NCBI GenBank assembly: GCA_027622665.1
Contig: JAQBYT010000001.1
Coordinates: 416,001 to 480,000 of the forward strand
Length of the DNA: 64,000 nucleotides
Direction of reading: 5' to 3'
Source: Verrucomicrobiota bacterium
GTDB lineage: Bacteria; Verrucomicrobiota; Verrucomicrobiia; Opitutales; Seribacteraceae
The notes beneath the pieces were generated by a model that saw nothing but the letters and a program-made list of their open reading frames with translations, did not search any database and was not told the origin of the DNA. Below are positions 1 to 64,000 of this stretch, piece after piece. The position numbers and the translations under genes are program-made. Each line of letters starts with the position of its first letter. Positions within the stretch are counted from its first letter, which is position 1.

Positions 1-3000
1 GATGCGATTATCATGAGAACGGTAGGAAGTGGCTACACTGCGCCTCCGGTTGTGGATATTCGCGGAGGTTTCGGCGTGAACAGCGTACTTCTTGAGGCGC
101 ACGCCTCGTCGGGAGGATCCAATCTTTTGACTGAAGTACAGTTTTTTGCCGATGGCTTGAGCCAAGGAGGTCCCGTGGCCATACCTCCCTATATCGGGGA
201 ATGGTCTCCCGGCGAAGCCGGAATCCACCAAATTTGGGCCGTCGCCAGGGATGACAAGGGAAATGAAACGGTGTCCCCTGTATTGGAGGTAGACGTAACC
301 TACGTTGACCCCCCCGAGATTAAGTTTCTCTCTCATTGGAACTCTCTTGAAAACTCTCATGAGTACGCTCGAGATAACACCATCCACCTCACTGCCTTTG
401 CGGACGTACCGGAAGGCTTTATTCGTGATGTTGTCTTTCGCATAGACAACGGGAACGAAATTCAGGCCAATATGACCGGCAACCGACTATGGTCAGCCGA
501 GTACGTGGCCGACAGTGTCGGCATGCACAAAGTGGAAGCCTTGGCCACGGACGTTAATATGATCGAGACTCTGGTCGATTCGCCATCCTACCTCAAGGTT
601 ACGGCTGCTAACGGTTCTTTGTCCCCTGAGGTTTCAATTACTTATCCCGAGGCGAATGAAAGCATTACTTCCACTTCGCAAATCTTGCTTTCCGCTCAAG
701 CATCTGATCCCGACGGCAGGGTCGAAGGCGTCCAATTTTACGTAAATGGAGCGAATGGCTGGATAATTTCTAATGCCAACCCCTCCGCCGGTGATGCCAT
801 AAATGTTGTATACGACGACTTCAATGGTACTTGGACTTTCGGTGAGAATATTTCCATCGGCAGCACTTCTGAGGAAAGTCTAAGTAATTTGCATGCAGCC
901 ATTTCAGTCGCACCAGATACGCAGTTTGATCTAAGATTGGAAACTGACAATTTGGCATTCTGCTTCAAGGATACTTCCAAGGCTTCCATAACCGTTACCG
1001 CCGGGACTTCCTTGTTGGCAAAAGAGTTAAAGGAAAGCCTAAGGCCTACGGCGATCGTATCGCCCGTCGATTTCTCTTACAGTTCTTTTTGGCAACCTAA
1101 TAAACCTGGCTTCTTTGTAATACATAGTGTTGTACGAGACAATAGTGGTAATCGTGTTATGAGTGAACCCATTACGATTACTGCTACAACCGGCGGAGGT
1201 GTTCCACCGCAGGTTGATTTGCTTATACCTGCCCCAACTTGGTCGACCAATTCGACAATGGATGAAAATGGATCATTAATTGTCCACCCGGGTCAGCAAC
1301 TGTCAGTCTTGGCCGCGGTCAATTCTTCGGTGGGTATTCAGCAAGTAGATTTTTACCAAGACGGTGTCCTTATAGGAACCGATGCCAATAGGACTGATGG
1401 TCTTTATACTGCTGGCTTTCAATTACCTGCGACTTTTTCCGGCACTGCATTGTCTGGCTTATATGCAACGGCTAGGGATTTTAACGGAAATATTGGGACT
1501 AGCAAAATCAAGACTTTGAGTCTTCGGAATGAAGGCAGTTCTCTTCCCCCATTAATTTCTATTGTCCCTCTCGCTGATCCAAACGCGACCTTGACCTCCA
1601 CCTCGACCCTCCGCCTTTATGCAAATGCCTCGGATCCCGACGGTAGCGTTGAGGGCGTTCAATTTTACGTAAATGGAGCCAACGCGTGGATTCAGTTTCT
1701 ATCGAATCCCTTGCGGGAAGATGAGGTTGTTCTCAACGACGGCAAAGCTCCTGCCGATGTGACATTAACTTTTGGAGAAAATGTAACTATCGGAACAACC
1801 CTCAAGGATTCACGAAACAACTTGCATCTAGTATTATCCGAGAAGATAACGACGCTTAATCTCGGGCTTGAAGTTACGCGCTTTGATGATCACAGTTTGT
1901 TGCTTAACTTCGCAGATACGAATTCTGGTTCCCTTACGGTCAATGAAAGCGTTTCCTTGCGCGCTCAAATGCTCAAGGAGGTTCTGCGACCCTCGGCTGT
2001 ATATCACAATACTTTTCCTTACGTCGTGGATTGGACTCCCGGGCTCTCCGGTACTTACGTGATCAATGGCATAGTTCGCGACAACAGCGGCAATCGTACC
2101 ATGAGTGCTTCCTCAATCGTTAGATCGACCACCGGAAAAGGAAGTTTGCCCATAGTGGTCTTGGCTACTTTAAACGACGCTCATCTTATAAACGACTCCA
2201 TTTTCTTACAGGCGACGGTTACGGACGCCGAGAGTCCCAACACCAGTTTGGGTATTCAACAAGTTCTCTTTCTTGTGAATGGAGTTGAACAAAATGCCTC
2301 AGATTTACTTCCACCTTATTTTACCTTCTGGACTCCAACTCAACCGGGAATTTATGAAGTGGCGGCTTTTGCTAAAGATGACGATGGGAATGTCGCTTTT
2401 TCTAATATAGAGGAGGTTGTCGTATTCGCGGAAACCAGCGAGGTTTTAGCCTTCACTTCTTTAGGGCGCGTTCTTTCCGGAGGAGCAAAGAAGATTGTGA
2501 TCATCCCGAGTGGTGGTGGTGGTGGTAGTGGTGGTGGTGGTGGCAGTGGTGGCAGACGATCAGCCAACGGCGAAACGAAGATAGTGGGATTGAGCTCGAA
2601 GTTTCTTTCCGAACTTGTGCCGGGTCAGAAAATACGTTTTGTCAGCGGTTTGAAGGCCAGCGACATCTACACTGTGGCTCAGGTCGTTAATGATGCTGAA
2701 TTGGACATTCTGGAAACATTGAGCGATGCCGATTTCATTCTGCTGTCCAATCAATCCGATGTTCATGTAGTCGAAATTTATCGCGCCGGATCTTGGGTGT
2801 TTCTTGCCGTTGATCAAGACATGAACACAGCAAATATTGCCAATGTTAGATTTTACGTTGATGGAACTCTTGTGGCAACTGATACGACTTGGCCTTTTAG
2901 CTCTGGCTTTATTCCCGCGGATGATGGGAATTATTCAATTCGCGCGCTTTCTACAGATCGAAACGGAATTGAAAAGTTGGTAGAAAAACGAATTGAGGTG

Positions 3001-5151
3001 TTGCCTCAAGTCGGTGAATTGCCCGATGGAGCAAGGGCACTCTATCCGCAACTGGCTAGAAGGGGAGCGACTACTCGTGGTTCTAAACTTATTGCGGTTC
3101 CCGAAATAGTGGATTTGGACGACGGCTTAAACCGAGTGGAATTTTATCTTAACGGGAAATTTTATCACTTAGATGATAAAGAACCTTACTACTGCATTTT
3201 TTCTCCCGACTCCAGTACCTCTCTTTTCGAGACGGATCGTTTTTGGGAACTCACGATGGTGGCTGTCGACAACAGCGACAATAGAATATCGTTGACCGAA
3301 AGCGGTACTGTTCAAGGATCTGTGACACTGCCCCAGGCAGTCATGATCAGTCCTCTTCCGGAAACCGAATACACTGTTGGTCAACTCATGAACATTACGG
3401 TGCAGGTCCAAGGCGTAAACCTGCCTCGCGTAGTGGGGCCGAGCGCCGCCGCCGGAAACAATCCAAACGCAGCGCAACAAAAGCGACTGATGGCAATTTT
3501 TGCCAATGGTCAAGAAATCGGTTTGGCTAACGAAACTTCATTTGGTACGGGTCGCTTTACCTTTGACTGGAGCACGAAACAAGAAGTCGCGGGCAGCGAT
3601 GGCAAGGTAGATCTTTTTGGAGCTGTAGTCATGCAAAATGAAACTGTCGATGGTTTGATCTACACGCCTTCGATTGTTTCTGCTCCGGTAACGATTACAC
3701 TTAACAAAAGAAATCCTTTTGGAGACATGAAGTCAGCCGTAAGCCAGTTTTACAAAGATTTACTGTTATACGAACCTTCCGAACAAGAGGTGAAACAATC
3801 TTTAGATTATATTGGTAGTGGAGCTGATGGGGAATATGTTTTTGACGACACAGTGTTTTTGGAGTGGGCCTCAACTCTTTCCCAAAAACAAGCCTTCCAG
3901 GACCTTACGAATGCCGTGGGAGGTCACTACATCACTATGGGTTATTGGCCATCCAAAAACTCCATGGACGATGCCCTGCAAACTTATTCTGCCATTCCGA
4001 ATTACGGAAGAGATGGTAGTGGCGATGCAGATGGAGATGGCTATTCAGCGAATCAAGAAGCGATCTGGAGTACAAGCGATACGAACGTTACCAGTTTTCC
4101 CGAAAAGGGCTTTCGTTTTGGGTCCTATCTGGACACGACCTTTTACTCTCTTCCTTTTCTCCGTGCCCATGATCCGATAGGACCCTTTGACGGCTATGAT
4201 GAAGCAGAGAACGAGTTGAATCGCCGTGAGTTCGTTACGTTTTTATACGAAAAGAAGCACGATATCCCGCCAACGCTTCAACAGAAAATTCAAGGATCAT
4301 TCAGAATTCAAAGCCTTGACCCTATGACGGCGTGGAAAGTTAGGGAAGAGGAGAGGCAACGACAAGAACAGATTCAACAAATGCTGCAGCAACAATACTT
4401 GAATCAACAAGGGGGAGGAAATAATAACAACAACAGAAACAACAACAACAACACACCACAAGCCCCCATCACGCAACCGGAGCCCCCACCCGCCATACTG
4501 TACGGGAATAACGATGGTGCGATAAATTTTACCATGCACATGGTTTATGAGGAACCGATTACCAGTGGGAAGGCGAAGTTCGATTTGCTCTGGAATGCTC
4601 CGAAAAAACGATATGAATTTCAAACTGCCGCAGCAATGTTGGCACTTTGGCAGGACAATTTAGTGGACTTGGATCAGGCGGAAATCAATAAATATTCCAG
4701 CATGCCGATGGCTTCCCAAATACAAGCCATGATGAAGGACTATCGATATCGGTCCCGATTTGCCGGTATGTCGATTTCTAAAGAAGCCGAGGAGGTAGCT
4801 TCAAATGCACCTGATTGGAAATATCTGCCATGGCTTGGTTATTATACCGATCGTAGTTTCCCTTGGATCTATCACATCGGCGACGAAAAGAGCACGAATG
4901 GATTGGGCTGGGTTTACGTTCAGGCACCCACCTCGAAAGAGGCATGGTTTTATATTTCAGGTATTGGTTGGATGTGGTCGTCAGAATCCATATGGAAGAG
5001 CTTGTCCACGTACAAGCCAACGGCAAATGAGACATGGTCACTGTTGCCTCTTTACGATTCCAGTGCCGGAAATTGGGTGGCGTATGTTCTTGGCTCTTCC
5101 TCCGGTCGCCTGTTTTACGATTACGCGCAGCAGAAGTTCATCGAAAGATGA
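1..5151 (+). CDS. Giant surface protein with bacterial Ig-like repeats (5'-partial)
   Basis: Frame is open from base 1 (DAII-MRTVGSGYT). Repeated A-SDPDG-V--VQFYVNG / A-A-D--GN Ig-like modules, DGDG Ca-binding-like motif, DUF4214-like helical segments, Trp-rich C-terminal domain. Confidence 0.85.
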   Translation, partial: DAIIMRTVGSGYTAPPVVDIRGGFGVNSVLLEAHASSGGSNLLTEVQFFADGLSQGGPVAIPPYIGEWSPGEAGIHQIWAVARDDKGNETVSPVLEVDVTYVDPPEIKFLSHWNSLENSHEYARDNTIHLTAFADVPEGFIRDVVFRIDNGNEIQANMTGNRLWSAEYVADSVGMHKVEALATDVNMIETLVDSPSYLKVTAANGSLSPEVSITYPEANESITSTSQILLSAQASDPDGRVEGVQFYVNGANGWIISNANPSAGDAINVVYDDFNGTWTFGENISIGSTSEESLSNLHAAISVAPDTQFDLRLETDNLAFCFKDTSKASITVTAGTSLLAKELKESLRPTAIVSPVDFSYSSFWQPNKPGFFVIHSVVRDNSGNRVMSEPITITATTGGGVPPQVDLLIPAPTWSTNSTMDENGSLIVHPGQQLSVLAAVNSSVGIQQVDFYQDGVLIGTDANRTDGLYTAGFQLPATFSGTALSGLYATARDFNGNIGTSKIKTLSLRNEGSSLPPLISIVPLADPNATLTSTSTLRLYANASDPDGSVEGVQFYVNGANAWIQFLSNPLREDEVVLNDGKAPADVTLTFGENVTIGTTLKDSRNNLHLVLSEKITTLNLGLEVTRFDDHSLLLNFADTNSGSLTVNESVSLRAQMLKEVLRPSAVYHNTFPYVVDWTPGLSGTYVINGIVRDNSGNRTMSASSIVRSTTGKGSLPIVVLATLNDAHLINDSIFLQATVTDAESPNTSLGIQQVLFLVNGVEQNASDLLPPYFTFWTPTQPGIYEVAAFAKDDDGNVAFSNIEEVVVFAETSEVLAFTSLGRVLSGGAKKIVIIPSGGGGGSGGGGGSGGRRSANGETKIVGLSSKFLSELVPGQKIRFVSGLKASDIYTVAQVVNDAELDILETLSDADFILLSNQSDVHVVEIYRAGSWVFLAVDQDMNTANIANVRFYVDGTLVATDTTWPFSSGFIPADDGNYSIRALSTDRNGIEKLVEKRIEVLPQVGELPDGARALYPQLARRGATTRGSKLIAVPEIVDLDDGLNRVEFYLNGKFYHLDDKEPYYCIFSPDSSTSLFETDRFWELTMVAVDNSDNRISLTESGTVQGSVTLPQAVMISPLPETEYTVGQLMNITVQVQGVNLPRVVGPSAAAGNNPNAAQQKRLMAIFANGQEIGLANETSFGTGRFTFDWSTKQEVAGSDGKVDLFGAVVMQNETVDGLIYTPSIVSAPVTITLNKRNPFGDMKSAVSQFYKDLLLYEPSEQEVKQSLDYIGSGADGEYVFDDTVFLEWASTLSQKQAFQDLTNAVGGHYITMGYWPSKNSMDDALQTYSAIPNYGRDGSGDADGDGYSANQEAIWSTSDTNVTSFPEKGFRFGSYLDTTFYSLPFLRAHDPIGPFDGYDEAENELNRREFVTFLYEKKHDIPPTLQQKIQGSFRIQSLDPMTAWKVREEERQRQEQIQQMLQQQYLNQQGGGNNNNNRNNNNNTPQAPITQPEPPPAILYGNNDGAINFTMHMVYEEPITSGKAKFDLLWNAPKKRYEFQTAAAMLALWQDNLVDLDQAEINKYSSMPMASQIQAMMKDYRYRSRFAGMSISKEAEEVASNAPDWKYLPWLGYYTDRSFPWIYHIGDEKSTNGLGWVYVQAPTSKEAWFYISGIGWMWSSESIWKSLSTYKPTANETWSLLPLYDSSAGNWVAYVLGSSSGRLFYDYAQQKFIER

Positions 5152-5173
5152 TCTGCAAGCTTTACGCAACAGC

Positions 5174-6307
5174 GTGAGGCTGCTCCATGTCGTTCATTCC
5201 TGCAATCCTTTGGCCGGAGGGGTAGCTGAAGCAGTTAACCGATTGGCGGAGGCCGCCATAGAGGCTGATCATGAAGCTGAAATTGCTAGCTGCGATCAGC
5301 CCTCTGCTTCTTTTCTCGAAGAACTAGACGTTCAAGCGAGAGGATTTGGTCCTGCATCGGATTCCAGTTACCACTCTTGTCCCGCCCTTGGCGGTTGGCT
5401 TATGGAAAACGCCGCCAGTTTTGATGCACTTGTATCCCATGGCTTGTGGCAGTACCCAAGTGTAACTGTTCGAAAGGCTGCTCGCAGTGCAGGCAAGCCG
5501 TACTTCGTCTATCCGCATGGAATGCTAGACCCTTGGTTCAAGCGCCAATATCCATGGAAACATATAAAAAAAAGTTTTTTTTGGTGGTACCGACAAGCCC
5601 GCATTTTGCGTGACGCCAAGGCAGTATGCTTTACCACCGATGAGGAGCGTCGATTGGCTCGTGGAACATTTCGCCCGTATAAGTGCAACGAGGTCGTAAC
5701 GGGCTTGGGTGTGGCCGAACCGCCTCCGGATGCAGATGCTCAAACACATGCTTTTAATGAGAAATTCCCATGCTTGCGAAACAAGAGAACCTTGCTTTTC
5801 CTTGGCCGTATCCATCGCAAGAAAGGAATCGACCTTCTTCTCCAAGCATTCGAAGAATTGTCGACGGCGGATGATCACCTTGTCGTAGCCGGACCAAAAG
5901 AAGATGGTTCTTTTGCGGAAGCACTTACCCGCGCATCAGGTAAATTCGCCGATCGAATCACTTGGGCGGGTATGATTCGAGGCGATCTAAAGTGGGGTGC
6001 CTTGCGAGTAGCCGATGCCCTGATTCTGCCTTCCCACCAGGAAAACTTCGGTATGGTTGTCGCCGAAGCTCTTGCCGTAGGAACTCCGGTGCTGATAACC
6101 GACAAAGTTAACCTTTGGAGAGAGGTGGAAGATGATCGAGCCGGAAAAATTTCCACAGACGATCTTTCGGGCATTCGATCCTTGATGCGGGAATGGAAGA
6201 ACCCTTCTTTTTATAAGCTTACTCCCAACGCACGACCCTGTTTCGAGAAGCGCTTTAAGATTGAATCTGCTGCAGTGAATTTAGCGAATTTAATCGAGGA
6301 CTTTTAG
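5174..6307 (+). CDS. Glycosyltransferase family 4
   Basis: FLGRIHRKKGID and PSHQENFGMVVAEALAVGTPV GT-B motifs. Start reassigned to GTG 5174 (VRLLHVV) because the longer ORF overlaps the upstream gene. Confidence 0.9.
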   Translation: MRLLHVVHSCNPLAGGVAEAVNRLAEAAIEADHEAEIASCDQPSASFLEELDVQARGFGPASDSSYHSCPALGGWLMENAASFDALVSHGLWQYPSVTVRKAARSAGKPYFVYPHGMLDPWFKRQYPWKHIKKSFFWWYRQARILRDAKAVCFTTDEERRLARGTFRPYKCNEVVTGLGVAEPPPDADAQTHAFNEKFPCLRNKRTLLFLGRIHRKKGIDLLLQAFEELSTADDHLVVAGPKEDGSFAEALTRASGKFADRITWAGMIRGDLKWGALRVADALILPSHQENFGMVVAEALAVGTPVLITDKVNLWREVEDDRAGKISTDDLSGIRSLMREWKNPSFYKLTPNARPCFEKRFKIESAAVNLANLIEDF

Positions 6308-6335
6308 AAAAGGGCTTTCCATGCTCGGCACGGAG

Positions 6336-6890
6336 TCACTCTAGGTCGTCGCTCTCTCTACCTTCACCCATCTTGCCGTCTGGTCCCAGAGAAAAGAGTC
6401 GGAACCCCGCAAGGCCATCCTTCCGAGGAAATTGGTACATATAGTTGTTTCCCCATGGGTCGCAGAATGCAACGTCTTGGCTTAAGGCAAAGGAGATAAG
6501 AGCAATAGAATTTTCACTGTCCGACGGATCTATTCCTTCCAGTTCCGTTGCTTCCATATCCATCGGACCATAATAAAAGTTTGTTGGGTTAACCAACGAT
6601 GGTGAAGGAGGAATCTGTAGCCCATTTTCGTTGTGGTATCCCATAAGAGAAAGAAACAAGCATTCGCCAGTCGAACAAATTTTTGCGGGGCAATTCGGAA
6701 AGTCCCCCCGTTCCGCCTTAAATTCCTCGATAGCCATACGTAGAACTGTCAATTCGGATTTTGCATTTTTCTCGTCAATTGAATCGAGTACATAACTCGT
6801 AATGGGGAATGCTATACTCATGAGAATTCCAATAAGTGCAATGACTGAGAATAACTCCAGCAAGGTGAACCCCTTTTCTTTTTTATCCAT
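6336..6890 (-). CDS. Type II secretion pseudopilin-like (GspG-like) protein
   Basis: Prepilin cleavage/N-methylation motif KGFTLLEL plus hydrophobic helix; C-terminal DPWGNNY...SLGPDG GspG-type motif. Confidence 0.8.
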   Translation of the reverse strand: MDKKEKGFTLLELFSVIALIGILMSIAFPITSYVLDSIDEKNAKSELTVLRMAIEEFKAERGDFPNCPAKICSTGECLFLSLMGYHNENGLQIPPSPSLVNPTNFYYGPMDMEATELEGIDPSDSENSIALISFALSQDVAFCDPWGNNYMYQFPRKDGLAGFRLFSLGPDGKMGEGRESDDLE

Positions 6891-6961
6891 CCTCAAGTCG
6901 AAAGAATCATGTTATTTCCATACCACCTTGACTTTGTTTCCGAAAGCTGAAAAATAATTTC

Positions 6962-7219
6962 ATGAAACTAATGTTGCGACTAACCTTTTGCGTACTATCC
7001 CTTTTCTTTTTTAGCTGTATAGAGGAAGGCAGTTCCGAAGATAAGAGTGTTCCTGAAGTGAACCCTAAAGGGAAAAAGTTTTTGGTGAAAGCAAAACAGT
7101 ATTCGCGGGAAGATTTTCTTGCACACAAATCTGCAGATAAAGCGGCTAAAGGAAATGCGAGCGGTGGTTCCTCTACAGTCAGTACCGGGACTAACATGCC
7201 TACGAATCCCCCTGAGTGA
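6962..7219 (+). CDS. Small putative lipoprotein
   Basis: Basic N-terminus, hydrophobic stretch and FFSC lipobox-like Cys; fills the intergenic gap. Confidence 0.55.
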   Translation: MKLMLRLTFCVLSLFFFSCIEEGSSEDKSVPEVNPKGKKFLVKAKQYSREDFLAHKSADKAAKGNASGGSSTVSTGTNMPTNPPE

Positions 7220-7371
7220 TGCTATTAAATCACCCTACTTTAGTGCCAAAAAACTAGATCTCAGGAAAATTTACCTTCTTTTTTGTTTTTGCAATAATTT
7301 CTTAATACCTTTTCACATGCCGGTATTCATTCGGCTAAAAATTATATTTTAGTTGGTCCAATTGAACCAAG

Positions 7372-8499
7372 GTGAAAATAACTCTTCTTCAGGGTGCATT
7401 TTTGCCTATTCCTCCTCTACGAGGCGGAGCTATTGAGAAGGCGTGGTTTAGGCTGGGTAAGTCTTTTGCCCGAGAGGGTCATGAAGTAACTCATGTTTCT
7501 CGCTTGTGTGATGGCTTGCCTATAAATGAGGCTATTGAAGGCGTAAACCATGTGAGGATTCGAGGATTCGAGGCGACGTGCTCGTCCTTTTTGCTCAAAT
7601 GGAGAGATTTCCGTTATGTTTTACGGGCTCGAAGAGCCTTGCCGCCTGCCGACATTCTTGTAACGAATGCATTCTGGGCACCTCTCTTGGTTCGGGATTC
7701 ATCCCTTGGGGCTCAGTACGTCCATGTGGGGCGATACCCAAAAGGGCAAATGAAACTTTATGGGAGGGCGAAGCGCCTGCAGGCACCCTCGGAAGCAATC
7801 GCTGCGGCGATTCAATGCGAGGTTCCTTCGAAGGCGGATATAGTGAAGACAATACCGTATCCGCTTTCATGGGATTTGGTAGAACCTGTCCCGACACGCT
7901 CAAGTCGAGAGCAAACGATTCTCTACCTGGGTCGAATTCATCCCGAGAAGGGTTTGTGCGAATTGGTGAAGGCCTTTGCTGGTTTACCCGAAGAGCTACG
8001 GCGGCAATGGCGACTTGATGTTCGTGGACCCTGGAAAGCGAGTGAGGGTGGGGGAGGGAGAGATTTTTTGGAAAACCTAAAAAATTTGGTTGGGCCGGCA
8101 AAAGAAGCAATTCGCTTTCTGGACCCGGTTTTCGATGACGTTAAATTGCGTGAGGAGTTAGGTCGCGCCAGTTTGTTTATCTACCCTTCGATGGCTGAGC
8201 GAGGAGAGACGTTCGGTTTGGCGGCTCTCGAGGCAATGAGTTGCGGATGCCCCCCCTTGGTCTCCGGATTGGACTGCTTCCGAGACTTTGTTCAGGATGG
8301 CAGCACGGGATTCGTTTTCGATCATCGAGGAGGTGATGCCGTTGCTAACCTGAGCGCCAAAATGATCGAAGTCCTAAGTAAGCCCGAAAGGCTATCCCTC
8401 ATAGGAAACGCTGCCTATGGGCAGGCGCAAAACTTTACATTGGATAGGGTCTCAAAACGGTTTCTGGACGATTTTTCGAGCATTCTTCCTGCTTCTTAA
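7372..8499 (+). CDS. Glycosyltransferase family 4
   Basis: YLGRIHPEKG and ETFGLAALEAMSCGCP motifs. Confidence 0.9.
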   Translation: MKITLLQGAFLPIPPLRGGAIEKAWFRLGKSFAREGHEVTHVSRLCDGLPINEAIEGVNHVRIRGFEATCSSFLLKWRDFRYVLRARRALPPADILVTNAFWAPLLVRDSSLGAQYVHVGRYPKGQMKLYGRAKRLQAPSEAIAAAIQCEVPSKADIVKTIPYPLSWDLVEPVPTRSSREQTILYLGRIHPEKGLCELVKAFAGLPEELRRQWRLDVRGPWKASEGGGGRDFLENLKNLVGPAKEAIRFLDPVFDDVKLREELGRASLFIYPSMAERGETFGLAALEAMSCGCPPLVSGLDCFRDFVQDGSTGFVFDHRGGDAVANLSAKMIEVLSKPERLSLIGNAAYGQAQNFTLDRVSKRFLDDFSSILPAS

Positions 8500-8576
8500 T
8501 ATTGTGTTTGGCCAGTAAACCGCTTGCACTCCACGCAACCTCGCCTTTGTTTTGATTTTTCTATAAACAATATAAA

Positions 8577-9125
8577 ATGCTCATGAACTTAAAATGCCGC
8601 TATCTTTCCATCATTGCCATAACGGTTAGTCTTGCCCTGCTGCCCGGGGTATCTACTGCCAAGTCCAAGGGCGAAAAGGCATCAAAAGTTTTTTTGCCCG
8701 ATGAGTTGTTGGATGCTGCGGGGAAAGCCGTTTCCGGGGACACTCTATCCGGAAAGTACGTGGGACTATATTTTTCCGCCAGTTGGTGCCCGCCTTGCCG
8801 AACCTTTACTCCAAAACTTGTGGAATTCCACAAAGCCAACAAGGAAAAGTTCGAAGTGCTGCTCGTGAGCGCGGATAATTCCGAGAAGGCCCAAGCCAAC
8901 TATATGAAGAAGTATATGATGCCTTGGCTAGCGGTAAAGCATCAGTCAATAGCTGCAAATTTACTAGTTAAGAAGATGGAAGTCAGCGGTATTCCCTTCC
9001 TTGTGATTTTGGGCCCTGACGGCTCTGTTGTGACCAAGGATGGTCGAGACGATGTAAATAGTATGGGCAACAAAGCTTTATTAAAATGGAAGAGCACCCA
9101 AGACGAGAAGCTTGGCCTGAAGTAG
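8577..9125 (+). CDS. Exported nucleoredoxin/tryparedoxin-like thioredoxin
   Basis: Signal peptide; GLYFSASWCPPCRTFTP, MPWLAV and GIPFLVI motifs. Confidence 0.85.
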   Translation: MLMNLKCRYLSIIAITVSLALLPGVSTAKSKGEKASKVFLPDELLDAAGKAVSGDTLSGKYVGLYFSASWCPPCRTFTPKLVEFHKANKEKFEVLLVSADNSEKAQANYMKKYMMPWLAVKHQSIAANLLVKKMEVSGIPFLVILGPDGSVVTKDGRDDVNSMGNKALLKWKSTQDEKLGLK

Positions 9126-9129
9126 CTGG

Positions 9130-9145
9130 GCGAACAAAGGTTCGC
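9130..9145. terminator. Short hairpin between convergent genes
   Basis: GCGAAC-AAAG-GTTCGC perfect 6-bp stem between the thioredoxin-like gene and hisF; no clear U-tract. Confidence 0.3.
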
Positions 9146-9161
9146 AAGAGTTAGAAAGGCA

Positions 9162-9932
9162 TTAAAGTCTAGCGGGGATACCTGCTTTGGCGAGTGCTTG
9201 CTTGGCTTCCAAAACAGTGTACTCTCCGAAGTGAAAGATACTGGCGGCCAGCACAGCCGATGCCTTACCGTCCCGTATGCCCTCCACGAGGTGACTTAAC
9301 TTTCCCACACCTCCGGAGGCAATGACCGGAACTTCCACTGCATCGCTTACGGCCCGAGTGAGCTTTAGGTCAAAGCCGATCTTGGTGCCGTCCCGGTCCA
9401 TGCTCGTAAGAAGAATTTCGCCGGCTCCCCGAGCGACTACTTCGCGAGCCCATTCCACCGCATCCAAATCTGTCGGTTTCCGTCCGCCGTGTGTGTATAC
9501 GCGCCAACTGGTGCCGTCGGGTTCGGCTTTGGCGTCGATTGCAACGACGATGCACTGGTTGCCAAATTTGGCGGCGGCGGCTTGAACTAGCTTTGGATCT
9601 ACAATTGCAGCGGTATTGAGGCTGACTTTATCCGCACCCGAAAGCAGCATTTGGCGGATATCCTCCACTGACCGTAGGCCGCCTCCCACCGTGAGCGGCA
9701 TGAAACAAGTCGAGGCCGTGCGTTCCACAACATCTCGCATAATGTTTCGCTCATCGCTGGAGGCCGTGATATCCAAGAATACCAATTCGTCGGCTCCTTG
9801 CTCCTCATAGGCTTGTGCTACGGATACGGGATCCCCGGCGTCACGCAGTTCCTTGAAGCGTATGCCTTTAACTACTCTTCCTTCGTCTACGTCGAGGCAT
9901 GGGATGACTCGTGCGGAGAGCATGTGTGGCAA
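9162..9932 (-). CDS. hisF: Imidazole glycerol phosphate synthase cyclase subunit
   Basis: [53 protein letters not shown]. Confidence 0.97.
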
Positions 9933-9970
9933 ATAATTTCCGGAATATGAAAGAGAAGTTGCCGATGAAA

Positions 9971-11731
9971 TTATTCGTCGGCGAAAGCGATGTCCGGTTC
10001 GAACGATATCCGGAACTTGTACAGGATGCCCGGGCGCATCATGAGAGGGTGCTCTCGCCGTAGAAACTGAACATAGTGAACATTGCCTGCGTAGCCTCTG
10101 TATTCCGATTCGTCCGTCACGGTTTCAAAATCGCCCCAAGCGGCCATGAAATCGTCCTTTTCGACAGTGGGTCTCAAGCCTTCTGTGCCTTGGCGCAAGG
10201 TGGTGCCGAGGCGATAGGTAGAGTGGGGAGAGCCGATAACGATAGCGTATCTCATGCTGTCCATCGTTACCGGGTTTTTAACGCGAAAGGTGAATTCGGA
10301 AGTGACCTTCCCCGGAGCAAAGGTCCATTGTACTTGGCAGCTACCTAAACCGTAGGCGAAGGTGCCGTCTGTTTGGACCAAGTCCGGTTGCTCGAAGCGT
10401 AGGTAAAACGAATTTCGTGGGCCAATCCCCGTAACGCAATTTTTTCCGTAGTAGGAGGGTATTACGACTTGATCGCCGAAAGTAAGTTCCGGCAAAAGTA
10501 CGGGTAGGTATTTGTTGACAGGCCAGTCGAAGATTCCTTGGCAATGAGGAAAGGCAAGCGAATCGGAAGTAATCTGATCACCGGGACCGATTAGGGGTAG
10601 TTGAAACTGTATTCCGGCGTTTTCGTCCCGAAAGAGGAACAGGCCGTGTTCTTTCTTGTGAGATTTATCGAATATTACGAATCGGCCACCCGTTTTCGAG
10701 CGATTCGGGGTTGGTACGCGTAGCGAGCCTCCAATCACACGGGCTAGCCGTGACCATTGGCATAGATAGCGAGCGGCATCGAAGTTGGCCATCCGAGTCG
10801 TGTGGTTTTCGACCGTGTTGCGCTCGTTGTCGCGTATCATGAGAAGTCCGTTTTCCTGATCCAAATAGGTAACGAAGAAATATTGGAAAAGGCGGCGCAA
10901 CGTATCTAAATAAAGTGGTATCTTTTCTTCGGGCACCCAGTGATCACGCATGGCTTGAAGAATCAAGCTAATGCAATGGAATTGCCCATAGGCACCAACG
11001 GAACGTCCGTAACTCCAGCCCAAGCCGTCTTGACGGCATATATCCGGAATGATGCGGAGGTATTTTTCGGCAAAAGTGCGTAGCTTCGGCAATTTACGGT
11101 CCTTCAGGTGTACATTTGCGTGTAGCTGTAGGGATTGCCTGATAAAGATAAAGGAGAGGGCGCCGTAGATGTCATAAACACCCCCGAAGCCCTCGGGATT
11201 GTTGTCGCAGAAGCCGGCAGAACTGTGCTCTTGAATGCGGTCCACGAATTGATCGATCAGTTTTCCCGTCTCGTCTTTTTTGGAGAGTCCAAGGCTGAAT
11301 CGGGAAACGGACTTTGCGATGTTGAAGGACTGAAAGTGGTTGTTGTAATCGGAACGGGAAAGAAGGCGTTGGTCGAGTTGCTCGCGGGTGGGGTCGAGAA
11401 GGCGCTCCCAAACTTCATTTCGTTCTTTGGCGGCACCGAATGAAAGCAACCCTAGGGCGGCGTAAGCGAGACCGTTTTCACTTTCTTCGGAGGCAAAGGC
11501 TTGATGGGTGATGCAACGAGCCGCGAGGTCGTTCAGGTCATGACCTTCCAGTTCCGTTTCCCCGCTGGCGCGAAAGTACTCGCCTATCGCTAGTGCGGCG
11601 TGGCCGGATTCGTCAATTCTTGTGTTTTCTCCGGCGGCGGCGGCGATTGATCCCGCGTCACTGATGTATTGAAGATTGTTGCCAAGGATCGATCGAGCCA
11701 AGTCCATGCACTGGTCGGCGAAGTTTTGCAT
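9971..11731 (-). CDS. Hypothetical protein, 586 aa (possible alpha/alpha-toroid plus beta-sandwich, DUF2264-like)
   Basis: Long ORF co-directional with rho and his[13 protein letters not shown] motif; helical N-half and beta-rich C-half by eye. Confidence 0.75.
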
Positions 11732-11803
11732 GCGGGTAGTAGGTAGTAAAGCGTAGGGAAAAGGATGGAAAAAATGTCTGCTTACGGGCTTCGAGTCAAT
11801 ATG

Positions 11804-12940
11804 TTAAGCAGTGGTGATTAGTTTAAGAAACTCTTTGTTGTCGGCAGTTTTTTCCATTCGTTCTATTAGGGTCTCGGCAGCATCCGCGATTTTCATGGGA
11901 GCCATGGCTCGCCGGACGAACGAGGATTTTTCCAAGACCTCGGGTGATAACAAGTCCTCCTCTTTACGAGTGCCGGAGGCGGCGAGGTTGATGGCGGGCC
12001 AGAGTCGAAGTTCCGCAACCTTGCGGTCGAGAACTATCTCGCTGTTCCCGGTACCCTTGAATTCTTGAAATATAAGTTCGTCCATCTTGGAGCCGGTTTC
12101 CACTAGAGCAGTGGCCACGATCGTTAGGCTGCCGGCTTCTTCCGAATTTCGTGCGGCGGAAAATATCTGTCTAGGTTTTTCAAGCGCCCTGGCGTCCAAT
12201 CCCCCCGTCATGGTTCGCCCTCCCTTGCCGGTGGCGGCATTGTACGCTCGCGATAGGCGTGTGATCGAATCTAGCAACAGGACCACGTCTTTTCCGGTTT
12301 CCACTAACCGTTTGGCTCGCTCGATGGCCAATTCGGCAACGCGCAGATGGTTCTTTACTTCTTCGTCGTTGGACGAGGCGTATATTTCGGCGGGAACGGA
12401 CCTGCGAAAGTCGGTGACCTCCTCGGGCCTTTCATCCACCAATAAAACCATTAGGTGGCACTCCGGGTGATTTTCTTCCACACCTTTTGCGATATCGTGC
12501 AATATGGTGGTCTTTCCCGTCCTCGGCGGAGCGACAATGAGTGCGCGTTGCCCTTTGCCGATGGGGCAAAACATGTCAATGATTCGGGAGGTCATTCGTC
12601 CGTCACTTACTTCGAGAGTCAATTTTTCTTTTGGCTGGATAGTGGTAAGTTGATCGAAGCGAAACTGAATCTTTCTCTCGTTGATCGACAAACCATCAAC
12701 GGTCTCGATGAAGCGAACCTTTGGGTTGCCATACTTATTGTCGGACGTTGCGTTGGCGGTTAAGTGAGACCCCTTCCGTAGTTTGAAGCGTCGCAACAGC
12801 TCGCGAGGAACAAAGGGATCGTGGGGGGTTGTTTTACCCCCCCTTGAGAGATCAAGCAAGATGCCCGACTTGTTTTCAGTCGGTTCCAAGATGCCCTCGA
12901 CCTGAATAAGGTCTTGAGGCGGACTGTTGTTTTCGCTCAT
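11804..12940 (-). CDS. rho: Transcription termination factor Rho (short form)
   Basis: [45 protein letters not shown] motifs. Start placed at MSENN (12940). Confidence 0.95.
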
Positions 12941-13196
12941 GGACCAGAAAGGCGTTGTTAATGATGGGTCCGTAATTTGCATGACATTGGGCATGCTTAT
13001 GTAGGGATTTATCAGTGAATCGCCTTTGCTTCATCGGGTGAAGTCTCGCGTCATGTGAATGGCTTGTTGCGAGAAGCGTTCGCTGAATCTTCACCCATCA
13101 TGAAAATAGGTGCGGTGGAGTCAACCATTGAAAACAGAATTTAGCGAAAGGTTTTGTCTTTCCTTTCAGTTAGCCTAATTCATAGGAGCCTAATTC

Positions 13197-14720
13197 ATGA
13201 AAAAGTTTTACCTCACTACGGCTATAGACTACGCAAACGGTTCACCGCATCTTGGCCATGCCTACGAAAAAGTGTTATCGGATGTTATCGTGCGGCATCG
13301 CCGGCTCTTAGGCGTGGACGTCCATTTCTTAACGGGTTTGGACGAACACGGACAAAAGGTGCAACAGGGAGCTCGGGCGGAGGGGATGGAACCCCAGGAA
13401 CGGTGTGACCTTATTGCGGAAGAGTTTATCGTACTGTTGGAAAAACTCCGGATATCCAACGACGATTATCTGCGTACCACTCAGGATCGGCACAAACGAG
13501 TTGTCCGCACTCTCCTGCAGCAACTTTATGATCGAGGAGAAATTTATCAGGCTGAATACTGTGGATACTACTCTTCCCGAGCCGAACAGTTCCTGCAGGA
13601 AAAGGACAAAGTCGATGGGAAGTGGCCCGAAATCTTCGGGGAGGTTGTGGAAGTGACCGAAAGCAATTATTTTTTCAAGCTCGGGCAATACCAAGAATGG
13701 TTAATCGATTTCCTCTCGGAGAATGACGATTTCATACAGCCTGAATTTCGCCGCAATCAAGTGCTGGAGTTCTTGAAGGAACCAATTAACGACCTTTGCA
13801 TCTCCAGACCTCGCGAGAGGCTGGAGTGGGGTATTCCCCTGCCATTTGATGAAAGTTACGTGACCTATGTCTGGTTTGACGCTCTCGTGAACTACGTGTC
13901 CGCTGCCGGATTTGGCGATGAAGGATTCGATTCCCTGTGGCCAGCCGACGTACATGTCATCGGCAAGGACATTTTAGTTCCTCCTCATTCCGTTTACTGG
14001 CCCATAATGCTGAAGGCCTGCGGACTGCCTTTGCCAAAAAGTATTTTGGTGCACGGATGGTGGATGATCTCCGGAGCCAAAATGTCAAAGAGTACGGGTG
14101 AATCGGTAGATCCTTTGGAGTTGGTCGACCTTCGTGGAGCCGATGCCTTTCGTTATTTTGTGATGCGCGAAATGACCGTTGGGCAAGACGCCGACTTTAC
14201 TCTCGAACGCTTCGACTCTCGCTATCATGCCGATCTCGGTAACGATCTGGGCAATCTGCTAAGCCGCATCCTGAACATGACAGCTCGTTATTGCGACGGC
14301 AAGGTGCCCGAAGCCACTATTGCGGAGAAGCCTGAGTCCGACCTCGCCGACTTATGGGACGAGGCCCATGTCGGAGCACGAGAACTTTTCGATGAATACA
14401 AGTTTAACTTGGGCCTCGAAAAAATCTTTGTATTCATTCGAGGGATAAATCGTTATGCCGAGGAGCGCTCGCCGTGGAAACTTGCAAAATCCGAGGCGAT
14501 TGAGGATCGCGCCAAACTAGAGACCTCGCTGGCCTTTATCGTCGAGGCTCTTCGCTTGGCCGTGGCATTGCTTGCACCCGTTATGCCAGGCGTTAACGAT
14601 CAGGTGAACAAACTACTTGGAATTGCCGCAACCACCTTATGGGAGGAAGACTTGGTTTGGGATCATCGTCTTGCGGGGAACGCGCTTGGTCCGAAAACGA
14701 TTTTATTTCCGAGGGATTAG
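13197..14720 (+). CDS. metG: Methionine--tRNA ligase (short form)
   Basis: TTAIDYANGSPHLGHAYE (HIGH), YVWFDAL, KMSKS. Confidence 0.97.
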   Translation: MKKFYLTTAIDYANGSPHLGHAYEKVLSDVIVRHRRLLGVDVHFLTGLDEHGQKVQQGARAEGMEPQERCDLIAEEFIVLLEKLRISNDDYLRTTQDRHKRVVRTLLQQLYDRGEIYQAEYCGYYSSRAEQFLQEKDKVDGKWPEIFGEVVEVTESNYFFKLGQYQEWLIDFLSENDDFIQPEFRRNQVLEFLKEPINDLCISRPRERLEWGIPLPFDESYVTYVWFDALVNYVSAAGFGDEGFDSLWPADVHVIGKDILVPPHSVYWPIMLKACGLPLPKSILVHGWWMISGAKMSKSTGESVDPLELVDLRGADAFRYFVMREMTVGQDADFTLERFDSRYHADLGNDLGNLLSRILNMTARYCDGKVPEATIAEKPESDLADLWDEAHVGARELFDEYKFNLGLEKIFVFIRGINRYAEERSPWKLAKSEAIEDRAKLETSLAFIVEALRLAVALLAPVMPGVNDQVNKLLGIAATTLWEEDLVWDHRLAGNALGPKTILFPRD

Positions 14721-16039
14721 GAACCTTTGGGATCGGTCTTTCCGGAAGGTTCTTTGAGTCTAACCGTCGTTGCAATCACGCGAGTCTCGTCGGCCTGTTC
14801 TATCTCCACCAAGAGATTTCCAAGTTCCACCTTCTCGCCGGCCTCGGGTATTCTTCCTAGTTGACCAGTGAGCGTGCCACCGAAGGTCGCGGCGTCTTCA
14901 TCTTCATCGCCAAGATCAAATGCATCGGGAAGTTCGTGAACGGGAGCCATTCCCGACACTCGCCAAAAGTCAGCATCTTCTTGAATGATAAAATCCTCTT
15001 CCACATCAAATTCGTCTCGAATCTCTCCCACTACTTCTTCCAGAATGTCCTCTAGCGTAAGTGCGCCCACCGTTCCACCGAATTCATCTAGAACCATGGC
15101 CATGTGAGCTCGATGCTGAAGCAATTGCCTCAATGCTACGGGGAGAGGGTCGGAGGGAGAAAAGTTCGGAGCTCGCCTCGCAAGATTTCGCAAGTCCACT
15201 TTCTTTCCTTCTGCCAAAAGGCGAAATATGCCCTTCACGTGAACGATTCCTAGGCATCGATCTAAATCGCCATCGCACAACGGCAGTCGGGTATGCCCGC
15301 AGGAGCTAGCGATCGAGAGATTTTCCTCGATCGAGTCATTCGCATCCAGAAAGCGAACCTGATTCCGGGGCATGAGGGCGTCCTGAACGTCTAGATTCCT
15401 AAGATCGAGGGTATTCCCAACAATTTCGCGAATCTCGGGATGCAGCTCCGACCCTTCTTCTTGTAGAGTCTTAATGTGCTCCGCCACTTCCTCTTCCGAC
15501 TCACCCGTTTCCTTCTCTTTGCCGATTATTACGCAAAGGAAGTTTTCCTTGAGGGCGAGTATGTAGCGCAAGGGTTTGCAAAGCAGTCTTATTGCGTGCA
15601 TGGCGGGAGTTGCAGCTCGCATGTGCCAAGCGGCAAACGGACGGGCCGCTACCATCGGCCCCAGAATCCCGATGATCGTTCTCTCCGCTAACAGAACAAG
15701 AAGAAATGCTGCGGCAGCCAGACAGTATGCAGCCCAGACCGCAGTAGACCCGGAGAGTCCTCTCAATAATCCATAAAAAGCGAAAAATCCAAAGGTTACC
15801 TGAACGGCCGAAAGCGTTGCCGCTTCTACGCTCCACGGGCGAAACTCGTTATCAGAATCCAGAAGCCGGCCAACCAATTTTCCTTTTCGCAATACTTCTT
15901 CCGAGGACGTGGAGGCTCCCGCCCGAATCCTGTCTACGAATGCGCGGTAAACCGCTACTTGATGACCCCACACGGAGGCAAGAACCCACCCCGCAAGTAA
16001 CCATGGAATGCTTTCTTGAAGAAGAAGACCTAGGCTCAT
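14717..16039 (-). CDS. Hemolysin/CNNM family transporter-associated protein (CBS pair plus CorC domain)
   Basis: N-terminal TM helices; HTRLPL, MAMVLDEFGGTVGALTLEDILEEVVGEIRDEFD. Confidence 0.9.
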   Translation of the reverse strand: MSLGLLLQESIPWLLAGWVLASVWGHQVAVYRAFVDRIRAGASTSSEEVLRKGKLVGRLLDSDNEFRPWSVEAATLSAVQVTFGFFAFYGLLRGLSGSTAVWAAYCLAAAAFLLVLLAERTIIGILGPMVAARPFAAWHMRAATPAMHAIRLLCKPLRYILALKENFLCVIIGKEKETGESEEEVAEHIKTLQEEGSELHPEIREIVGNTLDLRNLDVQDALMPRNQVRFLDANDSIEENLSIASSCGHTRLPLCDGDLDRCLGIVHVKGIFRLLAEGKKVDLRNLARRAPNFSPSDPLPVALRQLLQHRAHMAMVLDEFGGTVGALTLEDILEEVVGEIRDEFDVEEDFIIQEDADFWRVSGMAPVHELPDAFDLGDEDEDAATFGGTLTGQLGRIPEAGEKVELGNLLVEIEQADETRVIATTVRLKEPSGKTDPKGS

Positions 16040-17145
16040 CCGTGTTTCATAGAGACATTGGCAAGTGATGCGCCCAAGGTGTCGAGTGCTTTATTGTTTT
16101 GTTCCCGAGTGCCAACCGTCAAACGAATGTATTTCGATAGACCTCCCCCGAAGGAACGTACGATGACCCCATGTTTCTGCAACTCGGCAAATATTGCTTC
16201 TCCATCTCCCACTTTTACGAGAATAAAATTTGCTTGGCTCGGGACATATTCCAAACCCAAGGCCGAGAAACCTGCTTCTAGTTGCGAAAGGCCGGCCTTA
16301 TTTGCTTGGCGACATTGAGTCGTCCACTCCTCGTCTCCCAGGGCGGCTTGGGCAGCAGCTTGAGCTATGGAGTTGGCATTGAATGGCTGCCGCGCCCTAT
16401 GAAGAAGAGCCGCCATGGCTTCGCCGGAGTAACCGTATCCGAGGCGAAGTCCCGCCAGTCCATGGATTTTAGAGAATGTTCGCAGACAAATTATGTTCCG
16501 ACCCTCCTCGATGAGGGGTAGCAAATTAGGGGTGACTTCGAGGTATTCCGCATAGGCCTCGTCAAAGCAAAAGACGACGTGTTCGGGCAACCCTTCTGCA
16601 AACCGCACGATCTCATCGGCCTCGTTGGCCGTGCCCGTTGGGTTGTTCGGGCTAGCTAGAAAGACAAGGCGAGTCTTGTCGGAAATCGCCTCTTTCATTG
16701 CCTCTAGGTCGTGACGAAATTCCGGCATCGGAACTTCCACCGCAGTGGCTCCGAACAAATGGGCCACCAGTTTGTAGACGACGAATGAAAACTGCCCGGC
16801 CACAATCTCGTCACCCGGTTGCAAGAACACATGGCCTAGAAGCTCGATAATTTCATTTGAGCCATTTCCCAGAACAATTTGTTCGGCGCGGATGTTTCGA
16901 ACCTGTGCAATTTTTTTTCTTAGCTCGAGGCCCCCTCCCTCGGGATAGAGCCTTATGTCCTTTAACGCCCTTTCGGCAGCAGCAAGTGCTTTGGGCGAGG
17001 GCCCCAAAGGGTTTTCGTTGGAAGCCAACTTGCAAACATCTCTAGGGTCCAGCCCGTACTCGGCCGCCACTTGTTCAATGGGCTTGCCCGGTAGATAGAC
17101 GGGTTGTTCCCGAATATGACTATTCGCGAGGTCGGAGATATTCAT
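16036..17145 (-). CDS. hisC: Histidinol-phosphate aminotransferase
   Basis: KLASNENPLG, GNGSNE, SPNNPTG, DEAY, RTFSKIHGLAGLRLGY. Start at MNISD (17145). Confidence 0.93.
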   Translation of the reverse strand: MNISDLANSHIREQPVYLPGKPIEQVAAEYGLDPRDVCKLASNENPLGPSPKALAAAERALKDIRLYPEGGGLELRKKIAQVRNIRAEQIVLGNGSNEIIELLGHVFLQPGDEIVAGQFSFVVYKLVAHLFGATAVEVPMPEFRHDLEAMKEAISDKTRLVFLASPNNPTGTANEADEIVRFAEGLPEHVVFCFDEAYAEYLEVTPNLLPLIEEGRNIICLRTFSKIHGLAGLRLGYGYSGEAMAALLHRARQPFNANSIAQAAAQAALGDEEWTTQCRQANKAGLSQLEAGFSALGLEYVPSQANFILVKVGDGEAIFAELQKHGVIVRSFGGGLSKYIRLTVGTREQNNKALDTLGASLANVSMKHG

Positions 17146-17256
17146 CCGTATGCATATAGATTTGTACGCTAGATTTAGCTGCGATTGGAAGCAAGGAAAA
17201 GCCCATCGTTCATGTATCGGCTTGAGGCCGGCTTGGAGCATGATAAGTTTGCAAAT

Positions 17257-18219
17257 GTGAAAATTGCTATTTTAGGAGCTTCCGGACTACTTGGATCCGC
17301 TGTTTGTCGTGCTGCCCGGCGCCGTAAATATAAGGTGCACCCCTTTTCTTTTTCAGGAGCCGATAACTTACCCGAGGTGGGACCGATCGGATCTCTAGAC
17401 CTTCTTGAAGGCGAAGAACTCGCTCGTACCCTGTTTGATCTCTGGCCGGAAGTCATTGTCAACTGTGCAGCCGTTTCTTCTCCCGATACCGTTGATGAGG
17501 ATCCCGTTCATGCTCGAAGGGTGAATGTAGATGCCGCTGAAAAACTTGGTCAAATAGCATCGCACCTAGGCGTTCGCTACCTTCATGTTTCTACCGATCT
17601 GGTGTTTGACGGAACCGCTTCCCCGTACAGGTCCACGGATGTTCCTGCTCCCGTTAACGAGTATGGGCGGCAGAAACTAGATGCAGAAACTCGCGTTCTC
17701 GAAGCTTGTGAAGACAATGTGGTTGTTCTGCGCATTACCCTGTTGAACGGGAACAGCCCAATGGGTCAGCGCAGTCAGCACGAAAAACTTCTGCGCGTGA
17801 TAGTTGCCGGTCAGACCCCAACCTTGTTTGAGGATGAATTTCGTCAGCCAAGTTCAGTTGACAATGTGGCTGATGTGCTTGTGGAATTGTGTGAACGTCC
17901 GCAATTGAACGGTTTGTTTCATTGGGCAGGAAGCGAACGCCTAAGTCGTTATGAATTGGGACTTCGCATTTTCGAACGTTTCGGCCTGTCTCCCGAATTC
18001 TTAGCAAAGGGTAAGCGGGCCGACCTTGCCGACAAGCTGGGCGAACGTCCCGGCGATCTCGCTTTTGTGCTCGAACCGCTTGTGGGAAAACTCAAAACAC
18101 AGCCATCCGACGTTTCCTCTCAGCTTGAGGAGCTTCGTATTCCCGATGACTTGTACGATTGGTACCGAGATCATGCCGAGGATTCTTCACGCTATATCCG
18201 CCGATTCAAGATTTCTTGA
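17257..18219 (+). CDS. RmlD-like (dTDP-4-dehydrorhamnose reductase family) SDR oxidoreductase
   Basis: GASGLLG, STDLVFDG, YGRQK motifs; GTG start at 17257. Confidence 0.85.
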   Translation: MKIAILGASGLLGSAVCRAARRRKYKVHPFSFSGADNLPEVGPIGSLDLLEGEELARTLFDLWPEVIVNCAAVSSPDTVDEDPVHARRVNVDAAEKLGQIASHLGVRYLHVSTDLVFDGTASPYRSTDVPAPVNEYGRQKLDAETRVLEACEDNVVVLRITLLNGNSPMGQRSQHEKLLRVIVAGQTPTLFEDEFRQPSSVDNVADVLVELCERPQLNGLFHWAGSERLSRYELGLRIFERFGLSPEFLAKGKRADLADKLGERPGDLAFVLEPLVGKLKTQPSDVSSQLEELRIPDDLYDWYRDHAEDSSRYIRRFKIS

Positions 18220-18226
18220 GCGTCCC

Positions 18227-18970
18227 ATGCCCGATTCTTTTCTCATCCTTCCTTTTTTGTGCGAATCCGCAGCCGTCAACATGGCTACTGACCTGTGGCT
18301 TTTTCAGGAGTACCCCGAAGCCTCTCTGCCCCGTTTTCGCCGCTTTGCGTGGAATCGACCTTCTGTTACTTTCGGGTATGGGCAGGACTTTTCTTGGGTG
18401 CTCGAGGAAACCAAATGCGCTGAGATTGACCTCTGTCGTCGCCCCACCGGTGGAGGGATCGTAAAGCATGGCGAGGATTGGACCTATTCGCTTGTCTTCC
18501 CTCCTTCTCATCATGTGTGCGAGGGTTCGGCGAGCGAGGTCTATTTGCATGTACATCGCGCAATTTCGGTCTCCCTCGCGAAATGTGGCGTGGATACGGT
18601 ATTGCTTCCTTGCAAGGAAGGCAGTTGTTCTGTCACGCCTCGCAAAGTTATCCCCGGACGGTGTTTCCTTGAGCCTGTCGCCCGCGACGTTATCTTGTCC
18701 GCGACTGATTCCAAAATTGCCGGTGCTGCGATAAAACGGACTCGAGCCGGTCTGCTCCTGCAGGGAACTATCGATGCGCGGGTACTTCCAAAGGTAAATT
18801 GGAATTTTTTCGAAACATTGTTCCTTGCAGAACTTTCTGCCTATCTTGGCGCCGAACCTGAACTCGCCGAGTGGCCTCAATCCTTCGAGAGTTCTCGCAA
18901 GCCTTATGTGGAGCAGTTCGCCTCTACGGGTTGGCTTCGTGAGAGGAAGGCGACTCTTTCACGAAAGTGA
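18227..18970 (+). CDS. Lipoate-protein ligase A family (LipM/LplA-like)
   Basis: NMATD, RRPTGGGIVKH, TYS, CF, KIAGAA..R...LLQG motifs. Confidence 0.88.
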   Translation: MPDSFLILPFLCESAAVNMATDLWLFQEYPEASLPRFRRFAWNRPSVTFGYGQDFSWVLEETKCAEIDLCRRPTGGGIVKHGEDWTYSLVFPPSHHVCEGSASEVYLHVHRAISVSLAKCGVDTVLLPCKEGSCSVTPRKVIPGRCFLEPVARDVILSATDSKIAGAAIKRTRAGLLLQGTIDARVLPKVNWNFFETLFLAELSAYLGAEPELAEWPQSFESSRKPYVEQFASTGWLRERKATLSRK

Positions 18971-20165
18971 GCACGTTTTCCACATGCCGCGTTTGCGGAA
19001 AAAGATCAAATGGTTGTGCCTTTACGATGGCATAACCACCTTCTATCAGATATTGAGAGTCCCTTGCCTGAGTGGAGGGGTCGCATGAAACATAGATGAT
19101 GCGAGCTGGCCCGAACGCCAGAGCTTGCCTAAGAAAATCATCGCCGCAACCCTTACGTGGCGGATCCACCACCAGAGAGCACGACTCGCCCGAAATGTTT
19201 ACCTCGGCAAAGATTTCAGAGGCATTACCTAGCAGAAACTCACAATTTTCGATCCGGTTAACAACGGCATTCGCTCGTGCCCAGTCAAAACCGTCTCGAC
19301 TTATCTCCACTCCCATTACTCGGGCGAAGCGTTTGGCTGCCGAGAGTGCGAACAGGCCGCCGCCACAGTAAGCGTCGACCAAGCATTCGAGTCCCTCTCC
19401 TTCGGCCTCCGACACCACGTGACTTACCATTTCGGGAAGCAGGAAAGAATTATTTTGAAAAAATTCGCCTGCTTTGAATTGAAAAACGAGGTCGTTCACA
19501 GTTTCTGAAACAATGGCTTGAGAGTCTGTCGTCACTCCTTCTTGTGTATCTCTAAGAAGCAAGGTGCCTCCCTTTTTCCTTTTCCAAGTTGACCTTAAAT
19601 TTTGGCGGGCTTCCGCGAGAGCTGCATTGATACCTTCTGTGGCGATGGGACATTGAGGCACATCCAAGATAGTACGGCGTGAACCTTGTCGGAGGAAGCC
19701 AATGGCACCGATTTCTCCATCTTTATCTTTTTGAAAATGAGGAGTAAGCTTAGAACGGTAACCGTAGGGTTTGGGGGAGGGAAATACGGGCAACACCTCT
19801 ATGTCCACTCCTCCGATACGGTTCATTGACTCTTTTACATGTCGTTGCTTCCATTCGAGTTGGGCTTTGTAGGAGACATGCTGGTACTGGCAGCCTCCGC
19901 AATCCGAGTATAATGGGCAAACAGGTTCCACTCGCTCCGGAGAAGATTCCAGTACCTCGATGCAGTCTGCGACCGAATAGCTTGTGTGATTTCGGTACAC
20001 GCGAGCCTTTATGGTTTCGCCCGGCAGGACGTGAGCGACCTGCACCACCCAATCGCCGTCTCGAGCTATTCCTCGTCCAAGGTTCGTCAAATCTTCCACA
20101 CGCAGTGTGAGCTCTTCGTGGTATTCGTATGGTTCTGGGCGAAAGTTTTTCGGGGCTTGCATCAT
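18924..20165 (-). CDS. TRAM-domain RNA (uracil-5)-methyltransferase, RlmD/TrmA family
   Basis: CPLYSDCGGCQYQH Fe-S motif, FFQNN, DAYCGGG, VDPPRKG, YVSCDP, DLFPQTRHVE. Start uncertain (20165-20201). Confidence 0.9.
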   Translation of the reverse strand: MMQAPKNFRPEPYEYHEELTLRVEDLTNLGRGIARDGDWVVQVAHVLPGETIKARVYRNHTSYSVADCIEVLESSPERVEPVCPLYSDCGGCQYQHVSYKAQLEWKQRHVKESMNRIGGVDIEVLPVFPSPKPYGYRSKLTPHFQKDKDGEIGAIGFLRQGSRRTILDVPQCPIATEGINAALAEARQNLRSTWKRKKGGTLLLRDTQEGVTTDSQAIVSETVNDLVFQFKAGEFFQNNSFLLPEMVSHVVSEAEGEGLECLVDAYCGGGLFALSAAKRFARVMGVEISRDGFDWARANAVVNRIENCEFLLGNASEIFAEVNISGESCSLVVDPPRKGCGDDFLRQALAFGPARIIYVSCDPSTQARDSQYLIEGGYAIVKAQPFDLFPQTRHVENVLTFVKESPSSHEANP

Positions 20166-20221
20166 AAGAAAATCTTTATCTTGCTCGACCGTTGTATGCA
20201 AAACCGTTTTTTACAGTAGTC

Positions 20222-21028
20222 TTGAGTGAAGTCATTATGAGTCTCCAAAACTCACGAGTCAAAGAACTTGTGAAGCTCCGTGAATCTCCTCGACGGCGTA
20301 GGGAGTTGAGCCTTTTTCCCATTGAAGGGTTGCGAGAAATCGAAGTTGGCATTGATGCCGAGCGCATTTTCACGGAGGTTTATTTTTGTCCGTCTTTTTT
20401 TCGTGAGCGAGGAGAGGAGATTCTTTTACACCGCTTCAAGGAGGCTGACGCCGAGCTTGTCGAACTGGGTAAAGATGCCTTTGCAAAGTCGGCTTATCGT
20501 GAAAACCCGGAGGGATTGATCGCCCTTGCCAAGACCTTCGACTTGCAGCCCAGTCGTCTTTCTTTAGGGGCTAAGCCGCTCGTACTTGTTCTCGATGAAG
20601 TGGAGAAACCGGGCAATCTCGGTGCCGTATTGCGTAGCGCCGAAGCTTTTGGCGTCGACGCCGTCCTGTTGTCGGACGCCGTCGTTGACTTTTTCAACCC
20701 TAACGTCATTCGCTCTTCCCAGGGTCTCTCGTTACGAATGCCAGTTGCCGTTGGATCAAAGGAAGAGGTACTCACCTTTATCCGTGCCCACAAACTAAGC
20801 ATATGTGGCTCCAGTTCCAAGAATGCCGTACCTTTGTGGGAGGGTGATTTCACAAGTGGGGTAGCGATTCTTTTTGGTAGTGAGCGCGAAGGACTTGGAC
20901 CTTTTTGGATGGAGAATCAAGATGAGTCTCTTGTTATTCCGATGTCCGACTCCTCCGATTCCCTGAATCTCTCGGTTTCTGCAGCGTGCTTTCTCTCTGA
21001 GGCCGCAAGGCAGAGGCGGAGCCAGTAG
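20222..21028 (+). CDS. TrmH/SpoU family RNA methyltransferase
   Basis: EKPGNLGAVLRSA, FGSEREGL, IPM..SDSLNLS SPOUT motifs. Start TTG 20222 or ATG 20237. Confidence 0.92.
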   Translation: MSEVIMSLQNSRVKELVKLRESPRRRRELSLFPIEGLREIEVGIDAERIFTEVYFCPSFFRERGEEILLHRFKEADAELVELGKDAFAKSAYRENPEGLIALAKTFDLQPSRLSLGAKPLVLVLDEVEKPGNLGAVLRSAEAFGVDAVLLSDAVVDFFNPNVIRSSQGLSLRMPVAVGSKEEVLTFIRAHKLSICGSSSKNAVPLWEGDFTSGVAILFGSEREGLGPFWMENQDESLVIPMSDSSDSLNLSVSAACFLSEAARQRRSQ

Positions 21029-22030
21029 CTACCCAAGTCCTTTGACTGAAGCTTTTAACCAATCGACCGTGTCGCTGAGGCCGTCCTTCATTGATACGAT
21101 CGGCTCGTAGCCAAGATCCCGTCGAGCCGCGTCGATCGAAAACCAGTGATCTTTGGCAAGCTGGACGGCAACGAATCGAGTCATTGGGGGCTCGCCTGTA
21201 AGCCGAAGTACTTTCCAAATTAACTCCAGCACGAAACCCAAGGAGTGTGCGGAGCGAAAGGAAACCTTCTTGGAGAGTGGCGGGAGATCGAGATGGGAAA
21301 AGAGGTGGTTTAGCCATTTCCACAGAGCAACGGGGTCATCCTGCGAAATGAAATAGGCTTGCCCGCCAGAGTGGCGGCCTGATGCGAGGGCGTCCAGAGC
21401 CAATATATGAGCGTGAGCAACATTATCGACATGGGTTAGATCCATATGGTTTTCGCCCGACCCCACAATGCGCAGTTTACCTGCCATGTGTCGTGCTATA
21501 GCTTTTGGCAGTAGGTGAGGGTCGCCCGGCCCCCATACGAGATGCGGCCTGAGTGCGAGGGTTTTAAGACCGCTTTTCCCATTGGCGGCGAGGACTTCAC
21601 GCTCAGCTTCTGCCTTGGTTCGAGCATAATGGCAGAGCCAGTTGCTGCCGTAGGGCAGCGACTCGTCGGCTCCGCGAAAGGATTCGCCGGAAAAAACAAC
21701 GCTGGGAGAACTGGTGTGGATTAGGATGTTAATGCTGTGCGTACGGCAGGCCTCGAGGATTTGACGGGTGGCCGATACATTGGCCGCATGATAGCTTGAC
21801 GCGGAACCCCAGACGCCTGCTTTTGCGGCAATGTGAAAGACGGCGTCCACGCCTTGGCATATCACTTCGGGAATCGTTTCGCGGGCAAGGTCAACTTGGT
21901 GAAAGACCGAACTGGTTTCCTCCTTGGGTGTGGTACGGCCAATTACATGAACCTCGTGTCCATTTTCCAATAGGCGCCGGACGACTCGCCCGCCAATAAA
22001 TCCGGAGCCGCCTGTTACGAGAACCTTCAT
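21029..22030 (-). CDS. oleD: OleD-like 2-alkyl-3-oxoalkanoate reductase (3-beta-HSD/extended SDR)
   Basis: TGGSGFIG, HIAAKAGVWG, TSSPSVVF, YARTK, LRPHLVWGPGDPHL, EPPMTRFVA; overlaps the oleC-like stop by 4 nt. Confidence 0.8.
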   Translation of the reverse strand: MKVLVTGGSGFIGGRVVRRLLENGHEVHVIGRTTPKEETSSVFHQVDLARETIPEVICQGVDAVFHIAAKAGVWGSASSYHAANVSATRQILEACRTHSINILIHTSSPSVVFSGESFRGADESLPYGSNWLCHYARTKAEAEREVLAANGKSGLKTLALRPHLVWGPGDPHLLPKAIARHMAGKLRIVGSGENHMDLTHVDNVAHAHILALDALASGRHSGGQAYFISQDDPVALWKWLNHLFSHLDLPPLSKKVSFRSAHSLGFVLELIWKVLRLTGEPPMTRFVAVQLAKDHWFSIDAARRDLGYEPIVSMKDGLSDTVDWLKASVKGLG

Positions 22031-23685
22031 GGCAAATACGCTTGGGCTTGGGCAACTTTCGCCTTTATCGCTCCTTTGCGGGCAAGGCTGAGACGGTGAA
22101 TCTTTGCGTTGTGTCGCGTGTCCACAGGCAAAGATCGCTCGAAGAAGATAAGCCTAATTAAGCGAAGGCGTTCGTGCTCGTGAAGCTTTTCGAGAATTGT
22201 TTTGGCCAAGCGTTTCTTGTCGGCCATCGTTTCCGGGAAATGTTCGGTTTCGGGTTCCACCACGAGGGCAGGTTCCTTTTCCCGATCATCGCCTAAGCCG
22301 ATCAGGGCACTGCGGCGAACCTCGGTCAGCGCATTGACGATGGGTTCGCATCTTTCAGTCTCAAGGGGACCATCGGAGGTGCGGACGCATTCCGCTTTGC
22401 GGCCGAGAAAACGCAAGTAGCCTTTTCGGTCGAAATAACCGAGGTCGCCCATGCGGTGAAGAATTCGTTTATCGTCGCATACCTTAGAATCATAAGTCGC
22501 CCCTGGCATTCGATAGTAGCTTTTGGTTACGACTGGGCCGGCGACCGCGATTTCGCCCACTTCTCCGTCCCGTAGCTCTTCGACTTCACCGAGGTTTGGA
22601 ATCGGCGAATTGCATACGGGGAGAATTCGGATGTCTATATTTGGAAGGGGTTTGCCGAGACAGGAACCTTCACCTTGCTCCGTGCTTTCGCGCGTAGCTA
22701 AAATGTCATCTGCATCGGCAACGGACAAGGGTAGGGCCTCGGTCGCTCCATAAGGCGCGAGAATGCGTGCGTTTGGGAGGATTGGAATTAATTTTTGGAC
22801 AAGGGCCGGAGGTGCTGCGGCCCCAGCAATGAATATGCGACGAATGCCGGGGAGCTCTACTTTGTGGGTCTCGCAATGGTCGGCAATTTTTCGCCAAAGG
22901 ACCGGGGATCCGAACGCACTCGTGATTTTGTGCTTTCGCATAGCGGCGACAAGCTTGCCTGCATCGGCTTGTGCCGGTTTGCGCGGATCCATGTCGGGTA
23001 TTACGCTGGTCATGCCGAGAGCGGGGTTGAATAGGGCGAAAACGGGAAGTGTCACCAAATCTTGCTCGCCGGTCTCGATGCCGAAATTCTTTTTCAGCAT
23101 CTGCACTTGCGCGGCAAATGTGCCGTGGTCGTAACAGACTCCTTTGGGAGGGCCGGTGGAACCTGAGGTAAACAGAATTGCGGCCAGATCATCCGCGTTG
23201 ACTTCTGCGGCATGGAGGGGTTCCAAGGATTGATGATTCCTCAATTCTCGCAGGAAGTGATTTCCTCGCACGACGACTTTTTTATGTACCCCCGAGAATG
23301 AGCCGCGAAAAAAGCGTGACAGAAGCCATGCCAAAGGGATACCGATGAGTCCGTCCGGCTTTGTGCTCTTCACGCATCTCAACAAGTTTTGCAGTCCCAT
23401 CCCGGAGTCAATTACCACCGGGCAAGCTCCTAGCAGAAAAAGCGCGAACACGTTAAGTATGAGTTCGTAGCCCGGATGAACCATGACCAGAATTTTATCC
23501 TGTGGCCGAATGTCGCGTTCGGATAGAAGGCGTGCGCATGCGGCCACGTCTTTTTCCAATTCGGCAAAGGTGCGAGCGGCAAAAGCTCCTTCTCTGGCTG
23601 GAAGAATTGCCGTTTTGTGAGGTTGGTTTTGGGCCGCGAGAGCCAAGTGGGCTGCCACGTTTACCGGTTCGCGGCCTTCATTCAT
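22027..23685 (-). CDS. oleC: OleC-like olefin beta-lactone synthetase (AMP-dependent ligase)
   Basis: NVAAHL, LFTSGSTGPPKGV, PYGATEALP, HRMGDLGY, LPVDTRHNAKIHR; adjacent to oleD-like gene. Confidence 0.8.
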   Translation of the reverse strand: MNEGREPVNVAAHLALAAQNQPHKTAILPAREGAFAARTFAELEKDVAACARLLSERDIRPQDKILVMVHPGYELILNVFALFLLGACPVVIDSGMGLQNLLRCVKSTKPDGLIGIPLAWLLSRFFRGSFSGVHKKVVVRGNHFLRELRNHQSLEPLHAAEVNADDLAAILFTSGSTGPPKGVCYDHGTFAAQVQMLKKNFGIETGEQDLVTLPVFALFNPALGMTSVIPDMDPRKPAQADAGKLVAAMRKHKITSAFGSPVLWRKIADHCETHKVELPGIRRIFIAGAAAPPALVQKLIPILPNARILAPYGATEALPLSVADADDILATRESTEQGEGSCLGKPLPNIDIRILPVCNSPIPNLGEVEELRDGEVGEIAVAGPVVTKSYYRMPGATYDSKVCDDKRILHRMGDLGYFDRKGYLRFLGRKAECVRTSDGPLETERCEPIVNALTEVRRSALIGLGDDREKEPALVVEPETEHFPETMADKKRLAKTILEKLHEHERLRLIRLIFFERSLPVDTRHNAKIHRLSLARKGAIKAKVAQAQAYLP

Positions 23686-23693
23686 GAGTGCAT

Positions 23694-24623
23694 CTATTCC
23701 TTTTCAGCGAGCCAACGCTCTGCTTCTATCGCCGCCTGGCATCCCATTCCTGCGGCAGTTATGGCCTGACGATAGGCATGATCCGCGCAATCGCCGGCAA
23801 CGTATACGCCCGGCACGGAGGAGCGAACCATGCTGTTCTGCTCGGGGACAAGGTAACCATCTTCGTCGAGTTCGAGGACGCCTTCAAACGGTTTCGTGTT
23901 GGGGATGTGCCCAATGGCAATAAAAACACCCTTGCAGGGAACGTTGCTCGTGTCGTTGGCTTTAAGATTCCGGATTTTAACAGCGTTTGCCTTGCCGTCT
24001 TCGCCGGCTAAAACCTCTTCGACGGCAGAATCCCAAATCACCTCGATTTTTTCGTGAGCAAGTGCCCGTTCGGCCATGATTCTTGACGCTCGGAGCTCAC
24101 CTCTTCGGTGAACAAGAGTTACTTTGGAGCAAAACCTTGTAAGGAAAAGGGATTCTTCGCATGCTGAATCGCCACCGCCAACAACGACAACGTCCATGTC
24201 TCTGTAGAATGCGCCATCGCAAGTGGCGCAAGTGGTGACTCCTTTACCGCCATACATTTCTTTCTCGCCCGGTATGCCCAGAAGGCGAGGGGCGGCTCCG
24301 GTGGCAATGATGACGGTGCGGGCCTCGAAGCTCTTTTCACCGGCATAAAGAATTTTGCGTTCCTCGGAAAAATCGACGCGATCGACTAATGCGCTCTCAA
24401 AACGAGAGCCGAAACGAGCGGCTTGCTTGCGAAGATTGTCCATGAGCATGAAACCGTCGATGCCTTCGGGAAATCCAGGAAAGTTTTCCACTTCCGAGGT
24501 TGTGGTTAATTGCCCGCCAGGCAGGTCGCCCTCGAGTATCAGGGGCTGAAGATTAGCCCTCGCGGTGTAAATGCCCGCAGTGAACCCTGCGCAACCTGTT
24601 CCCAAGATGATGACGTTTTCCAT
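23694..24623 (-). CDS. trxB: Thioredoxin-disulfide reductase
   Basis: [40 protein letters not shown]. Confidence 0.96.
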
Positions 24624-24730
24624 TTTTTCTGTTATCCGAAGATTGTTATTGTACTTAGTATTTCTAAAAGTGAAAGTCGATTTCGGTTTACGTGGAGGCG
24701 GAGGCAACGTTTTTCCTTCATTAGTTGAAT

Positions 24731-25534
24731 ATGAATTGGATCGACAGCCATTGCCATTTGGAAGGGTTTCTCAAGAAAGGAACTCTTTCCGAAATCCTCG
24801 GACGTACTCGTGAAGCGGGTATTTCACATTTGGTCGCGATTGGAACCGAACCCGAAGATTGGAAGGTCAACCATGATCTGGCCACGCAATTTTTAGACGA
24901 AATCCATTATACCGTTGGTTTGCATCCGAACCATGTCGATAGCTCATGGGAATACCATACTGTGAGCTTACAAGCTTTTTTTGCCTTAGAGCCAAAGCCT
25001 GTTGCTGTAGGAGAAATCGGGCTGGATTACTTTCGCTTGCCGAAAGAGGAGGCAAAGGCAGCGCCCATGAAAGCTAACCAGCGGGCGGCCTTTCGGTACC
25101 AATTGGCCTTGGCCAAGGAATTGGGTATGCCCGTGGTCGTCCATTGTCGGGGCGCTTTTGCTGATTGCGTTGCGGAAATCGATGACTCCGGCGTTGAGTG
25201 GAACAAAGTTGTTTTTCACTGTTTTGCCGATGGGCCGAATGAAATGAGGCAGTTAATGGAACGAGGCGGTCGTGGCTCTTTTACGGGTATAGTTACTTTC
25301 GGAAACGCAGAGAATGTCCGTGAAGCTGCTCTCTTGCAGGGTTTGGAAAAACTTATGCTGGAAACGGATAGCCCTTATCTTGCCCCCGTCCCCTTTCGTG
25401 GAAAATCGAACGAGCCTTCATTCCTTCCTTATATCGGTAAATATTTGTCGAAGGCTTTAGAGGTGGAGGAGGCAGATCTTGCTGCAATTACGACTCGCAA
25501 CACCCTTGACTTTTACTGCTTGTCCTCGTCATGA
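24731..25534 (+). CDS. tatD: TatD family DNase
   Basis: [34 protein letters not shown]. Confidence 0.93.
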
Positions 25535-25547
25535 CTGATAGACTGTT

Positions 25548-25913
25548 ATGGCATCCGACAAGGCAACGATACAGGAACTCATCCTGACGATACGCTCTTT
25601 TGCTCAAGATCGAGATTGGGAACAATTTCATGCTCCCAAAAATCTTTCGATGGCTCTTGCCGCAGAAGCCGGAGAACTCATGGAGCATTTTCTTTGGTGC
25701 GAGAGCGAAAAATCCCGCCAGTTTTGCGATAATCCGGAGAAGAAAGCTGCCATCGCCGATGAGTTGGCCGATGTATTGATATATGCCCTAAGATTTGCCG
25801 ATGTTGCATGTATCGATCCCGTAGTTGCGATTAACGAAAAGATGCAGAAAAACAAAGATCGTTATCCTGTGGATAAAGCTAAGGGAAAATCCGACAAATA
25901 TAATGAATTATGA
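25548..25913 (+). CDS. MazG-like nucleotide pyrophosphohydrolase (dCTP pyrophosphatase type)
   Basis: RDWEQFHAPKNL..ALAAEAGELME, DELADV, KM.KN..RYP. Confidence 0.9.
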   Translation: MASDKATIQELILTIRSFAQDRDWEQFHAPKNLSMALAAEAGELMEHFLWCESEKSRQFCDNPEKKAAIADELADVLIYALRFADVACIDPVVAINEKMQKNKDRYPVDKAKGKSDKYNEL

Positions 25914-25974
25914 TTTATGATATTGGGGTTGAATCCTAATCGATTTCAATGTTCGATAAACCTTTTTAACCGTA

Positions 25975-26658
25975 ATGGACATTAAGAATAAAAGAGCTCA
26001 AGTAATTGTAAACTTGCACAAATTAAGGCGCAAAGCGAAAGAGCTTGAAGCTACTCAATCAGCAGGTACTGACAGCAAGGCAGATATGGAAGCCTGCCGG
26101 GGGGAGATAAATATTCTTCAAAAGGAATTGGATTCAATTAATGAGGGAGGTCACACCACTTTCTTGAAGGCCAAGAATATGCTCCAGCCCAAAAAGGGCA
26201 TTTCTGGAAAGAATCGTCGTATTAAATGGCGAAAGGCCCAAATCGAGAAACGCATTGCGAGATTAGAGACTAGGCAAGAAGAAGCCGACGTAACCGACGA
26301 AGAGCGGGCCGAGAATGTTGTCAAACTCGCAAAGTTTCGGGACGAGCTTGCTTCTCTTGACGAAGAAAAATCGGCTCTCAAAGATTTCAATCACACAAGG
26401 TTTATGGCCGCGCACAAAGATGATAGTCAGGGAGATAAGCAGAATGACGAAATCGAGCAAGTGAACAAAAAGATTCACGATCTGGAGACCAAGTTGGAGC
26501 GGGCGAGCAAAGAAAGCAACGCCCCCTCGGTCGAGGACTTGAAAGAAGAGCTTCATTTGTTGGAGATGGAAAAGGAATCCATCGAAAACTTTACTCACGA
26601 CCTTTTTCTTAAAAACCTCGCAAACCTAAAAGCCAAAAGGCGTAGCGAGCTTAAGTAA
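25975..26658 (+). CDS. Hypothetical charged coiled-coil protein with three internal repeats
   Basis: E/K-rich heptads; three H-x-x-F-(L/M) motifs about 77 aa apart. Confidence 0.7.
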   Translation: MDIKNKRAQVIVNLHKLRRKAKELEATQSAGTDSKADMEACRGEINILQKELDSINEGGHTTFLKAKNMLQPKKGISGKNRRIKWRKAQIEKRIARLETRQEEADVTDEERAENVVKLAKFRDELASLDEEKSALKDFNHTRFMAAHKDDSQGDKQNDEIEQVNKKIHDLETKLERASKESNAPSVEDLKEELHLLEMEKESIENFTHDLFLKNLANLKAKRRSELK

Positions 26659-26732
26659 TTCGATTCCGCGTTTTATTTTAAGGAGTGGCGACCTCGGATG
26701 GGCTTTCTTTTAAGTACCCTTAAACCATTGCT

Positions 26733-28580
26733 TTAACTTTCCTTTTCGGATCGCCCTGATTGCTTTATTTGCTCGGCGTAGATGGTTACCTGAGCCTTTT
26801 CTCCCTTAACCAACTCCTTGGCTCTTCGAATGGCCTTGGCGACTGAAAGAGTTGGATTGCTTGGGCTGTCTATGAAGAGGTTTTTGCGATTGAGGCGTGG
26901 AAGCAGTCCCGAGTTTCGAAAAATGCGCAAAATATCTTTTCGTATCTCGCACAAAAGTACATGGCAATTCTTCTCTTTGAGATAGTCCAATAACTCTTCC
27001 AGTGCCAGCACTGAAGTGGCATCAAGATGGTGGGCATTACGTAACTTTAGCACAAGTACACGCAGGTTCCGGTCTTCGCCCACCCTCCGTATTTGTTCGT
27101 AAAACAATTCGGCGGCTGCAAAAAACAATTCGCCTTCCACATGGACGATCGAAACTTCAGGTTCCGGTCGTTTTGCGTTATCGGAGATGGCCGCGAGATG
27201 ACCTTCCTTAGTATAGCCGTACTCCACTAACTCGGGTTCGGACACCTTCCTTAAAAATAAAAGTATCGACGTGGTCACTCCTGCAAAAATCGCGATTTGT
27301 AAAGAAAGCAACAGGCCGAAAACGAGAGTTACCGTGAACGCGATACCGTCCGAGCGCGTGGCTCGAGCCACGGCTCGAATCTGCTTTGATCTGATCAGGG
27401 ATGCACCAATGAACACCACCAAGGTGGCTAAGGCCGGCAAAGGGACGTAGCTTACGAGATGTCCGAGAAAAAAGGCAGCCGCCAACACTATCAGCCCGGC
27501 AAAAAGCATGGAAACCTGGGATCGGGCTCCACTTTGAGTATTGACCGTAGACCGAGTCAAAGATCCAGACGCCGGCATGCCGGAGAAAAAGGCACATGCC
27601 AAGTTGCTCGCGCCAATGGCAAAAGTTTCTTGGTTGGCATTTAGGCGTTCTCCCGCTCGAGCGGCTAATGACTTGCCGATGGAAATGCCTTCCAGTGCGC
27701 AAAGCAGGGCCAAGGCTCCAGCGGTCCAACAGATCGTGCCAAAAGAAGAAATGCCTATTGCGTCGAAGTCAGGCAGTGAAAAAATCCCTACTCCTGCTGA
27801 AAAAGCTTCCAAGGTTTGTAGCTCTAAACCGTATGCCTTGAAGCCGAGCGACGCGATTGATGCGAGGGCCAAGGTAATCGCAACATTAGGCAGCTTGCAA
27901 AAACGTCCCCGAAGCAAAAGAAAAAGTACGGCCGTCAAGGCACTCATTGCAATCGCCGGTCCAGAAGCATTGCCTATCGACCGAATCGTTGCCCATGCCA
28001 CCTCGAGAAAGGTCGACGGAGCGTCCCCGCCTTCAAAACGAAAACCGAGGATATGGTGGCACTGGTTGGCGATGATGAGGACGGCGGCAGCCGTCACGTA
28101 CGCCGTGATCACCGTTCGGGAAACGTATTGTACCATGGTGGCTAGGCGTAACCAGGAGGCGACGACAAGAAAGATGCCGGCTAGCAATGGAAAAAGAGGC
28201 AGCAGCGCCAGCGCTTCGCCTGAAGCTACTCCGCCTGCGTCGGTTAATTGCAATCCGGCGAATGTTCCGAAAAGAAGCACCGCAGTAGCATTGGTGGGGC
28301 CAAGGGCGATAAAGCGAGATCCCGTGAAAAGCGAACCCACGATGGCCGCCACCGCCGAACCAAAGATACCGTACTTTATGGGAATTCCCGCAACCAAGGC
28401 ATAAGCCATTCCCTGAGGAAAAGCCAATAGGGCAACGTTCAGCGCTGCCCTAAAGTCTCCCGAAAAGTCTTCTCGCTTGTAGTTTCCGAGTGCTTGGAGG
28501 ATGGGAAACAATCTTATTCCGGGAGAAATGGCTGCAGGCAAATGCCCGAAAGCTCCCGATTTGTTTTTTTTTGGCGCCAT
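26733..28580 (-). CDS. SulP family anion transporter with STAS domain
   Basis: PQGMAYALVAG, GPTNA, SGSLTRS, GELFFAAA, HHLDAT; start at MAPKK. Confidence 0.93.
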   Translation of the reverse strand: MAPKKNKSGAFGHLPAAISPGIRLFPILQALGNYKREDFSGDFRAALNVALLAFPQGMAYALVAGIPIKYGIFGSAVAAIVGSLFTGSRFIALGPTNATAVLLFGTFAGLQLTDAGGVASGEALALLPLFPLLAGIFLVVASWLRLATMVQYVSRTVITAYVTAAAVLIIANQCHHILGFRFEGGDAPSTFLEVAWATIRSIGNASGPAIAMSALTAVLFLLLRGRFCKLPNVAITLALASIASLGFKAYGLELQTLEAFSAGVGIFSLPDFDAIGISSFGTICWTAGALALLCALEGISIGKSLAARAGERLNANQETFAIGASNLACAFFSGMPASGSLTRSTVNTQSGARSQVSMLFAGLIVLAAAFFLGHLVSYVPLPALATLVVFIGASLIRSKQIRAVARATRSDGIAFTVTLVFGLLLSLQIAIFAGVTTSILLFLRKVSEPELVEYGYTKEGHLAAISDNAKRPEPEVSIVHVEGELFFAAAELFYEQIRRVGEDRNLRVLVLKLRNAHHLDATSVLALEELLDYLKEKNCHVLLCEIRKDILRIFRNSGLLPRLNRKNLFIDSPSNPTLSVAKAIRRAKELVKGEKAQVTIYAEQIKQSGRSEKES

Positions 28581-28666
28581 TTTCAAGTTCTCGCGTTTGG
28601 CAAAATAGCGATGACTCGAAATTCTCCAAGTTCTTTCGCTCAAATGGAATTTTTTTCGAATTCTCC

Positions 28667-28693
28667 TAAAGTTTTTAGTTTTCCGGCCGATTG
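28667..28693 (+). promoter_or_regulatory. Sigma-28 (FliA) promoter
   Basis: TAAAGTTT-N11-GCCGATTG versus consensus TAAAGTTT-N11-GCCGATAA, pointing toward the flagellin-like genes. Confidence 0.8.
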
Positions 28694-28701
28694 TTTTAGT
28701 A

Positions 28702-28792
28702 GCTGCATGGATGCGGCCTAATTACTACATAGGTCCCGACCCACAAGGAGGTAGGTCAAGACTGTTCAACCACACTTTTTCCAGGAGGAAGA
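28702..28792 (+). promoter_or_regulatory. Three CsrA/RsmA-type GGA-loop hairpins (flagellin-type leader 1)
   Basis: GCTGCA-TGGA-TGCGGC (28702-28717); GACCcAC-AAGGAG-GTaGGTC (28738-28757); TTTTCC-AGGA-GGAAGA (28777-28792, contains the SD before GTG 28796). Confidence 0.7.
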
Positions 28793-28795
28793 TTA

Positions 28796-28975
28796 GTGGC
28801 GACCGTTACCTTTACTTACTCATATTCTTTTAGTGGAGGTCGTGGGCAGCATCTACTTCGGCGGATGTCGTACACGGCTCTCCACATAGGCGATTGCCTT
28901 GCGGCTCTGCTGCGTACTCGTAGGCCGGGGTCTCCGTCTTGTGGTCCTCCCGGGCGAGCTTTGCCCGAATCTCTA
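28796..28975 (+). pseudogene. Probable decayed remnant of a canonical flagellin 5' end
   Basis: Follows the sigma-28 promoter and SD hairpin. MATVTFTYSYSF fits the MAxVxxTxSxS flagellin start; out-of-frame RLST-stop at 28875-28889. The 3' limit is uncertain. Confidence 0.4.
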
Positions 28976-29094
28976 AGTATTCTTTATAGATGGGTTGCTT
29001 GGGGTCCTGTTGCATTTCCTTTACCTCTAAGGGTGGGAATGGACAATTTGTCGTGTCCTCATGCCGCCCTCGTGTTTTCCCGCAACTTTATGAC

Positions 29095-29241
29095 AACCCA
29101 TTAACTAATATATGAACTCTTAACAGAGCAAGAGCTCCGCCAGGATGGCGGCGCCTACTCGCATTCACCTGCAAACTATTTCCGAGACAAGGAAGTCTCC
29201 TCATGCAACTTAGCAATTTCGTAACTTTACAGTCGCGAGGG
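29095..29241 (+). repeat. Copy 1 of duplicated flagellin leader plus start (two GGA hairpins)
   Basis: AACCCATTAACTAAT..ATGAAC..GCTCCGCCAGGATGGCGGCGCC..GAGACAAGGAAGTCTC..ATGCAACT aligns with 29384-29530 at a 289-bp offset. Confidence 0.85.
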
Positions 29242-29373
29242 CACCATCCCCGCAAATCTGTTCGGGTCTTCCCGTCCAGACCCTTAACTGGCTGTGTACC
29301 CTGCGGCTTGAAGGGAAGTTCATCTTTGGTATCCGTCTGTCGGAAAACTCACAAATCTCTCTTTTCCAAATAA
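29203..29373 (+). pseudogene. Truncated, frameshifted paralogue of the 29492 flagellin N-terminus
   Basis: MQLSNFVTLQSRGHH versus MQLTNYGFIESRGNY; frameshifted LNWLCT..GLK versus MERLSTGLK; stop after 56 codons. Confidence 0.65.
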
Positions 29374-29383
29374 ACCAACAATA

Positions 29384-29530
29384 AACCCATAAACTAATCA
29401 ATGAACCTTACCTGATTTAGGGCTCCGCCAGGAGGGCGGCGCCCAATCATTTAATTACTAAATGTAAACCCTGAGACAAGGAGGTCTCGTTATGCAACTA
29501 ACCAACTATGGATTCATCGAGTCCCGAGGT
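29384..29530 (+). repeat. Copy 2 of duplicated flagellin leader plus start (two GGA hairpins)
   Basis: CCGCC-AGGAG-GGCGG and GAGAC-AAGGAG-GTCTC hairpins; the second occludes the SD of the ATG at 29492. Confidence 0.85.
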
Positions 29531-30970
29531 AACTATATCTCGGCTCGAGCCAACTACGAACGTCCCATGGAACGCCTTTCCACGGGACTCAAAATCAATC
29601 ATTCCCGCGATGACGTGGGGGCTTTGGGCAAGTCTGCCCTTCAGCGTATCGAAAACACAAAAGTCGGGACTTTGCGCACCAACCTGCAAAACGCCTTGAG
29701 TTATACCAAGACTCAAGACGGCGCTTTGGAGAAAGTCGGCCGAATTTACGAACGCATGGAGACTTTGGCGCTCAAGGCGATGGACGTTACCTTCGACGAT
29801 CGGTCCAGAAGTGATTTGAACGATGAATATCAAACGCTGGAGGAGCAACTCTCCGGTCTTTTGAAGCAAAAGTTCAACGGCATTTCCCTTTTTACCAAGG
29901 CGACCGGATGTACGGAACCCGAGGTGACGGAATTGGAGGCCAGCTTCGATGCGGGACTTAATGAAACATTACCCCCAACTATTCCTGCCGTTGGGGTTAA
30001 AACGCAGGCAAACCCCGATCGATGGATCGCCACGCAGGATGTCGATACTACCGATGGAACCCTTACCTTGGACGTGAATGGAGGAAGAGCTTCCGAAAGG
30101 TATATCGTCAAGCAAGGGACGACCACGATCTTTGACACGGGTTGGTGGGCGACCAATGGTTCCGCTTATACTCATGACTTAGATCGATTTGTAATCGACT
30201 TCGGCAAGGGCAAGCCAACCACGTTCGAGTTTGTTCCTCGGGATACAGGTAATTCTACTACTGACAATACCCCTGACGGAGCTTTCAACAATGAGAGCTT
30301 TAACCTTAAAGGCGGCGGTGGCCCTTCTGGCTACTTGTTGCAACTGGGAGAAGGCTCGACGGCAGGTCTTCTTGGGAAAAAATATACAACAAGCGGTGGA
30401 CCGGTGACTCAAGGTCAGGTTGCGATAACACCGGCCCCGGGCGACAGTACGGAACTGACGATTGAGGTTCAATCCACGAGCTTGTTTCAAGCGGCTGCAG
30501 ACTTCAAAGGTGTCAAAATAATAGAGCCCGTGGAAGTTCCGGCATTAGAGGTCGTTGTCAACGAAGCTGGAGATATCGCGCGTTTCGAAGCCTTGGGGTT
30601 CAGTCGTCTATCCGGTACCGATATTACTACACGAGATAATGCGCAAGCAGTGCTTGAGCGTCTTCTCGGAGAGAACGGCGAAGCTACCGAGCACGGAGAA
30701 GTTCATTGCTTGGTGAATGGCCAAAGAGGTGAAATCGCCAAGAGTATGCGTCGTATGGAGTTGGAAATCGAAAGACTCGAAAACAAAACGATCAGCGGTG
30801 AAAAAACGCTTGGCCGCATAGAAGATGCCCACATGGCCAAAGAAGCGACCAAGTTTGCCAAGCAGTCTCTCAAGATGGAACTGGCCGCAAACATAATGTC
30901 TCGTGTAACTAGACTAACAGACGTGCTTTTGCCCTTGGTCACCCAACGAGTAGGTGGTCCCGGCTTGTAA
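29492..30970 (+). CDS. Atypical flagellin-like protein A with a beta-rich central insert
   Basis: Flagellin N-domain (ERLSTGLKINHSRDD, NLQNALSYTKTQDGAL, KFNGISLF) and C-domain (GRIEDAHMAKEATKF). Confidence 0.85.
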   Translation: MQLTNYGFIESRGNYISARANYERPMERLSTGLKINHSRDDVGALGKSALQRIENTKVGTLRTNLQNALSYTKTQDGALEKVGRIYERMETLALKAMDVTFDDRSRSDLNDEYQTLEEQLSGLLKQKFNGISLFTKATGCTEPEVTELEASFDAGLNETLPPTIPAVGVKTQANPDRWIATQDVDTTDGTLTLDVNGGRASERYIVKQGTTTIFDTGWWATNGSAYTHDLDRFVIDFGKGKPTTFEFVPRDTGNSTTDNTPDGAFNNESFNLKGGGGPSGYLLQLGEGSTAGLLGKKYTTSGGPVTQGQVAITPAPGDSTELTIEVQSTSLFQAAADFKGVKIIEPVEVPALEVVVNEAGDIARFEALGFSRLSGTDITTRDNAQAVLERLLGENGEATEHGEVHCLVNGQRGEIAKSMRRMELEIERLENKTISGEKTLGRIEDAHMAKEATKFAKQSLKMELAANIMSRVTRLTDVLLPLVTQRVGGPGL

Positions 30971-31192
30971 ATAATATTCAGGAAATAGGAGCCGAAGCAG
31001 TATTTCCGGCGAAGTCGTGAGTCGGTTTTGAAATTGTCCGCATATGAGATATAGCCAGTCGAACTTAGCTCGCACTGCCCACCAAGCTGCTTGTTAAGCC
31101 ATACATACTAACCAATAATCTTTAACAAAGAAATCAGTTTATTAGAAATAGGTTTAGCGAGGAACGAACCTTCTACCCAAAGGATATGAACG

Positions 31193-32458
31193 ATGATTAG
31201 TGACCAAATCAACATGCATATTGCCAGAGAGTTGGGAACTTTGGATCGTGAGCATCGAGTTCACGTGAAGAAGCTTTCAACTGGCAAGCGCATACTTGCG
31301 CCCGGAGACGATGCGGGTGGCTACTCCTTGGCCGTGAAGCATGGAAGTGCCGCAAGGCGAACCCAAGCGATGCTGACCAATCTGCAAAACGTCCTTTCCT
31401 ACGCCCAAACCCAAGACGGAGTTTTGACTAGCGTTGGAAAGGTTTACAAGCGAATGGACGAACTTACCGCTATGGCGATGGATCCGACTAAAACCGATTC
31501 CGACCGTGCTTTATATAACAAGGAATTCCAAGAGTTGCGCGACATGGCAGTTCGGGCGAACGGTGAGGATTTCAACGGACTTCGCCTTTTCCGAGGGAAG
31601 CTATATGAGCTTGTTGACAAGGGGATGAAAATCAATTGGACCGACTCGAAGGCAGAGGTCGATGCACTGGACGCCGGAGATGCAAACAACACCTATTACT
31701 TGGCAACCATTACCTCTGAAACCGAGCAAGCGGAGGTTGGCCTACAGATCGGAGACGTCGGCATCAATGCTTGGCTCGGAGGAAATGATACTGCTGTTGA
31801 AGGGGAATGGAGGTGGACCGAAGGTCCCGAAGGCTTGGAGGATGGAGGCCAAGGCAGGCAGTTTTGGCAGGGCCAATCCAATGGCTCTGGCGTAAACGGT
31901 TCCTTTGAAAATTGGGGCGGCCGAGAACCAAATGATTCTGGGAACGAGGACTACCTTCAAATTAGCCAAGCTTCTAACCCCGTTGCCTCTTGGAACGATT
32001 TGCCTGATACGAATACAGCGGGATCAACATATCAACCGAACGGTTATGTCTTGGAGGTTGACCAAGGAGACCTGAAGGTCGGGAAGGATCGAAACGGAGA
32101 TACCTTTGAGCTCAAGAACGTTGATTTCCAAAAGTATCTAAGTGAGACGGTATTATCTATCGATACCATGGCGAATGCTCAGGCTGCCACAGTTGCGATG
32201 AAGGGAGTTATAGAAAACATAGCCACCGCCAGAGCAATTGTGGGAGCAAACTTGTCTAGGGTTTCCGGAGAGATAGAAAACCTTCGCAGGCTTGGAAATT
32301 CGTATGAGTCAGCTCTTTCTAGGGTGGAGGACCTTGACATGGCTTTGGAAAGTGGTCGTATGTCAAGAAAAGCGGTCAAGCTGCAGAGTTCCTCCGCATA
32401 TCTTGCTCAGGCAAATCAAATTATGAACCCCAATCTGATTCAGGTCTTGCTCGAATAA
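31193..32458 (+). CDS. Flagellin-like protein B with an internal C-type lectin domain
   Basis: KLSTGKRI..PGDDAGG, QTQDGVL, FNGLRLF; insert YLATITSETEQ, AWLGGND..EGEWRW, NWGGREPND, EDY, WNDL; C-domain RAIVGA, SRVEDLDMA.E, LAQANQ. Confidence 0.9.
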   Translation: MISDQINMHIARELGTLDREHRVHVKKLSTGKRILAPGDDAGGYSLAVKHGSAARRTQAMLTNLQNVLSYAQTQDGVLTSVGKVYKRMDELTAMAMDPTKTDSDRALYNKEFQELRDMAVRANGEDFNGLRLFRGKLYELVDKGMKINWTDSKAEVDALDAGDANNTYYLATITSETEQAEVGLQIGDVGINAWLGGNDTAVEGEWRWTEGPEGLEDGGQGRQFWQGQSNGSGVNGSFENWGGREPNDSGNEDYLQISQASNPVASWNDLPDTNTAGSTYQPNGYVLEVDQGDLKVGKDRNGDTFELKNVDFQKYLSETVLSIDTMANAQAATVAMKGVIENIATARAIVGANLSRVSGEIENLRRLGNSYESALSRVEDLDMALESGRMSRKAVKLQSSSAYLAQANQIMNPNLIQVLLE

Positions 32459-32550
32459 CAACAATTTCATTGGTTTTACGGGAATGGCAATAGCCCAAGG
32501 AAGGCCAAACTGGCAAATCCCGTAGTCCTAACGAACAGGAATCGTAACTT

Positions 32551-33813
32551 TCAATCGGGTCCATTCTTTTTCCCATTAACCGCGACAAGCAACCCTTTTG
32601 CATCTTGCCATCTTGCCATCTGGAAATCATAGCGGTTTTGTAAAATTAAGACTTCCTGCTCTCTCTTTTCCAGCAATTGAAAGCGAGGATTCAATTTGCT
32701 TTTGGAAGAGGCGGCCTTGGCAATTGTCACAAGTCTGGCCCGTACTTCGTTTCTACTTTTTAAGGTTTCAGAATAACCGTCCTTTAGGGAAGTAATGACC
32801 ACAGTCAGCTCCGTTCCCAATTTTTGCATCGCTTGTGCAATCTGGTGATCCAGTTCTTCTCGGATGGCTTTGTTTTTTGCTTTTGGCGAATTTCGAAACT
32901 CCCTCAACTGCTTGATGGTGTCGGAGAAATCGGCAAGATTCCCCTTGTTGGAAAGGATTGCTAAAGCCGCCAGATCTTCTGAGGAAGCACCTTTTTCACG
33001 GGCTTCTTTTAAGGTCGAAAACACATCGACATGCTCGGCTAGCTCTTTTTCGCACTGATCTCGCTCTGCACGAAGTGAGATTTCTTCCACTGTTGCAATG
33101 GGCTTTGCCGACTGTCTCTGCTGGATCTGTCGCCGAAGCTCCTCGATTTCCTTTTCTTTTCGCTGGAGGGAGAACGCCAATTCGGTGACTACCGGCAATA
33201 AGTGAGCCTGTGCAGATTCTTTCTCAAGGATTTGGGCATGTGCTCGAAAAATGAGTTGACTCAATAACTTTGCCGCTTCGGGAGTTTTGCCGCGACTCGA
33301 AATCTCTATGATCTCCGAACCATTTGAATCCTTTTGGGCTATTGAAAAAAGTGATCTGGTAAGTGCATCGTTTCCCAGGGCGATGGATTGATTCGAGAAG
33401 GGACCCAGTATCATCTTCTGGGCGTTAGCACTGGATTCAATCATTTGGGTGAGGTGCTGCAGGAAAAGCTTTCCGTCTAGTACCCGCCGATGCATGTCCA
33501 ATGCCTCCTGAGGAGTCACGCCCTTTTTCCCCGAAGTTTTTTTTGCACGATATAGAAGTTTTGCGGTCGACATCTCTTGTCGCAGCAAGAGCGTCGAGGG
33601 ACGCCGTTTGTCGGGATAAAGGTTTTTTTTTGTCAAAATGTCTTCACCGTAAGCAGAATTGGAGCGATTCTCGTCGTTACTTAAATTAAGCGAACCACTA
33701 GTCTGGCGGACGCTTTGAGTTATCTTTTCGTTTTCTGATTTCGTTTGGACCATCCCAGCCCAGAAGAGCAGCACAGTTATCAAAATGAAAGCAAAGCTTA
33801 GGGCAGTTTTCAC
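32551..33813 (-). CDS. Membrane-anchored coiled-coil protein with weak Wzz/GumC-like segment
   Basis: N-terminal TM/signal; SEIIEISSRGKTPEAAKLLSQ followed by long coiled coil. Confidence 0.65.
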   Translation of the reverse strand: MKTALSFAFILITVLLFWAGMVQTKSENEKITQSVRQTSGSLNLSNDENRSNSAYGEDILTKKNLYPDKRRPSTLLLRQEMSTAKLLYRAKKTSGKKGVTPQEALDMHRRVLDGKLFLQHLTQMIESSANAQKMILGPFSNQSIALGNDALTRSLFSIAQKDSNGSEIIEISSRGKTPEAAKLLSQLIFRAHAQILEKESAQAHLLPVVTELAFSLQRKEKEIEELRRQIQQRQSAKPIATVEEISLRAERDQCEKELAEHVDVFSTLKEAREKGASSEDLAALAILSNKGNLADFSDTIKQLREFRNSPKAKNKAIREELDHQIAQAMQKLGTELTVVITSLKDGYSETLKSRNEVRARLVTIAKAASSKSKLNPRFQLLEKREQEVLILQNRYDFQMARWQDAKGLLVAVNGKKNGPD

Positions 33814-34031
33814 AAAATCAGATTACTTCGAGAAGTGACTTTTCGCCAAGTAGATTTTTCCTGCATGTCGGGAACCGAGTTAGGACGAGTTACCTCAACA
33901 GCGCGAACCATGTAACATGGCAATTCGGGGGGGGCGGAATTTTGAGGTTTTAGCATAAGAAATAAACAATATTGTATGATTGACTCCCTCGAGGGTGTTG
34001 GGAGTAAATGGAGATTGCTGTTTAAAAGTAC

Positions 34032-34568
34032 ATGCTGATGAGTGATACCGTATCGGTCGAGTTTTCTCAACAACTTACGCAAATCCAGCGTAAGCTGTAC
34101 TCATACATACTCTCGCTTGTCCCTAATAGGACTGAAGCCCAAGACATATTGCAGGAGTCCAATTTCGTTCTTTGTCGCAAGGCCGAGGAATATGACAAGG
34201 ACCGGAATTTTCAGGCGTGGGCATTCCGAATTGCCCGCTATCAGGTCATGGCATTTTTAAAAACGCGGAAGAGAAGCAAGTTGATTTTTTCCGAAAATAT
34301 AGTGGAACTTTTGGCGGAAGAATTGGAAGATAACTCTCGATTTGATAAAATGAGAAAGGCTTTATCTTATTGCCTTGATGAATTAGGTGAAAGGAGCCGT
34401 GCGGTTGCCCGTCTTCGATTCGAGAAAAACTGCTCCCTTCTGGAAATTGCAGAAAAATTAGGGAGGCCGATGGGCACGGTTTCGGCTACTCTTTACAGGG
34501 TTCGTGTTGCGCTTGCCCAATGCGTACGCAATAAAGTGGCTGAGGAAGAGGCTGCGGAACTTTCATAA
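34032..34568 (+). CDS. ECF RNA polymerase sigma-70 factor (PVC-type)
   Basis: LYSYILSLV, AQDILQE, FQAWAFRIARY, EIAEKLGRPMGTV..LYRVR. Confidence 0.92.
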   Translation: MLMSDTVSVEFSQQLTQIQRKLYSYILSLVPNRTEAQDILQESNFVLCRKAEEYDKDRNFQAWAFRIARYQVMAFLKTRKRSKLIFSENIVELLAEELEDNSRFDKMRKALSYCLDELGERSRAVARLRFEKNCSLLEIAEKLGRPMGTVSATLYRVRVALAQCVRNKVAEEEAAELS

Positions 34569-34715
34569 GAAAAATAATAGATTCCAAGAGGCACGCCAAC
34601 AACGCCTTAGGGCTTCTTGTCCGCTAAAGTTTTAAAAAAATGCAAGATTTGGCGACTTTTGGCTAATTATACAATGAAGGACGCTATGTTCGGATAACCC
34701 TTATAGTCATTATTT

Positions 34716-35873
34716 ATGTCAAATACCTCTAACGCTTTTCAGGATTTGGATCGTATGGTCAGCCAGCTATTCGACGAGTCTTTGTCTCCGGCAGATAAGG
34801 AAATCCTTGAGAATGTAATTCGGGAGAATCCGGAAGCTCGTCGGCGTTATGCGGATCTCGTGACCTTGGAATCAATGCTCCATTGGGAATTCGCTGGAGT
34901 TGAATCTGATGTTAATACCTTGCGTGATACTATAATGGTCGATTTCTCTGCATGGTGGCGTCCGGCAATGGCTCTTGCCGCGTGTTTCGTCGCAACTCTG
35001 ATTGGTTGGTGGGTCATCGATACAGGTGTTCCTGTAGTGGATACTGAGCATGAAATAGTATCTCTACCGCTGTCGCATTCTAGCGTCATTACCGAGACTA
35101 TCAAATCTCCCGAGGGTCGACAATCTTCTTTGGACATGGGCAACCTCGTTGTTACCAATGAACCAAATACAATTGTATTTGGTTCCGAAAGTAGCAAAGT
35201 GCTGATCTCGTCCATCAAACCGTCTTCGACTGTGAACTTGGCCCGACAGGATCGAGAAGCTTTACTTGATGCAGCCTATGGCCTTGAAATTTTGGAGAGC
35301 GGACAAGGTTTTGGTGAAGGTGGTTATGTAGAAGTTAAGGAAAATGTTAGCGCATGGCGGACCGAGGATGCCTTGAGGGTGGGTGCAGAATTCGGAGTCC
35401 AACCCTATCAAGGTGGTAATATGCTCCGGTTTTCTCGAATGGAAGTGGATGTGTTTGGAAAAAAAGCCGAGGTGTCCGAACTGGTCAGCGTGCTCGATGT
35501 CCGCTCGCATGGAGCAAATTTTTTGAATGGTAAGGCTGTCGTGAAATCTTCCGTTTGTTTCAATCAAGGGGTCGGCATTGCCGATGGAAGTACGTCTTTT
35601 GCTCTTGGTCTTCATGCGATCAATCGTGAAGGTCGGGTTAGCGTTGCTATCGCCAAGAAAGAAACGAGCGTTACGAGTGATGTGAATCCCGAAACATGGG
35701 AGCGGGTCGAAAGTGAGATTGAACTGCCAGAAGGAACCCATTTTGTTGTAGTTTCGCTTTCTGCTCACAAAGAGGGCTCTCAGGCCCTGCTGCCTGATTT
35801 GAGTGGGCACTATGCCGATGGATTGGAAATTGCCATGGTGGTGGATGGTCGCCCCGTCTACAGTCGCCTCTAG
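34716..35873 (+). CDS. Putative membrane anti-sigma factor
   Basis: Directly after the ECF gene; N-terminal LE..IRENPEARRRY helix, single TM (ALAACFVATLIGWW), C-terminal jelly-roll-like domain. Confidence 0.7.
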   Translation: MSNTSNAFQDLDRMVSQLFDESLSPADKEILENVIRENPEARRRYADLVTLESMLHWEFAGVESDVNTLRDTIMVDFSAWWRPAMALAACFVATLIGWWVIDTGVPVVDTEHEIVSLPLSHSSVITETIKSPEGRQSSLDMGNLVVTNEPNTIVFGSESSKVLISSIKPSSTVNLARQDREALLDAAYGLEILESGQGFGEGGYVEVKENVSAWRTEDALRVGAEFGVQPYQGGNMLRFSRMEVDVFGKKAEVSELVSVLDVRSHGANFLNGKAVVKSSVCFNQGVGIADGSTSFALGLHAINREGRVSVAIAKKETSVTSDVNPETWERVESEIELPEGTHFVVVSLSAHKEGSQALLPDLSGHYADGLEIAMVVDGRPVYSRL

Positions 35874-35991
35874 TCAATATTTGCTTAGGGGGGCGGCGAG
35901 GATCTCTTTCCGCACTGTCATCTTCCCCGGGAACAGGCTTTGGTCTTTGTTAGGCGTTGACGATGCTGTAGTTTAGAGAAAGGAATGGCTG

Positions 35992-37227
35992 ATGAACTGT
36001 AGACTTGTTTTTTGCGCGGTATCTCTGTCCCTCAACTTCTTTCCATGCCTGGCCGATGATTGGCCGGGCTTTGGGGGAATTCGAAGAGACGGTGCGTCTA
36101 CTGAAAAAGGGCTACGGCTAGATTGGGGAGATGATGAGCCTCAACTCCTCTGGAAAGCCAAGGTCGGAGCAGGATACTCTTCCGTTGTCGACGTTGCAGG
36201 GCTTGCCTACACGGTTGGCAACGCCAATGGGAAAAACACCATATTTTGCTTCGAGGTGAATTCAGGTGAAAAGAAATGGACCCATTCCTTCCCGTGCGAA
36301 AAGGCACCTAAGTATTTTGACGGAGGTTCGCGCGCAACTCCTGCTGTCGCCGAGGGCATTCTGTATCTGGCCAGTCACGAAGGAGCATTTTTTGCGTTCG
36401 AGGCCAAGACGGGTAAGGTTTTGTGGAGTAAGAATCTAATAGAAGACTTTAATGGCCGGAGGCCTACTTGGGGGTTTTCGGGGTCACCTTTGGTTTCTGA
36501 TGGCAAGGTGATCGTCGATACGGGGTCCAAGGATGGCGCTCTTGTTGCCATGAATGCAAAGACTGGAGACTTGGTTTGGAGAGGCGGAACTGATGAAGCG
36601 GGCTATGCTTCACCTATGCTTCGAGCAAATAAGCCCAGTGAAGTTCTTCTTTTTAACCGTTTCGGGTTATGCTCCTTTCTGCTTGCCGACGGCAAGCCAC
36701 TCTATCGCTTTCAACATAAGACTCGATATGGCATCAATGTGGCGCAACCGTTGGATACGGGTAATTCCATTCTGATCTCTTCTGCATACGGCAAAGGCTC
36801 AGCATTGGTAGACGTGAGCGGGCGAACCGCAAAGGCGGTGTGGGAAACCGAATCCTTTTCCAGCCAAATGGCCAGCATGATAAAAAAAGATAATTACGCC
36901 TATGGAATCCATGGGCAGACTGGGGCGAGGGCCAAATACGCAACCTTGTCCTGTCTGGATATTCGGAAAGGTTCGTCTCGATGGGAGCAAAAAGGTTTCG
37001 GTTTGGGGTCCGTCATTCTCGTGGGTGACACACTTGTTATTCTGAGCGATTCGGGCGAACTTGCGCTAGCCGAAGCGAATCCCGCCGGTTATATGGAAAA
37101 AGCTCGTTTTCAAGTGCTTGGAGGGAAGGACAGTTGGACGCCACCATCTTATTCCAACGGCAGGCTTTATTGCCGTAGCAGTCGAGGCGATGTTGTCTGC
37201 TTGGGGATGGCGGTAACCAACAAGTAA
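35992..37227 (+). CDS. Exported PQQ-like beta-propeller repeat protein
   Basis: Signal peptide, DWPGFGG..RDG, repeated A.D/N.KTG..(L/V)W blades, SWTPP..NGRLY. Confidence 0.88.
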   Translation: MNCRLVFCAVSLSLNFFPCLADDWPGFGGIRRDGASTEKGLRLDWGDDEPQLLWKAKVGAGYSSVVDVAGLAYTVGNANGKNTIFCFEVNSGEKKWTHSFPCEKAPKYFDGGSRATPAVAEGILYLASHEGAFFAFEAKTGKVLWSKNLIEDFNGRRPTWGFSGSPLVSDGKVIVDTGSKDGALVAMNAKTGDLVWRGGTDEAGYASPMLRANKPSEVLLFNRFGLCSFLLADGKPLYRFQHKTRYGINVAQPLDTGNSILISSAYGKGSALVDVSGRTAKAVWETESFSSQMASMIKKDNYAYGIHGQTGARAKYATLSCLDIRKGSSRWEQKGFGLGSVILVGDTLVILSDSGELALAEANPAGYMEKARFQVLGGKDSWTPPSYSNGRLYCRSSRGDVVCLGMAVTNK

Positions 37228-37284
37228 ATAAGCCGCCGGCGCGGAACGGGTTCCAAATTGTTCGGAACGCTCGTCAGCCGGAAA

Positions 37285-38589
37285 CTATTTTACGACGTGC
37301 ATGACGCCGCGCATGATTATGGAATGCCCGGGGAAAGTGCAGACGTAAGGGTAATCGCCCGGAGCTGGGGCAGTGAATTGTATCGTAGCCCTTTGGCCAT
37401 GTTCCAACATGGTTGAGCCCCAGAGGACTTTATCGGTGTCTGGTCGGAATTGCTTGGCGAAGCCCTCGGCTCCGAGTGCGATTGCGAGCGCCGCTACCTC
37501 GTCTGCCGTTCCGGGCTTCACGAAGATTAGGTTGTGCGGGGGATAATCGTCGTTCTTGAAGAGCACGGTTACTTTCTGCCCTGCGCGAACAGTGAATTTC
37601 TTTGTGTCATAGAGAAGCTTTTCCTTTATGCAGGCGATAGTAACTTTCGCTTCATCGCCGGCTTGAGGAGTTCTTGCGTTCACGAAACCGGCTCCTGCGA
37701 CCTGCATGGCTAGAGAGTAAAAACCGGTGCGGGCGGTGACGAATAGGGTTTTGCCGTCCGTACCACCGAAGCAAATGTTAGAAGGCTTTTCGGGGAACGC
37801 GAGGTCGGCGATTTCTTTGCCCTCAGGATTTAAAACCTTAACCGTACCCGAGGTGAGGTAGAGGTTGCCTTTATTATCCAACGTCATTCCGTCGGAACCC
37901 GATTCGGCAAACAGTTTTTTGTCCGAAAGCGTGCCTTCTTCTCCATCATCGATGGTATAGCGAAAGGTCTTTCCTTGTCCGGGGTCGGCCACGAAGAGAG
38001 TTTTGCCGTCTGGAGTGCCAATCACTCCATTGGGTCTCTTGAGGTCGGAAGCTACCCGAAAAACTTGGTCGCGGTAGGGAGTGATGTAAAAGAGGTATTC
38101 GCCATCCTGCGACAATTCCTTCCGTCCGTAGTTTGGGTCGGTAAAGAAGATTCCCCCGTTCGGGTGAATCCAGAGGTCGTTAGGTTTGTTGAAGGGTCGC
38201 CCGTCAAATTGATCTCCAACCAGCTCTTTTTCAGTTCCGTCTTCGAGATAGAAAGACATTACGCAGCGCTTTTCACCCAGACACGCATAGATATCACCTT
38301 CCTTGGAGAAGTAGAGTCCGTTTGCTCCACCCGAATTCTCGATAAAGGTGGAAAGCTTATTGTCGACCGCGCTCCATTTGTGAATGCGGTTGTTTGGAAT
38401 ATCAGTGAAATATACGTCGCCTTTTCCGTCGGCAGCCGGCCCTTCGGTGAACTTAAAGCCACCCGCAAGTTTCACTGGTTTGGAGTTGTCCGCAACCAGC
38501 CTTTCTGTTTTTGCAAGCAGGTCGTCGCTCTCGGCAAATTGCGAACACAGCACGACTGCAAGTGCAGCTTTGTATCGATGGAATTTCAT
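37285..38589 (-). CDS. SMP-30/gluconolactonase fused to C-terminal azurin/auracyanin-like cupredoxin
   Basis: FTEGPA, PNDL, FTDP, PNG, DGMTLD, PSNICFGG; then PHNLIFV and YVCTFPGHSIIM type-1 Cu ligands. Confidence 0.88.
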   Translation of the reverse strand: MKFHRYKAALAVVLCSQFAESDDLLAKTERLVADNSKPVKLAGGFKFTEGPAADGKGDVYFTDIPNNRIHKWSAVDNKLSTFIENSGGANGLYFSKEGDIYACLGEKRCVMSFYLEDGTEKELVGDQFDGRPFNKPNDLWIHPNGGIFFTDPNYGRKELSQDGEYLFYITPYRDQVFRVASDLKRPNGVIGTPDGKTLFVADPGQGKTFRYTIDDGEEGTLSDKKLFAESGSDGMTLDNKGNLYLTSGTVKVLNPEGKEIADLAFPEKPSNICFGGTDGKTLFVTARTGFYSLAMQVAGAGFVNARTPQAGDEAKVTIACIKEKLLYDTKKFTVRAGQKVTVLFKNDDYPPHNLIFVKPGTADEVAALAIALGAEGFAKQFRPDTDKVLWGSTMLEHGQRATIQFTAPAPGDYPYVCTFPGHSIIMRGVMHVVK

Positions 38590-38692
38590 ACTTGTGGATA
38601 TAAATTCGATGAATATTGCACTCAAGACATCCGCCTCTTGGCGAACGCTCTACTACAGGTAAATAGAGTTAAACTCGGAATTTATCCTCGAA

Positions 38693-41179
38693 TCAAAGCT
38701 TATTCGACCAAAATTGTTGCACGGTCTTGGCGGCAATCTGGGCGTGGTTCACTGGCGACTTTAGCACTTGCTCGAGCAAGTCTTTGTTCACCACATTGTG
38801 CTGTTGGTAAATCCAGAGGCCTTCAAGAATGTGATGGGCATGGTCTTTGTTGCTGGAGTCAAATTGCTTAAGCCATTTCTCGGTGGCTGCAATTACTTCC
38901 TTAGTGTTCCGTTCGCTCAGTTCGATGCGAGCACGGTGACGAATGATGTTCGTGGGGTTCTTGAGGATGTCGAGTAGTGTTGCAATAGGCTGACCGTCGA
39001 CCTTTACGTGTTTCATTAGATCGCGACCTGTTGCGGTTAAGCGGTAAACGCGGCCATGAGTTTTGTCGCGGTTGGGGTCACGTACGTTGTGCTGCATGTG
39101 CCCAACAATGACATTCTGCCAGTCAGAAACATAGAGAGCTCCGTCATCACCGATTTCAATGTCGGTGGGCCGGAAGTTACGATCCTTCTCGGAGACCAAT
39201 AGGTCTTCGATGGCGGTTCCCTTGCGATTGCCGTTACCGTCATCGGCAAGCGTATACTGTTTGAGGCCGAGGAAACCGATTGAGTTGCATATTACGAAGT
39301 TTCCGTTGTTGCGTTCGGGAAAGTGGGCACTCGACAAGACGCTACTCGAACAAACTGGTCTCACGGTTTTATTTAGGAGGGATTGCATCTTGAAGCCGCC
39401 CTTTCCGTCGGGTCGTACTTGGAAGGCTCTTCCACCGGTGCCATCAGTTGCATAGTGGTAACCCCAGTAGTCAAAACTAATTCCGTGTGGGTTTGGGCTG
39501 TTGTCTGCATGCAAAGCAAATTCAGACGTTCGCGGGTTGAAGCGATACATTGCACTGTTGCCGTGCTGCTGAGGCCCCTTCCAGGGTGTCTCGACATTTG
39601 AGACGTGAAAAACGCCGCGTTGATAATATATGTGTCCGTCGGGACCGAAAACGAGGTTGTTTGCGGTGTGGTGGGTATCGGCGGAGTCTAGGCCGTGCAT
39701 GATGCGGATACGGACATCTGCGACATCGTCCCCGTCAGTATCTTTGAGGAAAATTAGATCTGGAGCGGATGCCACGATTACGCCGCCATTCCAAAACTCG
39801 AAGCCAGTGGGGTTGTGAACCTTGGCGAAGGTTATCGCCTTGTCGGCTACACCGTCACGATTTTCGTCCGGCAGGATGATGAGTGCATCGTTCATCTTCT
39901 TCAGCGGCTCCCATTTCGGATAGGTTGGCCATGCGGCGACCCAGAGTCTCCCCTTTGTGTCGACGGCCATTTGAACGGGGTTGGCGATTTCGGGAAACAT
40001 TTCTTCCGAAGCGAAGACATTGAGCTCCAAGCCTTCGGCGAGCTTCATTTGATCCACGGTTTCCTGTGCTTTGTGGTATTTGACATGTCCTTCTTTCCCT
40101 GGGTTACTGCTACGAGACTTACCGCCTACGTTTGAATCCACCTTGATTGGGGCCAGTACCTTCGAGTCGTCGGCTACAATCGTTTTTCCATTGGCGGAGG
40201 CGTGGACCACCTTGTCGCGATTTGCCGTCATGGCGTCGATCATGTCGAGCTCATGCCAAAGCACGTCTTTGTTGGACTGTCCGGCAGTGAAACGAAGGCC
40301 CGAGCGTCCACCCCAGACATCGTTGCCGTCTGTAGCCCGATAGCGGTTGAACCAATGCCAGTTTTTGTCCAGCACGGCTGATTTAGTTTGCTCAAGGCTT
40401 TTGTGCTTGGCGGGAGCGTCTTTTCCGAACAGTGCCTTGAAAATGGCTTGGGCAATTTGACGGTTACCCTCACTTGTTAGGTGTATGCCGTTGATTGTGA
40501 GCGCTTCTTTGTTTTTAGCGTATAAATCCTTGGATGAGGCAAACAGGTCGACATACTCGACCTTCTTTTCTTTTGCGACCTCGGCGGTGGCTGCTGCGTA
40601 GGCGGCGAGATGTTTGTTTTGTTCCTTGCCATCAGGCAGGTTGGGGCTTTCGAGATTCTCGTGAGCAATGGGAGAGAATAGCACGATGCGAGGGGCGCTC
40701 TTTCCGTTGTATTGCTTTCCCTTCGTCTCATCGATCCACTTGGATAGGATGCCCTTGTAGCCATCGGGGTTCTTGTCCCAGGCCTCGTTGGCCCCGAAGA
40801 AAGAGAATATAATGTCTGCTTTGGAGATGGTGAGGTAAGTGTGTGGATCTATGAATCCGCGATTGCGCGGACGTTTGTCCACCTTGTCCCCGGAGAAACC
40901 GTGATTGCGAAAGACCAATTCCTTTTCGGGCATGGCCAGTTGGGCGTAGGTTTCGAGCCAGCCATGATGCTGCATGCGCTCGGCCAAGGTGTTCCCCAAG
41001 AGCACGATATGCTCACCTTTGTTCACGTCTAGAGCATCTACTGTCGCTGTCGCGCCAAATAAGGCTAGGACGGAAAGCAGGGATTTAATGAGGCCCGCAA
41101 GGTTCAAAAGTCGCGGTGCCTTAGTATTATTCGAGGTGTCTTTTTTGAGCGATTTCATAATATTCTCGTGGCTGGTCAT
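38693..41179 (-). CDS. SGNH domain plus PVC-type putative dehydrogenase propeller plus HEAT-like protein
   Basis: LLGNTLAERMQH, TINGIHL; FASEEMFP..NPV, DTDGDDVAD, FRPTDIEIG.DGALYVSDWQN..GHMQH..RDPNRD..HGRVYR. No CxxCH. Confidence 0.85.
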   Translation of the reverse strand: MTSHENIMKSLKKDTSNNTKAPRLLNLAGLIKSLLSVLALFGATATVDALDVNKGEHIVLLGNTLAERMQHHGWLETYAQLAMPEKELVFRNHGFSGDKVDKRPRNRGFIDPHTYLTISKADIIFSFFGANEAWDKNPDGYKGILSKWIDETKGKQYNGKSAPRIVLFSPIAHENLESPNLPDGKEQNKHLAAYAAATAEVAKEKKVEYVDLFASSKDLYAKNKEALTINGIHLTSEGNRQIAQAIFKALFGKDAPAKHKSLEQTKSAVLDKNWHWFNRYRATDGNDVWGGRSGLRFTAGQSNKDVLWHELDMIDAMTANRDKVVHASANGKTIVADDSKVLAPIKVDSNVGGKSRSSNPGKEGHVKYHKAQETVDQMKLAEGLELNVFASEEMFPEIANPVQMAVDTKGRLWVAAWPTYPKWEPLKKMNDALIILPDENRDGVADKAITFAKVHNPTGFEFWNGGVIVASAPDLIFLKDTDGDDVADVRIRIMHGLDSADTHHTANNLVFGPDGHIYYQRGVFHVSNVETPWKGPQQHGNSAMYRFNPRTSEFALHADNSPNPHGISFDYWGYHYATDGTGGRAFQVRPDGKGGFKMQSLLNKTVRPVCSSSVLSSAHFPERNNGNFVICNSIGFLGLKQYTLADDGNGNRKGTAIEDLLVSEKDRNFRPTDIEIGDDGALYVSDWQNVIVGHMQHNVRDPNRDKTHGRVYRLTATGRDLMKHVKVDGQPIATLLDILKNPTNIIRHRARIELSERNTKEVIAATEKWLKQFDSSNKDHAHHILEGLWIYQQHNVVNKDLLEQVLKSPVNHAQIAAKTVQQFWSNKL

Positions 41180-41322
41180 GGGTTGATTTTCAAAAGTTTA
41201 CTTGGCTCGGGTCATCTTGGCCGTACTGGGGAAATTTTAGGCTCTGGGTAGTTAAGAAGTCTTTTCTTTTAGAGTTGTCTCGATTTGATGCGAGCGTTTT
41301 CTAGTTCATCCGAGGCGATTTT

Positions 41323-41868
41323 TTACGAGAGAAGTTTCGGTACGGACCTTTCGCGACGGGAATTTAAGTCTTGATAAGTTTGCCGACATGAATTGGCGAG
41401 ACGGTTTAGGCCATCGAGAAAGATAGCTTTATCTTCGGGCGAGAGTCCATTCAACGCTTCCTTTTCCAACGCCTTGGCGCGAACCGATGCCTTGGCATAG
41501 AGCAGGACTCCTTGAGGAGTTGGGGATACAACCAGCTTCCGCCCATCGTCGGGGTCTTTTGTTCTTTGGATGAGCGAAGCCTTTTCCATCCGTCGCATAA
41601 TTGCTGCGATGGTATTCGGGTCACTTGCCATGAGCTCGCAGAGATTTTTTTGCGAGAGGCCACGCTCGCCCTTTTCGATGGATTCAGTAAGCCAACGCAA
41701 GGCGATGTATTGATCCGGACTCAAGTTAAGGTCCGCGAGGCGGCGCATTAGGGTGTAGTTCAAACGCATCCAACACTCGCGCAAGAGCGGTGGCAGTCGA
41801 CGACGCGAGGGATGGTCGACGGGAAGGTCGGAGACCTCGCATATTTTTTTTCTTTTCATGCGTGACAA
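41323..41868 (-). CDS. MarR family transcriptional regulator
   Basis: LSPDQYIAL, SQKNL, RRMEKASLIQR..DPDDGRK..TPQG. Confidence 0.9.
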   Translation of the reverse strand: MSRMKRKKICEVSDLPVDHPSRRRLPPLLRECWMRLNYTLMRRLADLNLSPDQYIALRWLTESIEKGERGLSQKNLCELMASDPNTIAAIMRRMEKASLIQRTKDPDDGRKLVVSPTPQGVLLYAKASVRAKALEKEALNGLSPEDKAIFLDGLNRLANSCRQTYQDLNSRRERSVPKLLS

Positions 41869-41871
41869 GGT

Positions 41872-41900
41872 TTGACAAGAAAGTACGTACAGGTACTAAT
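41872..41900 (+). promoter_or_regulatory. Candidate promoter (-35 TTGACA) overlapped by palindromic MarR-type operator
   Basis: TTGACA at 41872-41877; AGTAC-GTACAG-GTACT inverted repeat at 41882-41897 between the divergent genes. The -10 box is imperfect. Confidence 0.55.
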
Positions 41901-41982
41901 TGAGTTCTCTTTTGAAATTCAACCCGAAAATCATTCTCAAAGTTTTTTGGACAAACTCGACCCTGAAGGATATTTGATCATT

Positions 41983-44349
41983 ATGACGATGCACTTTAAA
42001 TCTACCCTCAAACTTTTCCCTGCGACTTGTTTGATCTTGTTTTTGATTGGAGCCAACTCAGGATGCGTTACTTCTGGGGAGAAAGAAACTGGCGGACCGA
42101 CTACCGTGGTTGCCAAGCCTCCAACTCCGGCCGAAGCGTCGATCGTAAACTCCGATTGGCTTTATTGGCGTGGACCCCTTGGCTCCGGCGTTTCCCGGCA
42201 GACGGGTTTGCCAGATGCGCTCGACTTGAACGATTCCTCACTCCTCTGGACCCATGAAATTCAGGGTGGCGGAGTACCTGTTGCTGCGGGGGGGCGAATA
42301 TACCATTTTGGTTACTATGGCCTGACGGGCGATTTGCAAGAAGCCTTGGTTTGCATGGATGCCTTAACCGGCAAGGTTTTGTGGGAACGCCGCTACAGCG
42401 ACTTTCTAAGCGATATCGTTTACAATCGTTATGGCGTGGGCGCAGCGTGTGTAGATGGTGAGACGGGCAATGTTTATTTCCAAACTAGCACCGGCTTACT
42501 TCTTGGATTCGATAAGAATGGAAAGTCTCTTTGGGAGCGATCCTTGATGGAAGAGTTTTCTCGGCTTACTTTTCCCAACGGACGCACTGGCGGACCCTCC
42601 GTGGACGGCGATTTAGTGATAATCCATGCCATTACTGCGAACTGGGGTAGCAACGGTCCCGCGCGAGACAGGTTCTATGCCTTTGACAAGCATACGGGCG
42701 ACTTGGTCTGGTTTTCCACACCTGGCATCACACCAAAAGACAGCTCTTTTGCCCCACTTATTTTCGAAGACCTTGCGGACGGTCGCCGGGTATTTTACAG
42801 CGGCACAGGTTGCGGGAACGTGGTTTGCATCGACGCCCGCACCGGCCAACCGCTCTGGCGTTTTCAAATGTCCCACGGCGGAGTCAACTCCGGCGTCGTC
42901 TTGCATGAGGACACAGTGATTGCGATCCACGGTAAGGAAAACCTAGATGCCACCGAGATCGGCCGCATGGTGGCCATTAAGAAACCGGCTGAACTTCCTG
43001 GGCCAGGCGAACCGGCCTTGGTTCTTGGCAAGGAAGACGAAAAATGGCGCAACAATGAGCTGGAGGCTTTTACCAGTACGCCAGTCTATAGAGAGAACCG
43101 CATTTACTCGACGAGCAAAACCGGAGTACTGCTCTGTCTCAATGCTACGACCGGTGACATTATTTGGCGCATTAAGCTATCCCCCGATCAAGTACATGCG
43201 TCCCCCTTATGGGCTGACGGAAAACTCTACGTCCCGATGTTCGACGGGAAATGCTTCGTAGTTAAGGACAAGGGCGATTCCGGTGAAATTCTCGATGAGG
43301 TTCAGCTCGATGGCGCATGCCTTGCGGCGCCGTCGGCATCACACGGTCGCCTTTTCGTTCAGTCGAAGAAGCGTCTTTATTGCTTTGGGTCCAAGACGCC
43401 GGCACCTGATTTTTCGGCAACAGCCGTTGCTCAGGCAAAGGGCACGGGCGATCCCGTTGCCTTACAGGTCGTTCCTGCGGAATTCGCCGTAAAGTCGGGG
43501 ACCTCGCAAAAATTCAAGGTCTTTTCCCTCGACAAAACTGGCCGCCGCATCGCCGAATTATCGGAGGGTCTCACTTGGGAAAAGTGGATTCCGCCAACAG
43601 CGAAAGTGAAGGTGAAGGTAGATGCGGAAATTTCCAACGACGGTCTTCTTGTGGCAGCTTCCGATGCCAAGCTTTCGGCTGGAGCCTTGAGAGTGACGGA
43701 CGGCAAAGTGTTCGGAGTGACTCGAGGCCGTATCCTGCAGGACCTTCCTTATGCCGAAAACTTTGAGGACTCTTTTGTTTTAAGCCAAACATCTTCCGAC
43801 GACATTCCCTTTTCTTATCCTCCCCTGCCTTGGCTTGGAGCTCGGATGCGTTGGCAAATTCAGGAAAGCGACGGCAATAAAATAGCCGGCAACACTCTGG
43901 ATAAGGTACTCTTTCAAAGAGCCATGAACTTTGTCGGTCACAAGGACATGAGCAATTACACTGTCGAGGCGGATGTCATGACCGATGGCAATCGACGCAT
44001 CAAGTCCACCGTGGGTTTAGTTAACCAACGCTACATCATCGCCTTGGTCGGCAATTGGCAAAAGCTCGAAGTTTTTTCCAATTATGATCGGTTCAAGATT
44101 TCCGTTCCCTTTAGCATCAAAACCAATACTTGGTACCACCTGAAGACCCGTGTGGATATTGCCACCGATGGTTCGGGGGTGGTCAGGGCAAAGGCGTGGG
44201 AGAAGGGAGCCGACGAGCCGGAGGCTTGGACGATAGAAGCACCCCACGCAAATGTTCACAAGCAGGGTTCGCCGGGCATCTACGCTCTTTCGCCCCAGAG
44301 CCTAAAAAAGGTTTACATAGATAACATTTCCGTCACCTCCAACAACTAG
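41983..44349 (+). CDS. Putative lipoprotein with PQQ-like propeller and C-terminal beta-sandwich domain
   Basis: ANSGC lipobox, DWLYWRGP, repeated D..TG..LW blades; C-terminal WYHLKTRV..RAKAW..EPEAW..G.PGIY. Start at MTMHF. Confidence 0.85.
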   Translation: MTMHFKSTLKLFPATCLILFLIGANSGCVTSGEKETGGPTTVVAKPPTPAEASIVNSDWLYWRGPLGSGVSRQTGLPDALDLNDSSLLWTHEIQGGGVPVAAGGRIYHFGYYGLTGDLQEALVCMDALTGKVLWERRYSDFLSDIVYNRYGVGAACVDGETGNVYFQTSTGLLLGFDKNGKSLWERSLMEEFSRLTFPNGRTGGPSVDGDLVIIHAITANWGSNGPARDRFYAFDKHTGDLVWFSTPGITPKDSSFAPLIFEDLADGRRVFYSGTGCGNVVCIDARTGQPLWRFQMSHGGVNSGVVLHEDTVIAIHGKENLDATEIGRMVAIKKPAELPGPGEPALVLGKEDEKWRNNELEAFTSTPVYRENRIYSTSKTGVLLCLNATTGDIIWRIKLSPDQVHASPLWADGKLYVPMFDGKCFVVKDKGDSGEILDEVQLDGACLAAPSASHGRLFVQSKKRLYCFGSKTPAPDFSATAVAQAKGTGDPVALQVVPAEFAVKSGTSQKFKVFSLDKTGRRIAELSEGLTWEKWIPPTAKVKVKVDAEISNDGLLVAASDAKLSAGALRVTDGKVFGVTRGRILQDLPYAENFEDSFVLSQTSSDDIPFSYPPLPWLGARMRWQIQESDGNKIAGNTLDKVLFQRAMNFVGHKDMSNYTVEADVMTDGNRRIKSTVGLVNQRYIIALVGNWQKLEVFSNYDRFKISVPFSIKTNTWYHLKTRVDIATDGSGVVRAKAWEKGADEPEAWTIEAPHANVHKQGSPGIYALSPQSLKKVYIDNISVTSNN

Positions 44350-44361
44350 GTCGCAACCAAT

Positions 44362-45897
44362 ATGATTTTATCAACTACCATTTCAGCCAGAGCTTTCTCC
44401 ACTGGCCTTCTTGCTTTTCTTCTCGTTGCGAAAACGATGTTTGCCGCGGATTGGCCCATTTGGGGTGGCAACGGCTCCCGCAACATGGTCTCCTTCGAAA
44501 AAGGGATAAACCTGGACTTCGATCCCGGGCGTATGGACGAGGATGAAGTCGTCGACATGAAGACGACTAAAAACATCAAGTGGATCGCCAAGCTCGGCTC
44601 GCAGGCTTATGGAAACGTTACCGTGGCGGACGGACGAGTTTATGCCGGCACCAACAACGAATCCCCTCGCGACCCAACCAAAAAGGGCGATCGCGGCATT
44701 GTCATGTGCTTTGATGAAAAGACTGGTATGCTGAACTGGCAACTCGTCATCCCGAAACTTGGAGCGGGCAAGGTCAGCGATTGGGAATACATCGGGATCT
44801 GTTCCTCTCCCGCAATAGAAGGTAACAGAGCTTACGTAGTGACCAACAGGTGCGAGGTTGTCTGCCTCGACGTCGAAGGTCTCAAGAATGGCAACGAAGG
44901 CCCATTCAAGACGGAGGCCAAATACGTTAACCCAAAAGGTCAGACTGCTCCACTCCGGGAGGAGCTGGATGCAGACTTAATCTGGAAGTACGACATGCGC
45001 GATGAGCTGGGCGTCTTTCCCCACAATGTCACCAGTTCATCTGCCGTCATAGTCGGGGACTACGTATTCGTGGCCACCTCAAATGGCGTTGATTGGTCGC
45101 ACACCAACATTCCCGCCCCGCTATCCCCATGCTGGATTGCCCTCGACAAGAAAACCGGTGAACTAGTTGGTGAGGACGGTTCCGGTGCCGGAAAAGATGC
45201 CCTGCATGCAGCTTGGTCCTCCCTCACCTATGGCAAGGCGGGGGACAAGGATGTTCTTATCTGGGGCGGGACGGACGGCTTCTGCTATGGCTATGCCTCT
45301 AAGCCTCAAAAGGACGACGAAGGCTTCGATGTTTTCAACCCCATCTGGAAAGTAGATTGCAACGAGCCTCACTATCGCAAGGACAAGAATGGAAAAAAGG
45401 TTCCCTACGCGACACCTCCCGGCCCTTCTGAACTTATTGGTACGCCAGTTTTGTATGAAGGTAAGGTCTACGGAGCCATTGGGCAGGATCCTGAGCATGG
45501 CGATGGGGTGGGGCGTCTTACCTGTATCGATGCAGCAACAGGCAAGGTCGTCTGGAAGTATACCGACGTAGGCCGCACAATTTCCACCGTATCCGTAGCG
45601 GATGATCTTGTTTACATAGCAGAGTATGCCGGCATCATCCATTGTCTCGACGCCAACACCGGCAAGCTCTACTGGAAACACGATTCTTTCAGCAGGATTT
45701 GGGGATCCACATTGGTCGTGGACGGCAAAGTTCTCCTTGGCAACGAGGATGGCGACTTGATCATTCTGGACCACGGGAAGAAGAAGCCGAAGGTCAAGAC
45801 CGTGGATATGGGAGCTCCCGTATATAGTTCGCCCGTAGTGGCTAACGGTGTTCTCTACGTCGCCACCCAGACGCACCTTTACGCCATCGGGAAATAA
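44362..45897 (+). CDS. Exported PQQ-like beta-propeller protein
   Basis: Signal peptide, DWPIWGG..RN, repeated D..TG..W blades, SSPVVANGVLY. Confidence 0.88.
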   Translation: MILSTTISARAFSTGLLAFLLVAKTMFAADWPIWGGNGSRNMVSFEKGINLDFDPGRMDEDEVVDMKTTKNIKWIAKLGSQAYGNVTVADGRVYAGTNNESPRDPTKKGDRGIVMCFDEKTGMLNWQLVIPKLGAGKVSDWEYIGICSSPAIEGNRAYVVTNRCEVVCLDVEGLKNGNEGPFKTEAKYVNPKGQTAPLREELDADLIWKYDMRDELGVFPHNVTSSSAVIVGDYVFVATSNGVDWSHTNIPAPLSPCWIALDKKTGELVGEDGSGAGKDALHAAWSSLTYGKAGDKDVLIWGGTDGFCYGYASKPQKDDEGFDVFNPIWKVDCNEPHYRKDKNGKKVPYATPPGPSELIGTPVLYEGKVYGAIGQDPEHGDGVGRLTCIDAATGKVVWKYTDVGRTISTVSVADDLVYIAEYAGIIHCLDANTGKLYWKHDSFSRIWGSTLVVDGKVLLGNEDGDLIILDHGKKKPKVKTVDMGAPVYSSPVVANGVLYVATQTHLYAIGK

Positions 45898-45899
45898 CC

Positions 45900-46166
45900 G
45901 TGAGCACTACGGAATCCTCTTCCGGAAAGACCCTTGTCTGGGTACTGTTCCTGCTCATGTTTGTCCTTCATCAGGACAAATGGTGGTGGGACGACGGTAC
46001 GCTTGTCTTCGGCTTTCTACCAGTCGGGCTGGCTTTTCATGCTGCATTCTCTCTCGCTTGCGCGGCCCTTGGGTGGCTCGCCATAAAACTGGCTTGGCCG
46101 CATGACCTCGAGGCCTTCGCCGAGACCGAAACGACTGCCACCAAGATGGAAGAGGGTTCCTTATGA
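45900..46166 (+). CDS. Small two-TM symporter partner (DUF3311-like)
   Basis: LHQDKWWW..LVFGFLPVGLAFH; overlaps the symporter start. Confidence 0.75.
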   Translation: MSTTESSSGKTLVWVLFLLMFVLHQDKWWWDDGTLVFGFLPVGLAFHAAFSLACAALGWLAIKLAWPHDLEAFAETETTATKMEEGSL

Positions 46167-47869
46167 GCACTTTGGTGGTCATTGCTTGCTACCTCTGCTT
46201 GCTACTGGCGCTTGGTTTCTACAGCAGTCGCCTTTTCCGAGGCACTAGCAAGGATTATTTCGTCGCCAGTCACAGCATTGGTCCGTTCCTCCTGCTAATG
46301 AGTGTATTCGGGACTACGATGACAGCCTTTGCCCTCGTAGGTTCTACGGGAAAGTCCTTCGAGCGTGGTATTGGTACTTACGGATTGATGGCTTCCATCA
46401 GCGGACTTGTCCACGCAGCCGTTTTCTTTATCATCGGTATCCGTCTATGGGCATTCGGCAAGAAGTACGGCTATGTGACGCAGATTCAATTCTTTCGAGC
46501 ACGTTTTGAGTCAGACGGACTCGGCTACCTTCTTTTTCCCATTCTCGTCCTGCTAGTGGTCCCGTATTTGCTCATCGGGATCATTGGAGCGGGCAAGACG
46601 ATCGAACCAGTCACCGCAGGCGCCTTCCCGACAATCTTCACAGACCCATCCATTCCTGCATGGCTTGGCGGCGTCCCGCCTTGGCTTACGGGTCTCGTTG
46701 TATGTGCTGTTGTCCTAGCCTATGTCTTCATGGGCGGTTCCCGCGGGGCAGCCTATGCGAACACTTTCCAAACCATCGTCTTCATGTTTATGGGTCTGCT
46801 CGCGTTTGTATTTATAGTGAAGGCATTGGGTGGCATTGATAACGCCGGTAAGGTGGCCGCCCGCATCACCGAGGATGGAAAGATCGTGCAGGACTTCCGC
46901 TTCGACAAGAAGGCGGGAGCATTGGAAAAAAATGTGCCGCCGAAGCCCATCGGTCGGTTGTTGGAATCCGATCGAGCCCAGGAACTCGCTAATGTTCAAC
47001 CGCACTTCACGCGCACTCCAATCGATGTCGAGTTCAAGAAGAAGAATCCTGAAACGGGCAAGATTTCTTCCTTCGAGCGCCAACTGGGCATACCCTTCCT
47101 GACTTTTCTTAGCTATCTCTTCATTCCTCTCAGTGTGGGCATGTTCCCCCACCTTTTCCAGCATTGGCTAACGGCCAAGAGCGCCAAGGCTTTTCGCCTT
47201 ACAGTTATCGCCCACCCGCTCTGCATTATGGTGGTTTGGGCGCCGTGCGTTCTCATCGGCGCATGGGCCTCGGGTCTGTTGCCGCCGGGAATCCCGCCGC
47301 CCGCGGTACTCTCTGCTATGCTTAAATTACTTGTGGGCGACCCCATCCTGACCGGACTGCTTACTGCGGGAGTTTTGGCGGCCATAATGTCCTCACTGGA
47401 TTCACAATTCCTTTGCATGGGCACGATCTTCACCAACGACATCGTGCTTCACCGAGCCGGGAAGGAAAAGTACTCGGACAAGCAAATCATCTTTATCGCT
47501 CGCGCATTCATCGTCGGTATTGTGGTCTTAACCTATGTGCTTGCGATGTGGGCGAAGGACGCCAACGTATTCGATCTCGCGATTTGGTGCTTCAGTGGAT
47601 TTGCCGCTCTCTTTCCCCTCGTCGTCGCGGCCTTGTACTGGAAACGGGCCACCAAGGAGGGAGCTTGCTCCGGAATCATCGCTGCGATGGTGGTGTGGCT
47701 TTATTATTTCCAGCAATCAGGTTATGGAGGTGAATACGTGGTAGGGCCGGGCATCGTTCCCGCGGCCATTTGTTTCGTCGCTTCGGCGGTTGCTCTAGTG
47801 GCGGTTTCGCTCGTAACCAAACCTCCCTCGAAAGAGACCCTCGACAAGTTTTTCCCCGATGCGGCCTAG
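46163..47869 (+). CDS. Sodium:solute symporter family protein
   Basis: DYFVASHSIG, multiple TMs, PHLFQH, LAAIMSSLDSQ, LYWKRAT..GA. Confidence 0.92.
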   Translation: MSTLVVIACYLCLLLALGFYSSRLFRGTSKDYFVASHSIGPFLLLMSVFGTTMTAFALVGSTGKSFERGIGTYGLMASISGLVHAAVFFIIGIRLWAFGKKYGYVTQIQFFRARFESDGLGYLLFPILVLLVVPYLLIGIIGAGKTIEPVTAGAFPTIFTDPSIPAWLGGVPPWLTGLVVCAVVLAYVFMGGSRGAAYANTFQTIVFMFMGLLAFVFIVKALGGIDNAGKVAARITEDGKIVQDFRFDKKAGALEKNVPPKPIGRLLESDRAQELANVQPHFTRTPIDVEFKKKNPETGKISSFERQLGIPFLTFLSYLFIPLSVGMFPHLFQHWLTAKSAKAFRLTVIAHPLCIMVVWAPCVLIGAWASGLLPPGIPPPAVLSAMLKLLVGDPILTGLLTAGVLAAIMSSLDSQFLCMGTIFTNDIVLHRAGKEKYSDKQIIFIARAFIVGIVVLTYVLAMWAKDANVFDLAIWCFSGFAALFPLVVAALYWKRATKEGACSGIIAAMVVWLYYFQQSGYGGEYVVGPGIVPAAICFVASAVALVAVSLVTKPPSKETLDKFFPDAA

Positions 47870-47905
47870 GTTGAGTAACGTCGGATAATCATTTTATTGT
47901 TTTTT

Positions 47906-48994
47906 ATGAGCTTGGAAGAAAAAGTTAAACTGGCTGCGGAGGCATTGGATGCCCGTGCCGTCGAAATGGTAAAGTGGCACTTCTCGCCTCAAACGGGCTG
48001 CAAGTTCTGGCTTGAATGGGCGGATAAGCAGGATTGGAATCCCCTTGAGGAGATTAAGTCTTTTTCTGACATATCCAACAAGTTTCCGAACTTTCAGGAC
48101 GAATGGTTGCGTGATCTGCAACCGGAAGTCTGGGTGCCAAAGGAGTACGAGGGCATACCCTTCAACATCTTCGAGACGGGCGGTACCACGGGCATGCCCA
48201 AGCAGCGTATCGGATGGGATGACTACAAGGTGGACTACAGCGAGTTTTCCGAAACCCTGACCGACGAGCATTTCCCCAGAAACCATTACTGGATTATGGT
48301 CGGCCCTACGGGACCGCGTCGCCTGCGCCTTGCTATTGAGCACCTTGCAAACGTCCGTGGGTGCTCCTGTTACTTCGTCGACCTCGACCCCCGTTGGGTA
48401 AAGCGCCTAATCAAGAACGGGCAGGGCGATCAGGCGAAGGCCTATATGGAACACGTCGTCGATCAGGCAACCACCATCATGAAGCACCGTGAGGTTAGCG
48501 CCGTGTTCACTACACCCAAGTTGCTCGAGGCCATTGCCGAACGCTTCGAGGCCGAGGGCTCTTCCTTATATGACGCGGGCGTCAGAGGCGTATTCTGCGG
48601 TGGCACGACGATGAACCCCCAGTACACCCGCTTTCTTATGGAAGAGCTGCTCGAGAACAAAATCGGTTTCGTGCCGACCTACGGGAACACGCTCATGGGG
48701 CTTGCCAAGCACAAGCCGTTCGAACCCGAGGACAACTTTTCCATCACCTATCACGCGCCGCAGCCGCGGGCTGTATTGCGGGTGGTCAATCCCGACACCA
48801 ACGAGCCCGTCGAGTACGATGAGTGGGGTCGGGTGGAACTGACCACCATGACCAAGGAATTTTTCATGCCTCGCTTCTTAGAGCGTGACGAAGCCAAGCG
48901 ACGTCCTCCCATTGACCCTTATCCTTGGGACGGGGTTGCCGAGGTGCGACCTTTCGGCGCTATGCAGAAAAAAATTGTCGAAGGCGTATACTAA
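47906..48994 (+). CDS. GriC/EhpF-like short adenylating protein (arylcarboxylate reductase component)
   Basis: WHFSP.TG..FW, ETGGTTGMPK P-loop, PTYGNTLMG, ERD, C-terminal EGVY; ~360 aa, too short for a complete ANL ligase. Confidence 0.7.
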   Translation: MSLEEKVKLAAEALDARAVEMVKWHFSPQTGCKFWLEWADKQDWNPLEEIKSFSDISNKFPNFQDEWLRDLQPEVWVPKEYEGIPFNIFETGGTTGMPKQRIGWDDYKVDYSEFSETLTDEHFPRNHYWIMVGPTGPRRLRLAIEHLANVRGCSCYFVDLDPRWVKRLIKNGQGDQAKAYMEHVVDQATTIMKHREVSAVFTTPKLLEAIAERFEAEGSSLYDAGVRGVFCGGTTMNPQYTRFLMEELLENKIGFVPTYGNTLMGLAKHKPFEPEDNFSITYHAPQPRAVLRVVNPDTNEPVEYDEWGRVELTTMTKEFFMPRFLERDEAKRRPPIDPYPWDGVAEVRPFGAMQKKIVEGVY

Positions 48995-49059
48995 CACCTT
49001 TCGGCTGAGACCATTTGCCAACAATCGACAACCGTCGAATTTTCGGAGAAACCTTAATT

Positions 49060-50499
49060 ATGATAAATATACCCGTTCTTCGCTGGGGGGAACCCTACCA
49101 AAGTCTCGATCAAAATGAAGTCGTTCACTTCCGCACGGGCGAGACACTAGCCAAAGTCGGTCAAGCCAACCCCGGTCTCCTTGCCCGCGACATGCGCAAG
49201 GCCCATCGGGCCCGCGAAGTATTGCGCGAAATTCCGATTCCCGAGCTGGTGGATATGACGAAGAAAGCAGCTGATCTCTTCCTCAAGGCCACCCTGCCTC
49301 TTGGAGATGGTGAGCAGTCGCCCGATGATTTCGCGAGGCAGCAGTCCGCCTCCACCGGGCTGCCCGAGCACATGACCAAGTTCAACATGGAGAAAAATCA
49401 CTTCGTGCTGACCAATATGGACCAGATTCTCGACGCCCTTACCCGTGGTTTGGACTTGGACATTCTTTCCCGTGGCTATGGAGTGGAGGCCCGCAAGCCC
49501 GACCTGCCACTCAGTTATCAAGCGCAGTCGCCCGTGCTCGGCATGGTTTTGCCCTCCAATTCTCCCGGCGTTCACACCTTATGGCTTCCCGTCATCCCGA
49601 TGCAGATCGGTCTTGTTCTCAAGCCCGGCCCGCAGGAACCTTGGACGCCTTACCGTATGGCGGCGGCTTTCGTGGAGGCCGGCATCCCGAGAGAGTGCAT
49701 CGGCATCTATCCCGGTGGCGGCGAAATGGGGGCCGAGGTCGTGAACCGTTGCGGGCGTGTCATGATTTTCGGCAGCGCCCAGACGGTTCAGCACTACTCG
49801 GGTAACGCCAACGTACAGGTGCACGGTCCAGGCTACAGCAAGATTCTTCTGGGTGACGACCTCGTCGATCAATGGGAGGATCACATCGACTTGATGGTCG
49901 ACAGCATTTACAAGAACAGTGGTCGCGGATGCATCAACTGTTCGGGCATCTGGGCTTCGCGTCATACCAAGGAAATCGCAGAGGCCATTGCCGAACGTAT
50001 CGGTCCCATCGAGGTTAAGGATCCCGAAGATCCCGAGGCGGGTCTCGCCGCCTTTACCGTGGATGGACAAGCCGAGGCTATTTGGGGGATGATCGAGGAA
50101 GGCTGCTCCGAGGATGGAGTCACCCACGTTACCGCGAAGCATGGTGACCGGCTCGAGAGCATGGAGCGCTGCGCTTATATTCGTCCGACCATCCTCCACT
50201 GTGATTCGCCTGATCGCAAGATGGCCAATACCGAGTACATGTATCCTTTTGCTTCCGTGGTTGAGTGTCCGCAGGAACAGATGCTCGAAAAGATTGGGCA
50301 CACTTTGGTGGTCTCCGCCATTACCGAGGACGAAGCATGGGCCGCCCAGCTTGCCGACGCCACAAACGTCGATCGCCTCAACATTGGTCCTTTGCCAACC
50401 ATCGCCCTCAATTGGCTCCAACCTCACGAGGGGAATCTCGTCGACTTCCTTTTCCGAGCCCGAGCCTACCAGACAACGCCCGCTCGAATGGGGACTTGA
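49060..50499 (+). CDS. GriD/EhpG-like aldehyde dehydrogenase-superfamily reductase
   Basis: PSNSPGVH, LKPG..EPWTP, HGPGYSK in place of ELGGK, catalytic Cys in NSGRGCINCS, EYMYPF, PHEGNL. Confidence 0.75.
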   Translation: MINIPVLRWGEPYQSLDQNEVVHFRTGETLAKVGQANPGLLARDMRKAHRAREVLREIPIPELVDMTKKAADLFLKATLPLGDGEQSPDDFARQQSASTGLPEHMTKFNMEKNHFVLTNMDQILDALTRGLDLDILSRGYGVEARKPDLPLSYQAQSPVLGMVLPSNSPGVHTLWLPVIPMQIGLVLKPGPQEPWTPYRMAAAFVEAGIPRECIGIYPGGGEMGAEVVNRCGRVMIFGSAQTVQHYSGNANVQVHGPGYSKILLGDDLVDQWEDHIDLMVDSIYKNSGRGCINCSGIWASRHTKEIAEAIAERIGPIEVKDPEDPEAGLAAFTVDGQAEAIWGMIEEGCSEDGVTHVTAKHGDRLESMERCAYIRPTILHCDSPDRKMANTEYMYPFASVVECPQEQMLEKIGHTLVVSAITEDEAWAAQLADATNVDRLNIGPLPTIALNWLQPHEGNLVDFLFRARAYQTTPARMGT

Positions 50500-50525
50500 A
50501 GGGGCGTAACGAGAAGGAAGAGATT

Positions 50526-51764
50526 ATGACGACACCCGGCTTGACCGAACTCGATTCCTTCGTTCGTCTGGAAGAACATCCCGACATACGAGTGCTTTTC
50601 GGATCCGGGACGCTCAAGTGTCTCGGCGAAGAAGCGGCCAAGATTGGCAAGCGGGTTTTGCTTGTGACTGATGCCGGCATCGTTCGGGCGGGACATGCCG
50701 CCACTGCCCAAGCCTCGCTTGAGGGGGCGGGCATGAAAGTGACTTCTTTCGATAAATCCATCGAGAATCCAACCAGTTCTTGCGTTGACGCCTGCGTGGC
50801 CGTTGCGAAGGAAGCGGAGGTGGATGTTATCGTGGGTCTTGGCGGCGGAAGCTCCATGGATACCGCAAAGGGCTGCAACTTCGTCCTTACGAATGGAGGA
50901 ACGATGAAAGACTTCTGGGGTGTAGGGAAGGCTTCTTTGCCGATGCTTCCTCTCATTGCCGTGCCCACCACTGCAGGGACGGGGAGCGAATGCCAATCCT
51001 TTGCCCTTATTTCCGACGATGAGACCCACAGCAAGATGGCTTGCGGCGACAAGAAGACCCTGCCCAAGGTTGCCATTCTTGACCCCGATCTTACTGTTTC
51101 GCAACCTGTTCAGGTTACTGCTTGCACGGGTATCGATGCCTTGGCTCACGCCCTCGAAGCTGCCGTAACGCGCGATCGTAGCGAAATCTCCTCCCGCCAT
51201 GCCCGCCTCGCCTTTCTTCTCGTGCAGGACAATTTGGAAAAAGTTTTTGCCGCACCTCTCGACATAGAGGCCAGAGGCTTTGTGCAACTTGGTGCATCAC
51301 ACGCCGGTGCCGCTATTGAAAGCAGCATGCTGGGCGCGGCCCACTCGATGGCCAATCCCCTGACGGCTCGACAAGGAGTTGGTCACGGCAACGCGGTGGG
51401 CATTTGCCTACCTCCGGTTATGCGCTTTAATGCGGAGCTCCCGGAGGTCCGTTCGATCTATGCCGGCTTGGCTCGTGACGCAGGACTTGCAGGAGCTGAG
51501 ACAGACGATGCATCCGCCACCAAAGCCGTTATTGATCAGGTGGAAAAATTGTTGAGGTTGTCCGACTTCCCGCTCACTTTGCAGCAATACGGCTTTTCCC
51601 TGGAGGAGGTTGCGGGATTGGCTGAAGAGGCATTCGGGCAATGGACTGCAGGCTTCAACCCTCGGCCGGTATCCGGTCAAGACTTTGCAAAACTTTATGC
51701 TTCGCTCTTTGCGGGAGCAACTTTCGCAGAGGTTGAATTCGAGGCATCCTCTATACAGGCATGA
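50526..51764 (+). CDS. Iron-containing alcohol dehydrogenase
   Basis: GLGGGSSMDTAK, VPTTAGTGSE, DALAHALE, AHSMA, HG; start at MTTPG. Confidence 0.92.
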   Translation: MTTPGLTELDSFVRLEEHPDIRVLFGSGTLKCLGEEAAKIGKRVLLVTDAGIVRAGHAATAQASLEGAGMKVTSFDKSIENPTSSCVDACVAVAKEAEVDVIVGLGGGSSMDTAKGCNFVLTNGGTMKDFWGVGKASLPMLPLIAVPTTAGTGSECQSFALISDDETHSKMACGDKKTLPKVAILDPDLTVSQPVQVTACTGIDALAHALEAAVTRDRSEISSRHARLAFLLVQDNLEKVFAAPLDIEARGFVQLGASHAGAAIESSMLGAAHSMANPLTARQGVGHGNAVGICLPPVMRFNAELPEVRSIYAGLARDAGLAGAETDDASATKAVIDQVEKLLRLSDFPLTLQQYGFSLEEVAGLAEEAFGQWTAGFNPRPVSGQDFAKLYASLFAGATFAEVEFEASSIQA

Positions 51765-52906
51765 GGTTTTGGAAGACGGTTTGTTTCTCGTTTGTCGCAC
51801 AGATATTCATCACCTGTGATTACGGTGCTGGAACTGCATTTGGAAAAGATGCGGATTGGCCTCAGCATCGAGGAGGACAGGATCTGCGTGGCCTTGCTTC
51901 CGGCAAGCTGGGCGAGAAGTTGAAACTGCTTTGGGCTTTCGAGACGGGCGATTTCACGAAATCTTCCGCCGTGGTCAAGGATGGTCTCGTGTTCATTGGT
52001 TCCGACTCGAAAAAACTTCATGCGATCGACCTGAAAACAGGCAAGGAAACTTGGAATTATGAAACCGGACTGTCCATTGAGGCGGCCCCGTTAGTTGTCG
52101 GCGACGTCGTGTATATCGGTTCCACCGATGGGTTCCTTTACGCATTGAAGGCAAAAACCGGAAAACTTCTCTGGAAATACGAAACCGAGGGCGAAATCAT
52201 GGGTGCCGGAAACCGAGCCATTCGCCCAAAGTCGAAGGACGATGTAATCGTGATCGGCAGCTATGACAATTATGTCCATTGCGTAAATGCTAAGAGCGGC
52301 AAACTCCTCTGGAAATTTGAGACGAACAACTACGTTAATGGTGTTCCCTCCATTCTCGATGGCGACAAGGTCGTCTTTGGCGGATGCGACGCGGTGCTTT
52401 ACGTCGTCGGACTGGAGGACGGCAAATTGGTTCGTTCGGTAGAGGTGGCAGCTCCCATCGCGGCTACTGTGGCGATTGCCGACGGCATCGGCTACGTAGG
52501 CAACATGGACAATGCGGTTACGGGTTTCGACCTTAAGACCGGAGACGTAGTTTGGACCTATCGCGGCAAAAATTTTCCTTACTACTCTTCACCGGCCGTT
52601 ACCGAAACGCATTGTCTCATAGGCGGCCGAGACAAGGGCTTGCATTGCATCGACCGGGTAACCGGCAAGGCCGCGTGGCGATTTGCTTCACGGGGTCGTA
52701 TCGACAGCTCTCCCGTCGCTTGCGGCGATAAAGTGATATTCGGGACAATGGACGGAAAAGTCTATCTCGCATCCCTAAAGGACGGCAAGGAGATCGCTTC
52801 CTACGAAATTGGCGAATCTATATCATCCACTCCCGCGGTAGTGGGCACTAAGGTTATCTTTGGCTGCGAGGACGGAAACGTCTACGCCTTTGAAACCAAA
52901 CCCTGA
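51761..52906 (+). CDS. PQQ-like/BamB-like beta-propeller protein
   Basis: Signal peptide, DWPQHRG, regular (S/A)P.V..V.(I/F)GS.D..(L/V)(H/Y)A...TG...W blades. Confidence 0.88.
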   Translation: MRFWKTVCFSFVAQIFITCDYGAGTAFGKDADWPQHRGGQDLRGLASGKLGEKLKLLWAFETGDFTKSSAVVKDGLVFIGSDSKKLHAIDLKTGKETWNYETGLSIEAAPLVVGDVVYIGSTDGFLYALKAKTGKLLWKYETEGEIMGAGNRAIRPKSKDDVIVIGSYDNYVHCVNAKSGKLLWKFETNNYVNGVPSILDGDKVVFGGCDAVLYVVGLEDGKLVRSVEVAAPIAATVAIADGIGYVGNMDNAVTGFDLKTGDVVWTYRGKNFPYYSSPAVTETHCLIGGRDKGLHCIDRVTGKAAWRFASRGRIDSSPVACGDKVIFGTMDGKVYLASLKDGKEIASYEIGESISSTPAVVGTKVIFGCEDGNVYAFETKP

Positions 52907-52926
52907 CAAGTAAAGGAAGCCGACCC

Positions 52927-54264
52927 ATGAGCGAAGACACTTTTGTAAAACCCGACGTCGAGACCAAGGACGACACCAAGGCGGGAAATTATTTCGTCTC
53001 GAACTACCCGCCATTTTCCTTTTGGGGCGAGGAGGACGCCCCGTGCGTTGAGAGCCTCCTGAACAGTCCTGAACCCGGCGACGCCCCCCTAGGTCTCTAC
53101 TACCATGTGCCTTTTTGTCGGAAGCGCTGCCACTTTTGTTACTTCCGGGTCTATACCGACAAGAACTCCTCCGATATTCGCCGCTACCTATCGGCCACGA
53201 TGCAGGAGCTTCGTCAATACGCCGAACGCCCATACATTTCGGGCCGTAAACCCAAGTACGTCTATTTCGGTGGAGGTACCCCTTCCTTTCTCTCGGCCCA
53301 ACAACTCACGGAGCTGACCGACGAGATGAAGGCGATTATGCCTTGGGACGAGACGGAAGAAGTCACTTTCGAGTGCGAACCCGGAACGCTCACCGAAAAG
53401 AAATTGGAGGTTATCAAGAATTTCGGGGTCACTCGCCTTAGCTTGGGAATCGAAAATTTCAGCGACCACGTTCTGGACATTAATGGACGCGCGCATCGTT
53501 CCCCTGAGGTTTTTCGCACCTATGAGTTCGCTCGTGGTCTCGGCTTCGACAACATCAACGTCGATCTCATTGCCGGCATGCTCGACGAGACCGATGAAAA
53601 CTGGGTGGACAGCGTGGGCAAGGTTATCGACCTCTCGCCCGATTGCGTAACCATCTACCAGATGGAAATCCCCTTCAACACGACCATTTACAAGACCATG
53701 AAGGAAGGGGGCAAGTTAGCCGCCCCCGTGGCCGACTGGCCCACCAAGCGCCGATGGGCGGACTACGCATTCAGCGAGTTGGAGAACGCCGGTTACACCG
53801 TGACCAGCGCCTACACGGCGGTCAAGGATCCCGAGGCCACCAAGTTCGTATATCGCGACCGCTTGTGGACCGGTGCCGACATGGTCTCCCTTGGAGTCGC
53901 TTCCTTCGGGTACCTTGGCGGCATTCACTACCAAAACCTCATCCACATCGACGACTACATCAAAAAAGTCGAGGAGGGTGGGGCGCCCGTCCGCAGGGCG
54001 TTGCTTACCACCGAGGAAGAGCGTTTTCTTCGCGAGCTCATCTTGCAGTTCAAGTTGGGCCGAGTGAACCTTGGGTATTTTCGCGACAAGTTTGGGGAGA
54101 AGGTGGAGGAACGCTTCAGCGAGATTCTCGCCGACCTCGAACAATTAGGCGATATCTCTCGCGAGGGTGATGAGCTTGTGCTCACTCGCGAAGCATTGCT
54201 TCGGGTGGATTCCATGCTTCATCGCTTTTTTCTGCCGAAACATCGCGATTCCCGATACGTCTAG
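52927..54264 (+). CDS. HemN-like radical SAM enzyme
   Basis: YYHVPFCRKRCHFC (CxxxCxxC), YFGGGTPS, RLSLG, NVDLIAG, HemN-type C-terminal domain. Confidence 0.9.
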   Translation: MSEDTFVKPDVETKDDTKAGNYFVSNYPPFSFWGEEDAPCVESLLNSPEPGDAPLGLYYHVPFCRKRCHFCYFRVYTDKNSSDIRRYLSATMQELRQYAERPYISGRKPKYVYFGGGTPSFLSAQQLTELTDEMKAIMPWDETEEVTFECEPGTLTEKKLEVIKNFGVTRLSLGIENFSDHVLDINGRAHRSPEVFRTYEFARGLGFDNINVDLIAGMLDETDENWVDSVGKVIDLSPDCVTIYQMEIPFNTTIYKTMKEGGKLAAPVADWPTKRRWADYAFSELENAGYTVTSAYTAVKDPEATKFVYRDRLWTGADMVSLGVASFGYLGGIHYQNLIHIDDYIKKVEEGGAPVRRALLTTEEERFLRELILQFKLGRVNLGYFRDKFGEKVEERFSEILADLEQLGDISREGDELVLTREALLRVDSMLHRFFLPKHRDSRYV

Positions 54265-54270
54265 TTCGCC

Positions 54271-54843
54271 ATGGCTGCCCAATCGACAGCTGTTCATCCG
54301 GACGTGCTCTACCCGCTCAGCATGTTTCGGCTTACTCGAGGCATACCCAAACTAAAATACGAGAGCATCGAGGGTGGCGACGTTCCACTGCCTTATCTCG
54401 ATTTACTTGTGCATCGCGGAGACATGACCTCGCGACTGGAAGAGTTTCACGGTGGCCCCATCAAGGTACGCAAGCTCTCCTCCTCTAGCGATGGTCGAGC
54501 CTATTTTCGGGAAGTAGTCCTTAATACCGTAGCCGAGGCAAAGGCCGTTGAGTACGGAGCCATTGAGATCGATCTGGTCAATCTCCCCGAGGAAATTCGT
54601 GAGGAAATATTAGCTGCAGAGCGCCCTCTCGGCGGCATCCTGAACGATCATCGACTTTCCTATTCCAGCGACCCTCGGGCTTTTCTCAAGGTGAGCGCCG
54701 ATGCTGCGATCAGGGAAGCTCTCGGGCTGGATGAGAGCGCAGACGTTCTCTATGGTCGAAGCAACGCGATCACCGGGTTCAACGGCGAAAGCTATGCTAG
54801 GATCGTTGAGATCTTGCCTCCCGCTCCCGTCTCGGGCGGTTGA
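54271..54843 (+). CDS. Chorismate pyruvate-lyase-like protein (UbiC/UTRA fold)
   Basis: LL.H.GDMTSRLE, REVVL, PLGGIL, YGRS, IVEILP pattern. Confidence 0.7.
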   Translation: MAAQSTAVHPDVLYPLSMFRLTRGIPKLKYESIEGGDVPLPYLDLLVHRGDMTSRLEEFHGGPIKVRKLSSSSDGRAYFREVVLNTVAEAKAVEYGAIEIDLVNLPEEIREEILAAERPLGGILNDHRLSYSSDPRAFLKVSADAAIREALGLDESADVLYGRSNAITGFNGESYARIVEILPPAPVSGG

Positions 54844-54873
54844 AAATTCGGCTCCCGCGCATTCAATGGTCAT

Positions 54874-56139
54874 ATGATTTCTTTTAAAGATAAGTATGAT
54901 GCAATCGTCATTGGGGCCGGTCCCGCCGGTTCTACGACCGGGGCGTTACTGGCCGAAAAGGCGCACGACGTATTGATCGTGGAAAAAGAAAAGTTCCCAC
55001 GCTACCACGTCGGGGAATCGCTCATGCCGTTCTGCTACTTTTCCCTGGAGAGACTCGGCTTGATCGAAAAGCTTCACCATTCGGAAAATCCACGCAAATT
55101 CTGCGTCCAGTTCGTTCGCCAAAACGGGTCTGTTTCCCAACCGTTCTACTTTTTTCAGCACATGGACCATCCATCTTCCACCACATGGCAGGTGTGGCGA
55201 TCCGAGTTCGACGAGATGCTTCTCGACAAGGCACGGGAAAACGGAGCTTCCGTTCTCGAGGAAACCAAAGCCAAGGCCTTGCTCAAGGACGATGGTCGCG
55301 TGGTCGGCGTTCGCGCTCAATCCTCGGAATTCGGTGAGCTAGAGCTCCATGCTCCTCTCGTAGTCGACGCATCCGGCAGGGATTGCTTCGCCGCCATTCG
55401 CGAGCAATGGATGGAGCGTGATCCCAAGCTCAAGAAAATTGCGATCTGGACCTATTTCAAGGGCGCCATGCGAGATCCCGGTCTCGACGAAGGCGCCACT
55501 ACCGTGGCTTATCTTCCCAACAAAGGCTGGTTTTGGTATATTCCCCTGAGCGGCGACATGGTCAGCGTCGGAATCGTGGCCGAGCACGACTACCTTTTCG
55601 ACGGGTCCACCAAGGACCTCCCGGAAATTTTCAATCGCGAATTGAAGAACAACCGCTGGATCGAGGAACACCTCTCCCAAGGAGAGCAAGAAGGCGAATA
55701 TCGCGTTACCGGTGAATTCTCATATCGCAACAAATTCTGCGCGATAGATGGTCTCGTCCTCGCGGGCGACGCCCTCGGCTTTCTGGACCCCGTTTTCTCC
55801 TCCGGCGTTTTCTTGGCCCTTAAGAGTGGGGTCATGCTTGCCGATGCCGCCGACCTCGCCTTGAGAAAAGGCGATCTTTCCGCCGCCACTTTCGAGCAGT
55901 ACGGCAAGAGCATGCGGGATTCCATCGAGACCATGCGCAAGATCGTCTACGCCTTCTACGACGAAGGTTTTAGCTTCAAGGATTTGGTTATGAAAGGCGA
56001 CGACATGCGATCAGACCTCACCGACTGTCTCGTCGGCAACGTAGACGATAACGATTTCGCAAGTCTCTTCGCCGCCATGAGCAAATTGGCCGAGCTGCCC
56101 GAACCCATTGAGCACGGCTTGGCCAAGGTAGAACCATGA
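54874..56139 (+). CDS. Flavin-dependent halogenase-like protein
   Basis: GAGPAG, FPRYHVGESL, Lys in NPRKFC, GWFWYIPL (WxWxIP), GDA.GFLDPVFSSG. Confidence 0.8.
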   Translation: MISFKDKYDAIVIGAGPAGSTTGALLAEKAHDVLIVEKEKFPRYHVGESLMPFCYFSLERLGLIEKLHHSENPRKFCVQFVRQNGSVSQPFYFFQHMDHPSSTTWQVWRSEFDEMLLDKARENGASVLEETKAKALLKDDGRVVGVRAQSSEFGELELHAPLVVDASGRDCFAAIREQWMERDPKLKKIAIWTYFKGAMRDPGLDEGATTVAYLPNKGWFWYIPLSGDMVSVGIVAEHDYLFDGSTKDLPEIFNRELKNNRWIEEHLSQGEQEGEYRVTGEFSYRNKFCAIDGLVLAGDALGFLDPVFSSGVFLALKSGVMLADAADLALRKGDLSAATFEQYGKSMRDSIETMRKIVYAFYDEGFSFKDLVMKGDDMRSDLTDCLVGNVDDNDFASLFAAMSKLAELPEPIEHGLAKVEP

Positions 56140-57431
56140 AAATCGCTTTCATTACGCCCGGCACGGGTAACTATTACTGTGGCGTTTGCATGCGCGACAA
56201 CTCGCTCGCCCGCAATCTCATCGATGCCGGGCACGAGGTCACCATGCTCCCCACCTACCTCCCCCACTTTCTCGACGAGGAACCCGTTTCGGACGACCAG
56301 CCCATCTTCTTCGGCGGCATCAACGTCTACCTCCAGCACAAGTTTTCTCTCTTTCGCCACACCCCCGAATGGATCGATCGCGCCTTTAACGCAAAGTGGC
56401 TCCTTCGCAAGGCGGCCGCCCGCAGCGGCATGACTTCCAGCAAGGATCTCGGCGAGATCACCCTCTCCACCTTCAAGGGCGAGAATGGGCCCCTTGTCAA
56501 GGAGGTGCAAAAAGTCGTGGATTGGTTTCGTGAGCACGAAAAGCCCGACGTCGTCTTTCTCTCCACCGTCCTCCTCGCGGCTCTTGGTCGCGTCGTGAAA
56601 CGGGAGTTGAACTTACCCGTCTATGGTTTCCTTCAAGGCGAGGATTCCTTTCTCGACACCCTTCTCGACGAGTACCGTACCGAGGCCATGGATCTCCTCT
56701 CCGCCGACGTCGCCCGTCTCGACGGTTGCATAGCCCCCAGTCGATACTTCGGTTCGGAAATGGCCAAGCGCTTTAATCTCCCCGAGGAAAAAATCCACTT
56801 CTTGTCCAACGGAATAACCCTCGACGGTTATTCCCTTCCCGATGCTTCCCCCGTCAAGCCCTCAATCGGTTTCTTGGCACGCCTTTGTCCACTCAAGGGA
56901 CTCGATCTCCTAGTCGACGCCTACCTCGAAATCATGAAGCGCGGCAACCATCCCGAGCTCGAGCTCCGCGTCGCAGGCGGCATGACCGACGACGACGCCC
57001 CCTACGTCGAAGAACAGAAAGAAAAAATTCGCGCAGCAGGCTTGGACGGGCAAACTACCTTTCTTCCAAACGTTGATCGCGACGGCAAGCTCGCCTTTCT
57101 GCGTGATCTCACCCTGTTCTCCGTTCCTTCCCGCTACCCCGAGGCCTTTGGTCTATACGTCGTCGAGGCTCTTGCCGCCGGCGTTCCCGTGGTACTTCCG
57201 AGCACCGGTGCCTTTCCCGAAATTATCGAAGTCACCGAGGGTGGTGTTCTTTACCAACCTGAGAAGACTTCCGCCCTCACGGATGCTCTTGAGAACCTTC
57301 TCGCCCGCCCCGAGGAAGCGTATGCCATGGGCATTCGCGGACACGAGGCCGTCGCCAAACGCTTTTCCAACAAAACCCTTGCCGTCGATCTCGTCGACCT
57401 CGTCAAGTCGCTTCACCCAAACATCTCTTAA
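56136..57431 (+). CDS. Glycosyltransferase family 4 with N-terminal CxxC
   Basis: YYCGVCMRD, FLARLCPLKG, PEAFGLYVVEALAAGVPV. Confidence 0.88.
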   Translation: MKIAFITPGTGNYYCGVCMRDNSLARNLIDAGHEVTMLPTYLPHFLDEEPVSDDQPIFFGGINVYLQHKFSLFRHTPEWIDRAFNAKWLLRKAAARSGMTSSKDLGEITLSTFKGENGPLVKEVQKVVDWFREHEKPDVVFLSTVLLAALGRVVKRELNLPVYGFLQGEDSFLDTLLDEYRTEAMDLLSADVARLDGCIAPSRYFGSEMAKRFNLPEEKIHFLSNGITLDGYSLPDASPVKPSIGFLARLCPLKGLDLLVDAYLEIMKRGNHPELELRVAGGMTDDDAPYVEEQKEKIRAAGLDGQTTFLPNVDRDGKLAFLRDLTLFSVPSRYPEAFGLYVVEALAAGVPVVLPSTGAFPEIIEVTEGGVLYQPEKTSALTDALENLLARPEEAYAMGIRGHEAVAKRFSNKTLAVDLVDLVKSLHPNIS

Positions 57432-57443
57432 AGCTTATTTGCC

Positions 57444-57893
57444 ATGCCATCTGAATTTACCATGACTCGTTCCGTAGAGTTCGCCGAGACCGATCTCGCC
57501 GGCATCATGCACTTCACCAATTTCTATCGTTGGATGGAAGTCTGCGAGCACGAGTTCCTGCGTTCCCTCGGTCTTTCCGTAGACCTTACCACCGGCGACC
57601 AACGCATAGGTTGGCCACGTGTAAAGACATCCTGTCGCTTCAAGCGCCCACTTCGCTTCGAGGATGCAGTCGATGTGCGCCTAATCGTCACCGAGATCCG
57701 AGATCGCTCCATAGCCTACGCCTTTCAGTTCTGGAAAACCGAAGACGGCAAACGCGTAAAAGCCGCCGTCGGCGAGACCGTCGCCGCCTGCGTAAGCTTC
57801 GATCCCGAGACTCATACAATGACTCCCGTTCCCATCCCGGAAGTCTTTCGATCCAAGATGGAGGAAGCGTCTACAGTCGATGGGCAAAACTAG
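57444..57893 (+). CDS. Hotdog-fold acyl-CoA thioesterase (4-hydroxybenzoyl-CoA thioesterase family)
   Basis: VEFAETDLAGIMHFTNFYRWME, CRFKRPLRFED. Confidence 0.9.
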   Translation: MPSEFTMTRSVEFAETDLAGIMHFTNFYRWMEVCEHEFLRSLGLSVDLTTGDQRIGWPRVKTSCRFKRPLRFEDAVDVRLIVTEIRDRSIAYAFQFWKTEDGKRVKAAVGETVAACVSFDPETHTMTPVPIPEVFRSKMEEASTVDGQN

Positions 57894-58078
57894 CTAAGAA
57901 GATTGCGGCTTTCTTGCCCGCATCCCAATTTGGGTCGCCTTTTACCGTTACCCCAATTGCAGCGGAGGGATTCGACGGATGCTTAAGGGTATCTAACCAC
58001 CCCTGTGGCGAAAACATTTGCCACACAAAGGTGAGTTGATTATTCCTATGCCTTCTCTCTCCTAAACCCTTTCCCTTC

Positions 58079-60472
58079 ATGTGCAGAAACTCCCTACTCG
58101 CTTTGACCTTACTCCTCGTCTTTTCGCAGACACTTGTGCTTGGGCAGGCTCCCATTTCGCTCTCAGGTTATACGATGAACAGCAAAGATACCAACTGGTC
58201 CATCTACAACGAAGACTTGGTCTTGTCTTCTGATGGAACTTTTTCAGCTATCGTAACCAATAACACTGGAACTTTTACGGCTTCCGGAACTTATGTTTAC
58301 GCAAAAAAATCGGACCGAACGGGTACTTTGTCCCTTTCTTCTTCACCTGAAGGCCCATCCTTCAACTTTACTCTTACCTATACGGATTCCGCCTCAGGTA
58401 CGTATGTCAAGATTGCCGATTACGGTGGAGGGACCACCGACACAACCTCAGGTCCATTCACTCTCACTTCACCACTCCCTTGGGAGGACTATGATGACTT
58501 TAGTGGCGGGTCGCTGAGCACGGACAAGTGGGACCTTTGGTGGGGAGCGGGCGGGCGTTCGCCTGCGGTGGTCAATGGTGCTCTCGAGCTGGCAGGCAGC
58601 GGCAACCTCAATGATCCTGCAAGCTCAAGCGTCCCCGAAGGCTTGGATTATATTCCTACTGAGAATTTGCCAAGCAAGCATTCAGTGGCGCTCATTGAAG
58701 ACGAAAAGGTTTACGGCCTGGAAGCCGAATTCATGATTCCAAATGGCGCTGCCGATGATACGGGATTAAATTTCATTTGCTTTGATTTTGCTTCTGATGG
58801 TTCGAAGAAGGAATTTGGCCCTGAATTGGAGTATCGTGTAGATGAAGGGCTGGCATTGGAGTTTGCCTACGACGATCCGGTTACGGGTGAGTCCAAGCAA
58901 ATCTCCCGAGCTGCGGACTTCGACACCTACTACAAGATGTCCCTTATTCATACCGACAGTACGAATGCTATGTTTTTGAACGGGGAAAAGATCGTCGAGT
59001 ATTCATCCGCTGGGTTTGATGCGGACGTATTTGGATTTGCCGCATTCAATGACGACGGCCACCCGTATTCAACCTACGTCAAAAACGTGCGGGTTCTGCG
59101 GAGCGGGCAAACGGCTCCATCTTTGAACATCACCCCCTTGTCTCTCCGAGCCTTTCGCGACCAAGTTTATTTGCAGGGGCAAAATGGAGTATCAGTGATT
59201 GCCGGTGCAGGGGAGATCAATTTTGATTTGGAATTGGCGAATAAACCAACGGTTTCAGCCGCGACTTTGAACGTCGACGGCTCGACTTACAACTTGGCAA
59301 ACCTTGAAGGCCCCTCCAATTTTCGGACGACTTTTGGGTATAGCTCGCATGACAATGAACTTTTTGACGTCGAGAGTTCAAGCGCATCGGATTGGAGTTC
59401 GTACCTTAACGGAAAGACCTTTTCGTTTTCCTTAACCGTGGACGGGCATGACTATTCGTATTCTCATTATTTACCCGCCCAGTCTGCCTTGCCCCCGATA
59501 CCAAACTTGTCGCTTTCCGGAACTTACCAGTGGAAAGCATTAGCGTCGGGGGGAGAATACGTTGAGATTGCCGAAGGTAGCGGTCTGACCATCGATTGGG
59601 GCTCCTTCTCCTCTGCAGGCGCAAATGATTTTATTACGGTGTCGGCCGAAGAATTGATTGGTGACGATGAAACGGAAGTCTTGGCGAATACTTACCTTTC
59701 ATCCACGACAACGAGTTATGAGTTGCCGACCAGTTTGTTCAAAGCTGGAAAAAATTACTCCTTCTACGTTGAGTTTCACAAGGTCACTCAGTCGGAAAAC
59801 CCAACCGGCTTTACCCACAAGACTGGAACCGATACGAGCCAACCCCTTCTCCAAACGTCAGCCCTATCCGTAACTGCCTTGGATATAAGGCCTGTCTTGC
59901 TTCAAGCGGAGACCGTTGTCTCCACGCCCGACGGGAAGCCCGTTGTGGTGCGGGTCGGGGACGCCTACAAGTGGAACGACAGCTTGGACGGAGTGACGGT
60001 GTGGGGAGTGTGGAAAGATGAAGACGATGGTTGGACTGCTGCAACAATTCAATACGTGGACGGAAAGCAGAAAGGAAATATCGGATTATACGATCAACTT
60101 ACGACGAATCTAATAGTCGATCATCCTTATGTGATAGATGAGAGTGGAATGATAAAGGTAACGGAAGATACCGCGTACCAATATTACCAAGTTACAGGGG
60201 TTGAAAATGGAGTGATACAGACTGCGGATGATAGTGTTTTCCCTCTATCTGACACTAGTTGGTTCTTCACCACCAAAGCAGCAGCCGAGGAATATTACTA
60301 TTCAAAGGCAGGATATCCCAACCCGAAGGGCTGGCTCTGGTTCGACCAGTACCCGTGGGTGTATTCGCAAGAGGAAGGCAACTGGCTCTACTTCAAGCCC
60401 TCGGGCGACAAGATCCACTACTACAGCGTCCGCGACAAGGCTTGGCGAGAATTCACTCCGAAGCAGCCCTAA
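58079..60472 (+). CDS. Secreted multi-module hypothetical protein with Trp-rich C-terminal domain
   Basis: Signal peptide, Ser/Thr-rich beta modules, C-terminal GWLWFDQYPWVYSQEEGNWLYF. Confidence 0.8.
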   Translation: MCRNSLLALTLLLVFSQTLVLGQAPISLSGYTMNSKDTNWSIYNEDLVLSSDGTFSAIVTNNTGTFTASGTYVYAKKSDRTGTLSLSSSPEGPSFNFTLTYTDSASGTYVKIADYGGGTTDTTSGPFTLTSPLPWEDYDDFSGGSLSTDKWDLWWGAGGRSPAVVNGALELAGSGNLNDPASSSVPEGLDYIPTENLPSKHSVALIEDEKVYGLEAEFMIPNGAADDTGLNFICFDFASDGSKKEFGPELEYRVDEGLALEFAYDDPVTGESKQISRAADFDTYYKMSLIHTDSTNAMFLNGEKIVEYSSAGFDADVFGFAAFNDDGHPYSTYVKNVRVLRSGQTAPSLNITPLSLRAFRDQVYLQGQNGVSVIAGAGEINFDLELANKPTVSAATLNVDGSTYNLANLEGPSNFRTTFGYSSHDNELFDVESSSASDWSSYLNGKTFSFSLTVDGHDYSYSHYLPAQSALPPIPNLSLSGTYQWKALASGGEYVEIAEGSGLTIDWGSFSSAGANDFITVSAEELIGDDETEVLANTYLSSTTTSYELPTSLFKAGKNYSFYVEFHKVTQSENPTGFTHKTGTDTSQPLLQTSALSVTALDIRPVLLQAETVVSTPDGKPVVVRVGDAYKWNDSLDGVTVWGVWKDEDDGWTAATIQYVDGKQKGNIGLYDQLTTNLIVDHPYVIDESGMIKVTEDTAYQYYQVTGVENGVIQTADDSVFPLSDTSWFFTTKAAAEEYYYSKAGYPNPKGWLWFDQYPWVYSQEEGNWLYFKPSGDKIHYYSVRDKAWREFTPKQP

Positions 60473-60976
60473 GGAAGGGTCGTTTCATTTTGGCTAGCGG
60501 GCAACTTACGCTCCCGGCGGTCGAGGCATCTTCAGGTTGCCCTGCTTGGCTCTGAGTTCTTCCAGTCCACTTACGAAATCGCGAGCCGCTCTTTTTGCGA
60601 ATGCCCTGCGATCTTCGCCCACATTCTTTCGCAACGGTTGCATCGCGATCGGCTGCACCGCGACCGGTCGGTGCCCGGATTGTTTATCTTGCCGATTATT
60701 TTTTGGTTCAGGGTAAAGGTTCAACGTTACTATGGTAATGTCTGCAAAAGAATCGCTGTAAACATAGCCGTATTCATCTGCATGAAAACGAAACCTCCGG
60801 CGACAGGCGATACCCGTTAGTGTCATATGAACCGTGATTCACTTGCCGAATGGGAAGTTTTTTTTGCTCTCAGGCTTAGAACTGTGGTTTCTTTGCGGAG
60901 CTTAATTGAGATTGAACCAAGAGGATATTTTTTGGATTATCCTGGCCTTCCCATAACTATTGGAAAAATAGATTTT

Positions 60977-61396
60977 ATGAATATGGCAAAGCTCAAACCG
61001 CTTTCTTTCGCATTCAAAGCCCTTCCTTTGAAAACCTTGTCTTGCTTGTTTTTATTCGCCGCTTCCAGTTGCTCTCGAAATGAAGAGCCTTCCGCGACTG
61101 ATCGTTCAGATCCTGTCGCCGGTGAAAATACAGGCAGCAGTTTTCTTCCAACCGTTGTCGACGAGACTTCTTCGTCCGGAAAGAAGCCTCTTCTCAAAAC
61201 CAAGTTGGAAGGTCCCGATGGCGACATGGATGGCGACGGCATTCCTAACTCCAAGGACCCGGATCCTCTTGTACCCGATAAGAATTCCACTTCACTCAAG
61301 CCCGCGCCAACCAACAAAACTCTGGAAGGCCCCGACGGGGACATGGATGGAGATGGCATTCCCAATTCCAAGGATCCTAAACCTCTCGAGAAGTAA
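60977..61396 (+). CDS. Putative lipoprotein with two thrombospondin type-3-like Ca-binding repeats
   Basis: ASSC lipobox; LEGPDGDMDGDGIPNSKDP occurs twice. Confidence 0.7.
   Translation: MNMAKLKPLSFAFKALPLKTLSCLFLFAASSCSRNEEPSATDRSDPVAGENTGSSFLPTVVDETSSSGKKPLLKTKLEGPDGDMDGDGIPNSKDPDPLVPDKNSTSLKPAPTNKTLEGPDGDMDGDGIPNSKDPKPLEK
61205..61386 (+). repeat. Intragenic direct repeat (~65 bp, 117-bp offset)
   Basis: 61205-61269 versus 61322-61386 encode near-identical peptides with mostly synonymous differences. Confidence 0.85.
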
Positions 61397-61433
61397 GTTT
61401 GTTAAAAATACTTTTTTGTTGATTGCCCGATTA

Positions 61434-62432
61434 GTGAAGACAGGAAGTTTTGCTGTTTTTCTTTCTCTTTCCTTGGCAGGTTTTTTTCCCGGTGCCGAAT
61501 GCCTGGCCCATGCTTCGGATAGGACGAACAGCATCCTTTTGACCAAGGGTTGCTCGGTACGTTTCGCCACCTTTGTGGAGGCCAAGGCTCGCTTGGCCGA
61601 GCGGGACGTTTACGTAAAAAACCTAAGTGCATTTGAGCGGGCCGCCAAAATCAAGAAGGCCGGCCCGGTTTCCACCGAGCAATACCTTGATTTCATCCAA
61701 AACCAAGTGCTCGCATGGAGTAACGCCGACAAAAAAAAACTACTTCGAGTGATCACCGATGCGAAGCCGAAACTGGCCAAGTTCGCCGTTCACCTGCCCG
61801 AGAGCATCCATCTCATCAAGACCACGGGCGAAGACGAGGGCGGAGCGCCCTACACGCGAGGTGCTTGCATCGTTCTGCCGGAACGTTTCATACGGCAATC
61901 GGTCAAGAGCTTGGAGCGGTTGCTTTACCACGAGCTGTTCCACATTGCTTCGCGCGGCAATCCTCAGTTGCGCGACGAACTGTACGAGATCATCGGTTAT
62001 GAAAAATGCGGACCGGTTTCGTTGCCGGAGGACATGATGCCGAGACGCATAAGCAACCCCGACGCCCCGGTAGTCGAGCATTGCATCCGCGTGTCCCAGG
62101 ATGGCGAGTCGCACTGGTGCGCTCCAGTACTGTTCTCGCGCACACTTAAGTACGATCCCAAGACCGGCGGCACCTTTTTTCGCTATCTTCAGTTCCGACT
62201 CATGGCGATCGACCGCAAAACCTCCAAGGCCATCCTGAAGGACGGAAAGCCCATCTTATGGAACCATCAAACGGTGGAAGGTTTTTTCGAGCAGATCGGT
62301 CGCAACACCGATTACGTGATTCATCCCGAGGAAACGCTAGCCAACAATTTCATACATTTGATGACGGAAAAACAGAACCTCAAAAACCCCGAGATTCCGA
62401 AAAAAATAGAAGCGGTCCTGAAGTCGAATTGA
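61434..62432 (+). CDS. Secreted putative zinc metallopeptidase (HExxH)
   Basis: Signal-like N-terminus from GTG 61434 (start uncertain); PYTRG..I.LP, LYHELFHI, downstream HPEETLANNF. Confidence 0.7.
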   Translation: MKTGSFAVFLSLSLAGFFPGAECLAHASDRTNSILLTKGCSVRFATFVEAKARLAERDVYVKNLSAFERAAKIKKAGPVSTEQYLDFIQNQVLAWSNADKKKLLRVITDAKPKLAKFAVHLPESIHLIKTTGEDEGGAPYTRGACIVLPERFIRQSVKSLERLLYHELFHIASRGNPQLRDELYEIIGYEKCGPVSLPEDMMPRRISNPDAPVVEHCIRVSQDGESHWCAPVLFSRTLKYDPKTGGTFFRYLQFRLMAIDRKTSKAILKDGKPILWNHQTVEGFFEQIGRNTDYVIHPEETLANNFIHLMTEKQNLKNPEIPKKIEAVLKSN

Positions 62433-62473
62433 AAGCAAGGCCCAGCATTGCGTGCCGATGACTGAAATTCAAC

Positions 62474-63487
62474 TTAGGCGAAATATTCGGCGAAAGCGGC
62501 GATTGCGGTTCGTATGGCGTTGGCGTCTACGTCGAGGTGGGTGACGAGTCGCAGGGAACCGGCAATGGGTTTTGTGATCAGGATTTCATTGTTCCTTAGG
62601 CGTTCGGACAAGCCCGCGATCTTGTCTTCCGCTACGGTGGCGAAGACCATATTGGTTTGCACCGAAGAGATCTCAATGCCGTCGATGGCGGCGAGACCAT
62701 CGGCAAGGATGCGGGCGTTGGCGTGGTCTTCGGCCAGACGGTCGACGTGGTGCTGCAGGGCATGTATGCCCGCCGCCGCAAGAATGCCCGATTGGCGCAT
62801 GCCGCCACCTAGCATTTTTCGCCATCGCCTGGCCTCTTTCACGAAATCCGAAGGTCCGGCCAAAACGGAACCTACCGGGCAGCCGAGACCTTTGGAGAGA
62901 CATACGGAAACCGAATCGAAGAGAGCGGCGACTTCGGCGGCGGAGACTCCTTGATCGACGGCGGCATTGAAGATGCGGGCGCCGTCGAGGTGCAGGGCGA
63001 GCCCATGTTCGTCGGCAAAGGTTTTGGCTTCGGCAAGGTACTCCAGCGGCAGCACCTTGCCCCAGGTGGTGTTCTCCATACAGAGAAGGCGAGTGCGGGC
63101 GTAATGGTAGTCGTCGGGCTTGATGAGTTTCTTGAGTTTCCCGAGGTCTAGGGTGCCGTCGGGTTCTTGATCGATGGGTTGGGGTTGTAGACCGGCTAGG
63201 GTGGCCCCGCCGCCTCCCTCGAAGAGATAGGTGTGTGCCTGCTGGCCGACGAGGTATTCGTCCCCGCGTCCGCAGTGGGTCATGAGGGCCGCTAGGTTGC
63301 TCTGAGTGCCGCTCGGGACGAACATAGAGGCTTCCTTGCCTAGCGTTTCCGCAACGAGGGCTTCCAGTCTATCCACGGTGGGGTCGTCGTCGAAGACGTC
63401 GTCGCCCAGTTCGGCTTCCGTCATGGCTTTGAGCATGGCGGGGGTAGGGCGCGTTACGGTATCGCTGCGGAGGTCGATCATTGACAT
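62474..63487 (-). CDS. ltaE: Low-specificity L-threonine aldolase
   Basis: IDLRSDTVT, SGTQSNL, HLDGARIFNA, CLSKGLG.PVGS, GGGMRQ, RLVTHLD. Confidence 0.95.
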   Translation of the reverse strand: MSMIDLRSDTVTRPTPAMLKAMTEAELGDDVFDDDPTVDRLEALVAETLGKEASMFVPSGTQSNLAALMTHCGRGDEYLVGQQAHTYLFEGGGGATLAGLQPQPIDQEPDGTLDLGKLKKLIKPDDYHYARTRLLCMENTTWGKVLPLEYLAEAKTFADEHGLALHLDGARIFNAAVDQGVSAAEVAALFDSVSVCLSKGLGCPVGSVLAGPSDFVKEARRWRKMLGGGMRQSGILAAAGIHALQHHVDRLAEDHANARILADGLAAIDGIEISSVQTNMVFATVAEDKIAGLSERLRNNEILITKPIAGSLRLVTHLDVDANAIRTAIAAFAEYFA

Positions 63488-63638
63488 GTGGCAAACGCTA
63501 GCGAACGAGGCGAAAGGCCGAAAGCATGAAAATGAGAATCTTGCCATTCGGAATTTCCGGTTTCGTATTGGTCGGTGATTCCAAAATTAAGTGAAATTTA
63601 TAATGGTGCGATGGATTGTTCGAGAGTAGATTAAGGGG

Positions 63639-64000
63639 ATGAAAACTTGTTTGGTCTCGATGGTTTTAGCGTTAACTTTTTTAGCGGGAGGATGTTCCGG
63701 AGGAGACTCGTCGACCTCGGATACCGGGTCGGTAAGCGCGGAGGAATTTAAGAAGGAAATTGCCGCCGGGGTGGTGTTGGTGGATTTCTGGGCGCCTTGG
63801 TGCCCGCCCTGTCGCCGTCAAGGCCCGATCGTGGACGACGTCGCCGAGAAGGCGAAAGCCTATGGGAAGGTGATCAAGCTGAACGTCGACGATGAGCCCG
63901 CCGTTGCTTCGGAGTATGGCATCGAGAGTATCCCCACCTTGATCATTTTCAAGGACGGAGAAATCCAAAAGCAATTCCAAGGCCTGACCGATGCAAGTAC
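63639..64000 (+). CDS. Lipoprotein thioredoxin (3'-partial)
   Basis: Absent from the ORF track because it has no stop in the window. Hand translation: MKTCLVSMVLALTFLAGGC..VLVDFWAPWCPPC..KLNVDD..SIPTLIIFKDG. Confidence 0.88.
   Translation, partial: MKTCLVSMVLALTFLAGGCSGGDSSTSDTGSVSAEEFKKEIAAGVVLVDFWAPWCPPCRRQGPIVDDVAEKAKAYGKVIKLNVDDEPAVASEYGIESIPTLIIFKDGEIQKQFQGLTDAS

Follow-up and report, generated by a model that had tools for sequence, protein, structure and literature searches.

We describe a flagellin from a marine Verrucomicrobiota bacterium whose cysteine-free outer domain is predicted to be C-type lectin-like (a CTLD). With moderate confidence, and leaning on structural models, we take the protein to be a flagellin that likely displays a Ca2+-dependent glycan-binding site on the filament; its sugar binding, export and filament incorporation are what we infer. 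The gene lies in a window of 64,000 nt from a Verrucomicrobiota bacterium (Opitutales; assembly GCA_027622665.1, contig JAQBYT010000001.1, positions 416,001-480,000 of the forward strand).

The CTLD-flagellin gene and its flagellin core

In window positions, the gene is composed of the following parts:

31180..31184, + strand: AAGGA, read from the sequence; stands 8 nt ahead of the ATG and is likely the ribosome-binding site
31193..32458, + strand: CTLD-flagellin gene, from the ORF list (421 aa and a stop codon, ATG start)
31193..31597, + strand: N-terminal D0/D1 helical core, residues 1-135 (Flagellin_N, model helices)
31598..32062, + strand: inserted C-type lectin-like domain, residues 136-290 (insert model, fold matches, profile, conservation)
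32063..32167, + strand: return linker, residues 291-325 (short strands in the model, 294-296 and 305-307; least conserved part)
32168..32455, + strand: C-terminal D1/D0 helix, residues 326-421 (Flagellin_C; in the model one helix, 326-410)

A preliminary description of this DNA had named the ORF a flagellin, and both ends of the protein bear this out. Flagellin_N (PF00669) covers residues 22-136 with 63.8 bits (cut-off 26.6) and Flagellin_C (PF00700) covers residues 338-411 with 48.4 bits (cut-off 23). The N-terminal core is modelled as helices 2-30, 41-95 and 102-122, and in a PDB sequence search this stretch aligned with residues 20-141 of Bacillus subtilis Hag chains. Searched as a whole against the PDB, the protein matched flagellins down to E 3.6e-21 and the hook-filament junction protein FlgL (9go6_L) at just 5.8e-6; the FlgL model TIGR02550 scored 78.9 bits, under its cut-off of 127.2. 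None of the NCBIfam flagellin models reached its own cut-off on the CTLD-flagellin. The whole-protein model (pLDDT 81.5) had flagellins as its top Foldseek matches, solved filaments included, and places the CTLD at the D1 loop of a complete D0/D1 core. Set beside the plain flagellins of the same genome, its D0 segment at the N terminus falls short by about 4 residues and shares just 32-41% identity with theirs.

The insert is predicted to adopt a C-type lectin fold

As Foldseek with the whole-protein model returned flagellins only, the insert was folded separately. The resulting model (pLDDT 95.3, pTM 0.91) gave at least 310 CTLD matches at E <= 0.001 in Foldseek, headed by CEL-I (7e-8), and the top matches were all carbohydrate-recognition domains (CRDs). 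With VIA-align, 61 of 48,161 chains reached Z >= 8, the best being collectin CL-K1 with Z 16.6 and an rmsd of 1.5 Å over 116 residues. DC-SIGNR/L-SIGN, CL-K1, CEL-I and mannose receptor CRD4 share the fold at Z 15-16.6 and rmsd 1.3-2.2 Å. The structure prediction thus upholds the earlier assignment of the insert to the CTLDs.

Sequence searches lead to the same fold. Searched by itself, the insert matched 47 different PDB sequences (E <= 10), every one of them of C-type-lectin fold (best langerin, 8.6e-4), and a profile of eight insert sequences found 92 at E <= 0.001 (best DC-SIGNR/L-SIGN, 2.6e-11), with all 60 of the 92 that were listed belonging to the C-type lectin family. Pfam Lectin_C (PF00059) on the window protein alone scored 15.9 bits (E 0.023), below the cut-off of 22.6, so that profile and fold searches were needed; in relatives of the same architecture it lies above the gathering score (28.8 bits in P0162, 46.2 bits in P0156). 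The proposed architecture Flagellin_N + Lectin_C + Flagellin_C is recovered by Pfam at both flagellin ends, the Lectin_C part falling short of its threshold.

The individual motifs from which the domain had been recognised are all in place, with coordinates computed from the start codon: W149..S152-K153, YLATITS (169-175), EQ (178-179) and WLGGND..EGEWRW (194-208) in the first half, and NW (240-241), EPN (245-247), EDY (252-254), WND (267-269) and GYVLE (284-288) in the second. With the animal CRDs the insert has in common EPN / E / WND in register, a WIGL-like WLGG and WxW. It differs from them in its low identity (20-30%), the lack of disulfides, with Tyr254 where the conserved Cys stands, about 20 extra residues (GPEG...FW) after the WRW strand, and its embedding in a bacterial polymer.

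The CTLDs also include the type II antifreeze proteins of fish, which work through the same Ca2+ site, and these occur among the matches of the insert (2zib at E 0.0014 by sequence, 2py2 by fold). They match no better than the sugar-binding CRDs, and the metagenomes in which the DNA was found (marine, estuary, seawater and aquatic) hold no pointer to cold or ice, which leaves an ice- or mineral-binding surface a very remote prospect.

A cysteine-free bacterial branch of the fold

The whole CTLD-flagellin holds 0 Cys, so the two conserved disulfides of the canonical animal CTLD are absent from the window protein. The insert belongs to a bacterial Lectin_C subfamily and matched 2,549 representatives at E <= 0.001. 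Pfam Lectin_C was present in 38 of 53 representatives scanned, beside cadherin, Ig, FG-GAP, PKD and fn3 repeats, and giant Opitutia proteins (L040-L045) carry the same subfamily. Cysteines are missing from all 121 flagellin-borne domains and from 182 of 266 non-flagellin domains of this subfamily, which places the insert in a Cys-free bacterial branch of the fold. The Cys-free relatives are giant surface proteins and small PEP-CTERM-type proteins, tethered or secreted, unlike filament subunits.

That the insert lacks cysteines had been noted correctly, but the state is not special to the flagellin copies. Since most non-flagellin domains share it, it looks like a trait that the donor domain already had and that is convenient for export in the unfolded state, rather than an adaptation for export. 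We know of no member of this Cys-free subfamily with measured sugar binding, and a search of the literature outside subscription journals for a characterised bacterial C-type lectin gave nothing relevant among the matches listed.

The predicted Ca2+ and sugar site

Four segments of the insert make up the predicted Ca2+-binding residues:

31787..31801, + strand: D199 ... E203 (in GGNDTAVEG), family-invariant columns of alignment A1
31925..31933, + strand: EPN (E245-P246-N247), half of the predicted primary Ca2+/sugar site, in register with the DC-SIGNR EPN
31946..31954, + strand: E252-D253-Y254, the predicted Ca2+-ligand glutamate followed by Asp and Tyr, aligned to the DC-SIGNR E-D-C
31991..31999, + strand: WND (W267-N268-D269), the other half of the predicted Ca2+/sugar site, aligned to the DC-SIGNR WND

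By mannose-binding-protein numbering, we take D199 ... E203 to be ligands of the auxiliary Ca2+ site (site 1). In alignment A1, P246, E252 and WND are invariant, with conservation of 90% or more at E245 and N247. The EPN and WND residues to which a Ca2+ site had been ascribed stand, in the HMM alignment of the insert profile, in canonical register with DC-SIGNR, and the combination EPN/E/WND recurs in 114 of the 121 flagellin-borne CTLDs; six others have QPD/E/WND and one has EPN/E/WNE, so that WND itself is kept in 120 copies and replaced by WNE in 1. Among the non-flagellin domains of the subfamily, EPN/E/WND is kept in 160 of 266. A change from EPN to QPD is the classic specificity switch, with the Ca2+ ligands retained. 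EPN is described as tied to mannose-type and QPD to galactose-type binding (PMC5379193), and at one locus (L037, one genome) a QPD gene and an EPN gene stand in tandem.

An intact EPN/WND motif is no proof of sugar binding, and a common fold shows no function. The domain might be structural only, a Ca2+-stabilised decoration without an external ligand that alters stiffness, hydrodynamics, or resistance to proteases, phages or grazers. Its Ca2+ ligands would be conserved for stability alone too, and many CTLD-fold proteins bind no sugar, NK receptors and tetranectin being among the fold matches; many flagellin outer domains are, moreover, described as having no known ligand and as affecting motility through domain contacts (PMC8931119). 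Against this stands the observation that the sole recurrent change of the site is EPN to QPD (6 of 121) with the Ca2+ ligands kept, as does the occurrence of the same subfamily in giant multi-domain surface proteins (cadherin, Ig, FG-GAP, PKD) of a make-up typical of adhesins. In most cases such outer domains are also where a flagellin is least conserved, the reverse of what we find below, and we consider a purely structural role unlikely.

Conservation and origin of the inserted domain

Across 33 sequences, mean pairwise identity was 63.4% in the insert, 52.5% in the N core, 48.5% in the C core and 43.5% in the linker, and the insert is conserved above the core across two genera. The "hypervariable region" of the preliminary description is hence a misnomer: nothing else in the protein is as well conserved as the insert (63% vs 49-53% in the core). 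In four close orthologues, dN/dS was 0.11-0.16 in the CTLD and 0.08-0.13 in the core; judged by these sequence comparisons, the insert is under purifying selection within one marine Opitutales family. Among 18 close relatives, variation was spread evenly, with a fraction differing of 0.09-0.14 in all regions, and gave no sign of strains having swapped the domain.

A lectin-fold flagellin diversified by a diversity-generating retroelement (DGR) seems unlikely: no reverse-transcriptase family was found among the 45 other ORFs of the window scanned at E <= 1e-5, and the variation among the 18 close relatives is not focused in the lectin domain.

Full-length matches were confined to one family, the marine Opitutales just mentioned, and turned up in 8 of the 301 genomes from the order. 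In the tree, 44 of 46 flagellin-borne tips fall into one clade (support 0.99). Under midpoint rooting, strict monophyly of the flagellin-borne CTLDs does not hold, because the two domains of P0156, an unrelated flagellin of 1,111 aa, place elsewhere. Loci with orthologues of about 50% identity have the same flanking genes. Together, the clade, the shared flanks and the genome spread suggest a single old acquisition of the flagellin-borne CTLD that was probably passed on vertically.

Genomic context and expression

The nearest flagellin gene stands directly before the CTLD gene:

29492..30970, + strand: neighbouring flagellin gene, 492 aa, with a different insert (Pfam; same strand, 222 nt upstream)

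This neighbour belongs to a variable array of flagellin genes whose chromosomal site is conserved, to judge by the arrays and conserved flanks in related loci. Upstream of the window gene, a pattern search over 260 nt recognised no sigma-28-like promoter, nor was the pattern found upstream of the closest relatives (L023, L024, L026); TAAAG-N14/15-GTCGAT does occur upstream of two orthologues (L033, L039) and, within the same genome, of three other flagellin genes. For sigma-70, a scan of 5.5 kb yielded 2 sites where 4.8 were expected, i.e. no signal. CsrA-type GGA hairpins (GACAAGGATGTC) were seen in the leaders of the orthologues with about 50% identity and of other flagellin genes; such a hairpin is not clearly present before the window gene, and the genome has CsrA.

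Contigs from marine RNA libraries cover parts of the CTLD gene in 4 of 4 libraries (4 studies). One example runs from 30813 to 31791 at 94% identity, and contigs extend from the 3' end of the neighbouring flagellin gene through the spacer into the CTLD gene. As they bridge the spacer, the CTLD gene may be transcribed from the upstream flagellin gene. Cover of the neighbouring genes is uneven. Between about 31825 and 32328 there was no cover among the pieces listed for four RNA runs at 92% likeness, and by depth bins 32017-32217 had 0 in four runs, 31816-32016 had 1.53 in run X17 alone, and 32218-32418 had 0.02-2.8; an uncovered part in such contigs proves nothing. The libraries can contain DNA, so the contigs cannot prove transcription, and we read them as a hint that the CTLD gene is expressed.

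A further reading, based on analogy, starts from the flagellin homologues p5 and p6 of Sphingomonas sp. A1, described as cell-surface alginate receptors with affinities of about nM (PMC9751261). The CTLD-flagellin could likewise be a secreted or cell-surface lectin, released by flagellar export or another route, and not a filament subunit. Structures of p5/p6 (3k8v, 2zbi) are among its PDB sequence matches, and its N-terminal D0, short and divergent, and the missing sigma-28-like pattern would agree with this. Both cases have in common a flagellin family in a polysaccharide degrader; p5/p6 bind and capture polysaccharide, and the CTLD-flagellin would do so by our reading. They differ in that p5/p6 sit on the cell surface and hold alginate by basic residues in a D0/D1 'spoke' cleft, not by an inserted lectin domain (PMC9751261). 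Moreover, the CTLD-flagellin has D0 and D1 complete at either end, with purifying selection on them no weaker than on the CTLD, which a monomeric lectin would not need, and the gene sits within arrays of flagellin genes. A role outside the filament therefore seems improbable to us.

Flagellins are often glycosylated, and the lectin might be directed at self or kin, binding glycans of neighbouring flagellins or of the cell's own surface and leading to bundling, a sheath-like layer or aggregation. The evidence from fold and site would be the same as for an outward-facing lectin, and the window holds glycosyltransferase and sugar-nucleotide genes. None of these adjoins the CTLD gene, nor does any flagellin-glycosylation locus, and we give this alternative a low probability.

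The host genome

The genome encodes a flagellar apparatus (FlhA, 801 bits; FliD; FliS, 126 bits; FliG, 124 bits) and about 12 flagellin paralogues. One of these is of flagellinolysin type (Flagellin_N + Peptidase_M9 + Flagellin_C, 581 aa, contig C30), others have large inserts as well, and three are plain flagellins of 302-346 aa. The plain flagellins may form the bulk of the filament, in which case the CTLD subunit could be a minor one. The organism is known only through metagenome and single-cell assemblies.

With 132 sulfatase matches in 4.5 Mb, the host appears from its gene content to be a specialist for sulfated polysaccharides, which would make algal or particle glycans likely ligands. 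Algal polysaccharide particles as the ligand are, through these sulfatase matches alone, plausible.

Relation to known flagellins with functional domains

Flagellinolysin (FlaMP; Eckhard et al. 2017) is a flagellin with a functional insert for which zinc metallopeptidase activity is reported (PMC5595980). The earlier remark that flagellins with enzyme domains exist holds good both for flagellinolysin (PMC5595980) and for the paralogue of that type in the same genome, whose N-terminal core is, at 41% identity, the closest among the paralogues to that of the CTLD-flagellin. Common to the two proteins is a folded domain in place of the hypervariable region between intact D0/D1 ends. The flagellinolysin insert is described as displayed on the filament in many copies (PMC5595980), and a corresponding display would be expected for the CTLD. 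Unlike flagellinolysin, our protein carries a predicted lectin fold without a catalytic motif; no peptidase family (HExxH, Peptidase_M9-like) is among its Pfam matches, and it is not a member of the flagellinolysins.

The combination of flagellin and Lectin_C is already catalogued, undiscussed, as a table row in PMC11532411 ('Structural diversity and clustering of bacterial flagellar outer domains'). Cluster 213 of its Supplementary Data 1 lists five flagellins labelled 'Opitutae bacterium', 421-460 aa long, whose outer domains span 158-197 aa, and one of them, A0A2D8I1U9 (423 aa), is assigned PF00059 Lectin_C; the words 'lectin', 'carbohydrate' and 'glycan' do not occur in the main text. Matched by its table description, cluster 213 is very probably the same family as the window protein. 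This survey aside, our search of the literature outside subscription journals brought up, among the matches listed, no paper describing a flagellin that carries a C-type lectin domain. The preliminary description knew of no characterised example, which seems right, although the architecture itself had been listed.

Discussion

We favour a filament subunit with an outward-facing lectin site, which would work as follows. The subunit would be exported unfolded via the flagellar type III channel, helped by its disulfide-free state, and would polymerise through D0/D1, alone or mixed with the plain flagellins of the genome. The CTLD would then fold outside the cell. In the CTLD fold, the N and C termini are next to each other and the Ca2+ site is at the far end; the site would for this reason point away from the filament axis. 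In Ca2+-rich seawater, many weak contacts of mannose/fucose/GlcNAc type (EPN) could together give a strong, multivalent hold on particles or cells rich in glycans, with algal or particle glycans as likely ligands.

A broader reading, which we put forward tentatively and hold to be possible, is that of a modular, 'tool-carrying' flagellum. Here, one conserved subunit of marine Opitutales would make the rotating filament a multivalent, Ca2+-dependent lectin for fucose/mannose-type (EPN) or galactose-type (QPD) algal glycans, alongside sister subunits bearing a protease, a propeller with a LamG domain, or other modules, and the filament, besides swimming, would find, hold and start to process polysaccharide particles.

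Flagella stick to surfaces, and to our knowledge the binding site is known in almost no case. Here, a recognisable and mutable predicted sugar site is found inside the flagellin subunit itself, and as it is built into the subunit, the question whether a flagellar filament can be a lectin becomes testable with one recombinant domain. If the reading is true, a lectin flagellum would be known from nature for the first time, as would a defined role for a bacterial C-type lectin of the EPN type, and the idea that flagellinolysin introduced, of filaments carrying functional domains, would be widened from catalysis to recognition. The CTLD-flagellin also offers a natural scaffold for the display of lectins on filaments. 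A role would be given to the large and unstudied Cys-free branch that the C-type lectin fold has in bacteria, and the finding would suggest how those abundant marine Verrucomicrobiota that break down sulfated polysaccharides get to their substrates and keep hold of them.

A flagellin core with an inserted lectin-like domain

The window gene encodes a 421-residue protein with the following features:

31193-32458, + strand: CTLD flagellin ORF, 421 codons, ATG start
8 nt upstream of this ATG, + strand: AAGGA, read from the sequence
31925-31933, + strand: EPN, residues 245-247 of the translated gene
31991-31999, + strand: WND, residues 267-269 of the translated gene

The protein is a flagellin. 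Pfam Flagellin_N (residues 22-136, 63.8 bits against a cut-off of 26.6) and Flagellin_C (residues 338-411, 48.4 bits against 23) both score above cut-off, which bears out the preliminary description of an insert flanked by the two flagellin domains. Each lectin motif named there was found at its assigned position in the ORF, and the claimed absence of cysteine extends to the whole protein (0 Cys). By sequence, the PDB entries that match it best are flagellins whose filaments have solved structures, reaching E 3.6e-21. FlgL scores no better than 5.8e-6 in this search, and the NCBIfam FlgL model gives 78.9 bits, under its cut-off of 127.2. The whole-protein model, built with 33 homologues (pLDDT 81.5), displays long N- and C-terminal D0/D1 helices and leads Foldseek to flagellar filaments. 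As the PDB search aligns the protein to residues 20-141 and 195-303 of B. subtilis Hag, its core is complete, and the ~160 extra residues are placed in the D1 loop, the usual seat of outer domains. Beside this complete core, a non-filament secreted or surface lectin, similar to Sphingomonas p5/p6 (PMC9751261), would be an improbable reading.

The 4.5-Mb genome (93.5% complete) encodes FlhA, FliG, FliS and a FliD. The matches to FliD, the filament cap, lie at C15:50966-51907 (- strand; C-numbers are contigs of this genome) in a 1,165-codon open frame, far above the usual cap length. Thirteen Flagellin_N loci score above cut-off, among them three plain flagellins (302, 316 and 346 aa), one 938-aa flagellin and a broken propeller/LamG giant. 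Two more of the thirteen are given here with their coordinates in our set of genome loci with flanks (L-numbers):

C30:4162-5907 (L012:66-1808), - strand: flagellinolysin-type gene, 581 aa, Flagellin_N + Peptidase_M9 + Flagellin_C
C3:51082-54279 (L017:83-3277), + strand: 1,065-aa protein with a Flagellin_N match and a CBM_5_12 match

The 581-aa protein has the closest paralogous N-terminal core to the lectin flagellin (41% identity), and a sigma-28-like TAAAG-N15-TCCGAT precedes its gene. The 1,065-aa protein, whose gene directly follows one with a FlgK-like C-terminus, is possibly a giant FlgL with a carbohydrate-binding module; a CsrA gene (C3:54818-54973) lies ~500 nt downstream. No gene of this genome other than the one in the window was found to encode this CTLD. 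A stand-alone 183-aa protein (C14:43064-43615, - strand; L021:68-616) scores 56.6 bits with Pfam Lectin_C and is only distantly like the insert (21 bits with the insert profile).

The insert as a C-type lectin fold

Pfam Lectin_C remains below threshold on the window protein (15.9 bits, E 0.023), and the insert was therefore examined by further tests. Searched alone against the PDB, residues 136-296 return 47 sequences at E <= 10, all 47 of the C-type-lectin fold. A profile of eight insert-type sequences gives 92 matches at E <= 0.001, led by DC-SIGNR/L-SIGN (E 2.6e-11); the best 60 of these 92 all belong to the C-type lectin family. Folded alone with 47 sequences, the insert models as a CTLD (pLDDT 95.3, pTM 0.91), as the preliminary description had anticipated. 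In the PDB, Foldseek finds 310 or more structures matching the model at E <= 0.001, headed by the sugar-binding domains CEL-I, Endo180 CRD2, DC-SIGNR and mannose-receptor CRD4. A Foldseek-independent fold search against 48,161 chains yields 61 at Z >= 8, topped by the collectin CL-K1 (Z 16.6, rmsd 1.5 Å, 116 residues), and the best 50 of the 61 are all CTLD proteins, judged by their titles. Next to these sugar-binding leaders, a role of the CTLD in ice binding would be highly implausible.

HMM alignment sets W-G-x-x-E-P-N-D-S-G-N-E-D-Y ... W-N-D of the insert on W-N-S-G-E-P-N-N-S-G-N-E-D-C ... W-N-D of DC-SIGNR, so that all five residues whose side chains bind the primary Ca2+ and the sugar in animal CTLDs have their counterparts in register. 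Where animal CTLDs such as DC-SIGNR have a conserved cysteine, the window insert has Tyr254. D199 and E203, invariant in the CTLD-flagellin family, are presumably ligands of the auxiliary Ca2+ site by mannose-binding-protein numbering.

Conservation and sugar-site variants

CTLD flagellins are a conserved family and not a single oddity: the whole window protein has 214 relatives among 7,993 scored candidates, those with names being 'flagellin [Opitutae/Opitutales bacterium]' or bearing a JGI generic COG name. In an alignment of 33 relatives (identity down to 47%), invariant columns are concentrated in the insert. The preliminary description had assigned the lectin to a hypervariable region, which does not hold: mean pairwise identity is highest in the CTLD (63.4%), followed by the N core (52.5%), the C core (48.5%) and the return linker (43.5%), and differences among 18 close relatives are spread evenly along the protein. 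A dN/dS comparison of four close orthologues gives 0.11-0.16 for the CTLD against 0.08-0.13 for the core.

A link of EPN to mannose-type and of QPD to galactose-type specificity is established knowledge. Among 121 flagellin-borne CTLDs, defined as instances in retrieved proteins that also match flagellin-core profiles, the site reads EPN/E/WND in 114, QPD/E/WND in six and EPN/E/WNE in one, and all 121 lack cysteine. Non-flagellin instances of the same domain carry EPN/E/WND in 160 of 266 cases and no cysteine in 182 of 266; the cysteine-free state was thus already common in the donor subfamily. Given this site pattern, we consider a purely structural outer domain unlikely. In lectin-flagellin ORFs from 16 genome loci (n = 18), 17 have EPN and one has QPD; PMC5379193 connects the former with mannose-type and the latter with galactose-type binding. 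Both motifs occur in tandem in L037 (2810-4105 QPD, then 4146-5414 EPN), while both genes of the L031 tandem (5893-7293 and 7338-8609) have EPN; both loci come from single-cell or metagenome genomes.

Origin and distribution

Searched alone, the insert retrieves 2,549 representatives at E <= 0.001, of which 731 reach E <= 1e-10. A Pfam scan of 53 of the 150 relatives listed detects Lectin_C in 38 and Flagellin_N in only three of the 53; the others are surface proteins of large size whose further modules are cadherin-like, Ig-like, FG-GAP, PKD, fn3, CHU_C or Por-tail. Small relatives have PEP-CTERM-like tails, and the same domain occurs in giant Opitutia proteins (L040-L045). We built a tree of 197 domains from 476 instances, retaining those with >= 110 aligned residues and dereplicating at 90% identity. 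One clade (support 0.99) unites 44 of the 46 flagellin-borne tips with one 172-aa fragment, a topology that fits gain of the lectin domain by a single insertion event in this Opitutales lineage. The two remaining tips, outside this clade, are both Lectin_C domains of P0156, a retrieved flagellin of 1,111 aa whose core is canonical and very unlike that of the window protein (Flagellin_N 121 bits). On tree placement and core, P0156 is a second lectin-flagellin of independent origin.

The architecture is found at 17 loci of species-representative genomes, all uncultured marine Opitutia, Opitutales, Puniceicoccaceae or Verrucomicrobiota assemblies. Within the order, 57 of 301 sampled genomes have a flagellin-type match at E <= 1e-20. 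Full-length matches are confined to eight of these 301 genomes, all eight in the window's own family (two of three genomes of its genus, six of 11 of a second genus); none was found elsewhere among the 301.

The window and loci with ~50% identical orthologues share their flanks:

One side: AMP-binding enzyme, thioredoxin-reductase-like protein, TatD, MazG-like protein, sulfate permease
Other side: minus-strand protein without known function, ECF sigma factor, PQQ-propeller protein

The flanks enclose a flagellin array that varies in make-up and counts one to three genes, with a CTLD flagellin in every case; no flagellar apparatus genes were found within the 64-kb window. A protein of 420 aa (32551-33813, - strand), hydrophobic in an N-terminal segment and matching no Pfam family, like its counterparts in L029 and L033, always sits between the array and the ECF sigma factor gene. 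Window positions 1-5151 (+ strand) are the tail of a ~3,984-codon ORF starting ~6.8 kb before the window.

The neighbouring flagellin and expression

Upstream of the window gene lies a second flagellin gene:

29492-30970, + strand: 492-aa flagellin, Flagellin_N and Flagellin_C

Its insert comprises ~240 residues of no Pfam family. In a 1,938-nt contig from RNA library run X17, the middle of this gene (29622-30813) is swapped, with 1,124 other letters for 1,190; unlike the lectin insert, this insert appears to vary between strains. Positions 29120-29245 repeat the gene's leader together with its opening ~13 codons, including a hairpin CTCCGCCAGGAxGGCGGCG and a GAGACAAGGAxGTCTC stem around the ribosome site. 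The copy appears to be what is left of a third flagellin gene after its deletion; the related locus L024 has three flagellin genes in a row.

Six RNA runs contain 17-27% of the sampled words of 30900-32600 (gene plus flanks), and the four of them that were compared with the window, from four studies, each give contigs on the window gene (likeness 92-100%). One spans 30813-31791; a second starts in the flagellin gene upstream, crosses the 222-nt spacer and reaches 31413. Such contigs are no proof that the gene is transcribed, from which strand, or as one transcript. The neighbouring genes are covered unevenly, an argument against simple carry-over of DNA.

No sigma-28-like promoter was found upstream of the window gene. 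TAAAG-N14-GTCGAT stands in front of the array-heading orthologues in L033 and L039 and, within this genome, of three further flagellin genes. GGA-loop hairpins (GACAAGGATGTC, GGCAAGGATGCTGG, GAGACAAGGAGGTCTC) that resemble binding sites of CsrA, and in some cases overlie the ribosome site, occur in the 5' leaders of lectin flagellins in L028, L029, L031 and L037 and of the flagellin genes on C8 and C55. Such hairpins would fit a control of flagellin translation by CsrA in this phylum.

Predicted function of the lectin flagellin

We lean slightly towards a model in which the CTLD flagellin would display Ca2+-dependent glycan binding on the filament. The subunit would be exported unfolded via the flagellar channel and polymerise through D0/D1, and a CTLD without need of a disulfide may be able to fold at the filament tip. 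In the CTLD fold the two ends are adjacent, with the Ca2+ site at the far pole of the domain, so the site would face outward. Weak single C-type sites, thousands per filament in Ca2+-rich seawater, may then hold strongly on repetitive glycans. By gene content the host is a sulfated-polysaccharide degrader, marked by 132 sulfatase matches. Glycans of self or kin would be unlikely ligands. The preliminary description is confirmed as an observation, and its interpretation as a filament-borne glycan adhesin is partly supported.

Flagellinolysin established that functional domains can be borne by natural flagellins (PMC5595980). A 2024 survey of flagellin outer domains (PMC11532411), with AlphaFold models in 682 clusters, names peptidase, pectate-lyase-like and WD40 inserts in its main text, where the words 'lectin', 'carbohydrate' and 'glycan' are absent. 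Cluster 213 of its supplementary table holds five flagellins (421-460 aa) labelled 'Opitutae bacterium', and PF00059 Lectin_C is entered for one of them. The architecture has therefore been recorded before, though unremarked and with its function only predicted. Besides this survey, we found no paper describing C-type lectin domains in flagellins in the literature covered, subscription journals being outside it. As a whole, the lectin flagellin, with its predicted function, would represent a well-defined, conserved and directly testable case of functionalised flagellins.
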